Shown: positions 1 to 64,000 of the stretch, one piece after another | Layout: every line of letters begins with the position of its first letter | How positions within the stretch are numbered: position 1 is the stretch's first letter | From: Anaeromyxobacter sp. | Lineage (GTDB): Bacteria; Myxococcota; Myxococcia; Myxococcales; Anaeromyxobacteraceae | Direction of reading: 5' to 3' | Length of the DNA: 64,000 nt | Assembly (NCBI GenBank): GCA_049840735.1 | Contig: JASGJN010000026.1 | Coordinates: 320,001 to 384,000 of the forward strand | Made by a program: the position numbers and the translations under genes | The notes under the pieces: model-generated | What the model was told of the DNA's origin: nothing | The model's input: only the letters and a program-made list of their open reading frames with translations | Database searches by the model: none

Positions 1-703
1 CCTGGGCAAGGCCTGCGGCGCGCCCATGGACATCTGCATGACGTTCAACGCCTCGGCCGAGTCGCTGGTCCGCCACGGCCACGCGCGCGAGGTGGACGTG
101 GCGGAGGGCCTGGACCTGCTGGCCCAGGCACGCGACCACGGGCTGGTGCAGTTCGGCGAGAACGTGCGGCAGGGCGTGAACTTCATCTGCAACTGCTGCG
201 GCTGCTGCTGCGAGGCCATGATCGCCGCCCGCCGCTTCGCCTCGGCCCACCCCATCCACACCACGCCCTTCCTGCCGGTGGTGGAGGAGGGGCGGTGCAA
301 CGGCTGCGAGAGGTGCGTCCGCGCCTGCCCGGTGGAGGCCATGGCGGCGGTCTCGGCCAACGATCCGAGGAAGCCGAAGCGCAGCCTGGCCCGGCTCGAC
401 GCGGAGCGCTGCCTGGGCTGCGGCGTCTGCGTGCGGGCCTGCAGCCAGGGCGCGCTCACGCTGGAGGCGCGGGAGAAGCGCGAGCTGACGCCGCTCGACG
501 GCGCGCACCGCGCGGTGCTGATGGCGCTGGAGCGCGGCAAGCTGCAGGACCTCATCTTCGACAACCGGCTGCTGGCCAGCCACCGGCTGCTGGCGGCCTT
601 CCTGGGCGCGGTGCTGAAGCTGCCGCCGGCCCAGCGGCTGATGGCCACCGAGCAGGTCCGCTCGCGCTACCTCGAGGCGCTGATCCGGCGGTTCGCGGCG
701 TGA
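1..703 (+). CDS. 4Fe-4S dicluster domain protein (5' end outside window)
   Basis: FICNCCGCCC motif plus two CxxCxxCxxxC ferredoxin motifs (CNGCERCVRACP, CLGCGVCVRACS); frame is open to the window edge. Confidence 0.85.
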   Translation, partial: LGKACGAPMDICMTFNASAESLVRHGHAREVDVAEGLDLLAQARDHGLVQFGENVRQGVNFICNCCGCCCEAMIAARRFASAHPIHTTPFLPVVEEGRCNGCERCVRACPVEAMAAVSANDPRKPKRSLARLDAERCLGCGVCVRACSQGALTLEAREKRELTPLDGAHRAVLMALERGKLQDLIFDNRLLASHRLLAAFLGAVLKLPPAQRLMATEQVRSRYLEALIRRFAA

Positions 704-749
704 GCCCCGCGCGCGGGGCCGGTCGCCCTGGTTCACCGAGGGGCTGTTC

Positions 750-1400
750 GTGTTCCTGGAGGAGCTGCGGCTCCACAACGACCGCGACTGGTTCGAGCGC
801 CACCGGGAGCGGTACCTGCGCGACGTGCGCAATCCCATGCTCCGCTTCATCGGCGACGTGGGGCCGGTGCTGGCCCGGCTGGCGCCGCGGCTGGTGGCCG
901 ATCCGCGCCCGGTGGGCGGGTCGCTCTTCCGCATCCACCGGGACACGCGCTTCGCCGCGGACAAGACGCCCTACAAGACCAACGCCGCCGCCAGCTTCCG
1001 GCACCAGGCCGGGCGCGACGTCCACGGCCCGGGGCTCTACGTCTCGCTGGCGCCGGGCGAGGTGGAGGTGGGCGGCGGGGTGTGGCACCCGGAGGCCGAG
1101 CCGCTGCAGCTCATCCGCCGCTCCCTGGTGGACCGGACCGCGGCCTGGCGCAGGGCGCTGGCCGCGCCGGGGCTGGACCGGCTGAGCTGGTGGGGCGAGG
1201 AGCTGAAGCGCACCCCGCGCGGCTTCCCCGAGGACCACCCGCTCGACGCCATGCTGCGCCGCAAGGACTTCGCCGCCGGCCTGGAGCTGACCGAGCGCGA
1301 CGCGCTGCGTCCGGACCTCCTGGACCGCTGCGTCGAGGCCTGGCGCCCGCTGGGGCCGGCGCTCAAGCTGATGGCAGGCGCGGTGGGCCTGCCCTGGTGA
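750..1400 (+). CDS. DUF2461 / TIGR02453 family protein
   Basis: HNDRDWF, FRIHRDTRF..DKTPYK and LKRTPRGFPEDHP motifs; true start is probably slightly upstream (WFTEGLF is in frame; GTG at 700 is out of frame). Confidence 0.85.
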   Translation: MFLEELRLHNDRDWFERHRERYLRDVRNPMLRFIGDVGPVLARLAPRLVADPRPVGGSLFRIHRDTRFAADKTPYKTNAAASFRHQAGRDVHGPGLYVSLAPGEVEVGGGVWHPEAEPLQLIRRSLVDRTAAWRRALAAPGLDRLSWWGEELKRTPRGFPEDHPLDAMLRRKDFAAGLELTERDALRPDLLDRCVEAWRPLGPALKLMAGAVGLPW

Positions 1401-1421
1401 GGGGCGCGCTCCGCAGGCATC

Positions 1422-1525
1422 GGGCCTCGGACCTCAGGCCACAGGTGAGACGTCCAGCAGCGAAGAGGCCTCACCCCGAAGCCCGAGGCCTGAAGCCTGA
1501 GGCCTGAGGCCTGAGTCCGAAGCCC
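1422..1525. repeat. Heptamer tandem repeat (CCYGARG) with inverted partner forming a hairpin
   Basis: cccgaag cccgagg cctgaag cctgagg cctgagg cctgagt at 1475-1516; complementary gggcctcggacctcaggccacagg at 1422-1445. Confidence 0.7.
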
Positions 1526-1599
1526 TGGTGCCCCGCCTGGATGTTGCCACTCCCACCCGCCCGCCGTGTCATCCTCGTGATGCCCAGCCCGGAGAAGCA

Positions 1600-4357
1600 C
1601 ATGCGCCGCCTCGCCCTGCTCGCCGTCACGCTCGCCCTGGCCTGCACCGGCTCGGGGAAGGGCCCACCCGACACGTCCCACCAGCCCGGGGACGAGGTGT
1701 TCGTCTCGACCGCGCCCGGCGGCGGCGTGGGGGGCGACGGCACCGTGCCGCCCGCGGCCGAGCCCGGCACCGCCGGCCCCTCAGGCCCGTCCGGCCCGTC
1801 CGGCGACGGCGCCGGCACGCGGGCGCTGGTGGAGGCCGACGTCTACGCCCGGCGCGGCGCGCTGGTCTACGTGCAGAACACCTACCGCGGGCTGCAGGTG
1901 GTGGACCTGGCCGACCCGGCCCACCCGCGCCTGCGCGGGCAGCTGCCGCTCACCGGGACGCCGGTGGGGCTGTACCTGGTGGGCGACGTGGCGCTGGTCA
2001 CCGCCTCGGACGTGCTCCGCTGGCTGCCCTCCGAAGGCGACGCGCCGGCCCAGGCCAGCTACGGCGCCCGGCTCTGGGCGGTGGACATCTCCGACCCCGA
2101 CCACCCCGCGCTCCTCTCGGAGCAGCCGGTGGCGGGCGCCATCACCGACTCGCGGCTGGTGGGGGACGCGCTCTACGTGGTGAGCCGCAACCTGCCGTAC
2201 TGGTGCCTCACGCCCATGGCCGGCGACGTGGCCGGCAGGCCCTGGCCTGCGGCCGACCAGGTCACGGTGGCCAGCTTCGACGTGTCGTCGCCGGCGGCGC
2301 CGCGGCCGGTGGATCACCTCGACTTCGCGCAGTCCGGCTGGTCGATGCACGTCCACGTCACCGCCGAGCGGATCACCGTGGCCGGGTCCGGCTGGGAGGC
2401 GGGGAACGACGCGGGCGTGACCCAGCTCACGGCAGTGGACATCTCGGACCCGGCCGGCCGGCTGGTCGAGGGCGCGCGGATCACGGTGGCGGGGCAGGTG
2501 CAGGACCGCTGGGCGCTCGACCTCGACGCGGCCACCGGCACCTTCCGCGTGGTCACCGCCGACCAGTGGTCGAGCGGCGCCCGGCTGCACGTCCTGGCCT
2601 GGGCGGCGCCGGACCAGGTGGCGCCGCTGGGCGGGCTCGACCTGGACGTGCCGGAGCGGGTCACCGCCGCGCGCTTCGACGGCGCCCGCGCCTACGTGGT
2701 GACCGCGCTGGCCATCGATCCGCTCTGGGTGGTGGACCTGGCCGACCCGGCGCAGCCGGCGCTGGCCGGGCACCTCGAGATGCCGGGGCAGCTCGACTAC
2801 CTGGTCCCGCGCGGCGACCGGCTGCTGGCGCTGGGGCACGGCGGCACCGGGGCCGGCTTCCAGCTCCACGTCTCGCTGCTGGACGTGGCCGACCCGGCCC
2901 ACCCGGCGCTGCTGGCGCGCCGCGTCCTCTCGCCGGACTGGGCCTTCGTGCCGGCCTCGCCGGACGATCTCCAGAAGGCCTTCCAGGTGCTGGACGAGCA
3001 GGGGCTGATCCTCCTGCCCTATCAAGGCTACGACCGCGAGACCTGGAGCTGGTCGGGCGGCACGCAGCTGTTCAGCTTCACGCGCGACACGCTGGTGCAG
3101 GAGGGCTTCGTGGCCCACCTGGGCGATCTCAAGCGCGCCTTCCCGACCGACGCCGCCGGCGTGCTGGGCGCCTTCTCCGACCAGGCGCTCCAGACCATCG
3201 ACGCCCGCGACCGCGCCCACCCGGTGCAGCTGGGGCAGGTCGACCTGGCGCGGCCGGTGTGGGACCTGATCGTCTCCGGCGACCGGACCCTGGAGCTCTC
3301 CGGGCTGCCGTGGTGGGGCGGCATGACCGAGCTGGCGGTGACGCCGGCGGCCAATCCGGAGGGCGCGCCCAGCTGGCGGACGCCGCTGGCGGCCTGGTGG
3401 ACGCGGCTGCTGAAGGTGGACGAGGTGGGCTGGGTGGTGGGCAGCGCGCCATACGACGGCACCGGGCAGGGCCAGACCTTCGTCCAGGCGGTGGACCTCT
3501 CCGGCGACGCGCCGCGGCTGGCCGGGCGGCTGGAGCTGGGCAGCAGCTCCGGCTACTGGTACGGCGACCCGGCGCAGGTGGGCCGGGCGCTGGTGGTGCC
3601 GGAGGTGACCTGGGACGGCGCCTCCGGCTACGACGCCACCTTCTCGGTGGTGGACCTGTCCAGCCCCGACGCGCCGGCCGTGGTCTCCGAGGTGGCGCTG
3701 CCGGTCCACGACTGGATGGGCGGGGTGACCGGGATCGGCCACACCGCCTGGTTCTGGCACTACGACTGGGCCGAGCCGTACACCACGGTGCGGTACGCGC
3801 TGGGCCGGCTGGACCTGGCCGACCCCGCGCACCCGGTGCTCCTGCCGGAGGTGAACGTTCCGGGCTGGTTCTTCTCGGCCTCCGACGACGGACAGCGGGT
3901 CTACACGCAGGAGTACGAGTGGGACGGCGCGGAGGCGCGCATCCGGCTGCACGCGCTGGAGCTGACCGACCACGGCACCGCCCGGCTGATCGGGTCGGTG
4001 GCCATCCCGGGCTGGACCACCAACGCCGTGCGCGTGGGGCAGCACGCGTACCTGACCGGCTGGCGGAGCGGCGGCGAGGCCGTGCTGTACGTGATCGACC
4101 TGGACGCGATGGCGCTGGTGGCGCAGGTGCCGATCCAGGCCAGCTGGATGTGGGCGATCGGCTCTGGCGGCGGGAAGCTCTTCCTGGCCACCGGGTGGCC
4201 GGCGCCCTCGGTGCTGGTGGTGGGGATCGACGACCCCGCGCACCCGGTGGTGGAGCAGACGGTGCCCACCAGCGGCTACCAGTACCGCGTCGAGGTCGGC
4301 GCCGGAGCCGCGTACCTGCCGGCGGGCGCCTACGGCGTGCTGCGGATCCCGCTCTGA
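1600..4357 (+). CDS. Secreted beta-propeller domain lipoprotein
   Basis: Lipobox LALAC, VEADV motif, repeated VVDLADPAHP blades, TALAIDPLWVVDL...GHLEMPGQLDYL motif. Confidence 0.8.
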
Positions 4358-4483
4358 GCGGGTGGCGGGGCCCGCCGCTCGCCGCCCGTCGGAGGGCGAG
4401 CGGCCCCGTGGTTGCGGCGGCGTGTCCGTGACCCTGCGCCGCCTGGCCGCGGGGGACATCCCTGACCGCCCCGCGGCCTGGGC

Positions 4484-6487
4484 GTGTCCCGCACCCAGCG
4501 TCTCGCGCGGTCGCGCGCCGACGTGCTAGAGCCGGAGGGTTCGCCCAAGGCAGCGGAGGGGACCCTGCTCATCCCGGTTGGACTCGACGAGGCCCGGCTC
4601 TCGCGCCTGCCCTGGGCGTCGATCGTCATCCTGGCGCTGAACGTGCTGGTGCTGGCGTGGCAGGGGCTGGCCTCCAACGACCGCGCGCTGGAGGCGAGCG
4701 CGCGCGCGCTGGTGGAGTACTGGTCCGAGCACCCGCAGCTGGAGACGCCGGCCTCGCTGCAGGGCACCCCCTACGACCGCGAGTGGATGCTGTGGGCGAC
4801 GGACACCTCGCCGGACGAGGTGGGCAGCAGCGCGGGCGATCCGGCCGAGCTGGAGGCGCTGGGCGAGGAGCTGGCGGCGGCGCGGGCGCGGGATCCCGAG
4901 GTGGCGTACGGCCTGGTGCCGGCGCGCGGGCTCTCGCAGCCGGGCTGGTTCACCGCCATGTTCCTGCACGGCGACCTCTTCCACCTGCTCGGGAACATGC
5001 TGATCTTCTGCCTGGTGGTGGGGCCGTTCCTGGAGGACGCCTGGGGCCTGGCCTTCTTCCTGGGCCTGTACCTCTGCGGCGGCCTGGCGGCCGGGGCGGC
5101 GCAGGTGGCGCAGGACGCGTCCTCGACCGTCCCCATCATCGGCGCGTCCGGGGCCATCTCCGCCTGCCTGGGGGCGTTCGCGCTGCGCTTCGCGCACCGC
5201 AAGGTGAGGATCTTCTACTGGTTCTGGTGGTTCATCCGCGGGACCTTCTTCATGCCGGCGTGGCTCTTCGCCTTCTTCGGCTTCACCATGGACCTGCTCA
5301 ACCTCCAGCTGAGCCGCGGCGGCTCGGGCGGCGGCGTCGCCTACGCCGCGCACGTGGGCGGGTTCCTGGCCGGGCTGGCGGTGGCGATGGTGGTGCGCGC
5401 CACGGGGCTCGACGCGAAGCTGGGGCGCGAGGGGGTCGGCAAGTGGGGGGCCAGCTTCGCCGCCTCGCGGGCGCAGGACGCGCTGGCGAGCGGCGACCTG
5501 TTCGCGGCGCGGCAGCGGCTGGAGGCGGCGGTGGACGCCAAGCCGCGCGACCTCGACGCGCTGCTGGAGCTGGCGCGGCTGGAGGCGAAGCGGTTCGACC
5601 GCGCGCGCGCCACCGAGCTGGTGGAGCGGGCGCTGGGGATGCAGCTCACGGCCGGGGATCGCGCCGGGGCCAAGGCGCTGCTGCTGGAGCTGGGCGGCTG
5701 GATCCAGCCCGAGCTGCTGCGCCCGGCCACCGCCTTCCGCGCGGCCGAGCTGGTCGCGGCGGAGGACCCTGGGCTGGCCGACCAGCTCGACGACGCCGCG
5801 GCCGCGGGCGGCGGCGCGGTGGGCGCCAAGGCGCTGGCGCGGATGCTGCGGCGCGCGCGGGCTGGCGCGCCGGAGCGCGCGCGGGCGCTGGCCGAGCGGC
5901 TGGTGGGGTTCCCGGGCGCGCCGCCCGAGCTGGTGGAGCAGGCGCGGGCGCTGCTCTCGCAGCTGGCGCCGCCGCCGCCGGAGGACCGCGCCATCTCGCT
6001 GGAGCTGGAGCTGCCGGCTGCGCCGCCGCCTCCGCCAGCGGCCGGAGCGCTGGGCCAGGGCCCGGTGCAGGTGCTGCACTGCCGGATCACCGGGCTGCTG
6101 CCGCAGGGGCTGGCGGTGGTGGACGGGACCGGGAGGGCCGGGGTGGTGGCGCTGGGGCGGGTGGCGGCGGTGGCCGCCGGGCTGGTGGAGGCCGCGCCCA
6201 CGCCGGCGGCGGCGTCCGCGCCCAGGCTGCTGCTGGACCTGCTGCTGGTGCCGGCGGAGGGGCACCCCGCCCGCACCGTGCTGCGCGTGCCCGCCCACGG
6301 GCTGGGCCTGCAGGCGCTCTACCCCGGGCTGGCGCCCGCCGACGCCTGGGCCCGGCTGGTGGAGGCGCTGGTGGCGGGCGGGGCCAGGCCGGTCCCGTCG
6401 CACGCCGCGGTGGCTGGCCGGCCCTTCGGACGCCACGCCGACGCGAGCGCCTTCGAGGCGGCAGCCTGGGGCCGCCCGCTGGCCTGA
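4484..6487 (+). CDS. Rhomboid family intramembrane serine protease with C-terminal helical/TPR extension
   Basis: MFLHGDLFHLLGNM, IGASGAIS and AYAAHVGG motifs; start uncertain. Confidence 0.85.
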   Translation: MSRTQRLARSRADVLEPEGSPKAAEGTLLIPVGLDEARLSRLPWASIVILALNVLVLAWQGLASNDRALEASARALVEYWSEHPQLETPASLQGTPYDREWMLWATDTSPDEVGSSAGDPAELEALGEELAAARARDPEVAYGLVPARGLSQPGWFTAMFLHGDLFHLLGNMLIFCLVVGPFLEDAWGLAFFLGLYLCGGLAAGAAQVAQDASSTVPIIGASGAISACLGAFALRFAHRKVRIFYWFWWFIRGTFFMPAWLFAFFGFTMDLLNLQLSRGGSGGGVAYAAHVGGFLAGLAVAMVVRATGLDAKLGREGVGKWGASFAASRAQDALASGDLFAARQRLEAAVDAKPRDLDALLELARLEAKRFDRARATELVERALGMQLTAGDRAGAKALLLELGGWIQPELLRPATAFRAAELVAAEDPGLADQLDDAAAAGGGAVGAKALARMLRRARAGAPERARALAERLVGFPGAPPELVEQARALLSQLAPPPPEDRAISLELELPAAPPPPPAAGALGQGPVQVLHCRITGLLPQGLAVVDGTGRAGVVALGRVAAVAAGLVEAAPTPAAASAPRLLLDLLLVPAEGHPARTVLRVPAHGLGLQALYPGLAPADAWARLVEALVAGGARPVPSHAAVAGRPFGRHADASAFEAAAWGRPLA

Positions 6488-6523
6488 GCCGAGCCAGACC
6501 GAGGGGTCCGCCGCGCGGACCCC
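6488..6523 (-). repeat. RAYT-flanking repeat, copy 1, with hairpin
   Basis: gccgagccagaccgaggggtccgccgcgcg is the reverse complement (28/30) of 8621-8650; contains stem ggggtccgc/gcggacccc. Confidence 0.7.
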
Positions 6524-6597
6524 GGTACGCGCCGCGGACCCTCGCCGGCGGGCAGATGTCCCGCTGGCGTGAGCTTCGCGCTGGCACGCGGGCTGCG

Positions 6598-7503
6598 ATG
6601 CCGGCCGGCGTGACCGCTCCTCGACGCATCGTGCCTGGCGCCTCGTATCTCGCCTCCCGTCGCTGCTCGCAGCGGGAGTTCCTCCTCAAGCCGTCCAAGC
6701 TGACGAACCTCGTCATCCGGTTCGTCCTCGCCGTGGCGGCGGCCCGCTACGGCATCCTCATCCACGCGGTCTGCGTGATGAGCAACCACCTGCACCTGGT
6801 CCTCACCGACCCCCTCGGCAACCTGCCCGAGTTCAGCCACCTCTTCTTCGGCGTCGTCGCCAAGGCGCTCAACGCGCTCCACGGCCGCTGGGAGAACTTC
6901 TGGGCGCCGGACAGCTACAGCGCCGTCGAGCTCGTCTCACCGGACGACATCGTCGAGAAGACCGCCTACACGCTCGCGAACCCGGCGGCAGCCGACCTGG
7001 TCGAGCACGGCCGCCAGTGGCCGGGCGTCTGGACCGCCCCGCAGGACATCGGCGGGCCTGCGCAAGCGGTGAAGCGCCCCGGCCACTACTTCGTCGAGGA
7101 GGGCGCCATGCCGAAGCGCGCGGAGCTGGTGTTCACGGTGCCGAAGGGGTTCGCGTCCGCAGAGGAGTTCCGGGCGCGTGTCACGGCCCGCGTGAAGGAG
7201 CTCGAGCAGGCCGCGGCCGAGAAGCGCGAGCAGGCCGGCAAGCGCGTGCTGGGCGCCCAGCGCGTGATGAAGCAGAAGCCCACCGACCGGCCCACCACCG
7301 GCGAGCCGCGGCGTCGCCTCAACCCCCGCGTCGCCGCAATGGACAAGTGGAAGCGGATCGAGGCGCTGCAGCGGCTGAAGTCATTCCTCGAGGCCCACCG
7401 CGAGGCGCTGCTGCGGTTCTGCGGCGGCGACCGCGCCGCGGTCTTCCCGCGCGGCACCTACCTGATGCGCGTGCGGTTCGGGGCCTGCTGCGCCTCAGGC
7501 TGA
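6598..7503 (+). CDS. REP-associated tyrosine transposase-like (RAYT, IS200-like Y1 HUH) protein
   Basis: YLASRRC, AVCVMSNHLHLVL (HUH), FW..SYSAVEL and Y..ANPAAADLV motifs; forms the 3' part of track ORF 4657..7503; alternative start GTG 6610. Confidence 0.85.
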   Translation: MPAGVTAPRRIVPGASYLASRRCSQREFLLKPSKLTNLVIRFVLAVAAARYGILIHAVCVMSNHLHLVLTDPLGNLPEFSHLFFGVVAKALNALHGRWENFWAPDSYSAVELVSPDDIVEKTAYTLANPAAADLVEHGRQWPGVWTAPQDIGGPAQAVKRPGHYFVEEGAMPKRAELVFTVPKGFASAEEFRARVTARVKELEQAAAEKREQAGKRVLGAQRVMKQKPTDRPTTGEPRRRLNPRVAAMDKWKRIEALQRLKSFLEAHREALLRFCGGDRAAVFPRGTYLMRVRFGACCASG

Positions 7504-7713
7504 GGTCCGCCGCGCGGTGGTTCCAACCTGGAGCCAGGGCGACCCGCGCAGCGGAGGCCGGGGTGCGTTCTTCGCTCGCGACGTTGCGCCCGCCGAGCGC
7601 GCCCGGGTGCGTCGAGGAAGCCGCGCGCTGCCCTCGGGCCAGGCCTGGGTCGCCGCCTCGCTTGTTGACGGGGCGGCGACTCCCCTTGCGGGCCCGCCGG
7701 TGCTCCGGTCGCC

Positions 7714-7733
7714 CGGCGGACCCCTCGGTCCGG
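7714..7733 (+). repeat. RAYT-flanking repeat, copy 2
   Basis: cggcggacccctcggtccgg, inverted relative to copy 1. Confidence 0.65.
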
Positions 7734-7744
7734 TCAGGCCCGGG

Positions 7745-8476
7745 TCAGGCCGCCAGCTGGGACTTCCCCTCCGCCTCCTTGCCGCTCTCGCCGGCCACCG
7801 CCGGGTAGACGAGCCCCGCCGCTACCGCGCCCACCAGCGGCGCGACCCAGAACGCCCACAGCTGCGCCAGCGCCCAGCCGCCCACGAAGAGCGCCGGGCC
7901 GGTGGAGCGGGCCGGGTTCACCGAGGTGTTCGTGACCGGGATGCTGATGAGGTGGATGAGCGTGAGGCACAGGCCGATGGCCACCGGCGCCAGCGCGGCC
8001 GGCGCCCGCCGGTCGGTGGCGCCCAGGATCACGAACAGGAAGCCGAAGGTCAGGACCGCCTCGCAGATCAGGCCGGCCCCGAGCGCGTAGCCGCCCGGGG
8101 AGTGCTCGCCGTAGCCGTTGGAGGCGAACCCGGCCGCGAGGTCGAAGCCTGGGCGGCCGGACGCCACCAGGTAGAGCGCCGCGGCCCCGACGATCGCGCC
8201 GGCCACCTGGGCGACGACGTAGGGCAGCACCTCCTTGCCCGGGAAGCGCTTGGCCACCGCCAGGCCGACGGTGACCGCGGGGTTCAGGTGGCAGCCGGAG
8301 ATGTGGCCGATGGCGTAGGCCATGGTCAGCACCGTCAGGCCAAAGGCGAACGAGACGCCCAGCAGGCCGATTCCCACCTCCGGGAAGGCAGCCGACAGCA
8401 CCGCGCTCCCGCAGCCGCCGATGACCAGCCAGGCCGTTCCGATGAGCTCCGCCACGACACGCTTTCCGATCGGCAT
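7745..8476 (-). CDS. aqpZ: Aquaporin Z
   Basis: [11 protein letters not shown] and [15 protein letters not shown] motifs; [15 protein letters not shown] loop typical of AqpZ. Confidence 0.95.
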
Positions 8477-8620
8477 GGATTCCTCCATCAGGTGTGCGCG
8501 CGAGCCTACCCGCCCCGCGGCTCGCCGGAGATGGCCACTCAGGTCAGGGGCGGGTTCGCCCCCGCCGGTAGCGCCCCTGGCGGACGCGTCCAAAGGAGGG
8601 GCCCGTGCAGACCCACCGGC

Positions 8621-8650
8621 CGCGCGGCGGACCCCTCGGTCCGGCTCAGC
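8621..8650 (+). repeat. RAYT-flanking repeat, copy 3
   Basis: cgcgcggcggacccctcggtccggctcagc. Confidence 0.65.
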
Positions 8651-9170
8651 GGCGCTTGCCGGACGGCTTGCGCGCGCTGACCCGCGCCCGCGCCGTCACT
8701 GCGGCCTTCCCCTTGGCAGCCGGCTTGCGCGCCTTGCCGAAGACCGGCCGTGGGCGGACGCTCAGGACCTTGTCCTCGGCCAGGAAGCTCACGCCGTCGA
8801 AGTACCAGGCGTAGTCCGGGCAGGGGCTCTCCTCCCGCAGCTGTACCTCGCCGTTGGCGCGGATCACCAGCATGGCGGGCGTGCTGTTGAGCTGGCCGCC
8901 GGGCAGCACCGCGCGTTGATACGTGACGAACCGGTCGGTGGCTGGGCGCATGCCGGCGGGCAAGGTGAAGATGGCGTAGGGGCCGTTGGTGGGGTGGGGC
9001 GGGGGCTGGAAGAGCGGCGAGATCCCCACCGCGCCGCGCAGGTGGACGACGCCGGTGCCGCCCACGCCGCCCGTGTCGACGACCTGGAGCGGCTCCTTCC
9101 AGGCGCCGAAGTTGCTGAACGCGAACAGGTTCGGGATGAGCGTCGGGACGACGATGCTGACGGTGGCCAT
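8646..9170 (-). CDS. Hypothetical protein resembling a phage tail/structural protein C-terminal beta domain, with basic tail
   Basis: VHLRG...[10 protein letters not shown]...LVIRANGEV...FDGVSF pattern; GGAGG RBS upstream. Confidence 0.55.
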
Positions 9171-9397
9171 GGGCTCCCCTCCGGGCGGCCGGATCGACCG
9201 CGGGTGAAGCGCGCACGCTAGCCCAGCGCGGGGGGCGGCGGGATCCTCCCAGGTGGGACGTACCGCCGGTGCGGACTGCGCAGCGCGCCGCGCCGTCCGG
9301 ACGAGCCGCCCCGGGCAGGAATGTGACAGCAGGTGAACGCGCCGGGGCCGCGACGGCTTTGCTTCCGGCCGCCCCCGCCCTTTGTTAAGGGTCAGGG

Positions 9398-11569
9398 ATG
9401 CTCCTCGCGCCCCTGCTGGCCGCGGCCCTCTCCGCCACCCCCGCCCCGGCCGCCCCGCCCCGCCCGCAGCCGCAGCTGACCCCCGACCCGGGCGTCGAGC
9501 TGGCCGGGCCCGAGCTGGGCGCGGTGCGCGAGCCGTCGGCTCCCGGCGCCTGGGGCGGACCGCGCACCGGGCGCGAGCCGACGCTCTCGGACCGGGTGGC
9601 CAGCTACGTCCTCCGCGCGGAGCTCGATCCGGTGAAGCACACCATCGAGGGGACCGAGCGGCTCACCTGGCGCAACCGCAGCGCGCTGCCCATCCGCAGC
9701 CTCTACCTGCACCTCTACCTGAACGCGTTCGAGTCGGAGGGCTCCCTCGCCAGCCTCGACCGGCGCCGCTTCGGCGACTTCCGCTACGGCCTGGAGACCG
9801 AGGACGGCGAGTGGGGCTCGATCACCCTGCGCTCCGTCCGGCAGGGCGGGCGCGACGCGCGCTGGGCCTTCGTCCACCCCGACGGCGGGCCGGACACCGA
9901 TCACACGGTAATCCAGGTGGAGCTGCCCGAGGCCGTGCCGCCGGGGGGCACCGCGGTGGTGGACCTCGCGTTCCACGATCGGCTGCCGCGCGTGGTGGCC
10001 CGCAGCGGCTGGTTCGACACCTTCCACATGGTGGGCCAGTGGTACCCGAAGGTCGGCGTGCTCGAGCTCCCGGGCGAGCGCGGCGCCACCCGGCCGCGCT
10101 GGAACTGCCACGCGTTCCACATGCTCAGCGAGTTCTACGCCGACTTCGGCAGCTACGACCTGGAGGTGGTGGTGCCGGAGGGCTACGTGGTCGGCGCCGT
10201 GGGCGCGCTCGCGGGCGCGCCGGCCCGCGCCGGCGGCCGGGTGACGTACCGCTTCCGCGCCGACGACGTGCACGACGTGGCCTTCGTCGCCTGGAACGGC
10301 TTCGCGCCGCCGCTGGAAGCCACCTGGACCGGGCCGGGCAGCCCGCCGGTGAAGGTGACGGTGCTCCACCCGCCCGAGTTCGAGCGCTCGGCGCGCGAGA
10401 CGCTGCAGGCCAACCTCGACGCGCTGACCTGGTTCTCGAAGGCGCTCGGGCCCTACCCGTACCCCACCAGCACCGTGGTCATCCCGCCCTACAACGCCGA
10501 GGAGGCCGGCGGGATGGAGTACGAGACCTTCTACACCAGCGTCGGCGCCAACGAGGGCTACACCGCCTCGCCCGGCATGGCCCGCTACGTGGCGGTCCAC
10601 GAGTTCGGCCACGGCTACTTCATGGGCATCCTGGCCTCCAACGAGTTCGAGGAGCCGCTGCTGGACGAGGGGGTCAACGAGTGGCTCGACGTCCGCATGA
10701 TCGGCGACGACGCGCCGGCGCTGGACGTGATCCCGGCGCCGCTGCGCTGGCTGGGCGTGGAGCGCCCGCGCGTGCGCCACTGGGACGTGGAGCGGGCCGC
10801 CGGCCGGCCCGACGAGATCAAGGACCCCATCTCCGGCAACGCCTGGCACCGCTGGTCCGCCGGGAGCTACTTCCTCATCTACCCGCGCTCGGTGCTGGTG
10901 TTCGAGGACCTGGCCGCGCAGCTGGGCCAGGAGACCGCCGACCGCGCCATGAGGCGCTACTACGAGCAGTGGCGGTTCCGGCACCCCAGCACCGCCGACC
11001 TGCGCCAGGCCTGGCTCGACGTCGCGCCGGACGCGGCGGCCCGCGCCACTGTGGACCGCTGGTTCGAGGAGCAGGTCTACCGCGGCACGCCGCTCGACGA
11101 CCGGGTGGTGGCCCTGGAGAGCCGCGAGCTGCTGCCCGAGCTGGGGCTGGGGGCGGACGGCGCCGAGCTGACCGCGGCGGCCCGCGACGCGCGCGTGGAG
11201 CAGGCGCGCGAGGCCTGGCGCAAGGCGCACGGTCCGCCCGATCCGAAGCAGCCCGGCCCGTTCCCGTTCCGCACCACGGTGAGCGCGCGCCGCAAGGGAG
11301 CCCACGTGCCCCGCGCCCTCGAGGTCACCTTCGAGGATGGCACCACGGAGCGGCTGGCCTGGCCCGCCGGCGAGGCCTGGGGGCGGTGGGAGCTGGACCG
11401 GCCGGTCCGCGCCAGCGAGGCGAGGCTGGCCCCGCCCGCGCTGCTCATCGACGCCAACCGCCTGGACGACGGCCGCACCCGCGAGGCGCACCCCGGGACC
11501 TCCGCCGGCCTGGCCCTCGCGGCCGAGGGCTGGCTCCGCTACCTCTACGCGCTCGTGGGTGCCCTGTGA
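9398..11569 (+). CDS. M1 family zinc aminopeptidase (secreted)
   Basis: GGMEY and HEFGH..x18..E (LLDEG) motifs; signal peptide. Confidence 0.92.
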   Translation: MLLAPLLAAALSATPAPAAPPRPQPQLTPDPGVELAGPELGAVREPSAPGAWGGPRTGREPTLSDRVASYVLRAELDPVKHTIEGTERLTWRNRSALPIRSLYLHLYLNAFESEGSLASLDRRRFGDFRYGLETEDGEWGSITLRSVRQGGRDARWAFVHPDGGPDTDHTVIQVELPEAVPPGGTAVVDLAFHDRLPRVVARSGWFDTFHMVGQWYPKVGVLELPGERGATRPRWNCHAFHMLSEFYADFGSYDLEVVVPEGYVVGAVGALAGAPARAGGRVTYRFRADDVHDVAFVAWNGFAPPLEATWTGPGSPPVKVTVLHPPEFERSARETLQANLDALTWFSKALGPYPYPTSTVVIPPYNAEEAGGMEYETFYTSVGANEGYTASPGMARYVAVHEFGHGYFMGILASNEFEEPLLDEGVNEWLDVRMIGDDAPALDVIPAPLRWLGVERPRVRHWDVERAAGRPDEIKDPISGNAWHRWSAGSYFLIYPRSVLVFEDLAAQLGQETADRAMRRYYEQWRFRHPSTADLRQAWLDVAPDAAARATVDRWFEEQVYRGTPLDDRVVALESRELLPELGLGADGAELTAAARDARVEQAREAWRKAHGPPDPKQPGPFPFRTTVSARRKGAHVPRALEVTFEDGTTERLAWPAGEAWGRWELDRPVRASEARLAPPALLIDANRLDDGRTREAHPGTSAGLALAAEGWLRYLYALVGAL

Positions 11570-12699
11570 TCCCTGGCCTCCCTTCGCTGCTCCGCCTGGG
11601 GCTGGTCCGCGCCTCGCGCTGGCGGGTGCTGGCGCTCTTCTCCACGCTGGCGCTGGTGGCGTCGGCCGCGGCCGTGCTGCCGCTCTGGGCCTACCTGGCG
11701 GGCCAGCTGGACCACGCCGTCGGGCCGGACGCGACCGGCCCGGTCACCACCGGCCTGCTGCTGGAGCTGACCCGCGGCCTGTCCGAGAACGGCGGCGGGG
11801 TGTCGATCGGGCTGGGGCTGGTGGGCGGCCTGGCGCTGTCCCTGCTGCTCGGCCCCTGGTCGGCCGGCGCCGCCATGGCCGAGGCTCGCGCCGAGGCGCC
11901 GCTCCGGTTCCGGGCGCTGCTGGGGGCGGCGGGTCAGCTCTACGGCCGGCTGCTGCGGCTCTGGCTGGTGGCGCTGATCCCGCTGGGCGCGGCGGCTGGC
12001 GTCTCCGCGGCGCTGGTGCACCACGCCGGCGATCGGGCCGCGCACGCGCTCACCGAGGCCGAGGCGCTGGCGGCGCAGCGGCACGGGCTGTGGGGCGCCC
12101 TGGCCGTGGTCTTCCTGGCGCAGCTCACCGTGGAGGCCGCGCGGGCCGAGCTGGCCGCCCGCCCGGAGCGGCGAAGCGCGCTGCTGGCCTGGGCGGCCGG
12201 CAGCTGGCTGGTGCTGCGCAGGCCGGTCCGGACGCTGGTGTCCGGCGCGCTGGGCGTGGCGCTGGCCCTGCTCGCCAGCGGCGCGTTCATGGCCCTCCGC
12301 GGCCGGCTGCCGTCCGGCGCGGGCTTTACCGCGCTGGGGTTCCTGCTGGCCACCCTGGCCAGCGCCGGCGTGGCCTGGGGGCGCGCGGTCCGGCTCGGCG
12401 CGCTGGCCGAGCTGGCGGCGCACGACGAGGTGGTGCGGGCGGAGCGCAGGGCGCGGCGCGCCGAGCGCAAGCAGGCGAGACGCGCGGCGAAGCAGCAGGC
12501 GCGCCAGGCGGACGGGGCCCCGGCGCCGGTCGCCCCGGCGCTGCCGCTCCAGCCCGACGCGCCGGCCGCGTTCGAGCCGGCGCTGCCGTCCGGCGTGCCC
12601 GCCGCGCCGGAGCCCGCGTCGCAGCCCCCGGCGTCGCCGGCCACGGAGGCAGCCCAGGCTCCCGGCCCCGCGCCGGACCCCGGCGTCGCAGACCCGTGA
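11566..12699 (+). CDS. Multi-pass membrane protein coupled to the M1 peptidase
   Basis: GTGA overlap with the peptidase stop; several hydrophobic helices; Pro/Ala-rich tail. Confidence 0.7.
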   Translation: MIPGLPSLLRLGLVRASRWRVLALFSTLALVASAAAVLPLWAYLAGQLDHAVGPDATGPVTTGLLLELTRGLSENGGGVSIGLGLVGGLALSLLLGPWSAGAAMAEARAEAPLRFRALLGAAGQLYGRLLRLWLVALIPLGAAAGVSAALVHHAGDRAAHALTEAEALAAQRHGLWGALAVVFLAQLTVEAARAELAARPERRSALLAWAAGSWLVLRRPVRTLVSGALGVALALLASGAFMALRGRLPSGAGFTALGFLLATLASAGVAWGRAVRLGALAELAAHDEVVRAERRARRAERKQARRAAKQQARQADGAPAPVAPALPLQPDAPAAFEPALPSGVPAAPEPASQPPASPATEAAQAPGPAPDPGVADP

Positions 12700-12717
12700 G
12701 TCCCTGATCGGCGGCCG

Positions 12718-12879
12718 CTACAGCCGCCCTTCGCCCTCGCCGCCGGGGGAGCCGCTCTCCTGGTCGTAGCCCGACCGTTCGCGCCGCTCCTCGAAGGCCA
12801 GGTCACCCCTGGCCCGCCGCTCCCGCTCCGGCGAGTCGCCCGACTCCGGCGCCAGGTGCTCGTCGTCCTTCTCCGGCAC
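12718..12879 (-). CDS. Small acidic hypothetical protein (53 aa)
   Basis: AAGGA RBS before GTG; MPEKDDEHLAPESGDS... Confidence 0.4.
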   Translation of the reverse strand: MPEKDDEHLAPESGDSPERERRARGDLAFEERRERSGYDQESGSPGGEGEGRL

Positions 12880-13027
12880 GTCCTTGCGTTCGGTGGGATC
12901 CGATGACGAGACCGTGGGGATGCCCGCGGGTCCCTGCAATCCGGGCAGGCGTGCGTGCCGCGGGTTGCCCCCGACGCCGTCCTGCCGCAGGGTCCCGCCG
13001 CCGGGTCGCCCCCCCGTTCGGTCTGGG

Positions 13028-13086
13028 CCCTTCGACTTCGCGCCCGCTGCGCGAGCGCCACGGTCCAGGCGGGCGGAGTCGAAGGG
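13028..13086. repeat. Degenerate REP-like palindrome
   Basis: cccttcgact ... ggagtcgaaggg inverted ends shared with the dispersed REP family. Confidence 0.6.
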
Positions 13087-13150
13087 CACGGTCCCGACAC
13101 TCCGTCCCCGAGGGGTCGCGGATGTGCCGTCGCGCTCCAGGAGGCGGATC

Positions 13151-14585
13151 ATGGAGCCGATCGTGTCCCGTGCCTCGCGAGCCCTGGCGGCGGAGCGGCC
13201 GGCGGCCGTGGCCGGCTCGTTCTACCCCGGCGCGCCGGTCGCGCTGCGCGCCCAGGTGGAGGCGCTGCTGGCGGCCGCGCCGGTGCGCTGCGCCCGCCGG
13301 CCCAAGGCGCTGGTGGTCCCGCACGCCGGCTACGTCTACTCCGGCCCCATCGCCGCCAGCGCCTACGCGCAGCTGCGGGCCCCCGGCGCGGCGGTGCGCC
13401 GGGTGGTGCTGCTGGGGCCGGCGCACCACGTGGCGGTCACCGGGCTGGTGCTGCCCGGCGCGGCGGCCTTCCTGACGCCGCTCGGCGCCGTGCCCGTCGA
13501 TCCCGAGGGCGTGGGGCAGGCGCGGGCGCTCCCGCAGGTGGGCACCAGCGCCCACGCCCACGCGCTGGAGCACTCGCTGGAGGTGCAGCTGCCCTTCCTG
13601 CAGGTGCTGCTCCCGTCCTTCTCGCTGGTGCCGCTGGCGGTGGGGCGCGCCTCGCCGGAGGAGGTGGCGGACGTGCTGGAGGCGCTCTGGGGCGGGCCGG
13701 AGACGCTGCTGCTCATCTCCACCGATCTCTCCCACCACCTGCCGCTGGCCGAGGCCCGCCAGGTGGACGGCCGCACCGCACGGCAGGTCATGGCGCTCGA
13801 CGCCCACGGGCTGGCCTGGGAGCAGGCCTGCGGCCGGGTCGGCCTCTCCGGCCTGCTGCTGGCGGCGCGCCGCCGCGGCCTCGCGCCGGAGCAGCTGGAC
13901 CTCCGCACCAGCGCCGACACCGCCGGCGATCCGGAGGCCGTGGTGGGCTACGCGGCCTTCGCCTTCCACGAGCCGCCCGGCGAGGGCGCGGTGGCCACCG
14001 GCGCCGAGGTGGCGGCCGCGCCGGGCGCGGAGGCCGAGCACCGCCGCCGCGCCGCGCTGGCCACCGGCCTGGCCCGCGCCGCCATCGCCAGCTGCTTCGG
14101 GGCGCCGGCCCCGGCGCCGCCCGCCGGCGAGGCCTGGCTCGCGGCCGAGCGCTCCTGCTTCGTCTCGCTCCACCTGGGCGGCGACCTGCGCGGCTGCATC
14201 GGCGCGGTCTGGCCGCGCGGGGCGCTTGGGCCGGGAGATCATCCGCTGCGCGCAGGCGGCGGCGCTGGAGGACCACCGCTTTCCGCCGCTGCGCGCGGAG
14301 GAGCTGGCCGGGCTGGAGATCGAGGTCACGGTCCTCTCCGCGCCGGAGCCGGTGCCCGCCGCCACCGAGGCGGAGGCCTGCCGCGGGCTGCGCCCCGGCC
14401 TCGACGGCGCCCTGCTGCAGGCGGAGGGGCGGCAGGGCGTCTTCATCCCGCAGATGTGGGCGCAGCTCCCGGACCCGCACGACTTCCTGCGCCAGCTGCG
14501 GCGCAAGGCCGGGCTGGCCGAGGGCTGGTCGCCGGACACCCGGCTCTGGCGCTTCACCGCCGAGGTGCTGGAGGCGCCCCCGTGA
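13151..14585 (+). CDS. amrB: AmmeMemoRadiSam protein B (MEMO) fused to protein A (AMMECR1); apparent frameshift at ~14227
   Basis: RPAAVAGSFYP, VPHAGYVYSG, EHSLEVQLPFLQ, STDLSH and VVGY motifs, then CFVSLH..DLRGCIG / DHRFPPL..EL / FIPQMW..LP (AMMECR1) continuing in the shifted frame. Confidence 0.85.
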
Positions 14586-15655
14586 TCGGCCCGGGCCACG
14601 CGCGCTGGTGGCACGCCCTCCCGGACGGACGGCTCCAGTGCGACCTCTGCCCGCGGGAGTGCCGGCTCCATGAGGGCCAGCGGGCCTTCTGCTTCGTGCG
14701 CCAGCGCCAGGGCGACCGGCTGGTGCTCACCACCTGGGGCCGCTCCAGCGGCTTCTGCGTGGACCCCATCGAGAAGAAGCCGCTGGCCCACTTCCACCCC
14801 GGCACCAGCGTCCTCTCCTTCGGCACCGCCGGCTGCAACCTGGGCTGCCGCTTCTGCCAGAACTGGGACATCTCCAAGGCCCGCGACTGGGATCGCCTGG
14901 CCGACCAGGCCAGCCCCGAGGCCATCGCGAGCGAGGCGGTGCGGCTGGGCTGCCGCAGCGTGGCGTTCACCTACAACGACCCGGTCATCTTCGCCGAGTA
15001 CGCCATGGACGTGGCCGACGCCTGCCACGCCCGCGGCGTGGAGACCGTGGCGGTCACCGCCGGCTACGTCTGCCCGGAGCCGCGGCGCGAGCTGTTCGCG
15101 AAGATGGACGCCGCCAACGTGGACCTGAAGGGCTTCACCGAGGGCTTCTACGAGCGGCTCTGCTTCGCGCGGCTCGGGCCGGTGCTGGAGACGCTGGAGT
15201 ACCTGGCGCGCGAGACCACCTGCTGGCTGGAGGTGACCACGCTGCTCATCCCCGGCCAGAACGACTCGCCGGAGGAGGTGGGGCTGCTCTGCGCCTGGAT
15301 GGCGGAGCACCTGGGGCCGGACGTGCCGCTCCACTTCACCGCCTTCCACCCCGACTTCAAGCTGACCGACGTCCCCGCCACGCCGGCGGAGACGCTGCGC
15401 CGGGCCCGCCGGCAGGGGCTGGACGCCGGCCTGCGCTACGTCTACGTGGGCAACGTCCACGACGTGGAGGGCGACACCACCTGGTGCCCGCGCTGCGAGG
15501 CGGCCGTGATCGCCCGCGACTGGTACGAGATCATCGACTACCGGCTCGACGCCGAGGGGTGCTGCCGCGCTTGCGGCCAGCGCATCCCCGGCCGGTTCGA
15601 CCCGGCGCCCGGCCACTTCGGGCGGCGGCGGCTGCCGGTCCAGCTGTCACCCTGA
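14582..15655 (+). CDS. amrS: AmmeMemoRadiSam radical SAM enzyme
   Basis: CDLCPREC, DPIEKKPLAHF, GCNLGCRFCQNWDIS (CxxxCxxC) and YVYVGNV motifs. Confidence 0.92.
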   Translation: MIGPGHARWWHALPDGRLQCDLCPRECRLHEGQRAFCFVRQRQGDRLVLTTWGRSSGFCVDPIEKKPLAHFHPGTSVLSFGTAGCNLGCRFCQNWDISKARDWDRLADQASPEAIASEAVRLGCRSVAFTYNDPVIFAEYAMDVADACHARGVETVAVTAGYVCPEPRRELFAKMDAANVDLKGFTEGFYERLCFARLGPVLETLEYLARETTCWLEVTTLLIPGQNDSPEEVGLLCAWMAEHLGPDVPLHFTAFHPDFKLTDVPATPAETLRRARRQGLDAGLRYVYVGNVHDVEGDTTWCPRCEAAVIARDWYEIIDYRLDAEGCCRACGQRIPGRFDPAPGHFGRRRLPVQLSP

Positions 15656-15726
15656 CAAACACGCCGCGACCCAGCTCACCCACCAGCCGAGCTGGCCGCC
15701 GCGGTGGCCGAGCTGATCCCGAAAGC

Positions 15727-15775
15727 CCGTTCGCCCTGAGCGCAGCCGTGGCGAAGCCGCGGCGGAGTCGAAGGG
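15727..15775 (+). repeat. REP-like element
   Basis: ccgttcgccctgagcgca-[gccgtggc gaa gccgcggc]-ggagtcgaaggg between convergent genes. Confidence 0.75.
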
Positions 15776-15795
15776 CGGCGCCGCCCGAGGCCTGC

Positions 15796-17817
<2,022 letters not shown>

Positions 17818-17916
17818 CTAGCGGTCCCGACGCGCCGCGCCGCGTCACGGGAGGGACGGGTCCTGGTGTAGATTGCGCGGTGGGGCCCGCGCTCGGGGGC
17901 CCGAGGAGTCCCGAAC

Positions 17917-18792
17917 GTGAAGGTCTCAGGGTTCACCTTCGTCCGCGACGCGGTCCGGTTCAGCTACCCGGTGGTCGCCGCCATCCGCTCCATCCTCCCG
18001 CTCTGCGACGAGCTGGTGGTCAACGTCGGCGTCTCGCAGGACGGGACCCTGGACCTGGTCCGCTCCATCGACGACCCGCGGCTCGTCATCTTCGAGTCCA
18101 CCTGGGACGAGGGCCTGCGCAAGGGCGGCGCCATCCTGGCCCAGCAGACCGACCTGGCGCTGGACCGGTGCACCGGCGACGTGGGGATCTACGTGCAGGC
18201 CGACGAGGCCATGCACGAGGACGATCACCCGGCGGTGCGCGCCGCGCTGGAGCGGCTGCACCAGGACCCGCGCGCCGAGGGGCTGCTCTTCGACTACGTC
18301 CACTTCTACGGCTCCTTCCACACCGTGGGGGTGGCGCGGCGCTGGTACCGGCGCGAGGTGCGGGCGGTGAAGCTGGGCGTGGGGGTCCGCTCCTGGCGCG
18401 ACGCGCAGGGGTTCCGGATCGGCGAGGGCCCGTCGGCGCGCAAGCTGGCGGTGCTGCCGGCCGGCGCGCGCATGTACCACTACGGCTGGGTCCGGCCGCC
18501 CGAGGCCATGGGCCAGAAGGCGGCCGACTTCCACCGCTGGTACCACGGCGACGAGGTGGTGCGGCGGGCGATGGAGCGGCAGTTCACCTACGACGTCGAG
18601 GAGCGGGTCCGCCCCTTCACCGGCACCCACCCCGGCCCCATGCGCGACCACGTGGCGGCGGCCGACTGGCCCTTCACGCCGCGGCCGCAGCGGCTGGTCC
18701 GGCGCGGCCGGATCCGGCGCGACCTGCTGGACCTGCTCGAGCGCGCCACCGGCGTGCGGCTGGGCGAGTACCGGAACTACCGGGAGCTGTAG
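17917..18792 (+). CDS. Glycosyltransferase family 2 protein
   Basis: SGFTFVR..YP..IRSILPLCDE, YVQADE (DxD-like) and YHYGWVRPP motifs. Confidence 0.85.
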   Translation: MKVSGFTFVRDAVRFSYPVVAAIRSILPLCDELVVNVGVSQDGTLDLVRSIDDPRLVIFESTWDEGLRKGGAILAQQTDLALDRCTGDVGIYVQADEAMHEDDHPAVRAALERLHQDPRAEGLLFDYVHFYGSFHTVGVARRWYRREVRAVKLGVGVRSWRDAQGFRIGEGPSARKLAVLPAGARMYHYGWVRPPEAMGQKAADFHRWYHGDEVVRRAMERQFTYDVEERVRPFTGTHPGPMRDHVAAADWPFTPRPQRLVRRGRIRRDLLDLLERATGVRLGEYRNYREL

Positions 18793-18834
18793 CGCGGCGG
18801 TTGTGGGACGAGGTTCACCGTGCGAGGATGACAC

Positions 18835-21482
18835 GGTGAGTACGTCCACGCGCCGCGCGAGCCCGCCGCTCCTCCACGTCCCCGCCCTGCTCCTCCTGGC
18901 CGCCCTGGGCTGCCAGTCCGCCAGCACCGGCGGCGAGCAGCAGCCGCCCCCGCCCGGCGCCCGGGTGGGCGAGGAGCTGCTCTTCCTGGCCGACGACCTG
19001 GTGGCCGCGGCGGGCGACACGCTGCCCGACCCGCTGCACGCCCGCTACCTCTGGACGTTCGGCGACGACCGCGGGCCAGGGGCAGAGGCCCGGTCCGCCA
19101 CCTACGCCTATGGCAGCCCGGGGACCTTCACCGTCCGCCTCGAGGTGACGCCCGCCACCCACGCCGGCGACGGTGGCACGCCCGCCAACGACGACGACGA
19201 CACCTGGACCTTCGCCGACGCGGACACCCGCGTCTACACGCAGCAGGTGACCGTCACCGGGACCGCGCCGCCCCTGGCCCCGGTGGTGCCCGACGCGCCG
19301 CTGCTGGCGGCGTCCTTCGACGGCAGCCTGGCCTCCACCGGCGCGGCCCTGGCCTGGCGGGACGACGCGCGGGGCGCCTGGGTGAACGGCTACGCCGGCC
19401 AGGGGCTGGACCTCTCCGGCGGCGCCGCCCTGGTGGTGGACCCGGCCACGCTGGTGCAGGGGCGCGGGGAGCTGACCGTCTCCTTCCGCTCGCGGCGCAC
19501 GGCCCTCGACGCCGAGGCGAGCGCGCTGGTCTGGCAAGGGACGGCCAACACCTACCAGCCGGTGATCCGGTTCCTGATCGGCAGCGAGGGCACGACGGAG
19601 CTGCTGCAGCTCTACACGCTCTCCTCGGCCGGGGCCAACACCGCCGCCTTCAACCTGGGGCGCGACCTGGCCTGGCACCACTACGCCTTCACCTACTCGG
19701 CCTCCGCCGGCCGGGCCCGCATCTACCGCGACGGCGCGCTGGTGGCGGAGAAGGCGGTCTCCGGAGCGCTGGCGGCCGGCACCACCCCGCTCCTGCTCGG
19801 CCACGGGGAGGTCCAGACCTCGGCCGGCCTCGGGCAGCACCACTTCCGCGGCGTGGTGGACGACCTGCGCGTCTACGGCCGCGAGCTGTCCGGCGCCGAG
19901 CTCTCCCGCGCCTTCGCGGTGCGCCACGCCGACTTCCACGGCCACGTGGCCCAGCCCATCCTGGTGGAGGTGCCGGACGCGGTGGTGGCGGACGCCGGCG
20001 CGCGGCTGCGGGCCACCGTCTCCGGTGGCGCCCTGGGCTCGCCGCTGGTGCTGCTGGACCAGACCGGGCTCGACGCCACCACGCGCCTGGTGCTGCGCAA
20101 CGCCGAGCTCCCTGGCTCCCCGGCGGACTACGCGCTCCAGGTCGAGGTCCGCGACGGCCAGGGCTCCGTCCTGTTCACGCAGCGCGAGCCCTTCCGCAAG
20201 ACCCACGACGGCCCGCCGCGGGTGGGCGTGGACGAGAACGGCGCCGTCTGCCTGGACGGCGTCCCCTTCTTCCCGGTGACGCCCTGGGGGCTGAACGACG
20301 CCGACGTGGGACCGTGGGTGGAGGCCGGGTACGTCAACGCCATGTACGGCCAGGGCTTCTGGCCCGGGACCCGCACCGTGGCCGGCTACCAGGCCTACCT
20401 GGACGCCGCCGGGGCGGCCGGCGTGGGCGTGATCGGCCCGGCCAGCTGGGACGGGATGGGAACGTGCTCAACTACGGGACCCCCAGCTACCCGTTCATCC
20501 GCTGCTCGTCGCTGGACGGGCTGCGCGCCTACGTGACCGCGCTCCGGGACCACCCGGCGACGCAGATGTGGCAGTGGATGGACGAGCCGGAGCTGCGCGG
20601 CGCCACCGCCCAGACCGTGCGCAGCTGGACCCGGGCCAGCCACGATCTCGAATCCGCAGCACCTGGTGGCCACCAACTACATGGGCCACCCCTACTCGTA
20701 CACCAACGGTCCGGGCTCCTGGTGGCACCGGGAGCGGCACACCTACGCGCTGGGCTGGAACGACGCCGTGTTCGGCGGCGGGCGAGCCGTCACCGACGTG
20801 GTGGGCGTCGACTACTACCCGCTCGACGGGGTCCGCGCAGGCATCACCGACACCATGCACCGGCTGGGCACCGTGCTCGACACCATCCGCGACGAGAACC
20901 TGGGGCTCCTGCCGGTCTTCTCCTACGTGGAGACGGCGGACGCCGGCAACACCGGCGGGACCGGCCACCCCACGCCCTGGAAGCCCACCCCGGCGCAGCT
21001 GCGGATGATCACCTGGTTCAACGTGGCCCACGAGGCGAAGGGCATCGACTGGTTCCACTACTTCAGCGGCGGGCAGGGCTACTCGACGCCGCCGGAGGAC
21101 CTGGTGGAGCTGGCCACCTTCACACGGCAGATTGGCGAGCTCTCCCCGGCCGTGCTGGGGCCGCGCACCGGCCGCACCGTGACGGTCGCGGCCAGCGGCG
21201 GCGGGCGGGTGGACACGCTCCTGCGCCGGCACCAGGGGCGCTGGCTGCTGATCGCGGTGCGGGTCTCGGAGTTCGCCTACCAGGACGCCACCGCCACCAC
21301 GCCGCCGCCGCCGGCGCAGCCCGACCCCATCACCGTCCAGCTCTCGATCGACGGGGCGCCCCTCGAGGACGCCGCGGCGGAGGTGTACGAGGAGGGGCGG
21401 ACGGTGCAGGTGTCCGGCGGGACGCTGACCGACACCTTCGCGCCCTACGCCGTGCACATCTACTGGATTCGACGGAGCGTGA
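18835..21482 (+). CDS. PKD + LamG-like + putative glycoside hydrolase barrel lipoprotein; apparent frameshifts at ~20460, ~20651 and ~21468
   Basis: Lipobox AALGC; YLWTFGD PKD; WHHYAFTY...FRGVVDDLRVY LamG; LDGVPFFP, WQWMDEP and GVDYYP; three track ORFs join into one protein. Confidence 0.7.
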
Positions 21483-21501
21483 CGGCGACGCCCCGGGCCT
21501 G

Positions 21502-22317
21502 CTACTGCCCCGTCAGGCTCCCGCCGTCCCCGCGCCCCTCGATCACGTCGGTCAGCCGCCGCACGAAGTAGGGGGCCACCGTCACGGCGAAGTCGTGATC
21601 CGGGTGGCTGTCGCCGGCCGAGTAGGCGTCGTTGAGGTACAGCCCCTCGGTCGAGCCGGCGGTCTCCAGCGCGCGGAAGTCCCAGACGAAGATGTTGTCC
21701 CCCGCCACGTCCCAGGTGCCCTTCACCCAGTCGGCGAAGGCCTGCGCGCGCAGCGCGTGTTCGCGGCTGGTCTCGCCCTGCTTGCGCGCCGAGCCGGTCC
21801 AGACCAGGAACTTCTTCTGCGGGAAGGCGTGCAGCCGCGTCTTGAGCGCCGCGTACTGCAGCTTGTAGTTGGGCAGGGTCTTCTCCGCGCTGCTCACCGA
21901 GGCGGTGCCGTCCGGCGCCACGTCGCTCACCGGGAAGCAGTGCTTGAAGACGATCACGTCGTAGAGCGCGGCCAGGTCGTCCAGGTTGAGCTCCTGGCGG
22001 TCGCGGCTCGAGCCGGTGTGGGCCACCCACAGGTTCCAGTAGTCGTAGGGGTAGTTGTCCCAGGGGTAGCCGTTGGCGGTGAGCGGGTAGTCCCGCTGCT
22101 CGATGGTGTAGCTGGTCCCGTGGGCGCCGTTGTACGCGGTCAGCAGGTCGGCCACGCCGCCGCCCCAGACCACGCCCCCGGTGCTGTGGTGCAGGTAGCC
22201 GACGCGCGCCGCGCCGGGCGGGGTGACGACGTCGGAGGAGCCCGCGCCGGCGGAGCAGCTCGCGGCCAGCAGGGCGAGCGCGGTCGGGAGGGCGAGGCTC
22301 GGGCGGAGGGCGCGCAT
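21502..22317 (-). CDS. Hypothetical lipoprotein (SGNH-like fold possible)
   Basis: Lipobox LAASC; LHHSTG, YDVIVFKHCFP and DSHP motifs. Confidence 0.7.
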   Translation of the reverse strand: MRALRPSLALPTALALLAASCSAGAGSSDVVTPPGAARVGYLHHSTGGVVWGGGVADLLTAYNGAHGTSYTIEQRDYPLTANGYPWDNYPYDYWNLWVAHTGSSRDRQELNLDDLAALYDVIVFKHCFPVSDVAPDGTASVSSAEKTLPNYKLQYAALKTRLHAFPQKKFLVWTGSARKQGETSREHALRAQAFADWVKGTWDVAGDNIFVWDFRALETAGSTEGLYLNDAYSAGDSHPDHDFAVTVAPYFVRRLTDVIEGRGDGGSLTGQ

Positions 22318-22453
22318 GGAGGGACCTCGGGGAGGCGAGGGCAGTCACCGATGGTGATGCGGGAGGCGGGACCATCCTAGGCCCGGCGGCGCAGCCTGGC
22401 CAGCGCGCGCACGTACCGACAGCCCTGGTCGCACTCCCTCGGGTCAGCGCCGT

Positions 22454-22879
22454 TCAGCGCCGGGGTAGGCCCAGGGCCTCCAGCCGGCGCTCCACCGCCT
22501 CCAGGCAGGGATCGCTCTCGGCCTGCCGGTGCTCCGGCGACGCGCAGCGGACCCGCACCCTCACCTCGACCTCGTCCGCGCCGGGCACCTCGGTCGAGGC
22601 GTGGAGCGCGCGGGTGGCGGCGGGCAGGAACTCGGTGACGTCCTCGGCGCCCGCCCGCACCGCCTGCTCGGCGAAGGCCCGCAGCTCGCGCTCCAGCGCG
22701 GCGCAGCGCTGGCAGCCGGGCGCCCGCAGCCCCGCCTCGCCGTGCGTGGCGAAGAGCCGGAGGTCGTGCGCGACCACCTCGCGCCGGCCTCCGGCCTCCA
22801 CCGTCTCGGGCTCCACCTCGCAGTGCACGTGGTGCTCGCGGACGAACCGGCTCAGGTCCTGCTGGCTCGCGGGGTCCAT
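22454..22879 (-). CDS. Hypothetical protein
   Basis: ORF with host-like codon usage and PGCQRC motif. Confidence 0.6.
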   Translation of the reverse strand: MDPASQQDLSRFVREHHVHCEVEPETVEAGGRREVVAHDLRLFATHGEAGLRAPGCQRCAALERELRAFAEQAVRAGAEDVTEFLPAATRALHASTEVPGADEVEVRVRVRCASPEHRQAESDPCLEAVERRLEALGLPRR

Positions 22880-22918
22880 GCCCCAAGATGCGCCCGCCCC
22901 CGCGCAGGCGCCGGACGG

Positions 22919-23791
22919 CTACCACCCGGGCGGCGGCTCGGCGTACGAGCCGCGGAACGGCTGGGCGCTGTCGCGCAGGCTGCGGTCGTCGGCGCGGGCC
23001 AGCCGCCGGTCCACGTCGATGCCCACCGCGGCCAGGCCGCGCCGGTCGTCGTAGCGGAGCGTGAGCACGGCGGCGGGCGCGTCGCTGGCGCGGTCGAACG
23101 GGACCTCCTCGACGGCCGAGGTGTGCGCCTCCCCGAACTCCGTCCCCAGCCCCGGCCGCCCGGCGCTCCGCTCCGCCTTGCTCGCCGCCGGCGGCGGGGC
23201 CGCGGGCGCCTGGGCCACCGGCCCGGAGGCGTCGGCCTCGGCCTGCGGGGCCGGCGCGCTGCGCAGCCCCAGGTCGTCCTCCTCCTCCCAGCGGTGGTGC
23301 GGCCGCGGCACCACGACCACCGGGCGCGGCCGCTCCGGGAAGACGGCCACGCCGATCACGCCCACGTCGCGGGCGTCGCCCATCCGCGCGGCGTAGGAGC
23401 GGGAGACGCTGGAGAACCGGAAGGCCGCCACCTCGGCCTGGCTGAGCCTGAAGCCGTCCACGGTGAGCGTGCCCCAGGCGTCCACCAGGTAGCCGCGCTT
23501 CTCCACCGAGGCCGGGCGCCCGTCCACCACGTCGCGCCCGTCCACCGAGGCCACCACCTCGACCCGCTGCGCCGAGCCGTTGTGGAAGCGGAGCAGGTAG
23601 CGCTGGCCCTTCTGGCCCAGCACGTAGGTGCGCCCCTGGTGCTGGAAGGTGGGGAGCGCGCGCCCCGCGGCGTCCACCAGCTCGAACGACCACGGGCCGG
23701 AGCGCGACGCGGGGGTCAGTGCAGGGGTGCGGGCGGGGGCGCAGGCCAGCAGGGCGGCGCAGAGGGCGAGGGCGAGGGGGGCGCGGGACAT
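22919..23791 (-). CDS. Hypothetical lipoprotein
   Basis: Lipobox LLAC; VASVDGRDVVDG, DGFRLS..VAAFRF and LGTEFGE motifs; AAGGAG RBS. Confidence 0.75.
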   Translation of the reverse strand: MSRAPLALALCAALLACAPARTPALTPASRSGPWSFELVDAAGRALPTFQHQGRTYVLGQKGQRYLLRFHNGSAQRVEVVASVDGRDVVDGRPASVEKRGYLVDAWGTLTVDGFRLSQAEVAAFRFSSVSRSYAARMGDARDVGVIGVAVFPERPRPVVVVPRPHHRWEEEDDLGLRSAPAPQAEADASGPVAQAPAAPPPAASKAERSAGRPGLGTEFGEAHTSAVEEVPFDRASDAPAAVLTLRYDDRRGLAAVGIDVDRRLARADDRSLRDSAQPFRGSYAEPPPGW

Positions 23792-23890
23792 GGACGGCTC
23801 CTTTCGAAGCCTCGAACGCACCAGCCCGGGAAAGGATCTGTCCGGGCGCGCAGCGCGCCCGCCGGGACCGGTCGCTGCCCCTGGGCGGCG

Positions 23891-24787
23891 TCAGCCTCCG
23901 ACCAGCGCCGCCTCGACCGCTCGGAAGTCCTCCGGCGCCGGCGCCTCCAGCACCAGCCGCGCGCCGGTCACCGGGTGATCGATCTCCAGCCGCGCGGCGT
24001 GGAGCATGACCCGCGGCACGGCCTGCTCGCCGACGCGGCGGGGGCCGCCGTAGCGCGGGTCGCCCAGCAGCGGCGCGCCCAGGTGCGCGAGGTGGACGCG
24101 GATCTGGTGCGTGCGCCCGGTCTCCGGCCGCGCCTCGACCAGGGCGGCCTGCGGGCCGGCGCGGAGCGTGCGGTAGCGCGTGGCGGCGGGGTCGCCGGCG
24201 GGATCGACCCGGCGCAGGCCGGCGCGGGCCGGGTCCTTGCCCAGCGGCGCCTCCAGCCGCCCCTCGGGCGGCGCAGGCGGCCGCGCCACCAGCGCCAGGT
24301 AGGTCTTCTCCGGCGCGCCGGTCCGGAAAGCCTCGGCCAGCGCCGCGGCCGCGGCCGGGGTGCGCGCGAAGATGGTGACGCCGGAGGTCTCGCGGTCGAG
24401 CCGGTGGACCAGCGTCACCGGCGCGCCCAGCAGCGCCCCCACCAGCTCCGGGAGCGTGCCGCGGTCGGTGGTGAGCGTGGGCTGGGAGGGCACGCCGGCC
24501 GGCTTGTCCACCACCGCGATGTCGGCGTCGGCGTAGATCAGCCGCTCGCGCGCGAGCGCGGCCGGGGCCTCGGCGGCGCGCCCGCCCTCCTCCAGGTTCA
24601 CGACCACGCGCTGCCCGGGCCAGAGCGTGCGCGCGGCCACCTTGCAGCGCTTGCCGTCGAGGAAGACGCCGCCGGCGTCCAGCGCCCGGCGCGCCAGCCC
24701 GCGCGAGATCCCGCCGCGGGCGGCGATGAAGCGGTCGATGCGCTGGTTGGCGTCGCCGTCGGGGACGACCAGCGAGAGCTTGCGCAC
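23891..24787 (-). CDS. RluA/RluD family pseudouridine synthase with S4 domain
   Basis: VDKPAG, VHRLDRETSG and TGRTHQIRVHL motifs. Confidence 0.93.
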   Translation of the reverse strand: MRKLSLVVPDGDANQRIDRFIAARGGISRGLARRALDAGGVFLDGKRCKVAARTLWPGQRVVVNLEEGGRAAEAPAALARERLIYADADIAVVDKPAGVPSQPTLTTDRGTLPELVGALLGAPVTLVHRLDRETSGVTIFARTPAAAAALAEAFRTGAPEKTYLALVARPPAPPEGRLEAPLGKDPARAGLRRVDPAGDPAATRYRTLRAGPQAALVEARPETGRTHQIRVHLAHLGAPLLGDPRYGGPRRVGEQAVPRVMLHAARLEIDHPVTGARLVLEAPAPEDFRAVEAALVGG

Positions 24788-25083
24788 TACGCCGCGCTCT
24801 TCGAGGCGGGGCAGCCGGCGCAGCAGTCGGACTTCGCGCCGCCGCCGCCGTCGGACGCCTTCTTCTCGCCGGCCTTCTCACCGTTGCCGGTGATGGCGGC
24901 GGGGTTCTTGCCGCCGTAGTCGGTGATGTAGAAGCCCGAGCCCTTGAAGGCGAAGCCGGCCGCCGAGATCAGCTTCTTGACCGGCGAGCCGCACACGTCG
25001 TGCAACTCGAGCGCCGGGGCGGACATCTTCTGCAGGGCGTCGAACCGCCCGCACTTGGGGCACTCGTACTCGTAGATGGGCAT
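24787..25083 (-). CDS. FmdB family zinc-ribbon protein
   Basis: MPIYEYECPKCG...FKGSGFYITDY. Confidence 0.9.
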   Translation of the reverse strand: MPIYEYECPKCGRFDALQKMSAPALELHDVCGSPVKKLISAAGFAFKGSGFYITDYGGKNPAAITGNGEKAGEKKASDGGGGAKSDCCAGCPASKSAA

Positions 25084-25242
25084 ACTCGTGCGACCTCTCT
25101 GCTCAGCAAACCTAAAATCCGGCGCCGCCCTGTCAAGCGGCCGCGCCCTCGCAGCGGCCGCCGCGGGACGCCCGGGCGCGTGCTAAGTAGGCGTCGTCCC
25201 GGAACATCCCCGGGCGGGGCGGACGAAGGGAAGGGATTTAGC

Positions 25243-26625
25243 ATGTCGCGGGCCGAGCTGGAAACGGTGCCACTCGAGATCGACACGCTGGTGGAGGCGC
25301 TGGATCAGGAGCGCGCGCGGTCGATCGCCGGGGTGGAGAGCGACCCAGGGCTCGTACGGCTGTATGCCGCCCACTCCAGGGTGGCCCACCGCCAGACGGT
25401 GACCGACCTGCGCGAGGCCGGGCAGGCGGCGCTGGCCGCCCGGGTGGCGGCGCTGCGGGCGGAGCGCGCCGCGGCCGAGCACGAGGAGCGCTGGCGGGCG
25501 CTGGAGGCGGCGGCGCACCAGCCGGGGCCGGACGGCGACGCGCCGCTGGCCGCGCTGGAGCTGGCGGTGCTGCGCGAGCCGGACCGGACCCGCCGGCTGG
25601 CGCTGGCGCGGGCCGCGGCGGACGCGCTGGAGCCGGCCGCGGCGGCGCGCGAGGCGGCGGTGGAGGCGCGCGCCCGGGCCGGCGCCGAGGTGGGCCTGGC
25701 GCCGGACTGGCGGGCGGTGGTGGAGGGCGACCAGCTGCTCGCGGCCAGCGACGACGCCTGGCGCGAGGTGCTCGGCTTCCGCGCCCGCCACGACCTGGGG
25801 CTGGCGCCGTCGCCGGGCGGGGACCTCACCCGCGGCGACCTGCTCTTCCTGCTGACGCTCTCGCGCTGGGACGGGCTGTTCCGCCCGGCGGCGCTGCGGG
25901 CCGCCGTCCACGCCACCGTCACCGCGCTGGGGCTGGACCTCTCCCGCCTCCGCATCGACGAGGGGACGCGCCCGGCGCAGTGGCCGGGGGTGCACGTGGT
26001 GGGCGCGCGGGTGGCCTGGCGCCCGCGGGGCGGGGCCGGGGACTGGCAGGACCTGCTGGCCGGCCTGCCGCGCGCGCTGGCCGCGACCCATGCCTCGCCG
26101 CACCGGCGCGAGCCGCTGCTGGGCCACGCGCTGGGGTGGCTGGTGGAGTCGCTGCTGCTCGAGCCGCGCTGGCTGGCGGACCACGCCGGCGTGGAGCGCA
26201 AGGTGGCGCCGGACCTGATCCGCGACCTGGCGCTGCGGCGCCTGTTCACGCTGCGTGCGCGGGCGGCCGCCTTCCGGATCGCGACCGAGGTGGAGCGCGG
26301 GCTCTCCGGCGCCGCCTGGCGCGAGGCCTACCGCGAGGCGCTCACCGCCGCCACCGGCGCGGCCTGGGAGGGCGTGCGCGCCGCGCGCGACGCGGACGGC
26401 GCGGCGCACGCCGCGGCGCTGGCCGGGGCGGGCGCCGGCGAAGCGCTCCGCCTGGCGGTGCGCGAGCAGCTGGACGAGGACTGGTGGCGCAACCCGCGGA
26501 CCGCCGCGTTCCTGGCCGGCCTGCTGGCCGGCGGCGCGCTGCCGGACCCTGAAGCCGGCGCGCCGCGCGAGCCGGCGCTGGCGGCGCAGGCCCTCGCGGC
26601 GAGGCTGGAGGGGAGCGCTCGCTAA
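25243..26625 (+). CDS. Hypothetical protein, probably a degenerate M3/oligoendopeptidase-like fold
   Basis: DEDWWRNPR motif and GG..DW..LL segment without HExxH; stop TAA formed at the element junction. Confidence 0.6.
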   Translation: MSRAELETVPLEIDTLVEALDQERARSIAGVESDPGLVRLYAAHSRVAHRQTVTDLREAGQAALAARVAALRAERAAAEHEERWRALEAAAHQPGPDGDAPLAALELAVLREPDRTRRLALARAAADALEPAAAAREAAVEARARAGAEVGLAPDWRAVVEGDQLLAASDDAWREVLGFRARHDLGLAPSPGGDLTRGDLLFLLTLSRWDGLFRPAALRAAVHATVTALGLDLSRLRIDEGTRPAQWPGVHVVGARVAWRPRGGAGDWQDLLAGLPRALAATHASPHRREPLLGHALGWLVESLLLEPRWLADHAGVERKVAPDLIRDLALRRLFTLRARAAAFRIATEVERGLSGAAWREAYREALTAATGAAWEGVRAARDADGAAHAAALAGAGAGEALRLAVREQLDEDWWRNPRTAAFLAGLLAGGALPDPEAGAPREPALAAQALAARLEGSAR

Positions 26626-28606
26626 GAGTTGTCCCACAATTCGCCAATCGGCGAAGCGTGGGCCGGGTCGGTTCGCCATCGGGCCCGCTCGGGCGTGGTC
26701 TGGCCGGAGCCAGCCTCATCCCGGGTTGGGCCCGTGGCCGTGCCGACGATTCGCCGAGCCACCGGTTTGCTTGCCGGTGTGGACGTCCGCCATGCGAAGG
26801 ACGGCTCGCGGGCGAAGAGGTCGGTTGACTCGGACCGGACGTCTTGCCGCCCGGGACAGCGAGGATCAAGAAGGTTTCCGATGGCGGCGCGGGCCTGCCG
26901 GGTGGCGTCGTAGTCGACGCGCGCCGTGGCTGGCTCGCCGGGCCGATCGAGGACGAGGAAGGCGCCGAGGACCGCGGAGACGGCGTCCCTGTCCCCTTCC
27001 AGCCCGCAGCGAGGGCAGCGGTGGACCCGGTCGGCGAGCGACTTCTCGACCCGGACGCCGCAGGGGCAGTGCTGGGAGAGGGCGGTGGTCTGCGTGGGGA
27101 TCCTGACCACGCCGCCAACGTTGCCAGCGACGGTTGCGGTGGCACGCGCCTCCCGGTCGATAGCCGCGAGCAGCGTCCCCGGCGTGAACGTGGCCACCCC
27201 GCGCCCCCAGGTGCGCGCCCAGGCGGTGATGGTCACGTCCTCGACGGCGAGCTGATAGCCGTGAGTGCGTACCACCTCGGCGGCGACCTGCCGGGCCCGG
27301 TCGCGCCGGGCCTGCGTCCACGACGACGCAGCGGCAGCCTGCTCAGCCCGGAGGAAGCGGTAGCGCTTCGAGAGCGTGTCCCGCCGGTAGGCCTGAAGCG
27401 GGACGCCGTCCGACCGCGCCAGCCGCGGGCCTCCAGGGATCACCTCGACCGGCGTGAGGCCGGCGGCGGCCCGCCGGCGGGCGCGCTTCTCCTGGCGCCT
27501 GGAGAGCCGGTACTGGGCCCGGTTCGCGGCCCGGCGCGACCGCTCCAGGGCCCGCTGCCTGCGCCGCTCACGGCGACTGCGGCCTCGGTCCCGCGCCTTG
27601 GCCTGACCGTCTAGCTCCACCCTGGTGAGCCGCAGGTCGCCCCCAGCCACCTGGGAGGCGATGGTCAGGTTGGACACGTTGACGTCTATCCCCGCCACGC
27701 GCTCCGCCTCGTCGTTGGCCGCAGCTTCCCGCCGTGCCTGCGCCGAAGGCGAGACGTACGGCTGGGCGAGGACCATCAGATGCGCCTCGTACCGCCAGCC
27801 ACCGGGCGCATGAGGCGACCGCGTACGCACCAGGTCGACCTTGTGCCAGCGGGCCGGGTCGGCCAGGTGATGGTCGAGGATGGGCTGGTTGCACGGCGCG
27901 GTGGGGAGGCGAACCGGCAGGACCAGGGCGCCTCCGGGGAGGCCGCTGAAGAGACCAGCGCCAGAGGCCCCTGATAGGACCACCAGTCAACGCGCCGATC
28001 GGCGGCCCCCGGGACCTGGAGGTGCCGCGGCTGGACGAAGTCGCCGCCGGGCCTGGTGTACCTGCCCCGGTGGCCTGCGAGGGAGCCGTGGAGCCGAAAG
28101 GTCTCCCATTTCCGCTCCCGGGTGTGTGACCGGGCCCGGCCAGGAAGCCGTGAGAAGTCGAACCAGCGCCCGACGCGGAGAAGTCCCTGCCGCTTGCCTT
28201 TCGCGTCCGGGAACAGGTGGCGCTCCACCGGCGTCCAGACCGAGTCGGCGAGGTGCATCGCCAGCGCCTTGGTGACGTTCCGGCGGAGGTGGGGCGCCGC
28301 GTCGAGGTGCGCGTAGGCCGCCTGCTCCAGCGCCTCGCGCGAGAGGCCGAGCCTGGCCCGGGTCTCGGAGGCGCTCCGGGCCCGCGCCTTCGTCGCCGCC
28401 CAGTAGGCCCGCACCCGGTCCCGCGCCGTCCGCTGGAGCGCGCGCCGGACCTGGTAGGCCCCGGAGAAGATACCTTCGAGCCGTCGTCGCTGCACCGGGT
28501 CGTGGAGGTCCAGGGCGAGCCGGAGCACCGACACCCCGTCCTCGCGCCGGCGGATCCAAGGCCGCTGCCGGTTCGGACCACGGGTTCGCTTGGCAGAGGC
28601 GCTCAC
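26622..28606 (-). CDS. tnpB: Large TnpB-like RuvC/zinc-ribbon nuclease (~660 aa); apparent frameshift at ~27951
   Basis: RuvC-I VAGIDVN, Arg-rich helix, RuvC-II LAVED, SQHCPCG..HRCPRCG zinc ribbon, RuvC-III DRDAVSA; N-half in ORF 27776..28753 joins at GPLALV|FSGLPGG. Confidence 0.85.
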
Positions 28607-28940
28607 CCGCTCATCGTGAACCCATGCCCTGACATCTTGTTCAGTGAGGGTTGGCTTCCGCCGGTGGCCCGGGAAACGAGGCCACCGTGTTGTCCTCGCC
28701 GATGGCGGATACCGGGGAGTCCTGGGTCTTCGTATCCCGGTCTTCCGCCACAACCGGGTCGTCCGCGACGCCGCCTGGCGCCGTCACCGCAAACAGCGCG
28801 CCCGGGTCGAGCACGTCCTCGCTCGCCTCAAAGACTGGCGCGTCCTCCGGGACCACCGGCGGCGGGGGCGACACCTCGGATCCACGGTCGCCGCCGTGGC
28901 CTTCCTCTACAACCTCAAGCTCGAATTTCGGGACAGCTCC
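26625..28940. mobile_element. Non-autonomous IS5-family-derived element carrying a large TnpB-like nuclease
   Basis: TIRs AGAGTTGTCCCACAATTCG (26625-26643) and CGAATTTCGGGACAGCTCC (28922-28940), 15/19 inverted identity; flanking TA at 26623-24 and 28941-42. Confidence 0.8.
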
Positions 28941-28943
28941 TAG
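28644..28943 (+). pseudogene. C-terminal fragment of an IS5-family DDE transposase (DDE_Tnp_4, Harbinger-like)
   Basis: VLADGGYRG, HRKQRARVEHVLARLKDWRVLRD and AFLYNL motifs; runs through the right TIR; N-terminal half absent. Confidence 0.8.
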
Positions 28944-29284
28944 CTCTTCTTCCGCAGCGCCCGGAGGATCTTCTCCTTCGTGCGGGAGGGCTGCGGGGCG
29001 GCGCGGCGCGCGACCGGCGCCGGGGCGGCCTCGGCCTGCGCCTCGCGGCGGCGCAGGAAGGCCTCGATCTCGTAGGAGAGCAGCTCGATCTCGAGGTCGC
29101 TGCGGGGCGGCGCGGCCCGCTCCAGCGGCGCCGCGCGCGGCAGCGCAGCGCCCAGGCGCATGCGCATCACGCGCTCCTCGTCCGCGGCCAGCTCCCGGAC
29201 CGGACCGCGCCGGAGCGCGGCCTGGGCGGCTGCCTCCGTCACGACCGCGGTGGTCCCCGTCTTCTTCGTCTGCATGGTCCACAT
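28940..29284 (-). CDS. Hypothetical protein
   Basis: Host-like ORF (EERVMRMRLG...KEKILRALRKKS); stop at the element junction. Confidence 0.7.
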   Translation of the reverse strand: MWTMQTKKTGTTAVVTEAAAQAALRRGPVRELAADEERVMRMRLGAALPRAAPLERAAPPRSDLEIELLSYEIEAFLRRREAQAEAAPAPVARRAAPQPSRTKEKILRALRKKS

Positions 29285-29520
29285 GGTAGGGGCCAGGGCT
29301 GACCTGTCCATTTTTCGCCGGCCCGCGACCGCGTCCCGCCCGGGCGGCCAAGCGCCCGTCCGGCAAGGGCTTTCCGTCTCACCCGGCCGGCGGCGATATC
29401 ACACACCCGTCCCCGGCCGATGTCTTGCGGGGCGGCTCGTCGGCGGTAAGGCTCCAGGGCGGCGGGGCCCGCCTGGCAGCGCGGCTGCCGGGCCGCGCAC
29501 CGCGGCGGGAGGCGCGATCC

Positions 29521-29973
29521 ATGGCCGGCTGGCAAGACAACCTGCTGGAGGACGACGAGCAGCTCCGGGCGCTGCTGGCCACCGTCCGGCGCGTGGCGGT
29601 GCTGGGCATCAAGACCGAGGCCCAGGCCGGGCAGCCGGCGTTCGACGTCCCCGAGGTCCTCGCCCGCGCCGGGCTGGAGATCGTCCCGGTGCCGGTCTAC
29701 TACCCGGAGGTCCAGGCCATCCTGGGCCAGCCGGTGTACCGGCGCGTGGCCGACGTGCCCGGCCCGCTCGACCTGGTGGACGTCTTCCGCCGCCCCACCG
29801 ACGTGCCGGCGCACGTGGACGACCTGCTGGCCAAGCGGCCTCGCGCGGTCTGGCTGCAGCTCGGCATCCGCAGCGACGCGGCCGCCGAGCGCCTGGCGCG
29901 CGAGGGGATCCAGGTGGTGCAGGACCGCTGCCTGAAGGTGGAGTGGCGGCGGCTGGGGCCGGGGAGGGCCTGA
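29521..29973 (+). CDS. CoA-binding domain protein (YccU-like)
   Basis: RRVAVLG, DLVDVFRR, AVWLQLGI and VVQDRC motifs. Confidence 0.9.
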   Translation: MAGWQDNLLEDDEQLRALLATVRRVAVLGIKTEAQAGQPAFDVPEVLARAGLEIVPVPVYYPEVQAILGQPVYRRVADVPGPLDLVDVFRRPTDVPAHVDDLLAKRPRAVWLQLGIRSDAAAERLAREGIQVVQDRCLKVEWRRLGPGRA

Positions 29974-30112
29974 GGGCCCGTCGAACCGCGGCTGCGCCCC
30001 GTTGCTTCGTGACGCCAGGTGAACGGCGCTGCGCCGTCCGCCCCGGGTGCTGCTCTTCGGCCCCCGCCGGCGCGCCAGGGAACGCGCCGGCGGTTCGCGG
30101 CCTGCTGCGCCG

Positions 30113-30274
30113 CTACCTCGCCGCCGGGACCGAGACGGCCGGCAGCACCGTCATGACCTGCGGGGCGGTGACATAGCGGGGCGGAGAGGAGAGCTGCGCG
30201 GTGAACGTCGCCAGCAGGATGATGGCGAGCGCCAGGCAACCCCAGCCTTCGTACGTGCGGATCTTGACGACCAT
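30113..30274 (-). CDS. Small single-TM protein (53 aa), not in the ORF track
   Basis: GGAGG RBS; MVVKIRTYEGWGCLALAIILLATFTAQLSSPPRYVTAPQVMTVLPAVSVPAAR*. Confidence 0.5.
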   Translation of the reverse strand: MVVKIRTYEGWGCLALAIILLATFTAQLSSPPRYVTAPQVMTVLPAVSVPAAR

Positions 30275-30494
30275 GGTGCGACCTCCGTTGAGCGACGCAG
30301 AGAATCATACGCCCCGGAGGCAAGGCTATTTCATCCCGACAAGTACGAGGTCAGGACCACACCATGGGTCAACCTGAAGGATGCGACACCCTTGGTGACT
30401 GCGCGCTTGCGCGCGGCGCCGCAGCGGCGCGCGCAAGAGGCTGGGACCACTGGTGAAGCGGTTGGCGCACCTGGGCGGCGTGCGCCATACGTCG

Positions 30495-31442
<948 letters not shown>

Positions 31443-31523
31443 CCCTCAGGGGAAACCACTCTTCGGGGCGCGGCGCAACTTCGGGCCATGCGTCCCGCAA
31501 GGGGGCGGCGGGGTCGGCGCCTG

Positions 31524-31901
31524 CCCTTCGACTCCGCGGGCCCTGCGGGCCCGCTACGCTCAGGGCGAACGGATCCCCTGTCGCCGTTCGTCCTGAGCGT
31601 AGCGCCCGCTCAGCGGGCGCGGAGTCGAAGGACAGGCCACCACCGCCAGGGCGAACGGTCCGCCAGTCCTCCGTTCCTCCTGAGCGTAGCGCCCGCTCGG
31701 CGGGCGCGGAGTCGAAGGACAGGCCACCACCGCCAGGGCGAACGGTCCGCCTGTCTCCGTTCGTCCTGAGCGTAGCGCCCGCTCGGCGGGCGCGGAGTCG
31801 AAGGACAGGCCACCACCGCCCGGGCGAACGGATCCGCCTGTCCTCCGTTCGTCCTGAGCGTAGCGCCCGCTCAGCGGGCGCGGAGTCGAAGGACAGGCCA
31901 C
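31524..31901. repeat. REP-like cluster: one inverted copy plus four tandem 86-88 bp units
   Basis: Units starting ccgttc(g/c)tcctgagcgtagcgcccgc at 31584, 31671, 31757 and 31845; inverted copy at 31524-31572. Confidence 0.9.
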
Positions 31902-31905
31902 CTCG

Positions 31906-32777
31906 CTACGGATTCCCCAGCCCCAGGTCCGGCGACTCTGCCCCGGTGCTGCCGCGCGGCGGCGGCGCGGTGTCGGACGTGGAGCCTGTCGGGCTCGCGT
32001 CGCTCCCGCTCCCGGTCCCGGCGCTGGGCGCCGGCGGCGGCGGGGCGGGCGTCCCGGCGCCGCTCCCGGTGCCGCTGGTCGCGTCCCCGGTGGCGGTGCT
32101 GCCGGGCGCGGCGGCGGGCTGCTCCACGCGGGCCTGGGCGGTGCGCCAGTCGGCCTGGGCCTGCTGCGCCAGGTGCAGCGTCTCGCGCGCCTTGGCGTCG
32201 GCCTGCTCGGCGTCCTTGCGGGCGTCGGCGACGTGCGCGTCGAACGGGGCCGGGTCGTACTTCGTGGCGGCCGGGATGCCGGCCTGCGAGAGGGCTTGGA
32301 GCTTGGAGCGCTCCAGCTCCGCCTCGGCCGAGCGCACGCGCGCCTGGGCCGCGTCCACCTCGGCCTGGCGCGCGTCGATCAGCTGCTTGGCGTAGGCGCG
32401 ATGGGTCTCGGCCAGGCGGGTCCGCGCCTGCGCCGACTGGATGGCCTCCTGGGCGACGGCGCGGGCCTGGGGATCGGCCGAGTCCTCCGCCGCCTTGCGC
32501 GACGTGTCGGCCCGGAGCTGCGCGGCGCGGGCGGTGGTGTCGTCGGCGCGGGCCAGGTCGGCCTCGCGCCTGGCCTGCTGCAGGCGCAGCGAGGCGCGGG
32601 CCACCTCGTCGTGGGCGGCGGCGAGGTTGTCGCGGGCCGAGTCCACCGGCCCATCTGATCGGGCGAGAGCCGGCCGAAGTCGGCCTCGGAGATGGGCTTG
32701 AAGTCGCTCTTCTGCTGGCCCGCGCAGGCGGTGGCGGCCAGCGCAATCACGGTCAGTGCGCGTCGCGTCGTGGACAT
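31906..32777 (-). CDS. Coiled-coil lipoprotein; apparent frameshift at ~32650
   Basis: Lipobox AATAC in ORF 32379..32810 joins the Ala-rich helical ORF 31906..32646. Confidence 0.7.
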
Positions 32778-32834
32778 GGGTGAGTCCCCCTCGCCCATCA
32801 AGCTAGCCACGCGCAGGGCGCGCGGGCGCCTGCA

Positions 32835-33821
32835 TCACTCCTGCTCGTCGGCCGGCTCGGCGCCGCCGGCCGGCTGCTCGCCCCGCTTCTTGAGCCCGGC
32901 GGCCTCCAGCGCGGTGGACGGGCCGGCGGGCTTGCGCTCGTCCGGCAGGGCGCCGGCGGGCGCGGAGACCGCCTTGACGGCGCCGACGGCCCGCACCTGC
33001 GCCGAGAGCTCGACGGTGGTGGTGACCTCGCGCTGCTCGCCGCTCCTGAACGTCGCGGAGAGGCGGGCTCGGAGCGGGGCGCCGGTGGCGGCGTCGAGCA
33101 GCACCTCCCCCTTCGCCTGCGTGGGCCTGCGCCCGTCCAGGAAGGCGCGCCGGCGGGCGGTGTCCGGGTCCTCGAGCTGCGCGCCCGGGGCCGCCGGTGC
33201 GGGGGTCGGGGCGGGCGCCTCGGCCAGCGAGAGCTGGTAGCGCACCGCCTCGCGCCCGAGCACGCGCTCCTCGCCGGCCCGCTCCAGCCGCGCGCCCGGG
33301 CCGAGCAGCCCCAGCACCTCGCGCACCATGCCGAAGCTGTCCTCGCGGTAGCGGCGCGCGTCGCGCCCGTGGTCGGTGGGGCGCACGCGGAACGGCGCGG
33401 GGAGCGCCCGCCCGTAGGTGAGGCCGCCCACGTAGACCAGCTCCTTGCCGCCCACCGAGCCCGGGCCCTGCCCCGGATCCAGCTCGGCGCGCACCGCGAA
33501 CTCGCCGGCAGGGAACTGGCGCAGGGTGTGGGTCTCGGTGACGCGGAGCCGGTCGGCCTCGGCGCCCTTCCGCTGCGTGGTCCACTCGACCGCGGCGTCC
33601 CACTCGAACGCGCCCAGCCGGCGGGCCACGGCGTCGGCGTCCAGCGCCAGGCCGGCCTCCGGGTGGTCGGCGTCGAACGCGCCCTCGGTGGCAGCCGGGG
33701 TGGACGGGCCGCGCAGGCGGGCCTCGGCGTCGCGGTCGCCGCGGGCGCAGGCGAGCAGGGCGGCCAGGGCGGCCAGCAGGGCGGTGCGGGGGAGCGGGCG
33801 GCGCATCAGGGCGCGCATCAT
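32835..33821 (-). CDS. Hypothetical lipoprotein
   Basis: Lipobox LLAC; host-like codon usage. Confidence 0.7.
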   Translation of the reverse strand: MMRALMRRPLPRTALLAALAALLACARGDRDAEARLRGPSTPAATEGAFDADHPEAGLALDADAVARRLGAFEWDAAVEWTTQRKGAEADRLRVTETHTLRQFPAGEFAVRAELDPGQGPGSVGGKELVYVGGLTYGRALPAPFRVRPTDHGRDARRYREDSFGMVREVLGLLGPGARLERAGEERVLGREAVRYQLSLAEAPAPTPAPAAPGAQLEDPDTARRRAFLDGRRPTQAKGEVLLDAATGAPLRARLSATFRSGEQREVTTTVELSAQVRAVGAVKAVSAPAGALPDERKPAGPSTALEAAGLKKRGEQPAGGAEPADEQE

Positions 33822-33918
33822 GGCACGAGCGCAGCGGCCCGGCGAGGCGTCATTCCCGGCCGCCCGGGCCCTGCGACGCCCGCGCCGGGATCGTGGCCCG
33901 GAGCTGCGCCGGCGCGGG

Positions 33919-35745
<1,827 letters not shown>

Positions 35746-35920
35746 TCGCTTGAACGGAGCTTAACCCGCTCCGCGTCCGCTGGCACCCTCGTCGTGACCA
35801 TCCGGGCGCGGCGGGGCGCCCCGGTGCTGTCCGCGCCGGGGTCGAGGCCCGTCCGGGGCCGAACGCTGTCGGGAAGGGAGGTCGCCCACCCCGGTGGACT
35901 CCGGGGGGCGAGCGGTCCCT

Positions 35921-36205
35921 CTAGTACGTCTCGGCCTCGGCGCCATGGTCGGCGCCGGCGTCCACGCCGAGGTACCGGAGCAGCCGCACGTGGTGCTGGC
36001 GGAGCCCGCTCACCTCGACGGAGCGGCGGCCGGCCAGCGCGTGCGCGAGGACGGTGACGCCGTAGTCGTGGAACTCCCGGACGTGGGTGAGGTCGATGCG
36101 GACCTTGCCCTGGGCGTCACGGAGCGTGTGGGCCAGCCGCTGGGCGGCAGGCAGATCGAACACCCCGTCCACGCGGACGAGGAGCGGCTGATGCGTGTTG
36201 GACAT
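35921..36205 (-). CDS. STAS-domain protein
   Basis: VRVDGVFD...VRIDLTHVREFHDYGV..L...LLRYLG. Confidence 0.7.
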   Translation of the reverse strand: MSNTHQPLLVRVDGVFDLPAAQRLAHTLRDAQGKVRIDLTHVREFHDYGVTVLAHALAGRRSVEVSGLRQHHVRLLRYLGVDAGADHGAEAETY

Positions 36206-36501
36206 GACCTCTGTTCTTCCCCCGAGGCGGCGCCGTCCCCCCGGACGCGCCAACGTCTCCGAGAACCCCGGAGCCTCGCGGAACCTTCCATACATCTTCG
36301 CGTGGCCTGATCGCGGCGGTCTTTCGCCGCTGCGGCGGTCGGCCTGGCGACGGACGGGGTGGCGCCCGCCCGATCGCCACGAACGTGGCGGGTCAACGGA
36401 CCGTCAGGGTCGGTTTGTGAACGTAGCCAGGTCGGACGCACCCCGCGGGCGCGCCCCGCGGGCGTGCGACGTGGCATGCTGGCGCTGCCTCGAACGGTCC
36501 G

Positions 36502-37416
36502 ATGAGCGCGCCGATCGCACCCCGTCCCGCCGTGGACCTGTCCTACGAGGCCTTCCTGCGCGAGCGCTGGCCGCACCGGGTGCACCTGGTCTCGGTCTAT
36601 GCGCTGGTGGGCGGGCTGGTGCTGGCTGGCTTCGACGCCGTCTACACCCGCTTCCTGCCCGCGCCGCCCCCGCTCGCGCTGGCGGCCACCGCGCGGCTGC
36701 CCTGGCTGCTCATCCCGCTGCTGGGGCTGGTCCTGCCGCGGCTGCTGCGGGCCCGCGCCCTCCCGGTCGCGGCCGTGGCGCTCACCGCCCTCTGGGTCTG
36801 GGGGAACGACGCGGTCTACGTGGCGCTGGGGCTGGGCGGCTCGGCGCTGCACGCCAGCTTCGTGGTGGCCGCCTTCACCACCGCGGCGACGTTCATGCCG
36901 CTCACCCTGCGGGCGCGCTTCGGCGTCTTCGCGCTCTACGGGCTCGGGCTGGTGCTGATCGACGCGGCCTGGCCGGAGGACGGCGGCGCCACCGCGCGCC
37001 ACCTGGCCGACGGGGCCGGCCTGACGCTGGCGGCCTGCGCGGCGGTGGTGGCCGAGAACCACGCCCGGATGCAGCGGCGAGGCCTGCGGCTGCGCAGCGA
37101 CCTGCAGCAGCTGGTGCTGGAGCTGGAGGCCAGCCGGCAGCGCGCCACCGGGGCGGCGGTGGAGGTGGGGCGGCTGGCGGCCGGGGTGGCGCACGAGGTC
37201 AACAGCCCGCTCTCGGCGGTGAAGGTCAACGTGGCCTGGCTGGCGCAGCGGCTGGGCGAGGCGGCGCCGGACGCAGAGCGGGCCGAGGTCCTGGCGGACA
37301 CGCTGGCGGCCGTCGAGCGGATCCGCGCCATCGTGGCCCAGCTCCGGCACCAGGGGCTGGAGGCCGAGGGCGTGGGAGAGCCGCCCGAAGGGCCCGGCGG
37401 GAGCGGGCGGTCCTGA
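36502..37416 (+). CDS. Membrane protein with HisKA dimerization domain but no ATPase domain
   Basis: Several TM helices, then GRLAAGVAHEVNSPL...ERIRAIVAQL, then stop. Confidence 0.75.
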   Translation: MSAPIAPRPAVDLSYEAFLRERWPHRVHLVSVYALVGGLVLAGFDAVYTRFLPAPPPLALAATARLPWLLIPLLGLVLPRLLRARALPVAAVALTALWVWGNDAVYVALGLGGSALHASFVVAAFTTAATFMPLTLRARFGVFALYGLGLVLIDAAWPEDGGATARHLADGAGLTLAACAAVVAENHARMQRRGLRLRSDLQQLVLELEASRQRATGAAVEVGRLAAGVAHEVNSPLSAVKVNVAWLAQRLGEAAPDAERAEVLADTLAAVERIRAIVAQLRHQGLEAEGVGEPPEGPGGSGRS

Positions 37417-37420
37417 GCGT

Positions 37421-38080
37421 TCAGCCGCGCGCGCCGGCCCGGCCGCGCAGGTCGGCGAGCCGCTCGTACCAGTCCTGCAGCGCCGGGAGCCGGTCCTCGA
37501 CCAGCCCCGGCCGCACGAACTCGATCATGTGGAGCTGGCCCCGAATCGCGGCGTCGGCCAGCGTGGCGGCCTGGCCCAGCACGAAGGGGCGGGTGGCCAG
37601 GGCCGCGCCGACGGGCCGGAGCAGCGAGGCCAGCTGCGCGATCAGCGCCGGCTCGCCGGCGCGCCACTGCTCCAGGCAGCCCGGGCCGTAGCGCCGCTCC
37701 TTGATGACGCGGAAGAGCGCGCGGGCGTCGTCGCGCCCGCCCTGCAGCTCGGCGAAGCGCGCCTCCAGCCACGGGGCGGCGATGCGGAAGGCCACGTCCT
37801 CCAGCGGCCCCTCCGCCCAGCCCTCGAGCACCTCGGCCAGCGGCTCCTCGCGCAGCGAGGGGCGGTAGGCCTGGTCGAGGTAGGCGGTGATGCGCTGGCT
37901 GTCGGCGACCACCCGCCCGCCGTCCTCCAGGACCGGCACGTGGATGCCGCCGCTGAGCGCCACCAGCTCCCGGCGGTCGAGGTAGGGCACCTCCACGACC
38001 TCGAAGGCGAGCCCCTTGAGCTCGAGGCACTTGCGGACCTTGGCGGCGAACGGGCTGTAGGCGAACTGGTGGAGGCGCAT
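37421..38080 (-). CDS. Glutathione S-transferase family protein
   Basis: SPFAAKVR, VPVLED...DSQRI and TLADAA motifs. Confidence 0.88.
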   Translation of the reverse strand: MRLHQFAYSPFAAKVRKCLELKGLAFEVVEVPYLDRRELVALSGGIHVPVLEDGGRVVADSQRITAYLDQAYRPSLREEPLAEVLEGWAEGPLEDVAFRIAAPWLEARFAELQGGRDDARALFRVIKERRYGPGCLEQWRAGEPALIAQLASLLRPVGAALATRPFVLGQAATLADAAIRGQLHMIEFVRPGLVEDRLPALQDWYERLADLRGRAGARG

Positions 38081-38265
38081 GACTTGCCTCATCGCACGGG
38101 CGTTCAGGTGCCGGAAGGCCCTTCCTGGCGCGCACCCCTGCGACAGGCTGCGCGCTCAGGGCCGCCGTGCCTGGGGATTTCCGGTTTCGCTTGCGGTCCA
38201 CCGGCCGCCAGCCCGCATGCTCGTGGGGTGCGGCGATCCCGCCGCCGAGAGGAGCAGACGAGGAC

Positions 38266-40338
38266 ATGGACGCCATCTTCACCGTCGTCACCCTGGCCTG
38301 GATCGCCGGCGCGCTCGCCGCGGTCCTGCTGTTCCGGGTGTCGAACGTGGTCCGCTACATCCCGAACAACCGGGTGGGCGTGATCGAGCGGCTGTGGAGC
38401 TTCAGGGGGTCGGTGGAGCGCGGGCTGATCGCGCTCGAGGGGGAGGCGGGCTACCAGCCGGAGGTGCTGCGCGGCGGCTGGCACGTGTTCGCGCCGTTCC
38501 AGTACCGGGTGCACGTGGTGCCCCTGGTCACCATCCCGCAGGGGCAGCTGGGCTACGTCTTCGCCCGCGACGGCGCGCTCCTGCCGCCGACCCAGACCAT
38601 GGCCAGCAACGCGGCCACCGCCGAGTTCAGCGACGCCGCGGCCTTCCTGCGCGAGGGCGGGCAGCGCGGCCCGCAGCGCCGCGTGCTGCGCGAGGGCACC
38701 TACGCCATCAACCTGGCCCAGTTCGTGGTCATCACCGCCAGCCAGCTCCACTTCCTCTCGCTGGGCGACGAGGAGGCCGGCCTCTTCCGGGCCATGGCCG
38801 GGCTGCTCAACGAGCGCGACGGCTTCACGCCGGTGGTGATCACCGACGACGCGGTGGGCATCGTGACCGTGCACGACGGCCCCTCGCTGGCGCAGGGTGA
38901 GGTGATCGCGCCCACCGTGGGCGACCGGGTGGACGACGCCGAGCGCTACCACAACAACTTCCAGGACCCGGAGCGGTTCCTGGCGGCGGGCGGCCAGCGC
39001 GGCCGGCAGCTGCAGGTGCTGGTGGAGGGCACGTACTACCTGAACCGGCTCTTCACCACGGTCGAGCTGATCCCCAAGACCGTGGTCGAGGTCGGCCACG
39101 TGGGCGTGGTGGTCTCGTACACCGGCACGGCCGGGCGCGACATCTCAGGCGAGTCCTACCGGCACGGCGAGCTGGTCCAGTCCGGCCACCGCGGCGTCTG
39201 GAGCGAGCCGCTCCTGCCGGGCAAGTACGCGTTCAATACGTACGCCGGCAAGGTGATGATGGTGCCGACCACCAACTTCATCCTCAAGTGGGTGAAGGGG
39301 GAGATCGGCGTCCACCGCTACGACGAGAACCTGTCCGAGGTGCTGCTCATCACCAAGGACGCGTTCGAGCCGACGCTGCCGCTCTCGGTGGTGGTGCACA
39401 TCGACTACAAGAAGGCGCCGCTGGTGGTGCAGCGCTTCGGCGACGTGAAGAAGCTGGTGGAGCAGACGCTCGACCCGATGGTCTCGGCCTACTTCAAGAA
39501 CATCGGCCAGACCCGCACGCTCATCCAGCTCATCCAGGAGCGCTCGGAGATCCAGCGCATCGCCAGCGAGGAGATGAAGGCCAAGTTCGAGGGCTACTCG
39601 CTCGAGCTCAAGGAGGTGCTGATCGGCACGCCGTCGTCGCAGCCCAACGACCGCGCCATCGAGTCCATCCTGGTCCAGCTCCGCTCGCGGCAGATCGCCG
39701 AGGAGCAGGTGGAGACCTACTCGCGCCAGGAGCGCGCGGCGGTGAAGGAGCGCGAGCTGCGCGAGGCCGAGGCGCGCGCCAAGCAGCAGACCGCCATCAC
39801 CGAGTCGGAGCTGTCCATCACCGTGCAGGGCAACACCGGCAAGGCGGAGTACCAGCGCTCGGTGCAGCAGGCGGCGCAGATCCGCGCCCTGGCCGAGGCC
39901 GAGGCGGACAAGGTGAAGCTGATGGGCGCCGGTGAGGCGCAGCGGGTGAAGTCGATGGCCGAGGCCGAGGCCGAGAAGGCGGCGCGCGTGGGCGTGGCCC
40001 AGGCGCTCGCCATCGAGGAGCAGGTCCGCGCCTACGGCGGCCCGCAGCTGCAGATGACGCAGCAGGTGCTGTCGCGCTTCGCCGAGGCGGTGGAGGCCTC
40101 CCGCGTGGACGTGGTGCCCAAGATCGTGGTGGGCGGCGCGGCCGGCGGCTCCGGCGGCGGCGGGGCGGGCGGCTCGCTCTTCGAGTCGCTGCTGGCCCTG
40201 CTCCTCTCGGAGAAGCTGGGCGCCCAGGTGTCCGAGCCGGCCGCCGAGCGGGATCCGTCGGTGGCCGCCTACCGCGAGCAGATGCGGAGCAGCGTGGCGG
40301 GGATGCTGGGAGGGAACGGGGCGCAGAAGAAGACGTAG
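38266..40338 (+). CDS. SPFH/flotillin family protein
   Basis: N-terminal TM, repeated GQRGPQ/GRQ segments, ITKDAFEP, AEAEA coiled coil, VPKI. Confidence 0.88.
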   Translation: MDAIFTVVTLAWIAGALAAVLLFRVSNVVRYIPNNRVGVIERLWSFRGSVERGLIALEGEAGYQPEVLRGGWHVFAPFQYRVHVVPLVTIPQGQLGYVFARDGALLPPTQTMASNAATAEFSDAAAFLREGGQRGPQRRVLREGTYAINLAQFVVITASQLHFLSLGDEEAGLFRAMAGLLNERDGFTPVVITDDAVGIVTVHDGPSLAQGEVIAPTVGDRVDDAERYHNNFQDPERFLAAGGQRGRQLQVLVEGTYYLNRLFTTVELIPKTVVEVGHVGVVVSYTGTAGRDISGESYRHGELVQSGHRGVWSEPLLPGKYAFNTYAGKVMMVPTTNFILKWVKGEIGVHRYDENLSEVLLITKDAFEPTLPLSVVVHIDYKKAPLVVQRFGDVKKLVEQTLDPMVSAYFKNIGQTRTLIQLIQERSEIQRIASEEMKAKFEGYSLELKEVLIGTPSSQPNDRAIESILVQLRSRQIAEEQVETYSRQERAAVKERELREAEARAKQQTAITESELSITVQGNTGKAEYQRSVQQAAQIRALAEAEADKVKLMGAGEAQRVKSMAEAEAEKAARVGVAQALAIEEQVRAYGGPQLQMTQQVLSRFAEAVEASRVDVVPKIVVGGAAGGSGGGGAGGSLFESLLALLLSEKLGAQVSEPAAERDPSVAAYREQMRSSVAGMLGGNGAQKKT

Positions 40339-40363
40339 CGGAGCCGTGCACGGCGACGCTCAG

Positions 40364-40517
40364 CCGTTCGCGGTGAGCCTGTCGAACCGCGAACGGGACG
40401 GGAACGCGGCGCCCCTGGCCTCCGGGCCAGGGGCGCTGATGTTTGCAGGGCGGCCGCGTGCCCGCCACCGTTCGTCCTGAGCGTAGCCCCGCCGGCAGGC
40501 GGGGCGGAGTCGAAGGA
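40364..40517 (+). repeat. Two REP-like elements (short form 40364-40396, long form 40468-40517)
   Basis: ccgttcgcggtgagcctgtcgaaccgcgaacgg; ccgttcgtcctgagcgta-[gccccgcc ggca ggcggggc]-ggagtcgaagga. Confidence 0.75.
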
Positions 40518-40637
40518 CAGGGATCCTCGCCGGTCCGGTCGCACTCCGCTCTCGTGGTTCGACTCCGGGCCGGAGGCCGGCCCTACCACCACGAACGGAT
40601 ACCCAGGCCCTGGCCTGGCCTGCCTCGGCGCTCCTGG

Positions 40638-42998
40638 TCACTGGGCGACCCGCACCTCGAGGAAATCGAGCCCGCCGGTCACCACCTCCATCCGGACGGA
40701 CACCAGGCCGGCCGGGATCTGCGCGGTGACGCTGGTGCTGTCGGCCAGGTGGTCGCTCACCGGCAAGGTCACCCGCCCGGCCAGCGCCCCGTTGACGAAG
40801 AGGTCGAGCGTGGCGCCGGTGTAGGTGATGCCTCGCACCGTCAGCGTGCCGGTGAACGGCGCGGCGGCGTGGCCGGGGAGGGCCAGCAGCTCGCCCGCGT
40901 CGTTGCCGCCCAGGCAGGGGACGCCGTCGCAGGTGGTGTTGAAGTCGTAGCCGGTCCGGACGCGGTAGTCGGCCAGGTCGCGCCCGTCGAGCGCCCCGGG
41001 CAGCGCCGCGCCCAGCGTGACCGCGGCGCGGGAGCGGGCGCCGAGCTCGTCCAGGGCGGCGAGCTTGGGCGTGTCGGAGTCGAGGATGCTGGGGGTGAAC
41101 TCCCACGGCGTGCCGCCGCGGAGCGTGTAGTACATGAGCAGCTCACCGCCCTGGCCGCTCCAGGCGTCGTGCGTCTCGACCATCAGGTCCTGGATGCGGG
41201 GATCGGCGTTCACCGCGCGGGCCAGCGGGTCGCTGAACGGGTCCAGGCTGGGCCCGCCCTCGTAGGCGACGCGGCGCAGCCCGAAGGCCCCGGCCCAGAC
41301 CGCGTCCACGCCCACGCCGCGCACCATCTGGGCGTCGGGGTAGTTGCCGGCGGCGAAGAACGCGTCCAGGTCCGAGAGGTCGGCGGGCAGGTCGTTGACC
41401 TGGTAGTAGGCGGAGCCGCCCGCGCCGAAGACGTAGGAGTTCACCTCGCGTGCAGGGGCCCGCCCCCGCGCGTAGGCGTGGAGCCAGCTCAGGGCCGCCG
41501 AGAGGGTCCCCTGGCCGTCCCCCTGCTGCGTCATGAGCACCGGGCGGATCCGGTTCATCATGCTCGCGTCGCCGTAGACGTCGCGGAAGATGTCGCTGGC
41601 GACGGCCAGGCGGTAGGCCGGCCAGCGCCACATCCTGGTCCAGACGCTGTCGGTGGCGGGCGTGTTGACCGGGTGGCCGCCGGGCAGGGTCGAGACGAGG
41701 TCCTGGATGGCGTAGAAGCACCTGAAGCCGCCGGCGCTGTTCCAGATCTCGTTCGCGTACTCGAGGTAGACCCGGAGCGACGGATCGAGCGGCGGGTAGA
41801 CCGGGTGGGCCTGGCGGCTGGTGTACGGCTCCACGCCGTCGGTGCCGTAGCGCAGCGCCAGCGCCAGCTTGCGGATGAACGTGTCGTCCGCCACCACCGG
41901 GATGTTGATCCAGCAGTCCACGCCCAGGGTGTTGCAGAGCTGGATCTGGTGCTCCAGCGCCACGCCCGTCGGCGAATCGGTCCAGGTGGTGCCGCCCTGC
42001 CCGGTCCAGCCGGGGCCCAGCTTGACCATCTGCCCAGGCCGGGCCCGGTCCTCCCAGCGCTCGACCATGTTGGCGTTGGTCGCGGTCCAGTCCATCAGCC
42101 GGACCGCGCCGGCCTTGCCGAGCGCGGTGAGGAAGGGCGTGGTGAAGACGGCGCTGCCGTCGCTGGCGTAGCCGCCGCGGTAGAGGTGCAGGTCGGTGAA
42201 GCCGGAGTGGAGCGGGCTCTCCGCGGTGCGGCGGGTGTTGCGGAGCACGATCCCCACCGAGCCGGTCGAGCCGACGGCGTAGGTGAAGTCGGCCGTGGTG
42301 GTGTTGCTGGGCGCGTCGTAGCTCACGTTGCTGACGCTGCCGCCCGCCCACATGAGCGAGATGTCCGCCTGGCCGTGGAAGGAGAGCTTGTGCGTGCCGT
42401 TCACCTCGGCGGGCGTGCCGGTGAGGACGACGGTGGAGGCGTCGGCGGTGGGCCAGCCGTCCGCGTCGACGGTCCCCTCGTCCTGCCAGTCGGCGTCCTT
42501 CCATGGCCGGGCGTGCTTCATCAGGTCCACGAAGGCCAGGCTGCCGTCCCAGTCGCTGAGGAACCAGACGTTCATGCCGAGCTGGTTGCGGGTGCGGTCG
42601 TCGTCCGGCAGCGGCGTCAGCTCCGCCGAGGGCGAGGCCTGGACCTCGGCGCTGTCGGCGCTCTCGCCGGCCTCGCCGTAGGCGGAGACCACGTAGTGGT
42701 AGGTGACGCCGTTCGTGAGCCCGGCGTCCACCTGGCGCGTGCCGGCCGGCGCCGCCACCTGCGTGTACGGGCCGCCGGAGGTGCCGCTCCGCTTCAGGTG
42801 GTAGCCGGTGACCGCGCCGGTGCTGGCCTCCCAGGAGACGGTGACGCGGCCGTCGCCGGCCAGCGCCAGCACCCCCTGCGGCACCGTGGGCACGGCCGGT
42901 GGGGTCGGGCCGGAGGACGAGGTGCTGGCGTTGCAGGCCAGGAGCGCGAGCAGCAGCGCCGGGGCCAGCGCGCGGCAGGGGGTGCGGAGGGCGGTCAT
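40638..42998 (-). CDS. Fibronectin-III lipoprotein with putative carbohydrate-active (clan GH-A-like) domain
   Basis: Lipobox LLAC; FN3 (GDGRVTVSW..TNGVTYHYVV); VRLMDW, YLEYANEIWN and AYEGG motifs. Confidence 0.75.
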   Translation of the reverse strand: MTALRTPCRALAPALLLALLACNASTSSSGPTPPAVPTVPQGVLALAGDGRVTVSWEASTGAVTGYHLKRSGTSGGPYTQVAAPAGTRQVDAGLTNGVTYHYVVSAYGEAGESADSAEVQASPSAELTPLPDDDRTRNQLGMNVWFLSDWDGSLAFVDLMKHARPWKDADWQDEGTVDADGWPTADASTVVLTGTPAEVNGTHKLSFHGQADISLMWAGGSVSNVSYDAPSNTTTADFTYAVGSTGSVGIVLRNTRRTAESPLHSGFTDLHLYRGGYASDGSAVFTTPFLTALGKAGAVRLMDWTATNANMVERWEDRARPGQMVKLGPGWTGQGGTTWTDSPTGVALEHQIQLCNTLGVDCWINIPVVADDTFIRKLALALRYGTDGVEPYTSRQAHPVYPPLDPSLRVYLEYANEIWNSAGGFRCFYAIQDLVSTLPGGHPVNTPATDSVWTRMWRWPAYRLAVASDIFRDVYGDASMMNRIRPVLMTQQGDGQGTLSAALSWLHAYARGRAPAREVNSYVFGAGGSAYYQVNDLPADLSDLDAFFAAGNYPDAQMVRGVGVDAVWAGAFGLRRVAYEGGPSLDPFSDPLARAVNADPRIQDLMVETHDAWSGQGGELLMYYTLRGGTPWEFTPSILDSDTPKLAALDELGARSRAAVTLGAALPGALDGRDLADYRVRTGYDFNTTCDGVPCLGGNDAGELLALPGHAAAPFTGTLTVRGITYTGATLDLFVNGALAGRVTLPVSDHLADSTSVTAQIPAGLVSVRMEVVTGGLDFLEVRVAQ

Positions 42999-43169
42999 GG
43001 AGCTCCAGGGTGTCGGGGCGAGCACCGACCGTGGCATGGACCTCGACTGTGGGTCAATCGACGGGGCGTTCGCCGCGCCGCGGCGAAGCGACGCTCCGGC
43101 CCTCTCCCCACCCGAGGTGCGCCGCGCCGCCTCGACGGAGCGCGCCCGCCGTGGTTGACTCGCCGCCCC

Positions 43170-44450
43170 ATGACCGACACGGCCCCACCTGCCGCCTCCC
43201 CCGCGCGCGCGGTCCTCAACGCCGCCGTGGTGGTGGCGGCGCTCGGCTACTTCGTCGACATCTACGACCTGATCCTCTTCAACGTGGTCCGGGTGCAGAG
43301 CCTCAAGGACCTGGGCGTCACCACCGACCTGATCGAGGTCGGGGCGGCGATCGTCAACTGGCAGATGGGCGGCATGCTGCTGGGCGGGATCCTCTTCGGG
43401 ATCATCGGCGACAAGCTGGGCCGGCTGCAGATCCTCTTCGGCTCCATCACGCTCTACTCGCTGGCCACCATCGCCAACGGCTTCGTCACGACGGTCGGCC
43501 AGTACGAGGCGCTGCGCTTCCTGGCCGGCGTGGGGCTGGCGGGCGAGCTGGGGGCCGGGGTGACGCTGGTGGCGGAGATCCTCCCGGCCCGGCTGCGCGG
43601 CTACGGCACCATGCTGGTGGCCTCGGTGGGCGTCTCCGGCGCGGTGGTGGCCAACCTGGTGGCCAAGGACTTCGACTGGCGCACCGCCTACTGGGTGGGC
43701 GGCGGGCTGGGCGTGGTGCTGCTGCTGCTGCGCATCGGCGTGCGCGAGTCGGCCATGTTCCACCGCATGAAGGAGGGCACGGCCCGGCGCGGCGACTTCC
43801 TGGCGCTCTTCCGCACGCGCGAGCGGCTGGGCCGCTACCTGGCCTGCATCCTCATCGCCGTGCCCATCTGGTTCTCCAACCAGATCCTGATCGCCTACTC
43901 GCCCGAGTTCGCGAAGGCCATGGGCGTGACCGGGCCCATCTCGGCGGGCGACGCGGTGGCGGCCTTCTACCTGGGGCTGGTCTTCGGCGACCTGACCAGC
44001 GGGCTCGTCTCGCAGGCGCTGGCCTCGCGCCGCAAGGTGGTGCTGGGGTTCGTGGTGGCGCTGGCGGCGGCCAACGGCCTCTACTTCGCGGCCGGCCGGG
44101 GCGCCTCGCCGGCCACCTTCCTGGCGCTCTGCGGCCTGCTCGGCTTCACCGGCGGCTACTGGGCCATCTTCGTCACCGTGGCGGCGGAGCAGTTCGGCAC
44201 CAACATCCGCGCCACCGTGGCCACCACCGTGCCCAACTTCGTGCGCGGGCTGGTGGTGGTGGTGAACCTCATGTTCCTGTGGACCCGCGGCAAGCCGGCC
44301 ACCGAGGCCACCCCCGCCTCCGGGCTCGGGCTGGGGCTGTTCGGCGCGGCGGCGGTGGTGGGCGCGTTCTGGTTCCTGCTGGCGCTGGTCTCGGCCTGGC
44401 GGCTGCGCGAGACCTTCGGCGTGGACCTGGACTACCTGGAGGAGGGCTGA
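43170..44450 (+). CDS. MFS transporter
   Basis: YFVDIYDL, GDKLGR, GLAGELG and AEQFGTNIRAT motifs. Confidence 0.92.
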   Translation: MTDTAPPAASPARAVLNAAVVVAALGYFVDIYDLILFNVVRVQSLKDLGVTTDLIEVGAAIVNWQMGGMLLGGILFGIIGDKLGRLQILFGSITLYSLATIANGFVTTVGQYEALRFLAGVGLAGELGAGVTLVAEILPARLRGYGTMLVASVGVSGAVVANLVAKDFDWRTAYWVGGGLGVVLLLLRIGVRESAMFHRMKEGTARRGDFLALFRTRERLGRYLACILIAVPIWFSNQILIAYSPEFAKAMGVTGPISAGDAVAAFYLGLVFGDLTSGLVSQALASRRKVVLGFVVALAAANGLYFAAGRGASPATFLALCGLLGFTGGYWAIFVTVAAEQFGTNIRATVATTVPNFVRGLVVVVNLMFLWTRGKPATEATPASGLGLGLFGAAAVVGAFWFLLALVSAWRLRETFGVDLDYLEEG

Positions 44451-44953
44451 TGTCGCTGTACGTGGTGGACGTGGAGGCGGACGGGCCGATCCCCGGCAAG
44501 TACTCGATGGTCTCCTTCGGCGCTGTGCTGGTGGAGCCCGGGCTGGGCCGCACCTTCTACGGCACCACCCGCCCCATCTCCGACCTCTGGCTGCCCGAGG
44601 CGCTGGCCATCTCCGGCGTGACGCGCGAGCAGCACCTGCGCCACGACGAGCCGGGCTCCACCATGGAGGCCTTCGAGAAGTGGGTCACCGAGACGTCGAA
44701 GGGGCGGCCCATCTTCTTCGCCGACAACCTCTCCTTCGACTGGCAGTACATCAACTGGTACTTCCACACCTACCTCGGCCGGAACCCCTTCGGCTGGTCG
44801 GGCCGGCGTATCGGCGACCTCTACTGCGGCATGGTGAAGGACGCCTACGCGCAGTGGAAGCACCTCCGCACCACCTCGCACGATCACCACCCGGTCAACG
44901 ACGCCAAGGGCAACGCCGAGGTGCTGCTCAAGCTTGAATCGAGCAGGGGCTGA
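44450..44953 (+). CDS. DEDDh 3'-5' exoribonuclease family protein
   Basis: VDVEADGP, SFDW and HHPVNDA motifs; the 3' end may be frameshifted (alternative stop ~44970). Confidence 0.85.
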   Translation: MSLYVVDVEADGPIPGKYSMVSFGAVLVEPGLGRTFYGTTRPISDLWLPEALAISGVTREQHLRHDEPGSTMEAFEKWVTETSKGRPIFFADNLSFDWQYINWYFHTYLGRNPFGWSGRRIGDLYCGMVKDAYAQWKHLRTTSHDHHPVNDAKGNAEVLLKLESSRG

Positions 44954-45059
44954 AGCTCTCGCTGCGGTGAAACTGTTCGGGCCGGCGAAGCCGGCACGAA
45001 CCGCCTTGGCGCTGCGTGCGGCTGCCGCTCGGCGCTCCTTCGGCTGCGCCTGGCCCCTG

Positions 45060-45167
45060 CCCTTCGACTCCGCGCCCGCTGCGCGGGCGCTACGCTCAGG
45101 ACGAACGGGTCGAGATGTCCGTTCGCCCTGAGCGTAGCCGCGGCGACGCCGCGGCGGAGTCGAAGGG
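45060..45167. repeat. Inverted pair of REP-like elements
   Basis: 45060-45108 (reverse) and 45119-45167 (forward), between convergent genes. Confidence 0.8.
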
Positions 45168-45173
45168 CAGGCG

Positions 45174-46041
45174 TCACTTGGCCGGAGCCGCCGGCGCCGC
45201 CGGCAGCGGCGGCAGCGCCCTTGATCTTCGCCTTCACCGCCGCCAGCCTGGTCCCGTCGCGCCCGCCGGTGCCCTCCAGCTTGTGCTCGGCGATATAGGC
45301 GTTGGCCTTCTCGATGCGGTCGCCGGTGGCCGGGTGGGTCGAGAACAGGGTGGCCCAGCCCGGCTGCTTCCCCTCGCCCTTCTGCAGCTTGCCGAAGAAG
45401 GTGGCGATGCCGTGCGGGTCGTAGCCGGCCGCGGAGCTGTAGCGGGCGCCGAGCTGGTCCGCCTCCAGCTCCTCGCTGCGGCCGTAGGCCAGCATGGCGG
45501 TCTTGCCGGCCAGCCCGGCCGCCATCTGGGCCACGGCGTTCGGCTGCTTGCCCAGCGCCATCTCGGTGACCGTCTGCAGGCCGTACGCGTTCACCATCTG
45601 CCGCGCCGAGTGGCGCCCCACCACGTGGCCGGCCTCGTGCCCGAGCACGCCCGCCGCCTCGGCGGTGTTGTCCGCGGCCAGCAGCAGCCCGGTGTAGACG
45701 TAGAGGAAGCCGCCCGGCGTGGCGAAGGCGTTGACGGTCTTGGGGTCGTCGATGACCTTCACCGACCACTCCACGTCCGGCCGGTCCTTCTTCGCGGAGG
45801 GCAGGATCTTGTCGGTGATCTCCTTCACGTAGGCCGTGACCACCGGGTCCTCGACGTAGCGGACCTTCTGCTCCTGCTCCAGCTGCTGCTTCACTTGAAG
45901 TCCCAGCGCCTTCTCCTGGTCGGGCGGGATGAGGACGTCGGCCAGCCCCTTCTCCACGCTGATCCGCTGCTGGGCGGAGCAGGAGAGGGTGGAGACGGCC
46001 AGCAGGGCGGCGGCGGACGAGGCGAGCGTTGAGCGGAGCAT
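45174..46041 (-). CDS. M48 family metalloprotease lipoprotein; probable extra base near 45219
   Basis: VNAFATPGG, HEAGH, ELEAD and FSTHP motifs; removing one base gives KIKALPPLPAAPAAPAK* ending before the REPs. Confidence 0.88.
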
Positions 46042-46164
46042 CCGGCCTGCGTAGCCCAAGACCCGCCGCGGGGCAGCATCCCGGCCGGGGGGTGCGGGGT
46101 TGGACGGCGCTCGCCGGGTGCGGTACGAGAGGCAACCCACGTCTGGTGCAGGGGAGGAGCGCGG

Positions 46165-46932
46165 ATGCGCAGGCTAATCGTGATCGGGGTGGTGCTGCTG
46201 GTCGCCACCGGCGGCCTGGCGGCGTGGTCGTTCTGGACCCCGGCCCCGCCGCCCCCGGCGCCCACCCCGGCCCCGCTCCCGGTGGACGTGCCCACGCACG
46301 CGCTGGACGCCTCGCGCATCCAGACCGGCCGGCTCGCGGTGGACCGGCTGCCCGAGGAGGTCACCACCACGCTGGAGCGCCACACCGTCGAGCTCACGCA
46401 CACCACCGAGGTGCTGGCCTCGAAGCAGGCGCGCATCGTCGGCACCTGCCCGCCCGGCTCCGCCATCCGGGTGGTGGAGGAGGACGGGTCGGTGCTTTGC
46501 CAGCGCGTCGGCAAGGGGGTGGCGTCGGTCACGGCGCTGGCCGGCGTGCCGCGCGTCTCCACCACCGCCACCGCGCAGGGCACGGTCCCGGGCGGCGTGG
46601 GGCGCTACCAGACCGCCGGCGACGACGACTTCCTGGTGGTCCCGGTGCAGCTGCCCGACGGCGCCGTCGTGACCGGCTTCTCGTACATCTACTGGGACGA
46701 CGACCCGGCCGTGGACGGCGGCGCCTTCCTCTACCGCTCGGACGACACGGTCCTGGCCGCGGTGGGGACCGAGAAGGCCAAGGCGGAGGTGCGGGTGGTC
46801 TCGACCGAGGAGATCGACGCCAAGAAGGTCACCAACGACGGGTTCGCCTACCTGGTCTTCTTCCAGACCTCGAGCCAGGCGGGGCAGAAGCTCATGCCCA
46901 TCGCGGCGTCGATCAGCTACAGGCTGCCCTGA
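46165..46932 (+). CDS. Hypothetical membrane-anchored protein
   Basis: N-terminal TM; GTCPPGSAIR..DGSVLC and PVQLPDGA motifs. Confidence 0.7.
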   Translation: MRRLIVIGVVLLVATGGLAAWSFWTPAPPPPAPTPAPLPVDVPTHALDASRIQTGRLAVDRLPEEVTTTLERHTVELTHTTEVLASKQARIVGTCPPGSAIRVVEEDGSVLCQRVGKGVASVTALAGVPRVSTTATAQGTVPGGVGRYQTAGDDDFLVVPVQLPDGAVVTGFSYIYWDDDPAVDGGAFLYRSDDTVLAAVGTEKAKAEVRVVSTEEIDAKKVTNDGFAYLVFFQTSSQAGQKLMPIAASISYRLP

Positions 46933-47014
46933 CCCGCCCGGACGGGCGGTCACCTCCCTGAGGCCGGATGTCCGAGGCCCGGGGCGCGCCATTCCGGCTA
47001 CAATCCCGCCCCCC

Positions 47015-48156
47015 ATGTCCCGCGGAACCCTCGGCCGCACCCGGCGGCTCGTCGTCAAGGTCGGCACCGGCACCCTCACCGACCGTCAAGGCCGCTTCAA
47101 TCGCGAGAACTGCGCCCGCCTCGCCGCCGACCTGGCGGAGGTGGCCAAGGGGCGCAAGGTGGTGCTGGTCTCCTCCGGCGCGGTGGCGCTGGGCGCGGAG
47201 CGGCTGGGGCTGGTCCGGTCGCGCGCCAAGCCCTGGGACATCCCCACCAAGCAGGCCTGCGCCGCCACCGGGCAGCCGCACCTGATGGCCGCCTGGGGCG
47301 AGGCGCTGGGGGCGCACGCGCTGCTCACCGCGCAGGTCCTGCTCACCGCCGACGACCTGGCCTCGCGCAAGCGCTTCCTGAACGCGCGCCGCACCTTCGC
47401 CAAGCTGCTGGAGCGCGGCGCGGTGCCGGTGGTGAACGAGAACGACACCGTGGCGGTGGACGAATCAAGGTCGGCGACAACGACACGCTGGCCGGGCTGG
47501 TGGCCGGCTGCGTCGAGGCCGACCTGGTGGTGATGCTCACCGACGTGGAGGGGCTGTACGACCGGAACCCCTCCGAGGCCGGCGCGCAGCTGGTCCACGA
47601 CGTGCCCCGGATCACCGCCGAGGTGGAGCGGATCGCCGGCGGCGCCGGCAGCGAGCGGAGCGTCGGCGGGATGGCCACCAAGGTCCGCGCCGCCCGCCGC
47701 CTCGCCGCCCAGGGCGTGGCCACCGCCCTCCTCTCCGGCCGCCGCCCGGGGGCGCTGCAGGCCCTGCTCTCCGGCGAGCGCATCGGCACCGTCTTCGCCC
47801 GCGGCGACGAGCGGCTCACCTCGCGCAAGGGGTGGCTGGCGGCGGCCGCGCGCGGCAAGGGCGTCATCGTGGTGGACGCCGGCGCGCGGCGCGCGCTCAC
47901 CGAGGGAGGCCGCAGCCTCCTCCCCAGCGGGGTGAAGGGGGTGGAGGGACAGTTCGGGGTGGGGGACCCGGTGGACATCGCGCTCGAGTCGGGGCGCCCC
48001 TTCGCCCGCGGGCTGGCCGGCTACGCCGCCGAGGAGGTCCGGCGCATCGCCGGCCTGAAGACGGGCGAGATCGAGCGGACGCTCGGCTATAAGTACCTGG
48101 ACGAGGTCGTCCACCGGAACGACCTGGTGGTGCTGGAAGGCAAGGAAGACCGATGA
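47015..48156 (+). CDS. proB: Glutamate 5-kinase; apparent frameshift at ~47464
   Basis: [19 protein letters not shown] | [13 protein letters not shown] motifs and PUA domain. Confidence 0.93.
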
Positions 48157-49433
48157 GACAGCAGCAGCAGGACCTGGCCGCCGGGATGCGGGCGCTGGCA
48201 GAGGCCGCGCGAGACGCGGCCCGCGCGCTGGGCCGGGCCGACACGCGCACCAAGGACGCCGCCATCCGGGCCGGCGCCGACGCCCTCCTGGCGCGCTCAA
48301 AGGAGATCCTGGCCGCCAACGCGGGCGACCTCGAGGCAGCCCGCCAGGCCGGCCAGAAGGCGGCCTACCTGGACCGGCTGGCGCTCGACCCGAAGCGGCT
48401 AGAGGGGATCGCCGCCGCGCTGCGCGAGGTGGCCTCGCTCCCGGATCCGGTGGGCGCGGTCACCTCCAGCTGGCGCCGCCCGAACGGCCTCGAGGTGAAG
48501 AAGGTCCGCATCCCGCTGGGCGTGGTGCTGATGGTCTACGAGGCCCGGCCCAACGTCTCGGTGGAGGCGGCCGCGCTCTGCGTGAAGAGCGGCAACGCCG
48601 CCATCCTGCGCCCGGGCTCGGACGCGCTCCGCTCCTCGCTGGCGCTGGCCAGCGCCTTCGGCGAGGGGCTGGCCCAGGCCGGCCTGCCGGCGGCCAGCGC
48701 GCAGGTGGTACCCACGCCCGACCGCGAGGCCACCTTCGCGCTGCTGCAGCTGGACGACCTGATCGACCTGGCCATCCCGCGCGGCGGCCCCTCGCTGATC
48801 CGCGCCGTGGCCGAGCGGTCGCGCGTGCCGGTGGTGAAGCACTTCCAGGGCGTCTGCCACCTCTACCTGGACGAGAGCGCGGCGGAGGCGCCCTCTGTGG
48901 CCCTGGCCGTCAACGGCAAGGTGCAGCGCCCCGGCGTCTGCAACGCCACCGAGTGCCTGCTGGTGCACCGCGCCGCCGCCGAGCGGCTGCTGCCGGCGGT
49001 GGGCCGGGCGCTGTCCGCCGAGGGGGTGGAGCTGCGCTGCGACCCCACCGCGCTGACGCTGCTGGCCCGGGCCGGCGTGCCGGCCGTGGCCGCCGCCCCG
49101 GACGACTTCGGCAAGGAGTTCCTGGACAAGATCCTGGCCGTGCGCGTGGTGCACGACCTGGACGCCGCCCTGGACCACATCGCCCGCTACGGCTCGCTCC
49201 ACACCGAGGCGATCGTGACCCAGGACCTGGCCTCCGCCCGCCGCTTCGAGCGGGAGGTGGTGGCCAGCGGGGTGATGGTCAACGCCTCCACGCGCTTCAA
49301 CGACGGCGGCGAGCTGGGGCTCGGCGCCGAGATCGGCATCTCCACCACCAAGCTGCACGCGTTCGGGCCCATGGGGCTCGAGGAGCTCACCACCCAGAAG
49401 TTCGTGGTGGAGGGCGCCGGCCACGTGCGGTAG
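48153..49433 (+). CDS. proA: Gamma-glutamyl phosphate reductase
   Basis: YEARPNV, IPRGG, CNATE and [22 protein letters not shown] motifs. Confidence 0.96.
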
Positions 49434-49457
49434 GGAAGGGACGAGGACACGACCTGA

Positions 49458-50024
49458 ATGGCGACGAAGAAGAAGGCGGCCCCGGCGAAGTCGAAGAAGC
49501 CCACCTCCAGCGCGAAGAAGGCCCGCCCGGCGGCGGCCAAGCGCGGCGCGCCCGTCGGCAAGGGCAAGCGGAAGCCCCGCCGCGGCCCGCCGGAGTCCAC
49601 CGCGACCAAGCGCACCCCGGGCCGCGCCGAGAAGCCGGCGCCGGCGCCCGAGGCGGCCCCGGCCGCCGCGCCGCGCCCTGACCCGGCGCGCCCGACCGCC
49701 ATGGCCATCGCCATGGCCGGCCTGGACAAGAAGGCCGAGGACGTCACCCTGCTCGACGTGCGCGGGCTGACCAGCTACGCCGACTACTTCGTGCTCATGA
49801 CCGCCGACTCCGACCGGCAGGCCGGCGCCATCGCCGATCACGTCGAGCAGACGATGAAGCAGAAGGGCGTCACCAAGGTCGGCGTCGAGGGCTACGAGGG
49901 CGGCCGCTGGATCCTGGTCGACTACGGCGACGTGGTGGCCCACGTCATGAACCGGGAGTCGCGCGGGTTCTACGATCTCGAGGGGCTCTGGGCCGACGCG
50001 CCGCGGATCTCCGTCGAGGGGTGA
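49458..50024 (+). CDS. rsfS: Ribosome silencing factor with Lys/Ala-rich N-terminal extension
   Basis: DKKAEDV, WILVDYGDVVAH and FYDLEGLW motifs. Confidence 0.93.
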   Translation: MATKKKAAPAKSKKPTSSAKKARPAAAKRGAPVGKGKRKPRRGPPESTATKRTPGRAEKPAPAPEAAPAAAPRPDPARPTAMAIAMAGLDKKAEDVTLLDVRGLTSYADYFVLMTADSDRQAGAIADHVEQTMKQKGVTKVGVEGYEGGRWILVDYGDVVAHVMNRESRGFYDLEGLWADAPRISVEG

Positions 50025-50044
50025 GCACGCCGCCCTGGAGCGAT

Positions 50045-50073
50045 GGCCCCGGCCGCCACAGGCGACCGGGGCC
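50045..50073 (+). terminator. Hairpin after rsfS, possible terminator
   Basis: ggccccggccgcc-aca-ggcgaccggggcc. Confidence 0.45.
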
Positions 50074-50124
50074 GTTGCATGTTCCGAGCGCAGGCGTGCC
50101 GCGGGTCGATGCGGCCCGGCGGCG

Positions 50125-50242
50125 CCCTTCGACTCCGCCGCGGCGCTGCCGCGGCTACGCTCAGGGCGAACGGTCGCTCCAGCCCCGCTCGGCCTGAGCG
50201 TAGCGCTTAGCGTAGCGCCGCGCAGCGGCGCGGAGTCGAAGG
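50125..50242. repeat. Inverted pair of REP-like elements
   Basis: 50125-50173 reverse copy; 50193-50242 forward copy with internal duplication agcgtagcg. Confidence 0.8.
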
Positions 50243-50267
50243 CCAGGGCCGAAGTCGTCCGTGCAGC

Positions 50268-50930
50268 TCACGGCAGCACGCCCAGCTCGTCCAGCGCGGT
50301 GTCCAGCTCGGCCGCGTCCCGGTAGACCTGGTAGGCGCCGGCGGCCAGCAGCTCGTCCTGGCCGTAGCCGCCGGTGAGCACGCCCACGCCCAGCATGCGG
50401 GCGCGGCGCGCGGCCAGGAGGTCCCAGACCGCGTCGCCCACCACGTAGCACTCCTCCGGCGCCACCCCGAGCTTGCGCTGGCAGGCCAGGAACAGGTCCG
50501 GCTCGGGCTTGGCGCGCGCCACCTCGGTCCGGTCCACCACCGGCGTCTCCGGCGGCACCTCCAGCGCCTCCAGCGAGCGGTCAATCTCCGGGCGGCGGCC
50601 GGAGGTGGCGATGCCGTGCGGCACCCCGGCCTCGCGCAGGTGGCGGAGCAGCGCCACCGCGCCGGGGAGCGGCCGGCGCACCGGCAGCAGCGAGGTGAAC
50701 AGCTCGCCGTGCCGGTCCTGCAGGAAGCGGGTCTGCTCGGGCGTGAGCGCGTGGCCGACCTCGCGGGCCACGGCGCGCGTGAAGAGCCCGCCGCTCATGC
50801 CGATCTTGCGGTGGATGCGCCAGCCGTCGAGCGGGAGGCCGGCCTCGGAGAGCGCCATCTGCCAGGCCAGGACGTGGGCGTAGACGGTGTCCACCAGCGT
50901 GCCGTCGAGGTCGAAGATGAGCGCGCGCAT
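50268..50930 (-). CDS. HAD family hydrolase
   Basis: FDLDGTLVD, KPEPD and VGDAVWD motifs. Confidence 0.92.
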   Translation of the reverse strand: MRALIFDLDGTLVDTVYAHVLAWQMALSEAGLPLDGWRIHRKIGMSGGLFTRAVAREVGHALTPEQTRFLQDRHGELFTSLLPVRRPLPGAVALLRHLREAGVPHGIATSGRRPEIDRSLEALEVPPETPVVDRTEVARAKPEPDLFLACQRKLGVAPEECYVVGDAVWDLLAARRARMLGVGVLTGGYGQDELLAAGAYQVYRDAAELDTALDELGVLP

Positions 50931-51089
50931 GGCCCGGCTTCTACCGCGCGCCCGGGGGCGCCGCCAGCGTCCGGGCGGGCGAGCGGGCGGCGCTCCAGCG
51001 CGCGATCGGCCGGATGGGTCGCCACGTTGCATCCGGGCCCTGCAGAAGGATCGTCCGTGGGAGGGGGCAGCGAGGAGAGAGGCGGAGCG

Positions 51090-51581
51090 ATGGCGCGGAA
51101 GCAGGGCGGGCCGGGCAAGGCGGGCAAGGGTTCGGATGGGCGAGGGAGCAAGCGGGTGGTCGAACGGGGCGTGAAGGTCTCGGCCGTGGCCAGCACGCGC
51201 GGGCCGCCCTCAACCACCGTGCACGTCGAGGTGGAGCCGGCGGCCATGGCGGAGCAGGCGGGAGACGTGGGGGAGGTGCGGCGGGTCGAGGCGGAGCTGC
51301 CGGAGGAGCGCGACGGCGCGGTGCGCTGGTCCAGGCAGGAGCTGCACCGGCTGGCGCGCGAGCGGCGGGTGGCGGACGGGAAGGAGACGGCGGTGGAGCG
51401 GTTCGGCGGCACGCACCTGGGCCCCAGCGACGCCCAGCGGCTGGGGGTGGGGGTGGACGTGCAGACCGATCGCGGCACGCTGCGGGCCCCGGCGCGCAGC
51501 GAGGCGTACGCGGTGCGCGAGGCGGACAAGCCGCGGCAGCGCGAGCGGGTGCAGCGGCCGGCGGGGAAGAAGAAGCGCTAG
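51090..51581 (+). CDS. Hypothetical protein
   Basis: GGAG RBS; basic/charged ORF filling the intergenic gap. Confidence 0.5.
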   Translation: MARKQGGPGKAGKGSDGRGSKRVVERGVKVSAVASTRGPPSTTVHVEVEPAAMAEQAGDVGEVRRVEAELPEERDGAVRWSRQELHRLARERRVADGKETAVERFGGTHLGPSDAQRLGVGVDVQTDRGTLRAPARSEAYAVREADKPRQRERVQRPAGKKKR

Positions 51582-52534
51582 GCGGCCGCTCGGGGCCGGT
51601 CGTGGGCCGCGGCGCTGGCCGGGACCTGCGCTGGCCTCGCCGACCGCACGGGGAGCGCGGCGATGCCGGCGGCGGCCAGCACCATGGCGCCGCCGGCCAG
51701 CATGGGCCAGCCGACCGGCTCGTGCAGCACCGCCGCCCCCAGCAGCACCGCCACGGTGGTGTCCACCAGCGGCAGCGCGCCGATCGCCGCCATCGACACG
51801 CGCGGGATGAGCCAGTAGAGGCCGAGGTAGGTGAGGGCGGTGCCGAAGACGGCCAGGTAGAGCAGCGCGCCCACCGCCGGCGCGGTCACCGCCGCGGGGG
51901 CGCGGCCGAACTCCAGCGCGAAGGACGCGGCCAGGAGCAGCACGCCGCCCACCGCGGTCTGGCCGGTGGTGAGGGCCAGCGGCGACACGGCGGTGAGGTG
52001 CCGGCGCGCCACCACGTTGGCCACCGCCACCACCATCGAGGCCAGGACCACCAGCGCGCTGCCGGCCGCCAGGCGCCCGGAGGCCTCCAGGTCGGAGAGG
52101 TGCGGCGCCTGCAGCACCACCACGCCGGCGATGCCCACCGCCACCGAGAGGAGCCTGAGCGGCGTGAGCCGCTCCTCCGGGAGCCAGAGCCGCGCCACGA
52201 TGGCCACCCAGATCGGGAAGGTGGCGAAGAGGACCGCCGAGAGGCTGGACGGGACCCACTGCTGCGCCAGGAAGAGCAGGCCGTAGGGGAGGGCGATCTG
52301 GAACAGCCCCACCACCGCCACCCGGCCGCGGTGGGGGCCCAGCACCTCGCGCCAGTGGCCGCCCCGCAGCGCCACCGGCGCCAGCAGCGCCGCGGCCAGC
52401 GCCATCCGGACGCCGGCGAAGAGCAGCGGCGGGAGCGCGTCCAGGCCGATGCGCACCACCATCCAGGTCGAGCCCCAGAGGACGGCGACGCCCAGGTAGA
52501 CGATTGCGAGGGTGGGACGGAGGCGGGCGGACAC
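51578..52534 (-). CDS. EamA/DMT family transporter
   Basis: LWGSTW, PPLLFAGVR, ~10 TM helices and LHEP motif. Confidence 0.9.
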   Translation of the reverse strand: MSARLRPTLAIVYLGVAVLWGSTWMVVRIGLDALPPLLFAGVRMALAAALLAPVALRGGHWREVLGPHRGRVAVVGLFQIALPYGLLFLAQQWVPSSLSAVLFATFPIWVAIVARLWLPEERLTPLRLLSVAVGIAGVVVLQAPHLSDLEASGRLAAGSALVVLASMVVAVANVVARRHLTAVSPLALTTGQTAVGGVLLLAASFALEFGRAPAAVTAPAVGALLYLAVFGTALTYLGLYWLIPRVSMAAIGALPLVDTTVAVLLGAAVLHEPVGWPMLAGGAMVLAAAGIAALPVRSARPAQVPASAAAHDRPRAAA

Positions 52535-52637
52535 GGGCCGGGCATCGTAGATCAGCCTCCGCCCGGCGGCCCAGCGACCGGGCGCCTCGCCTCCCCCGCC
52601 TCGGCCAGGCGGGGGAGCGTGATCCTGCGAGCCGCAC

Positions 52638-54294
52638 CTACTCCTGCGCCAGCCGCCACACGCCGGTGGAGGTGGCCGGCAGCGACACGCTCCAGGCCTC
52701 GGCGCCGGGCGTCACCGTCGCGCCGTCGTCCACCAGCAGCGGCTCGGGGGCGCCGGTCAGGGTCGGGAGCGCCGCGGTGGCGGCGGTGGCGCCCAGGTTG
52801 TGGACCACCAGCACCGCCTCGCCGTCGAGCGTGCGGAGCAGCGCCAGCACCGGGCCGCCGCCGGACTCCAGCACGGTGGTGGTCCCGCGCTGCAGCGCCG
52901 GCGAGCCGGCGCGCAGCCGGATCAGCTGGCGGCTGCGGGAGAGGAGCGAGGTCGGGTCGGCGCTCTCGGTGGCCACGTTGATGGTGGCGAGGCCGGGCGC
53001 GAGCGGCACCCAGGGCGTGCCGGTGGTGAAGCCGCCCCGCGGCGCCGTGCCGTTCCAGTGCATGGGCGTGCGGTAGCAGAGGTCGCCGCTGCAGCTGCTG
53101 GTGCCGTTGGGGAGGCCCAGCTCGTCGCCGTAGTAGAGCGTGGGCGTGCCCTGGCTGGTGAGCAGGATGCCCAGCGCCACCCGCTTCTGCGCGGTGGAGA
53201 GGCCGGTGGAGGCGCGGCCGACGTCGTGGTTGGAGAGGAAGGGGGCGTCGCCGGCGCCGGCCGGGTAGTGGCTCGCCACATCGTCCAGCACCCAGGCGAT
53301 CCCCTCGCCCGAGCCGCTGGCGACCCCGTTGCCGATGGCGCCCTGGAGCGGGAAGTCGAAGTTGAGCCCCAGCTCGTCGCCGCCCGGGAGCGCGACGGTG
53401 TCGCCGAAGTAGGCGGCGATGCGGTCGGTCTCGGTCCAGGCCTCGCCCACCAGCAGCGCGTCCGGCCGGACCGCGCGGACGCGGTCGGCGAAGCCCTTCA
53501 GCGCCGCGTGGGTCCCCGGCTGGTCGGCCTGCTGGCCGCCGCCGGTCTCCACCAGGTACCGGACCGCGTCGAGCCGGAACCCGTCCACGCCCCGCGCCAG
53601 CCAGCCCTCGGCCGCGTCGGCCAGGGCGTCGGCGACGGCCGGGTTGGTCCAGTCGAGATCGGGCATCTCGCTCCAGAAGACGCCGTAGTACCAGGCGCCG
53701 CCGCGCTGGTGCCAGGTCCGGGTGGAGCTCCACGGCTGCGTCCAGCCCGGGTCCGACTCGCGCCACAGGAACCAGTCGCGGTAGGGCGAGTCCACGCTCG
53801 AGACCGCGCTCTGGAACCAGGGGTGCAGCGAGGAGACGTGGTTGGGCACGAAGTCGAGCACCACCTTGAGGCCGCGCGCGTGGGCGGCGGCCACCAGCTC
53901 GTCGAAGTCCTGCTCGGTGCCGTAGGCCGGGTTGACGCCGTCGTAGTCGGTGACGTCGTAGCCGTGGTTGCTGGGCGACGGGTGGATGGGCGAGAGCCAG
54001 ATGGCGTCCACGCCCAGGTCGCCGTCGGTGCCCGGGTCGCCGTCGTTCAGGTAGTCGAGCGAGGCGGTGATGCCGCGCAGGTCGCCGACGCCGTTGCCGT
54101 CGGAGTCGCGGAACGAGCGGACCCAGATTCTGGTAGACCACCGCGCCGTTCCACCACTCCGGCGACGCCGAGGCGGCGCGGGTGCCGTGATCGCGGGGCG
54201 GCGGCGGCGGCGGGACCGGGTCGGTGCCGTCGCTGCTGCCGCAGGCGCACAGCAGGGCGAGGCAGGCGAGGAGGAAGGGCGGGCGGAGGGACAT
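52638..54294 (-). CDS. GH13 alpha-amylase family lipoprotein; apparent frameshift at ~54128
   Basis: Lipobox [39 protein letters not shown] and FLSNHD motifs. Confidence 0.9.
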
Positions 54295-54387
54295 GCGGGC
54301 AGGACGGCGGAGCCCGCGGTTTGTGACGGGTCACGGCGGCGACCACGCCGGCACAGGCCGCCCACGCGATCGGCTTCAGACCAGGCG

Positions 54388-55002
54388 CTAGCCGCGCCGC
54401 CGCCGCCGGCGCCAGGTCAGGTCCACCCGGATGCGCGTGTCCTGCGAGCCGTCCCACTGGACCTGCAGCCCCTCGGCGCGCAGCGCGGCGGCCACCTCGT
54501 GGCCCACGTCGAGGCAGGAGGACTGCCACTGCTCATCCGGCGACCCGGGCGGCAGCACCGCGCCGTAGGCCAGGAACAGGCCCTGCCCCTCGGCGGCGCT
54601 CTCGGTGTCCTGCTGGTGGAAGAAGGTGTAGCCGTGCACCGGCCCGGGCGCGGCCTCGATCTCCACCCCGATCTCGTGGTGGCCGCAGTTCTGGCAGCAG
54701 GCGAAGTCCTGCCGCGCCAGCACGCCCTTCTTCTCCAGCTTGTCGAAGGCGCGATCGAGCCGGTCGCAGTCGGTGGGGACCGGCCAGTCAAGCTCCTCCT
54801 GGCGGCGCTCGTCGAAGACCTGCTCGGCCAGCCCGCGCACCCGATCCTCGAGGCCGGGGAGGTCGCCGTGCAGGTCGGAGAAGACGTCCAGCGCCCAGCG
54901 GATGATCCCGTCGTCGGTGGAGTAGCCCTCCACCGCGCGCTTCCGCAGCTCGGTGCGGATCGCCTCGTCGGTCAGCGGCTCGACCTGCTCGACCCGGTCC
55001 AT
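54388..55002 (-). CDS. Conserved hypothetical protein (DUF6891-like)
   Basis: TDCDRLDRAF, FACCQNCG, FFHQQDTE and WDGS..RI motifs. Confidence 0.7.
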   Translation of the reverse strand: MDRVEQVEPLTDEAIRTELRKRAVEGYSTDDGIIRWALDVFSDLHGDLPGLEDRVRGLAEQVFDERRQEELDWPVPTDCDRLDRAFDKLEKKGVLARQDFACCQNCGHHEIGVEIEAAPGPVHGYTFFHQQDTESAAEGQGLFLAYGAVLPPGSPDEQWQSSCLDVGHEVAAALRAEGLQVQWDGSQDTRIRVDLTWRRRRRRG

Positions 55003-55159
55003 GGCGGCTCCCTCGCCGCCTCGCAGTCTATCGGCTCGGGGTCAGGAGGGCGTGATGACCATCAGGCGCAAGCGGGGCCCGGGAAAAGCCCCGGCGCGCC
55101 CGGTCGGGCGGGTCACCTACGGGAACGCACCAGCTGCGCGCGGTGGTGAGCGCTAACAG

Positions 55160-56233
55160 TCACCACAGGCGCGGCCAGGGCGCGGCCCACACCGCCACGG
55201 CGGTGGCCAGCGCCAGCGCCAGCACCAGCCCCACGCGCCAGCCACGTCTGCGGACCGGGACCTGGAAGTCGGCGCCGACCGCCTGCAAGGTGTGCACGTC
55301 GGCCAGGCGCGTGGCCGCCAGCGTCTCGAAGTCCAGGCGGGAGAGGGCCAGCTCCTCGGTGGCGAAGCCGCGGTTGGCCAGGAGCGCCACCATGCGGCTG
55401 CGCGGGTGGATCCGGCGCAGGAGCCGCGAGGCGGCCGCGTCGAGGGCCCGCGCCAGCTCGCCGGCCGACTTCCAGCGCTTCTCCGGCCGCCGGGCCAGGC
55501 AGCGCTCCACGATCCGCGCCACGCGGCGCGGGCAGTCCGGCGCCAGGCTGCGGAGGCGCCGGTGGCGGCCGCGGCGGATGAGCGCGAACAGCTCGTCGGC
55601 GCTGCCGCCGCGGAACGGCTTCTCGCCGGTGAGCAGCTCGTAGAGGGTCACGCCCAGCGCCCAGATGTCCGCCGCCGGGCCGGCCTCCTCGCCGCCCAGC
55701 ACCTCCGGCGCCATGTACGAGGGGCTGCCGACCAGCATGCCCACCCGCGTGAGCGAGGGATCGTCCGTGCCCTTGGCGATCCCGAAGTCCATCAGCTTCA
55801 CCTCGCCGTCGCGCGAGAGCATCACGTTGGCGGGCTTCACGTCGCGGTGGAGCAGCGCGTTGAAGTGGACGTAGTCGAGCGCCCCGGCCACGCGGGCGCC
55901 GATCACGGCCGCGCACTCGGCCGGGATGGCGCCGCCCTGCTGCAGCAGCTTGGCGAGGTCCGTCCCGTCCACGAACTCGGTGACCAGGAAGACCTGCTCG
56001 TCCTTCTCCACCAGGTCGTAGACCGCCACGATGGCCTCGTGGCGCAGCCGCGCGTAGATGCTCCCCTCGCGGCGGAAGCGCTGCAGGACCTCCTTCGAGC
56101 GGACGAGCTTCTGGTCGAGCGCCTTCACGGCCACCGGGCGCTCCAGGCCTTCCTGGAACGCCTCGTAGACCACGCCCATGCCGCCGCGCCCGATCTCACG
56201 GACGATCCGGCTCGTACCGACCTTTCGGACCAT
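55160..56233 (-). CDS. Hanks-type Ser/Thr protein kinase with C-terminal TM
   Basis: IGRGGMG, VAVK, HRDVKPAN, DFG and YMAPE motifs. Confidence 0.93.
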   Translation of the reverse strand: MVRKVGTSRIVREIGRGGMGVVYEAFQEGLERPVAVKALDQKLVRSKEVLQRFRREGSIYARLRHEAIVAVYDLVEKDEQVFLVTEFVDGTDLAKLLQQGGAIPAECAAVIGARVAGALDYVHFNALLHRDVKPANVMLSRDGEVKLMDFGIAKGTDDPSLTRVGMLVGSPSYMAPEVLGGEEAGPAADIWALGVTLYELLTGEKPFRGGSADELFALIRRGRHRRLRSLAPDCPRRVARIVERCLARRPEKRWKSAGELARALDAAASRLLRRIHPRSRMVALLANRGFATEELALSRLDFETLAATRLADVHTLQAVGADFQVPVRRRGWRVGLVLALALATAVAVWAAPWPRLW

Positions 56234-56291
56234 GCGACTGCGCAGCTTCGCGCAGCGTGGAGGTCATACTCAAGGCGCGTCTGACCTCGAG

Positions 56292-56305
56292 GTGACGTCG
56301 ATCAC
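56292..56305. promoter_or_regulatory. CRP/FNR-family-like palindrome between the kinase and PFOR
   Basis: GTGA-cgtcga-TCAC (GTGA-N6-TCAC). Confidence 0.35.
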
Positions 56306-56559
56306 GTTTTTGCGGCCCTGACGCGCCCGGTCGGAGGGGTGCGCAGGGGGCTGCGGCGGAGCGTGCGTTGGCCGCCAGTGCGATCCTGCTAGACTGCGCC
56401 ACCCCCGGGACGGCTCAGGCGGCGATGTGGGTGGCGTGACGGCGGGGGCCCGAAGGTTGCACATCAGCGCTCGTCCACACTCGAGGACCGCAAGACTTGC
56501 GTCGCGTCCGGGCCTGATCCTGACGCGCCGCGCACCCGCTGCACGGAGGAGATACCGGC

Positions 56560-60150
<3,591 letters not shown>

Positions 60151-60244
60151 CCCTGGTCGGCTGAGCTGGTTCGCGCGGGCCCGGCCGATCGGCCGGGCCC
60201 GCTGTCGTCTGGGCGCGAGCGGCCCGGCTGCGGGGCCCCAGCCT

Positions 60245-60276
60245 CCGTTCGCCTGCGCCTGACGAAGGGCGAACGG
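60245..60276 (+). repeat. Short-form REP-like hairpin
   Basis: ccgttcgcc...ggcgaacgg. Confidence 0.55.
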
Positions 60277-60340
60277 GCTCGGCTGGTCGAGGCCCTCCCC
60301 CGGGGCTCGCCCGCCCGCCCGTCCCGCCGCAGCTTGGGAC

Positions 60341-61712
60341 GTGCGCGCGGCCGCAGATCTCGAGCGGGTCCCGGCCCTGGCCGGGCGGGTCCAGGCGACG
60401 GCCGTCGCCCTCGCCGGGCTGGCCTCGATCGGCGTCGGCTGCGGCGCCGCCTTCAACCTCCCCACCGTGCAGCTCTCGGCGCTGGGGGCGCTGGCGGCGC
60501 TGGTGCTGGCGCGGCTGGCGGGGGCGGCGGTGGCCCGGCCCACGCCGCTCGACGGCGCGCTGTGGCTCCTGGCGGGCTCCATGGCGGTGGCCGCCGCGGT
60601 GGCGGCGCTCACCGGGGTCGCGCCCGGCGACCTCGAGTCGGCCACCCGCTGGAAGCCGCTGGTGGCGCCGCTGGTGCTGGTGCCGGCGCTGGGGCTGGTG
60701 GAGCCCGGCCCGGACGCCCGGGCGCGGGCGTCGCGGCGCGCCGTGGCGGCGATGCTGGCCTGGTGCGTCGCGGCGGCGCTCACGTCGGTGATCGGCGCCG
60801 GCCAGGCGCTCCTGGACGTGGACCTGTGGGCACTGGCGGGCCAGCGCGCGCCGGTGCTGGCCCCGGTCTCCGCTCGCGCCGGGCGTGCCGGCCCCCGGCC
60901 TCCACGCCGCCACCGGCTTCGGCCGGTCCTACATCCAGCTGGCGCACCAGCTGGCCGCGCCCGCCTGGCTGGCGGCGGCGCTGGCCACCGCGCCGCTGGG
61001 GCGCCCGCGGCGGGCCGCGCTGGCGGCCGGCGCCGGGCTGGCCATGGCGGCCACCGCGCTCACCTCCTCGCGCGCCGCCTGGGCGGGGCTGGCGGTCGGG
61101 GCGGTGGTGCTGGCGGCGCTGCTGGGCGGCCGGTGGCTGCGCCGCGGCCTGCCGCTGGCCGCGGTGGCGGTGCTGGCCGCGGCGCTGGCCGCCCCCGGGC
61201 TGCGCGCGCGGCTGGGGAACGCCCTGTCACCTGGCGTGAACGACGACCGCGGCATGATCTGGGCCGTCTGCAAGGCCGCGTGGCGCGAGCACCCGCTGGG
61301 CGTCGGGCCGGCCAACGCGGCCCGCGAGGCCGACCGCTGGTTCGACGCGCTGGCCCCGCAGGCGGAGATCCGCACCGGCTGCCACAGCATGCCGCTGCAG
61401 CTCCTGCTGGAGGGCGGGCCGCTGCTGCTGGCCGCCTGGGCGGGCGCCGCGCTGTGGGTGGCGGCGGCGCTGCTGCGGGCGCGACGCGAGCGCGGGCGGG
61501 CCGGCGACACCCTGGGGCGGGCCGCGGCCGCGGGCGCGCTGGCCGGGCTGGCCGCCTGGGGGGTGAACGGGCTCGTGAACGACCTGCACCGCGAGAGCCG
61601 CGCCGGCTGGGGGCTGGCGCTGACGCTGGCGGTGGCGGCGGTGCTGGCCTGGCCGGAGCGGAGCGCGGCCCGGCGCCTCAGCGCCGGAAGATGGGGATCC
61701 CGAAGACCCTGA
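60341..61712 (+). CDS. O-antigen ligase (Wzy_C) family membrane protein; apparent frameshift at ~60885
   Basis: LTSSRAAW, R..IW, HPLGVG and CHSMPLQLLLEGG motifs; many TM helices across two track ORFs. Confidence 0.75.
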
Positions 61713-61905
61713 CCTGCCCGTCGTGCTGCGGCATCTCCTGGAGGAGCGCCAGCACGCGCGCTGCCTGCCCGGCCTCGATCAGCGCCTGCGGCGTGCCGCC
61801 CAGCCGCGGGCTGTGCAGCTTCAGCCAGCCCTCCACCGCCTGCGGCGTCCGGAACACCTTCAGCGCTGCCGCCTTGATCTGGTCGAGCTCGGGCTCCACG
61901 CCCAC
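61678..61905 (-). CDS. Stand-alone MbcA/ParS/Xre antitoxin C-terminal domain
   Basis: ALKVF..PQAVEGWL...PRLGGTP...G...VLALL. Confidence 0.6.
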   Translation of the reverse strand: MGVEPELDQIKAAALKVFRTPQAVEGWLKLHSPRLGGTPQALIEAGQAARVLALLQEMPQHDGQVRVFGIPIFRR

Positions 61906-62040
61906 AGCCTACGAGAGTTCGTGGATCCGGAACAGCAGCCGTGGGAGGGGCAGGGCCGTGGCGGGGGCGCCCCGCCCAGGAGCGGCGCGAGGGGCGGCTG
62001 GTGGTCTACCCTCCGGGACCAACCCTCAGGAGGCGACCGC

Positions 62041-62439
62041 ATGGCTGGTTACGTGGATGGCTTCGTCCTGCCGCTCCCTCGCAAGTCCATCGAGGCCTAC
62101 CGCCGGCTGGCCGAGCTGGGGGCGAAGGTCTGGATGGAGCACGGCGCGCTCGAGTACCGCGAGTGCGTGGGGGAGGACCTGGCGGTGAAGTTCGGGCTCC
62201 CCTTCCCGCGCGGGCTGAAGGTCGGGCGCGGCGAGACGGTGGTCTTCGCCTGGATCATCTACCGGTCCCGCGCGCACCGGGACCGTGTGACCGCGAAGGT
62301 GATGAAGGACCCGCGCCTCGCCGGCACCGCGTCGCAGATGCCCTTCGACCCGGCCCGGATGCTCTGGGGCGGCTTCGAGGTGCTGGTGCAGGGGAAGCCG
62401 GCGAGGAAGCGGGCGCCCGGCCGCCGCCCGGCGCGCTGA
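62041..62439 (+). CDS. DUF1428 (YbaA-like) protein
   Basis: YVDGFV, WMEHGALEYRECVG and MPFD..RM.WGGF motifs; AGGAGG RBS. Confidence 0.9.
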   Translation: MAGYVDGFVLPLPRKSIEAYRRLAELGAKVWMEHGALEYRECVGEDLAVKFGLPFPRGLKVGRGETVVFAWIIYRSRAHRDRVTAKVMKDPRLAGTASQMPFDPARMLWGGFEVLVQGKPARKRAPGRRPAR

Positions 62440-62561
62440 GCCCGGGCCGGCCGTGACCGGCGCCATCACACGTGACCGGGCCGGCGACGCGCGGGCGCGC
62501 CGGCTCGCCCGCGCCGCCCGGAAGATCGGCGCTGGCGCGCCGCTTCACGCGCAGCGGAGGC

Positions 62562-62577
62562 TGGCACCGGGGTTGCT
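62562..62577 (+). promoter_or_regulatory. Sigma54 (-24/-12) promoter
   Basis: TGGCAC-cgggg-TTGCT, 42 nt upstream of ATG 62620. Confidence 0.65.
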
Positions 62578-62619
62578 TTCTCGTGGGGTGAAGCCGAACC
62601 ACGAAAGGAAGCCACCCCC

Positions 62620-63144
62620 ATGCTCCGCAAGCTCGCCGTCCTCCTCGCCGCCGCCGCGCTCGCCCCCAGCGCCGCCCTGGCCCGCACCCTCCCCGATCCC
62701 GCCGCGCACTGCAGCCTGTGCCGCAGCGCCGTCCACGCCGGCGGCCCCGCCACGCCGGTGCGCTCGGCCTCCGCCTCCCGCGGCGCGCCGCTCGCGCTGG
62801 TGCTGACCGGCGGCCCGGCCACCGACGGCAAGCGCCCCGCCGTCGTCACGGTGAACGCCACCGGCCGCGCGGCGACGCACCCCGGCTGCACCCAGGGCTG
62901 CTGCAGCGCGCACCGCGCCGCCACCAGCACCGACGACGTCCGCGCCCGCGCCTCCTCGTCCGCCGCCGAGCGGCCCGCGCCCCGCGCCGCCACCTCCTCC
63001 GACGAGGCCCGCCGCGCCGCCCCGGCCGCCGCGGTGGCCTCCGGCCCCGCCGCCCCGGCCACCTCCAGCGACGCCGCGCGGGTGACCGCCGCCGCCGCTC
63101 CGCGGTCCGGCGCGATCGACGGCTGCCCCTGCCACACCGCCTGA
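62620..63144 (+). CDS. Secreted Cys/His-rich low-complexity protein
   Basis: Signal peptide, AAGGA RBS; HCSLC, HPGCTQGCCSAH and GCPCH motifs. Confidence 0.55.
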   Translation: MLRKLAVLLAAAALAPSAALARTLPDPAAHCSLCRSAVHAGGPATPVRSASASRGAPLALVLTGGPATDGKRPAVVTVNATGRAATHPGCTQGCCSAHRAATSTDDVRARASSSAAERPAPRAATSSDEARRAAPAAAVASGPAAPATSSDAARVTAAAAPRSGAIDGCPCHTA

Positions 63145-63237
63145 CCGCGCTCACTCATCCGGGGTTCCTGGGCCCCGGGCGAGGCAGCGCCTCTCCTGAG
63201 GCCTGGAGCCCCATGGCGCCGAAAGCCGCTGCCGCCG

Positions 63238-64000
63238 TCAGGCCCAGGGCGCGGCCGCGGCGGCGGGCGCCCCCATCGCGTCGGCCAGCGCCGTCACCTG
63301 CCGCGCCGCCTCCGTCGCCGCGCCGGCCCTCCAAGGGCGCCCGTGGCCGGGCAGCACCCACTCGAACCGGAACGCGGCCAGCCGCGCCATGGAGCGCGCC
63401 TGCTCACCCCAGTCCCACCAGCAGACCGCGCGCGAGGCCTCGAGCCGCCCGGCCGCGTCCGCCCACAGGTGGTCGCCGGTGAACAGGTACCGCTCCCCGG
63501 CCAGCAGCGCGGCCGAGCCGGGCGTGTGACCGGGCACCGGGATCACCGTCAAATCGGACGCCAGCGCCACCGGCGCGGTGCCCTCGATCCGCCGCTCCAC
63601 CCCGCGCGTGCCCGAGGTCACGTCGCGCGCGTGGAGGATCCGCTCGCAACCCAGCGCCTCGCGCCAGCGCGCGTGCTCGGCCACGTCGTCGCGGTGGGTG
63701 AGGAACATCAGCCGCGCGCCGCCCAGCGCCTCGATCCGGCGCAGCAGCGGCCGGGCGAAGCGCGGCGAGTCCACCAGCACGTTCCCCTCCGGGCGCAGCA
63801 GCAGCCAGGCGGTGGCGCCGTAGGACGAGGCGTCGGCGTAGCCGCAGCGGAAGAGCCCCGGGGCGACCTCCACCGGCAGGGAGGCGACTGCCTCGGCCAC
63901 GCCCGCCTTCGAGCGCGAGGCGATGGCGGCCACCGGGCAGGAGACCAGCGCCTGCAGCGCGCGGAGCCGGTCCGCCGGCCCGCGCGGCTGCCGCGCCACG
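63238..64000 (-). CDS. MBL-fold metallo-hydrolase with N-terminal ferredoxin-like domain (5' end outside window)
   Basis: ALVSCP, LTHRDD, PGHTPGS, FTGDHL and VLPGHG motifs. Confidence 0.88.
   Translation of the reverse strand, partial: VARQPRGPADRLRALQALVSCPVAAIASRSKAGVAEAVASLPVEVAPGLFRCGYADASSYGATAWLLLRPEGNVLVDSPRFARPLLRRIEALGGARLMFLTHRDDVAEHARWREALGCERILHARDVTSGTRGVERRIEGTAPVALASDLTVIPVPGHTPGSAALLAGERYLFTGDHLWADAAGRLEASRAVCWWDWGEQARSMARLAAFRFEWVLPGHGRPWRAGAATEAARQVTALADAMGAPAAAAAPWA

What the first reader, a model, noticed from the sequence alone, without database searches (positions are those of the whole stretch)
26622..28943. TnpB-like nuclease housed in an IS5-type DDE transposon with terminal inverted repeats
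Seen in sequence: a 2316-bp segment bounded by imperfect 19-bp inverted repeats (AGAGTTGTCCCACAATTCG versus the reverse complement GGAGCTGTCCCGAAATTCG) and a TA duplication; a CTA duplication with a 1-bp offset is also possible. It holds two divergent ORFs, a RuvC/zinc-ribbon nuclease and a DDE transposase remnant (ADGGYRG; RARVEH..ARLK.W..L; YNL). Established: TnpB normally travels with Y1 HUH TnpA (IS200/IS605) or serine recombinases (IS607), whose elements lack TIRs and target duplications, while TIRs and T/A-centred 2-4 bp duplications are IS5-family traits. Inference: a cut-and-paste DDE element has captured an RNA-guided nuclease for homing or retention. Large TnpB surveys may already list DDE-linked clades; I cannot check that here.
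Basis: partly seen in the sequence, partly recalled or inferred. Interest (0 to 1): 0.92.

Follow-up and report, generated by a model that had tools for sequence, protein, structure and literature searches.

The report
Decayed IS5-type transposon carrying TnpB
This is a broken copy of a jumping gene that pairs a cut-and-paste transposase with an RNA-guided nuclease and its guide RNA, a pairing that surveys have already listed but whose working is untested.

Summary
Window 26622-28943 is one copy of a mobile element with ends C-TA-AGAGTTGTCCC...GGGACAGCTCC-TA-G. It holds a TnpB-like gene on the minus strand and the last 99 codons of an IS5/Harbinger-type DDE transposase gene on the plus strand. 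Both genes are dead here: the nuclease gene has a 2-nt frameshift near 27953, and the transposase gene lacks about 510 bp, its first ~170 codons included.

Relatives carry the complete element of about 2.8 kb. It has an intact 262-aa DDE gene, divergent from a ~650-aa TnpB-like gene, between the same inverted ends. A divergent DDE gene was found in 50 of 57 loci with enough upstream DNA. Two clean empty sites in a sister genome show insertion at CTAG with TA duplicated.

The last ~290 nt on the nuclease side encode a structured RNA with strong covariation (30 of 44 pairs compensatory). It reads as an omega-RNA scaffold that runs through the inverted repeat into the flank.

The kind is in print: DDE-linked TnpB branches (Altae-Tran 2023), and ISL2/IS1031-linked ones according to a 2026 review. 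I file this as a new member of a known kind. Function (re-cutting of the restored CTAG donor site) is inferred, not shown.

The parts
26622..26624 (.). Left junction: flank C (26622) plus the left copy of the duplicated TA (26623-26624). On the minus strand it supplies the TAG that ends the nuclease reading frame.
   Evidence: Every copy reads CTA here. Empty sites of two related copies read a single CTAG.
26625..26646 (.). Terminal inverted repeat on the nuclease side (AGAGTTGTCCCACAATTCG...).
   Evidence: Boundary of five copies in this genome. Family consensus CTAAGAGnTGTCCCGnAA; the base next to TA is invariant in 55 of 55 distinct ends.
26625..26853 (-). Omega-RNA-like structured RNA region. 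Nine helices map to about 26853-26667, followed by a terminal hairpin in which an upstream UGUCCC-like stretch pairs with the GGGAC of the inverted repeat. The last ~10 nt are unpaired and run into the flank.
   Evidence: RNAalifold on 60 distinct tails gives 44 pairs, 30 with compensatory changes. 96.1% of cells are paired against 84.7% when shuffled, with 0 of 500 shuffles reaching any observed measure, and 31-43% when slid. No codon periodicity here, unlike upstream. Terminal stem found in 39 of 60 single folds. No Rfam family matches.
26625..27953 (-). TnpB-like gene, C-terminal segment (profile positions 214-658). Holds RuvC-I GIDVN, RuvC-II LAVEDV, zinc ribbon CPCG...CPRCG and RuvC-III GDRD. 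The last ~80 codons overlap the RNA region.
   Evidence: D353, E501, D586 and four Cys are invariant in 32 homologues. The fold matches Cas12f/TnpB/Cas12m.
27947..28606 (-). TnpB-like gene, N-terminal segment (profile positions 1-216), in another frame. The break is a 2-nt (TC) insertion at about 27953-27954. The likely start is the GTG at 28606-28604.
   Evidence: The same gene is one open frame in copy C20.
28595..28691 (.). Deletion scar. These 97 bp stand where complete relatives have about 608 bp (the intergenic region and the first ~170 codons of the transposase gene).
   Evidence: blastn against L021, L026 and L028. Complete arrangement in L020.
28680..28940 (+). 3' remnant of the IS5/Harbinger-type DDE transposase gene (second D in ADGGY, E in RARVEH). 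The first catalytic D and the HTH are missing. The ORF as listed is 28644-28943.
   Evidence: Pfam DDE_Tnp_1 4.6e-6 and DDE_Tnp_4 5.8e-5. 81% identical to the end of the intact 262-aa gene of L020.
28922..28940 (.). Terminal inverted repeat on the transposase side (CGAATTTCGGGACAGCTCC).
28941..28943 (.). Right junction: the right copy of the duplicated TA (28941-28942) plus flank G (28943). It supplies the TAG stop of the transposase remnant.

Best explanation
Window 26623-28942 is a decayed, non-autonomous copy of an insertion-sequence family of about 2.8 kb. The complete form carries three things between ~20-bp terminal inverted repeats: a ~260-aa IS5/PIF-Harbinger-type DDE transposase (HTH plus DDE_Tnp_1/DDE_Tnp_4), a divergent ~650-aa TnpB-like RuvC/zinc-ribbon nuclease, and a structured guide-RNA scaffold of about 290 nt.

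Shown here:
- The element inserts at the palindrome C|TA|G and duplicates TA.
- The two genes travel together and co-diverge.
- The RNA structure covaries, is strand-specific, and runs through the nuclease-side inverted repeat to the very end of the element.
- The nuclease keeps its D-E-D triad across the family.
- This copy has lost the transposase 5' half and carries a frameshift in the nuclease gene.
- This genome holds only deletion derivatives (2322, 2250, 1547, 1047 and 553 bp) and no complete transposase gene was found in the assembly.

Inferred:
- The DDE enzyme moves the element by cut-and-paste.
- Transcription through the nuclease-side end yields an omega-RNA whose 3' guide is the flanking host DNA.
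- When the element excises and the donor is resealed to CTAG+flank, the nuclease-RNA complex cuts that empty site, with the restored CTAG, or part of it, acting as the adjacent motif. Recombination with an occupied sister copy then restores the element.
- The occupied site escapes because the inverted repeat puts T, not C, before TA (TTAG, not CTAG).
For: Copies and ends.

Complete relative: in L020 the DDE gene (789 bp) and the nuclease gene (1941 bp) fill the 2794-bp element.

Association: 50 of 57 loci with at least 900 bp upstream carry a divergent DDE gene, 26 of them as one stretch of 200 aa or more. 41 loci have both ends, and 30 of those are 2720-2820 bp long. Pairwise identities of the two genes correlate over 23 loci (Mantel r 0.67, 0 of 2000 permutations reach it).

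Target: empty sites read ...ctcggtccgcg[CTAG]aacctcc and ...gagcagg[CTAG]gatgcccc, against occupied CTA-element-TAG.

Nuclease: Pfam TNB domain. Foldseek best hits are Cas12f, ISFba1 and ISDra2 TnpB, Cas12m, Cas12k and Fanzor2 (best E 4e-7, probability 1.0). D353, E501, D586 and four Cys are invariant in 32 sequences.

RNA. G-U pairs, such as columns 157-289 with UG in 58 of 60 sequences, fit only the nuclease-sense strand.

End asymmetry: T before TA in 55 of 55 distinct nuclease-side ends. On the transposase side the equivalent base is A in 39, G in 8 and C in 1 of 48.

Precedent for restorative homing, and for TIR plus TSD inside a Fanzor1 guide RNA: passages read in PMC13565253 and PMC10711439.
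Against: - No RNA, cleavage or transposition data exist for this family; no sequencing run could be listed.
- The adjacent motif is a guess. The whole nuclease-side terminus (positions 4-6) is more conserved than the other end, so the invariant T may reflect RNA-scaffold constraint rather than self-avoidance.
- Cut-and-paste excision already leaves a break, so the benefit of a homing nuclease is less obvious than for IS200/IS605. The 2026 review makes this point.
- Two of four interpretable sister sites read CTAC, not CTAG.
- The protein scores far below curated TnpB thresholds (27.5 against 100 bits).
- The structure model is mediocre (pLDDT 59).
- The loci were collected by nuclease homology, and some are duplicates of each other, so the counts are not independent.
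Confidence: 0.8

Rival explanations
1. Chance nesting: a tnpB-only IS200/IS605-type (IS1341-like) element landed inside an IS5 remnant, and the two are unrelated.
For: In this window only a transposase remnant is left and the nuclease gene fills the interior. Most TnpBs are linked to Y1 or serine recombinases (passages in PMC13565253).
Against: The same two-gene arrangement with the same ends is seen in 50 of 57 loci and is bounded in 41. The genes co-diverge. The RNA scaffold runs into the inverted repeat itself, so there is no separate IS605-type end. The complete element has room for only the two genes.
Confidence: 0.02
2. The nuclease-RNA pair steers where the DDE transposase inserts (RNA-guided transposition, in the manner of Cas12k elements) instead of cutting empty donor sites.
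For: The nuclease and transposase are strictly linked. Cas12k is among the fold matches.
Against: Insertions sit at a fixed tetranucleotide, CTAG, with unrelated flanks. This is the pattern of protein-determined target choice in IS5/PHIS elements (PMC4482050, passages). The RuvC triad is intact, unlike Cas12k as I recall it. No TnsC/TniQ-like genes fit in 2.8 kb.
Confidence: 0.05
3. The nuclease-like protein and RNA regulate the element itself (RNA-guided repression of the transposase or of nearby genes, as in TldR-type exapted TnpBs), without DNA cutting.
For: The genes are divergent and share a short intergenic region. Exapted TnpB regulators exist (recalled; not read here).
Against: The catalytic D-E-D and the zinc ribbon are invariant. 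The guide position lies outside the element, not facing its promoter. The family is multi-copy and patchy like an active mobile element.
Confidence: 0.06
4. The conserved structure is not a guide RNA but a DNA- or mRNA-level cis element, for example subterminal transposase-binding repeats or an mRNA 3' stabiliser.
For: The TGTCCC/GGGACA subterminal inverted repeat could be a second transposase-binding site. No expression data exist.
Against: Nine helices over ~190 nt carry compensatory changes and strand-specific G-U pairs. The position and size match omega-RNA scaffolds of TnpB and Fanzor (passages). The transposase side has no comparable structure beyond the ~20-bp repeat.
Confidence: 0.05

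Closest known systems
DDE-transposase-associated TnpB branches (DDE-1 to DDE-6) of Altae-Tran et al. 2023, PNAS (PMC10691335). Partners are named ISL2, IS630 and IS1031 in the 2026 review PMC13565253.
   Same: A TnpB-family gene sits within 1 kb of a DDE transposase. The element has inverted terminal repeats. The nuclease 3' end lies within ~250 bp of the element end. Solo or deleted forms keep the same ends. [quoted passage not shown]
   Different: I could not see their figure 4, tables or GenBank files, so I cannot tell which branch, if any, holds this family. The accessible text says nothing on the target site, the RNA structure or this ~650-aa size.
IS200/IS605 TnpB with its omega/reRNA (ISDra2, ISFba1; solved structures 8exa, 8h1j, 8iaz)
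   Same: RuvC plus zinc-ribbon fold. The D-E-D triad is present. The guide-RNA scaffold overlaps the 3' end of the gene and ends at the element boundary, so the guide would be flanking DNA.
   Different: The partner is a DDE enzyme, not a Y1 HUH one. The element has inverted repeats and a TA duplication. The protein is about 250 aa longer. Sequence similarity is below curated thresholds and nearly undetectable against PDB sequences (E 0.015). No Rfam match.
Fanzor1 in eukaryotic and viral DDE transposons (e.g. the SfAV element in PMC10711439)
   Same: An RNA-guided nuclease sits inside a cut-and-paste element, and its guide RNA includes the inverted repeat and abuts the target-site duplication (figure legend read).
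   Different: This one is bacterial. There is no sign of direct descent. Fanzor2, not Fanzor1, appears among the fold matches, and only weakly.
IS5 family / PHIS superfamily transposons (ISL2, IS1031, IS427 groups; eukaryotic ISL2EU A|AT|T and NuwaII C|TNA|G)
   Same: A ~260-aa HTH plus DDE_Tnp_1/DDE_Tnp_4 transposase. Short inverted repeats. A palindromic target with a 2-3-bp central duplication (PMC4482050, passages). The gene runs into the repeat.
   Different: It carries a 2-kb nuclease-plus-RNA module. It scores below NCBI's curated IS5 cut-offs (47.6 against 140 bits). Assignment to a subgroup was not tested.
IS630-linked TnpBs (DDE-6)
   Same: TA duplication, with CTAG as the classic IS630 target (recalled). 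Symmetrical ends.
   Different: The transposase here is of IS5/Harbinger type. IS630 scores only E 0.063, and only on the HTH.

Membership tests
TnpB/Cas12 superfamily (RNA-guided RuvC nucleases) | RuvC fold with a D-E-D catalytic triad | tested here: met
   Foldseek best hits are Cas12f, TnpB and Cas12m (E 4e-7 to 5e-4, probability 1.0). D353, E501 and D586 are invariant in 32 sequences. The GIDVN and DRD motifs align to a Cas12n chain. The model is mediocre (pLDDT 59).
TnpB/Cas12 superfamily (RNA-guided RuvC nucleases) | Zinc-ribbon / target-nucleic-acid-binding domain between RuvC-II and RuvC-III | tested here: met
   Pfam PF07282 scores 28.1 bits against a cut-off of 26.3 on the window ORF. 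It scores 25.1 bits, just below cut-off, on L020. The four Cys are invariant.
TnpB/Cas12 superfamily (RNA-guided RuvC nucleases) | Cognate structured guide RNA encoded at the 3' end and reaching the element boundary | tested here: met
   A covarying structure of 44 pairs ends at the inverted repeat. Expression and binding are not testable here.
TnpB as named by NCBIfam (guided_TnpB, IS200_TnpB, IS607_TnpB) | Score above the curated cut-off | tested here: not met
   27.5 against 100 bits, 13 against 425 and 26.6 against 350. Pfam OrfB_IS605 scores 19.5 against 30.5.
IS200/IS605 or IS607 element | Y1 HUH TnpA or a serine recombinase as partner; no inverted repeats and no target duplication | tested here: not met
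   The partner is a DDE gene. Inverted repeats and a TA duplication are present. The complete 2794-bp element is filled by its two genes.
IS5 family (PHIS-type DDE elements) | DDE_Tnp_1/DDE_Tnp_4 catalytic domain with an N-terminal HTH | tested here: met
   L020 protein: DDE_Tnp_1 41.7 bits (cut-off 23), DDE_Tnp_4 36.7 (cut-off 24.8), HTH_Tnp_4 22 (cut-off 27, below). Homologues carry PF13613, PF01609 and PF13359 in the precomputed annotation.
IS5 family (PHIS-type DDE elements) | Terminal inverted repeats and a short A/T-centred target duplication | tested here: met
   Repeats of ~20-22 bp. TA is duplicated in CTAG at two clean empty sites. Two further sister sites read CTAC.
IS5 family (PHIS-type DDE elements) | Score above NCBI's curated IS5 models; assignment to a subgroup (ISL2, IS1031, IS427) | tested here: not met
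   The best is transpos_IS5_4 at 47.6 against 140 bits. Subgroup not tested: no ISfinder reference sequences were at hand.
DDE-linked TnpB branches of Altae-Tran et al. 2023 | DDE gene within 1 kb of the TnpB; inverted terminal repeats; TnpB 3' end within 250 bp of the end | tested here: met
   The folded part of the protein ends about 240 nt before the element end.
DDE-linked TnpB branches of Altae-Tran et al. 2023 | Placement in one of the named branches DDE-1 to DDE-6 | not testable with these tools
   Their tree, tables S1/S2 and additional files 7, 10 and 11 are not among the supplementary text held.

The most novel reading that the evidence does not exclude
The nuclease uses the transposase's own target, the CTAG restored on excision, as its adjacent motif. 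The guide is read from the flank through the inverted repeat. A single terminal base of that repeat (T, giving TTAG) shields occupied sites. This would be a complete 'restorative homing' circuit for a bacterial cut-and-paste DDE element. Guide-RNA-only miniatures, such as the 553-bp copy on contig C13, would be kept in place in trans.
Probability: 0.3. Interest if true: 0.65.

Novelty: new member of a known kind. Interest (0 to 1): 0.42.

Why it matters
TnpB's known selfish role, re-cutting the scarless empty donor so that recombination restores the element, was worked out for IS200/IS605. Those elements excise without leaving a break. Why a cut-and-paste DDE element should keep a 2-kb nuclease-RNA module is an open point that the 2026 review raises.

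This family offers a compact test case:
- a defined palindromic target (CTAG);
- proven TA footprints and empty sites;
- a well-supported RNA scaffold that includes the inverted repeat;
- intact copies in culturable-type soil bacteria.

It also adds a large (~650 aa), highly conserved and sequence-divergent TnpB relative with a probably short G+C-neutral motif. That may interest those who collect compact genome editors. For the window itself the result is ordinary: a dead transposon copy between two convergent genes.

Tried and rejected
1. Exact empty site for the window's own copy. Relatives (18 genomes of the same genus, 72-77% identical flanks) have the two flanking genes adjacent without the element, but with 25-170 bp of unalignable spacer. 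Synteny only.

2. Empty sites for L020 and L022: flanks too diverged or rearranged. L023: flanks on different contigs. L019: right flank repetitive.

3. L021 and L026: the sister sites read CTAC before the right flank, and L021 also has a 74-bp indel. I read these as sites that were not yet CTAG or have since mutated. I cannot exclude something systematic.

4. Rfam scan of 26300-29300 at E up to 1: no match.

5. Public sequencing runs: none was listed, and no RNA holder is listed. So there is no expression test, and read laying was not used.

6. Inverted-repeat statistics within the window: uninformative in this G+C-rich DNA.

7. Search for a complete transposase gene in this genome with the 99-aa remnant: only the remnants were found. 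The assembly is 94% complete in 26 contigs, so absence is not shown.

8. PDB sequence search with the family profile: one marginal hit, E 0.015.

9. Which of the published DDE branches this is: not decidable from the text held.

10. Programmed frameshift in the transposase gene: rejected, because the breaks lie at different codons in different loci.

11. Earlier notes of this scan: none for this place or this protein.


Full report
**What is in the window**

Positions 26622-28943 read CTA-AGAGTTGTCCCACAATTCG ... CGAATTTCGGGACAGCTCC-TAG.

On the minus strand lie two overlapping ORFs, 26622-27983 and 27776-28753. Together they encode one TnpB-like protein. The first carries GIDVN, LAVEDV, CPCG...CPRCG and GDRD. 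It passes Pfam's Cas12f1-like TNB domain (28.1 against 26.3 bits) and scores weakly on OrfB_IS605.

On the plus strand, 28644-28943 encodes 99 residues that match the last part of DDE_Tnp_1 (27.0 against 23 bits) and DDE_Tnp_4 (23.2 against 24.8).

Neither flanking ORF (ending at 26625 on the plus strand; 28940-29311 on the minus strand) has a Pfam match.

**The copy is broken twice**

A second copy on contig C20 (88% identical) has the nuclease gene as one open frame of 730 codons. Against it, the window copy has a 2-nt TC insertion at about 27953-27954. The family profile matches 28606-27947 (positions 1-216) and 27953-26625 (positions 214-658) in different frames.

Against complete relatives, 97 bp of the window (28595-28691) replace about 608 bp. 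The intergenic region and the first ~170 codons of the transposase gene are missing.

**It is a repeated, bounded element in this genome**

DNA search of the genome finds copies that end exactly at the same two sequences:

| Contig | Length | Note |
|---|---|---|
| C26 (the window) | 2322 bp | |
| C20 | 2250 bp | right end degenerate |
| C16 | 1547 bp | internal deletion |
| C22 | 1047 bp | |
| C13 | 553 bp | |

There is also a scrambled piece on C2.

The 553-bp copy keeps the first 269 nt of the nuclease side and a piece that reads like the HTH part of the transposase gene. That part is missing in the window. So a complete ancestor once existed in this lineage.

No complete transposase gene was found with the 99-aa remnant. 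The assembly is 94% complete in 26 contigs.

Within the window alone the inverted repeat is not remarkable. One search lists 105 inverted pairs, and the terminal pair is not among the 25 longest. The copy boundaries are what make it real.

**The complete element in relatives**

The intact protein has 982 database relatives at E up to 0.001 among the 8000 candidates scored. The best 120 are 62-100% identical and mostly about 600-780 aa (576-776). Many sit on contigs of 2-3.5 kb. The few that carry names are from Anaeromyxobacter, Anaeromyxobacteraceae, Kofleriaceae, a Betaproteobacteria MAG and Gemmatimonadaceae. A profile search of 1.84 billion cluster representatives gives 1449 hits at E up to 0.001, and 232 at 1e-30.

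I collected 11 loci from genomes. From metagenomes, 80 of 107 were kept.

In L020 a 262-aa DDE gene (3175-3963, minus) faces a 646-aa nuclease gene (4028-5968, plus). Together they fill a 2794-bp element.

The DDE protein matches DDE_Tnp_1 (41.7 bits), DDE_Tnp_4 (36.7) and, weakly, HTH_Tnp_4. Its best NCBIfam model is an IS5 model, at 47.6 bits against a cut-off of 140. Its homologues are ~250-aa proteins with PF13613, PF01609 and PF13359.

- Of 57 loci with at least 900 bp upstream of the nuclease gene, 50 have the divergent DDE gene within 1.6 kb.
- In 26 of those 50 the match is a single stretch of 200 aa or more. The rest are broken at varying codons.
- The seven without are L019 (the gene lies further off, behind an insertion), L022, L023 and L027 (deletion derivatives), and L081, L112 and L116.
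- In 41 loci both ends were found, and 30 of these elements are 2720-2820 bp long.
- Over 23 loci with both genes largely intact, pairwise identities of the two proteins correlate (Mantel r 0.67; 0 of 2000 permutations reach it).

The loci were found through the nuclease, and some are near-duplicates, so these counts are not independent samples.

**Ends and target**

All ends read CTA...TAG, with no further duplication beyond them. The family consensus is CTAAGAGnTGTCCCGnAA.

Two sister genomes, G009 and G212, have flanks 93-97% identical and hold copies at different places. That gave occupied/empty pairs:

| Copy | Occupied | Sister genome |
|---|---|---|
| L018 | ...ctcggtccgcg-CTA[element]TAG-aacctcc | ...ctcggtccgcg[CTAG]aacctcc |
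| L027 | ...gaccaggg-CTA[element]TAG-gatgcccc | ...gagcagg[CTAG]gatgcccc |

The 3-bp alternative falls.

Two other pairs (L021, L026) have CTAC in the sister genome, and L021 also has a 74-bp indel beside it. Three more gave nothing usable.

A palindromic target with a small central duplication is the habit of this transposase superfamily: ISL2EU at A|AT|T, NuwaII at C|TNA|G (PMC4482050, passages read).

In the window, the CTAG was the shared stop of two convergent genes. After insertion both keep a stop, TAA on the left and TAG on the right. Relatives have the two genes adjacent without the element.

**The nuclease**

AlphaFold2 on a 32-sequence alignment gives a mediocre model (pLDDT 59.1, pTM 0.46). 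The last 80 residues are disordered.

Foldseek against the PDB ranks Cas12f, Cas12m, ISFba1 and ISDra2 TnpB, Cas12k and Fanzor2 first. Best E is 4e-7 at probability 1.0, with TM scores of only 0.3-0.5.

D353, E501, D586 and four cysteines are invariant in the 32 sequences.

By sequence the protein is far from named TnpBs. NCBIfam guided_TnpB scores 27.5 against 100 bits, and the only PDB sequence hit is at E 0.015.

**The RNA**

The last ~290 nt on the nuclease side are more conserved in DNA than the protein is. On 60 distinct tails:

- RNAalifold predicts 44 pairs in nine helices, 30 of them with compensatory double changes. For example, columns 326-363 read UA 22, GC 21, CG 14.
- On the named structure, 96.1% of cells pair, against 84.7% after shuffling and 31-43% when the partner is slid. 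The covariation score is 0.372 against 0.155. None of 500 shuffles reaches any observed measure.
- G-U pairs fit only the nuclease-sense strand.
- Codon periodicity is present just upstream (entropy 0.75/0.71/1.20 at codon positions 1/2/3). It is absent in the structured part, for example 0.51/0.68/0.56.
- The helices map to window 26853-26667.
This appears in 39 of 60 single-sequence folds. It leaves about 10 nt, AnCUCU-UAG, unpaired at the very end.

This is the layout of a TnpB omega-RNA whose guide would be the flank. It recalls the Fanzor1 guide RNA that includes the TIR and abuts the TSD (PMC10711439, legend read). No Rfam family matches.

**Mechanism**

Shown:
- the architecture and its conservation;
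- the TA-in-CTAG footprint;
- the intact catalytic motifs;
- the strand-specific RNA structure reaching the end.

Inferred:
- cut-and-paste movement by the DDE enzyme;
- read-through transcription that makes a flank-derived guide;
- cleavage of the resealed donor (CTAG plus flank), followed by recombinational restoration, as established for IS200/IS605 TnpB (review passages).

A possible self/non-self rule: the nuclease-side repeat always ends in T before TA (55 of 55 distinct ends), so the occupied site reads TTAG. The transposase side varies (A 39, G 8, C 1 of 48). However, the whole nuclease-side tip is more conserved, and the RNA alone could explain that.

**Distribution**

In a draw of 301 genomes of the phylum, the nuclease was found in 3, all of one genus and counting this genome, with 4-5 matches each. 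Yet relatives 62-67% identical carry labels from other orders and phyla. The element is patchy and multi-copy, as expected of a horizontally moving element.

**What is known**

Altae-Tran et al. 2023 report six DDE-associated TnpB branches, all with inverted terminal repeats. The TnpB 3' end is mostly within 250 bp of the end, some solo TnpBs have the same ends, and several branches 'mobilize regularly' (PMC10691335, passages read). Their supplement notes a TA motif 8 bp from the predicted end in DDE-5. That would fit this family if the end was set at GTCCC, but I could not check it.

A 2026 review names ISL2, IS630 and IS1031 as the DDE partners. It discusses why such links are rare (PMC13565253, passages read).

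My searches of the held library found no experimental study of a prokaryotic DDE-linked TnpB. That holds only for those search terms and that library.

Earlier notes of this scan on other genomes describe TnpBs between IS6-, IS1595- and IS630-type ends, and point to the same paper.

**Verdict**

The window copy is a dead, non-autonomous relic, and the kind is already in print. The added value is the defined CTAG target with empty sites, the covariation-supported RNA that includes the inverted repeat, and a testable motif hypothesis.

Noticed in passing
window 26620-26626 and 28938-28945: The element sits exactly on a CTAG that served as the overlapping stop codon of two convergent genes. After insertion the left gene ends in TAA (TA plus the first base of the repeat). 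The right gene still ends in TAG (TA plus the last base of the repeat). Neither host gene is damaged.
   Followed up: partly
window 26622-26624 and 28941-28943; L020 3175-3177 and 5966-5968: Neither element gene has a stop codon of its own. Both reading frames run through the inverted repeat and end in a TAG made of the duplicated TA plus the flanking base of the CTAG target.
   Followed up: partly
own genome contig C13:617628-618180: A 553-bp miniature copy with both ends. It keeps the whole RNA region and a piece of the transposase HTH coding part, but no nuclease gene. It is a possible guide-RNA-only passenger.
   Followed up: partly
own genome contig C16:37990-38044 (locus L004): A second, diverged nuclease-side end (80% identical over 55 nt) abuts the right end of the C16 copy and shares its TA (..CTCC-TA-GGCGCTGTCCC..). 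An insertion seems to have gone into the CTAG formed at the edge of an older copy.
   Followed up: partly
L021 3106-3179 versus L119: Beside the L021 copy, the occupied genome has 74 extra bp with a G+C-rich hairpin-like inverted repeat, which the sister genome lacks. At this site and at the L026 site the sister genome reads CTAC, not CTAG.
   Followed up: no
L019 2268-4027: About 1.7 kb is inserted between the transposase and nuclease genes of an otherwise complete copy (element length 4488 bp). Its content was not examined.
   Followed up: no
L091 and L092 flanks: A 1860-bp derivative lies in two metagenome contigs with the same flanks. The flanks are inverted repeats of each other (GAGGGCCTCT / TTTAGAGGGC), as if the element had landed in a hairpin.
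   Followed up: no

Follow-up and report, generated by a model that had tools for sequence, protein, structure and literature searches.

A conserved, covarying RNA at the end of an IS5-type transposon from Anaeromyxobacter, likely the omegaRNA of its TnpB nuclease

The end of an IS5-family transposon in the 64,000-nt window (the whole stretch of DNA that was analysed; all coordinates are positions in it, in forward-strand numbering) carries a conserved, covarying RNA which, judged by comparison of related elements, is very probably the omegaRNA of the ~660-amino-acid TnpB encoded by the same element. A candidate omegaRNA overlapping the 3' tail of the nuclease gene had been proposed in a preliminary description, and this proposal is supported: the region is structured and covaries, synonymous change in it is constrained, and conservation stops sharply where the element ends. 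OmegaRNAs are known to overlap the 3' end of tnpB and to end in a pseudoknot (PMC10097598).

The element is an IS5-type (ISL2-like) DDE cut-and-paste transposon carrying TnpB, where ISL2 is the subgroup we take it to belong to from the domain make-up of the transposase. Its terminal inverted repeats at the RNA end (26625..26643, plus strand) and at the transposase end (28922-28940, minus strand) match at 15 of 19 bases with TA outside each, so that the repeat first recognised from the sequence is real. The TA at the RNA end (26623..26624, plus strand) is probably one copy of a target duplication; together with the TA at 28941-28942 the other end occupies 28922..28942 and reads C-TA-G across the junction. 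All 35 elements scored at both ends have TA at both, as the search pattern required, and the C upstream of TA is constant in the same 35/35. The target is an invariant C-TA-G, and CTAG is the only thing the insertion sites have in common. Most elements have TTA at one end and CTA at the other, for which reason a 3-base target duplication was rejected. At the RNA end the sequence is TTAG in 75/75 scaffold-bearing insertions, the first two bases of this end being invariant throughout, whereas the two terminal bases of the transposase end vary (7 and 5 of 35) in several separate branches. Two scaffold-less remnants, outside the count of 75, have C in place of T at the RNA-type end.

Two host genes flank the element, both without a Pfam match. 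Gene A (25243..26625, plus strand), with homologs in relatives, is convergent with tnpB and supplies the predicted guide; its TAA stop is 26623-26625, and the minus strand there forms the TAG stop of TnpB. Gene B (28940..29311, minus strand) has its TAG stop at the element end and supplies the side of the predicted TAM. The transposase is reduced in the window to a C-terminal remnant of 99 codons (28644..28943, plus strand; Pfam DDE_Tnp_1 above cut-off), head-to-head with tnpB. The full-length transposase of the relative L004 contains HTH_Tnp_4 and DDE_Tnp_4 above cut-off, and its best NCBIfam match, transpos_IS5_4 (E 4e-14), is below cut-off. Among the 35 two-ended elements a DDE transposase lies on the strand opposite tnpB in 33, and in 13 a single frame covers nearly its full length. 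The DDE transposase, the inverted repeats and TA at both ends rule out an IS200/IS605 or IS607 element, the marks of which are a Y1 or serine transposase and the lack of both inverted repeats and a target duplication. A promoter scan inside the element found none, and a pattern search of viral contigs gave 53 matches but no relative of the element.

The nuclease gene (26622..28606, minus strand, ~660 codons, start approximate) encodes a TnpB-type RuvC nuclease, as had been assumed: the Pfam domain Cas12f1-like_TNB scores above cut-off, and the D-E-D triad and the four zinc-finger cysteines are invariant in 120/120 homologs. The NCBIfam model guided_TnpB matches below its cut-off (E 6e-10, 39 bits against 100). 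The invariant catalytic glutamate lies ~58 residues before the first zinc-finger cysteine, a canonical position which rules out a Fanzor or pro-Fanzor, whose glutamate stands about six residues before the zinc finger. No Pfam family matched the N-terminal half, and a PDB sequence search with the protein returned one weak match, 8iaz_A (E 0.06). The window gene is frameshifted by two extra bases near 27950, the sole frame-changing gap relative to an open-frame copy on contig C20, to whose protein the C-terminal part is 86% identical. As assembled, the window copy cannot make the full nuclease, an assembly error being the alternative cause of the frameshift; barring such an error, its RNA could act only with TnpB from another copy.

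The scaffold (26622..26855, minus strand, 234 nt) overlaps the last ~77 TnpB codons, the inverted repeat, the TA and one flanking G. About ten helices are kept in it, and it ends exactly T-T-A-G. The covariance model R1 scores 26855-26622 at 203.7 bits, the window being among the rows used for training; close members that were held out and whose scaffold is intact reach 189-250 bits. Synonymous constraint and the covariance model together reduce the ~280 nt originally given to a constrained part of ~234 nt. At the 5' side stands hairpin P1 (26836..26853, minus strand), with 97% of cells paired and double changes in three of six pairs; its pair 26849-26840 exceeds a tree-based null, and all six pairs are kept in 10/10 distant loci in a model-fitted alignment. 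The next domain (26753..26835, minus strand) is closed by P2 (26835-26828 with 26759-26753), which is 100% paired and nearly invariant, and encloses the variable hairpins P4 and P5, the P4 pair 26805-26798 also exceeding the null. A nested stack follows (26667..26747, minus strand, 89-99.5% paired), made of P6 (26747-43 with 26671-67), P7 (26738-28 with 26686-75), P8 (26723-20 with 26693-90) and P9 (26713-09 with 26704-00), each with one pair beyond the null.

The three stems noticed first are all present. P7 contains the outer one (26680-86 with 26728-34) and P9 corresponds to the inner hairpin (26700-13), and in 55 related element ends their pairs 26729-26685 and 26712-26701 are the ones that covary beyond the null. 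The third (26640-26655), abutting the inverted repeat, belongs with part of that repeat to a terminal hairpin (26630..26662, minus strand; z = -3.0 in the window), which varies in sequence and nevertheless folds at z < -2 in 46/55 relatives. Finally, a near-invariant UGAG (26715..26718, minus strand; U, G and A in 55/55, the last G in 53/55) is the predicted pseudoknot partner of the invariant CUUA (26626-26623). This pairing is 99.5% paired with zero covariation, because the columns do not vary. In the ten distant loci it is complete (4/4) in four, 3/4 in two, unaligned in two and only 2/4 in two, which are mycobacterial.

Conserved and covarying structure at the 3' ends of homologs was looked for as a test against the omegaRNA proposal, and it is present. 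Over the 55 related ends six pairs beat the tree-based null (a home-made approximation with 40 simulations), all of them Watson-Crick compatible and spread over five separate helices and the 5' hairpin. Helix cells are paired in 91.1%, compared with 82.0% after shuffling and 31-42% when slid. A long-range pair that at first looked covarying, 26823-26634 (49 CG, 4 UA), was rejected as shared ancestry (E 131, no neighbouring pairs). In 44 genes the four-fold synonymous difference, 0.42-0.56 before, drops to 0.20-0.29 over the last ~85 codons. Model R1 also matches equivalent 3' ends in the ten distant loci, which are 51-65% identical and include four named actinobacterial plasmids. A search of 26600-26900 against Rfam brought nothing, even with E values up to 5 admitted. 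The fold of 26855-26622 has z = -4.7 on the minus strand, with 0/200 shuffles as good, and z = -4.1 on the plus strand, so the two strands are not told apart by folding energy; the excess of G-U (245) over A-C cells (83) points to the tnpB strand and to RNA.

Part of this conservation may be at the protein level. The tnpB frame extends through the RNA region to the TAG at the element end and is held to this terminal TAG in 47/55 relatives with in-frame indels only, for which reason the tail is also under selection as protein. Its description as low-complexity was not borne out, its entropy being 3.75 bits against 3.41-3.84 for the rest of the protein. In place of a guide RNA, the kept frame would suit a cis element of the tnpB message that acts in stability, processing or termination and is linked to the end of translation at the TAG of the element, or else a feature of the DNA end, and the hairpin beside the repeat could act in DNA or in RNA. 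We regard such an explanation as very unlikely. A fold of many helices that is kept across phyla, has invariant unpaired motifs and ends at the boundary between nuclease and element goes well beyond a terminator, and no terminator-like site was called at the RNA end. In the distant loci L081, L084 and L152-L154 translation stops before the TAG, but the fold and the end motif are kept. The surplus of G-U over A-C cells argues for RNA, and a copy on contig C22 retains both ends although most of its scaffold is missing.

Conservation stops sharply one base past the TA: across 67 insertions information is 2.0 bits through the flanking G, 0.07 bits at the next base and 0.01-0.47 bits overall beyond the G. 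That the guide comes from flanking host DNA, as proposed before, agrees with this variable flank, but it would not begin at the TA: the TA and the following G are likely part of the scaffold, which by analogy places the predicted guide at 26605..26621 (minus strand, about 16-17 nt), starting at 26621 and antisense to the last codons of gene A. Likewise the TAM does seem to take its C from the other flank, the predicted TAM likely being CTAG, whereas the longer flank suggested at first is ruled out, as only the C is constant upstream of TA (35/35) and only C-TA-G is constant across the site.

The register could also differ, the scaffold ending at the TA, with TAM CTA and a guide starting at the G, or at the element boundary, with a guide starting UAG and the joint with both TA copies as target. 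Such a joint is the default product of cut-and-paste excision, and it would lack the predicted TAM CTAG. The invariant G can be explained equally by the palindromic target of the transposase, since the C opposite is invariant as well (35/35), and IS200/IS605 scaffolds do end at the element boundary (PMC10711439). Nevertheless we consider a different register rather unlikely. The pseudoknot bases of a boundary register are variable (columns 389-391), whereas C-U-U-A-G is invariant and U-G-A-G nearly so; the distant loci keep the A-U and G-C pairs of the register proposed here; and in IS607 and Fanzor systems the scaffold includes flanking bases (PMC10711439).

With the scaffold ending at the flanking G, the following sequence of events can be proposed. 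Transcription would run through tnpB and out of the element, and TnpB would bind the 3' part of the transcript. CUUA would pair with the internal UGAG to form the usual pseudoknot, and by the ISDra2 register the scaffold would then close with the flanking G and the guide would open with 26621. DNA that reads CTAG followed by the guide sequence would be cut by the complex. This is the element-free allele, be it a donor after clean repair, a sister copy or an incoming one; with the occupied copy as repair template, the element would be restored or spread. An occupied site has TTAG at this place and would for this reason be spared. The RNA of the window copy would need the open-frame TnpB of contig C20.

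Instead of cutting, the RNA might guide a merely binding TnpB that represses genes or steers the transposase. The protein is indeed ~250 aa longer than the TnpB of ISDra2, with an N-terminal half matching no Pfam family, and many guides (38-42 of 60-66) run antisense to the ends of host genes. We hold this to be highly improbable, as the three catalytic residues are invariant in 120/120 homologs and the insertion sites share only CTAG, being unrelated to each other's guides. Moreover, when the guides of genome G000 were compared with the rest of that genome, every candidate match next to a CTAG had 3 or more mismatches in 16.

Among known systems the RNA can be compared with that of ISDra2 (IS200/IS605; PMC10097598), which likewise lies across the 3' end of tnpB and the end of the element, measures about 230 nt before processing, has a predicted 3' pseudoknot, takes its guide from the flank and serves a nuclease with canonical D-E-D and zinc finger; the predicted UGAG/CUUA pseudoknot of the window is in matching register. 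The elements differ: a DDE transposase, inverted repeats and TA on both sides in the window, a Y1 transposase and hairpin ends in ISDra2. They differ also in TnpB length (~660 against 408 aa), in the tail, whose frame is open to the last base here and which is dispensable in ISDra2, and in the TAM (predicted palindromic CTAG against TTGAT). Scaffolds including a flanking base or target duplication are described for IS607 TnpB (ISXfa1) and for Fanzors carried by cut-and-paste transposons (PMC10711439, PMC10530073, PMC10432273, PMC13565253), and the Fanzor RNA overlaps an inverted repeat, as the window RNA does. However, the window family is bacterial, the pseudoknot predicted to be kept in it is lost in Fanzor1, and the IS607 TnpB model matches the window TnpB weakly (E 2e-5), far below cut-off.

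TnpB beside ISL2-type transposases has already been reported. Altae-Tran et al. 2023 (PMC10691335) describe the DDE-associated branches DDE-1 to DDE-6, and a review (PMC13565253) lists DDE-linked branches as ISL2, IS630 and IS1031, its bacterial DDE-linked TnpBs being known from computation. Compared by their descriptions, DDE-1 to DDE-6 share with the window family a TnpB beside a DDE transposase, inverted repeats, a 3' end near the element end and an omegaRNA presumed at the 3' end of the gene; these accounts are computational, and in their accessible parts hold no RNA fold, TAM or CTAG target for the IS5/ISL2 branch. A full-text search that covered a minority of the subscription papers found neither an experimental test of TnpB in an IS5-type transposon nor an omegaRNA or TAM description for an IS5/ISL2-linked TnpB; the RNA and TAM proposed here are in this sense without a found description. 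The ISL2 group of the IS5 family has the same ~270-aa HTH_Tnp_4 and DDE_Tnp_4 transposase, short inverted repeats and TA-centred target, and the window family has in addition an RNA-guided nuclease module of 2 kb, placed head-to-head with its transposase.

An omegaRNA as such is expected biology, and the window copy is damaged (tnpB frameshifted, transposase cut down). The family nevertheless makes a test case: the 234-nt scaffold has a covariance model and exact ends, TAM and guide start are predicted, self and non-self are predicted to differ by one base, and relatives carry the nuclease and transposase genes in open frame. The tool set would also gain a 660-aa TnpB whose predicted TAM is palindromic and rare. 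Why a DNA-breaking transposon keeps an RNA-guided nuclease was named unsettled in a 2026 review (PMC13565253). Tentatively, and with somewhat less than even confidence, we propose a homing bacterial cut-and-paste transposon. Its RNA-end repeat would serve four ways, as transposase site, as pseudoknot, as last codons and stop of the nuclease and as rescue of the host gene stop. Three host-derived bases would finish the scaffold, the palindromic target CTAG would in its entirety be the TAM, and a single base, T or C, would distinguish the occupied from the empty site. The guide would be aimed at conserved gene ends in incoming empty alleles and landing would be harmless, because CTAG is ~10x rarer than expected in such genomes and often lies on stop codons.

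A base-exact empty allele was searched for among the relatives' loci and none was found; genes A and B adjoin without the element in 11/19 relative loci examined. The relatives have 15-174 bases more between the two genes than the window site, so that a spacer may have been lost here and the empty allele, as reconstructed, may be one that never existed. The RNA end lies toward the 3' end of a host gene in a bias that is only suggestive, at unpaired p 0.03-0.17 and at p 0.15-0.55 in a paired test over three window sizes; coding was judged by a crude test, and a single genome supplied the background. On contig C13 a mini-element of 551 bp keeps the whole scaffold, the nuclease being absent.

A predicted RNA fold at the tnpB gene's 3' end, on the minus strand at 26855-26622, is very probably the guide RNA scaffold (omegaRNA) of an IS5-type element. 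The minus-strand fold beats 200 of 200 shuffles (z -4.7); the plus-strand fold is nearly as good (z -4.1). The three stems from which the preliminary description proposed an omegaRNA (26640-26655, 26680-86/26728-34 and 26700-13) are real, while the protein tail, described there as low in complexity, is of ordinary complexity.

The structure is conserved in the family. We aligned 55 ends, comprising the window and 54 of the 58 ends remaining once 9 near-identical ones were dropped; the three copies from the same genome and the distant locus L081 were excluded. RNAalifold predicted 46 pairs, with double changes in 32 of them. Covariation was scored by a G-test with average-product correction, the null being 40 tree-simulated alignments; this is our own approximation of the R-scape method. 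Six pairs reached E <0.05 (26722-26691, 26712-26701, 26745-26669, 26849-26840, 26805-26798 and 26729-26685). They lie in six separate helices and are 95-100% paired. In a 66-pair structure 91.1% of the cells are paired, compared to 82.0% after shuffling and 31-42% with partners slid, the first figure being favoured because the structure was derived from the same alignment. The hairpin beside the repeat varies freely in sequence, yet has z < -2 in 46 of the 55 ends. G-U cells exceed A-C cells (245 vs 83) and therefore the tnpB strand is indicated.

Structure at homolog 3' ends, for which the preliminary description had suggested a covariance model, was indeed found: a model built from 36 ends was run against 46 sources. 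It puts the RNA at 26855-26622 and detects ten distant loci, which score 21-101 bits and nine of which are matched from end to end. In the model-fitted alignment P1 (26853-26836) and P8 (26723-20/26693-90) are fully paired in all ten. P5, within the P2-closed domain 26835-26753, is not fully paired across these loci, nor are P6 (26747-43/26671-67) and P7 (26738-28/26686-75) in the two mycobacterial ones. A search of Rfam gave no match to the RNA.

Because 47 of 55 relatives, whose lengths differ by multiples of three, keep the tnpB frame open as far as the terminal TAG, the tail is doubly coded, and some of its conservation may reflect the protein; in five distant loci translation stops before this TAG. 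Among 44 full in-frame genes, four-fold site differences drop from 0.42-0.56 along the gene to 0.20-0.29 over the final ~85 codons, and all three codon positions become similar there.

The element body (26625-28940) is flanked by 19-base inverted repeats, which agree in 15 of 19 bases and have TA outside each. The TnpB-type gene on its minus strand lies head-to-head with the final 99 codons of a DDE transposase. Relative to the copy on contig C20, whose tnpB frame is open, the window tnpB has 2 extra bases near 27950, and as assembled neither the nuclease nor the transposase of the window copy is intact. The full-length transposase of a related locus, L004, comprises HTH_Tnp_4 and DDE_Tnp_4 domains, and its best model match is IS5, with a score under the model cut-off; we presume that the element belongs to the ISL2 subgroup. 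In total five further copies are present in the genome (contigs C20, C16, C22, C2 and C13). Those on C16 and C22 are internally deleted and that on C2 is decayed. The C13 copy is a 551-bp mini-element with the last 269 bases kept (C13:617629-618180, equal to L014:2129-2680). It harbours both inverted repeats, the whole RNA scaffold (206.6 bits) and a transposase piece, but no nuclease, and is a candidate supplier of guide to TnpB in trans.

Relatives were found at 9 loci in genome contigs and in metagenomes (80 kept of 90), and the phylum sample contributed matches in 5 of its 401 genomes. Protein homologs numbered 950 among 8000 candidates, and 218 clusters were obtained with E no higher than 1e-30. 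The active site is intact at the family level, the catalytic triad (D, E, D) and the four zinc cysteines being invariant in 120 listed homologs; 100 of these 120 proteins end in D-x-S. An opposite-strand transposase is present in 33 of 35 elements having both ends, and the nuclease and transposase frames usually enter the inverted repeats, ending at a TAG formed with the target. Plasmid relatives (five records) are all from Actinomycetota. Four regions were retrieved, and the three annotated ones all show the head-to-head layout and a convergent gene directly after tnpB. On one Mycobacterium plasmid an IS607 element that carries a TnpB of its own (L153:5164-6704) lies <800 bases from the IS5-TnpB element.

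In 67 distinct insertions the RNA end (the repeat 26625-26643 in the window) reads C-T, then T-A (A in 66 of 67) and then G (67 of 67), the next base carrying 0.07 bits. At the transposase end (28922-28940) C precedes TA in 35 of 35, therefore the target is C-TA-G. In a larger set of 75 ends, picked by scaffold match, the two bases that terminate the RNA end never vary. Variants at the transposase end number 7 of 35 for the first base and 5 of 35 for the second, and fall in several branches (Fisher p 2e-4 for the first base, overstated by kinship). Outside the set of 75 fall two remnants without most of the scaffold, which have C instead of T and read CTAG, not TTAG (C16:38043, that is L011 near 3043, and L145:1501-1662). 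On C16 a newer copy is inserted into the remnant's CTAG.

CTAG occurs 1415 times in the genome, compared to 15836 expected from base content (~11-fold under-representation) and 6392 from a second-order model; TTAG and CTAA are still rarer (445 and 446). For the six guides of this genome no CTAG-adjacent genome match with <3 mismatches in 16 was found. Guide-side flanks resemble convergent-gene ends (38-42 of 60-66, vs 20-25% for the genome's CTAG sites), the excess over the other flank being not significant in paired data.

UGA in the P8 loop is the same in all 55 ends and is followed by a G that hardly varies; the U is constant although it sits at a synonymous position of G+C-rich genes. UGAG complements the terminal CUUA, where covariation is not possible, and this predicted pseudoknot pairing is weak in two distant loci. 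For the ISDra2 pseudoknot, PMC10097598 describes bases -5 to -3 as paired and -2 as non-canonical. This register would fit with the flanking G as -1, which would place the guide start at 26621 and make CTAG the TAM; provided that the RNA is a guide scaffold, we somewhat favour this register. IS607 and Fanzor scaffolds take in flanking bases or the duplication, according to sections of PMC10711439 and PMC13565253. The occupied site would be spared, as TTAG precedes its guide match; possible reasons for the invariant T are the pseudoknot, self-protection or both. The likely role would be cutting of element-free alleles, with repair then restoring the element, as bioRxiv 2023.03.14.532601 reports for IS200/IS605. 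A cut-and-paste donor would have to yield a single CTAG, a putative step.

Altae-Tran et al. (PMC10691335, in part) describe six branches of TnpB that are linked to DDE transposases and have inverted repeats, and the relevant part of a 2026 review (PMC13565253) lists ISL2, IS630 and IS1031 among such branches. Figure 4 and the additional files of Altae-Tran et al. may already include the IS5-TnpB family. The comparison literature also includes portions of PMC12730594. The window element belongs to neither IS200/IS605 nor IS607 and is not a Fanzor as portrayed in parts of PMC10530073 and PMC10432273. Judged from sequence, its RNA would work like a TnpB omegaRNA, whose sequence-checkable features it shares; for the predicted pseudoknot the complementary bases are there, with weak pairing in two distant loci. 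TnpB omegaRNAs are a known kind; the IS5-linked scaffold is a variant for which no RNA fold or TAM was found in the full-text literature searched on IS5/ISL2-linked TnpB elements.

Both junctions (26622-26625 and 28940-28943) coincide with the stop codons of convergent host genes, A (25243-26625, plus strand) and B (28940-29311, minus strand), the TA providing gene A's stop at one end and gene B's at the other. Of the 19 relative loci examined, 11 have the two genes adjacent without an element. As 15-174 bases separate the matched flanks of the relatives, none of these 19 showed a base-exact empty allele; therefore a host spacer may have been deleted beside the window element. Both genes are conserved and without Pfam match. 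Most of the genomes searched in the genus have homologs of gene A, and a short stretch of gene B looks helix-turn-helix-like by eye. Further along, four direct repeats of ~87 bases, which have strong inverted symmetry within them, lie between two genes (31512-31919); their Rfam matches are weak, far under the gathering score, and from their appearance we take them to be REP-like.

Follow-up and report, generated by a model that had tools for sequence, protein, structure and literature searches.

The window, as we call the whole 64,000-nucleotide stretch of Anaeromyxobacter sp. DNA analysed here, carries on its minus strand a large tnpB gene that shares an IS5-type transposon with the remains of a DDE transposase gene (Table 1). 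The tnpB span, from a GTG at 28606 to a TAG at 26624-26622, is 1,985 nt long (660 codons, a stop codon and 2 nt) and is made up by two overlapping minus-strand frames together. A preliminary description of this DNA had recognized a TnpB-like gene of ~660 aa with three RuvC acidic residues, and this is borne out, as the triad and the C4 finger are intact: the D of GIDVN (27686-27684), the E of LAVED (27242-27240) and the D of DRDAVSA (26987-26985) are in place, as is the zinc ribbon, with the first Cys of CPCG at 27068 and that of CPRCG at 27017. The Arg-rich segment described between RuvC-I and RuvC-II is evident in C20, an intact paralog named after its contig in the same genome, where Arg and Lys make up 30% of residues 331-447 compared with 10-19% in five other segments. 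The feature had been delimited as 26622..28606, which covers the gene but stops short of 28644-28943, where the remnant of the transposase and the right-hand inverted end lie.

Table 1. Positions of the tnpB gene, the transposon around it and the predicted RNA in the window
Feature	Position	Strand	Remarks
Whole element, 2,316 bp	26625..28940	.	IS5-type transposon with internal deletion; carries tnpB
Terminal inverted repeat, omega-RNA side (AGAGTTGTCCC...)	26625..26642	+	Inverted-repeat pair
Terminal inverted repeat, transposase side (GGAGCTGTCCC...)	28923..28940	-	Inverted-repeat pair
TA target-site duplication, left	26623..26624	+	On the minus strand, part of the tnpB stop TAG and last pseudoknot base
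TA target-site duplication, right	28941..28942	+	Provides the transposase stop TAG (28941-28943)
IS5-family DDE transposase, 3' remnant	28644..28943	+	Divergent from tnpB; 5' two thirds deleted
tnpB gene	26622..28606	-	660 codons if read through; WED/REC, RuvC, C4 finger
tnpB landmarks	27686; 27242; 27068-27006; 26987	-	RuvC-I D; RuvC-II E; C4 finger; RuvC-III D
TCTC with 2 extra frame-shifting bases	27951..27954	-	Either an assembly error or a genuine lesion
Predicted omega-RNA scaffold, about 230 nt	26624..26853	-	Overlaps the last ~77 codons; from covariation
Predicted guide region in flanking host DNA	26603..26623	-	From the scaffold end and OMEGA anatomy as outlined in part of PMC10691335

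The element and its insertion site

The boundaries of the element are backed by five more copies or pieces in the genome with the same ends and by the lengths of its homologs, full-length relatives being about 2.75-2.83 kb. It is flanked as CTA|element|TAG, i.e. by a CTAG target with the TA duplicated. The transposase remnant matches Pfam DDE_Tnp_1 (E 4.6e-06) and also DDE_Tnp_4, and is 68-81% identical to many of the homolog transposases. The short terminal inverted repeats (TIRs) and short target-site duplication (TSD) are traits of the IS5 family. By the family definition outlined in part of PMC13565253, IS200/IS605 and IS607 elements have a Y1 or serine TnpA and neither TIRs nor a TSD, whereas this element has TIRs, a TA duplication and a DDE partner.

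The host genes on either side adjoin without the element in nine of 19 loci of relatives, an empty syntenic site. Two host genes, 25081-26624 (+) and 28941-29311 (-), converge on the CTAG, in which their stop codons would overlap, so that neither was cut by the insertion. Neither gene has a Pfam match; the 123-aa flanking gene was matched in 27 of 31 genomes searched. Insertion at stop codons was dropped as a rule, being clear in the window and mixed at three other copies.

The reading frame and its break

The window tnpB keeps 107 of the 108 residues that are invariant in a 50-sequence alignment, the sole missing residue being the break itself. The triad (D306/E454/D539) and the four Cys are invariant in 50 close homologs and in 22 mixed close and distant ones, the triad down to about 30% identity, and both RuvC D residues are present in 99 of the 104 loci in which both motifs were located. 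Differences between the window and C20 cores fall mostly on third codon positions (49/42/125 by position over 579 codons), from which the tnpB core is judged to be under protein selection. By profile, the C-terminal half matches Pfam Cas12f1-like_TNB, as well as NCBIfam guided_TnpB below its cut-off; intact C20 passes Pfam PF07282 (26.9 against a cut-off of 26.3) and misses the curated cut-off of NCBIfam NF040570 (39 bits against 100). The nearest protein clusters in the atlas are of the zinc-ribbon/TnpB type. In a profile comparison with one canonical TnpB, only 104 columns (RuvC-II to III) align, and insertions are thus not mappable by sequence.

A scan of 28560-28960 found neither a sigma-70 promoter nor a terminator. 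A TGTCA..(11-13 nt)..TAGGAT/TAAAGT-like motif recurs a few bases ahead of the GTG in the window (28636-28612, minus strand) and in homologs; it is perhaps the tnpB promoter, and it overlaps the transposase start.

The extra TC that had been named as the only break lies in GGTCTCTTC at 27954-27951 and is lacking in C20. Contigs from one DNA run (share 0.05) are without the 2 bases; as they come from relatives about 87% alike, they do not settle the matter for the window strain. A complete relative supplied 166 ORFs from 400 kb; with 83 of them as queries, 8 of 52 host orthologs, over 20,200 aa, switched frame, two of these at 90% identity. This corresponds to a roughly one-in-four chance for any 660-codon gene, and frameshifts throughout the assembly therefore need caution. 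Broken copies are also common among homologs, 14 of 35 being off frame in the C-terminal part. We consider the chances of an assembly error and of a real lesion about even. Elsewhere in the window, a long secreted-looking gene at 18803-21571 (+) appears to be split over three frames (ORFs 18803-20536, 20314- and 20666-21571), in line with assembly indel errors. The earlier suggestion that the effector is probably active fits the family and C20; for the window copy it hinges on whether the TC is real.

Fold and size of the protein

In an AlphaFold model of C20 (mean pLDDT 74), residues 581-660 score under 50 (about 30). The ~120-aa tail reported after RuvC-III thus stands in part: residues 540-580 are folded in the model, while residues 581-660 are disordered and lie over the RNA scaffold. 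Neither does 660 aa hold as the folded size, because disorder and overlap with the omega-RNA scaffold take up the final ~77 codons, so that folded protein accounts for the "oversize" only in part. In the model it amounts to ~580 aa, still large and TnpB/Cas12f-like. A structural comparison with TnpB, Cas12f and Fanzor, which had been proposed as a check, recovered WED/REC and a RuvC fold, the best matches extending over residues 22-558. TnpB, Fanzor2 and Cas12f matched with Z 13.9-12.5, rmsd 4.7-5.7 and 352-387 residues aligned, among them ISFba1 TnpB (Z 13.9, rmsd 5.1, 367 aligned), the TnpB of 8h1j (Z 13.3, rmsd 5.7, 352 aligned) and Fanzor2 (Z 12.9, rmsd 4.7, 376 aligned); Cas12m2 gave Z 11.3, rmsd 6.4 and 418 aligned. 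About 170 residues of the 23-558 span are without alignment to ISFba1 TnpB, and the folded part is accordingly truly enlarged. Judging from secondary structure, the extra mass in the model probably sits partly between REC and WED, partly in the Arg-rich segment that separates RuvC-I from RuvC-II. With the conserved triad, a TnpB/Cas12f fold and an omega-RNA-like module, the assignment to a divergent OMEGA-type TnpB is supported.

A conserved RNA structure at the element's end

Judged by covariation, the 3' 230 nt of the element is a conserved RNA structure closed by a pseudoknot. In an alignment of 33 ends, changes on both sides affect 28 of the 51 predicted pairs, a number reached in none of 500 shuffles and compared with 6-10 in slid controls, and the window strand of the region folds at z -3.9. 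The scaffold would start near 26853, at about codon 584, where disorder of the protein begins, and over the last 76 codons the differences from C20 are few and even (4/6/3 by codon position). No Rfam family matched the scaffold.

In the pseudoknot, the AAGA loop of the first hairpin (26845-26842) would pair with a terminal UCUU (26627-26624) consisting of the element's final three bases followed by the first base of the duplication, a T. It replaces a small terminal hairpin (helix 9) proposed by RNAalifold and is 100% paired in the 33 sequences. Over 117 loci the pairing is AAGA/UCUU in 80, AAGG/CCUU in 29, wobble in 2 and an A-C mismatch in 4, with 2 mis-anchored; the AAGG/CCUU form occurs in myxobacterial and actinomycete loci, 25 of the 29 being related actinomycetes. 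A terminal pseudoknot is required for ISXfa1 TnpB, according to part of PMC10711439. A T is constant at the RNA-side end in 69 of 71 loci, the other two being mis-pairings. Self-avoidance was dropped as the cause of this T, since the pseudoknot accounts for it and the T is no independent proof of self-avoidance.

The reading frame also crosses the scaffold. In 21 of 35 loci it is kept as far as the TAG in the flank, and scaffold lengths are multiples of three in 85 of 111, across 15 different lengths, counts that the ranking of loci by full-length match may bias slightly.

The family and its transposase

Out of 8,000 candidates scored, 980 proteins matched, and 235 representatives at 50% identity reach E 1e-30. 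Named loci are mostly from Myxococcota MAGs, the closest being Anaeromyxobacter and kin, and from actinomycetes; within the host's order, 7 of 301 genomes matched. No viral contig was confirmed among 37 candidates. We surveyed 160 loci, the best 80 of 104 genome matches and the best 80 of 147 metagenome matches, duplicates and close kin included. For transposase scoring, 23 of these were set aside (too little upstream DNA or a 5'-truncated match), leaving 137. A divergent transposase was found at 100 of the 137, on the opposite strand in every one, and 26 of the 37 loci without it are actinomycete solo copies. Loci L054-L089 (Dactylosporangium and kin) hold multicopy solo elements that are about 2.1 kb long and differ in their TIRs, but have CTA|...|TAG flanks as well and a pseudoknot with compensating changes.

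Intact homolog transposases are about 245 aa; five carry HTH_Tnp_4 and DDE_Tnp_4, and the acidic residues are conserved in 38-40 of 40. Their best NCBIfam model is IS5 NF033581, at 37-53 bits far below the cut-off of 140. Judging by the Pfam pair, the element may be ISL2-like. Distances between TnpBs and between transposases correlate over 40 pairs (Spearman 0.82; 0 of 2000 permutations). Eight supported splits are common to both trees, and 9 of 21 supported TnpB splits conflict with a supported transposase split, so that co-descent is not strict. The trees are best read as the record of a lasting partnership, blurred by exchange or by noise in the trees.

Both ends could be paired in 71 loci, and in 70 of these the left TA is preceded by C; that search required TAG on the right, but without this constraint TAG followed the right end in all 35 ends picked from 63 loci. 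The flanks have only CTAG in common, with no conservation beyond. Comparison of the loci thus identifies a CTAG target, a TA duplication and a ~245-aa DDE transposase head-to-head with tnpB.

Other copies in the host genome

Besides the window copy, the genome holds C20, which is near full length, 88% identical to the window tnpB and one open frame throughout; C16, C22 and C13, which are internally deleted; and C2, which is rearranged. The window and C16 copies have the same two transposase deletions relative to C22, indicating that a transposase-less form was moved in trans. One homolog query found no intact transposase in the 94%-complete assembly. At C13:617631-618177 (L007), a 547-bp derivative retains the whole predicted omega-RNA and both ends, with no tnpB, and is possibly a stand-alone guide-RNA element. 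The rearranged copy, at C2:52611-53329 (L006), lies near a tRNA-Lys gene, at a distance of about 250 bp, and has a flank similar to the 5' part of this tRNA, which gives the only match to CTA plus seed among the six copies; for the other five, no self-target of CTA plus a 12-nt seed was present.

Discussion

We think it likely that a two-gene cut-and-paste transposon of the IS5 family (ISL2-like), here present as a non-autonomous copy, carries as its passenger a large TnpB OMEGA nuclease capable of flank-guided homing. Under this scenario, the tnpB transcript would run through the inverted repeat into the flank and, as for known TnpBs, be processed to an omega-RNA with flanking host DNA as the guide. 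The ribonucleoprotein would then cut the empty allele, CTA|G-flank, and recombination from an occupied copy would restore the element at the cut site (restorative homing), while the occupied site, TTA|G-flank, would be spared by one base. The processing, the guide taken from the flank, the cut at the empty site and its repair follow known TnpBs as described in parts of PMC10278001 and PMC10055086; the predicted TAM (about 5'-CTA) and the guide start derive from the flanks. The window copy itself has lost its transposase and was moved in trans. Its tnpB either suffered a recent frameshift or is misassembled, and its RNA could still serve the intact C20 paralog. What a homing nuclease would gain the transposon is doubtful, because cut-and-paste excision itself leaves a break (PMC13565253).

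A broader reading, which we hold tentatively and which may well prove wrong, is that TSD-completed IS5-TnpB elements are an uncatalogued, long-lived group with a ~580-aa GC-adapted nuclease, a CTA TAM and one-base discrimination between empty and occupied sites, a bacterial parallel to Fanzor capture. If so, CTAG would supply the stops of both genes and the last pair of the omega-RNA pseudoknot, and tnpB would be kept in frame through the scaffold.

The same element and RNA could also serve a protein that binds its target without cutting dsDNA, as in Cas12m, its Arg-rich RuvC insertion clamping the DNA and the complex regulating transposition or neighbouring genes. Cas12m2 is reportedly a DNA-binding repressor subtype. 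In Foldseek it ranks first by E-value (8e-10), UnCas12m4a is the only sequence match in the PDB (E 0.76), and the Arg and Lys content between RuvC-I and II would suit such a clamp. However, the UnCas12m4a match is not significant, Cas12f and TnpB stand above Cas12m2 by TM-score, the Z scores likewise favour TnpB/Cas12f, and the triad is invariant across distant homologs. We consider this binder unlikely.

It is more improbable still that the ribonucleoprotein mainly steers its partner DDE transposase to RNA-matched sites, for guided insertion or re-insertion at the donor. The long, tight pairing with one transposase lineage, and large conserved insertions that could serve as an interface, would fit such guidance, but the flanks share nothing beyond CTAG, the nuclease triad is kept, and actinomycetes have many solo copies whose ends follow the same logic. 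An immobilised intermediate between TnpB and a CRISPR Cas12 effector, a step at which the preliminary description had hinted, is very improbable. The ~580-aa folded part would agree with it, as would weak PADLOC matches to Cas12f/Cas12u2, confined to RuvC-II to III. Against it, none of the 160 loci has a CRISPR-like array (eight were checked a second way), nor has the window by a simple 3-repeat detector, as had been reported for the window; the family is a mobile, multicopy transposon passenger, and its omega-RNA scaffold is single-piece. That an ordinary IS605/IS607-type tnpB came to lie within an IS5 copy by chance, as the broken window transposase might suggest, is scarcely credible given the head-to-head layout and about 2.77-kb length constant across phyla, and a scaffold that base-pairs with the IS5-type end.

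Comparison with known systems

The homing nuclease proposed above resembles known systems. Altae-Tran et al. (2023, PMC10691335) described six DDE-associated TnpB branches, DDE-1 to DDE-6, with inverted repeats and solo copies, whose partners are named as ISL2, IS630 and IS1031 in PMC13565253; ISL2 and IS1031 are IS5-family groups (PMC12730594). Like those branches, the present element has TnpB beside a DDE transposase within inverted terminal repeats, a tnpB 3' end at most 250 bp from the element end, and solo copies moved in trans. In the text of PMC10691335 used for comparison, none of DDE-1 to DDE-6 is given a size of ~660 aa, a divergent layout, a CTAG target or a pseudoknot completed by the TSD, and no test of activity is mentioned; DDE-5 has a TA motif 8 bp upstream of its end, unlike the window element. 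A pairing of TnpB with an IS5-family DDE transposase was thus already published in 2023, while activity of such a partnership appears untested in the literature found. Our searches, which included few subscription papers, found neither a large clade nor a tested bacterial DDE-borne TnpB; the supplements of PMC10691335 may list the clade.

With the TnpBs of IS200/IS605 and IS607 (ISDra2, ISFba1, ISXfa1) the protein shares the WED/REC/RuvC/zinc-finger fold and the D-E-D triad, and the element shares a 3' structured RNA with a terminal pseudoknot (PMC10711439, in part). Those proteins are about 400 aa with a ~150-nt RNA, by the part of PMC13454183 used, compared with ~580 folded aa and ~230 nt here; no Y1 or serine TnpA partner is seen, TIRs and a TSD being present instead. 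As for Fanzor1 and Fanzor2 of eukaryotic cut-and-paste transposons, the scaffold includes the TIR and target-site duplication (portions of PMC10711439 and PMC13565253). Unlike Fanzor, the protein is bacterial, with 12% identity, and the likeness is taken as a parallel, not as demonstrated kinship.

Why cut-and-paste transposons keep an RNA-guided nuclease is an open question according to passages of PMC13565253 and PMC10711439. The family makes it testable, since intact elements with both genes are numerous, their ends and target are defined, and both an RNA with a pseudoknot and a sharply delimited TAM are predicted. It may also yield a nuclease with a short TAM that is native to myxobacteria and actinomycetes of high GC content. 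Whereas C20 and some relatives are intact, the copy in the window is a damaged derivative. In size the protein is near Cas12m (about 600 aa), and its fold class is that of Cas12m and Cas12f, from which it differs in being transposon-borne, with no CRISPR array and no significant sequence match. The feature is real, and a large TnpB travelling as passenger in an IS5-type transposon describes it better than a proto-Cas12 does.
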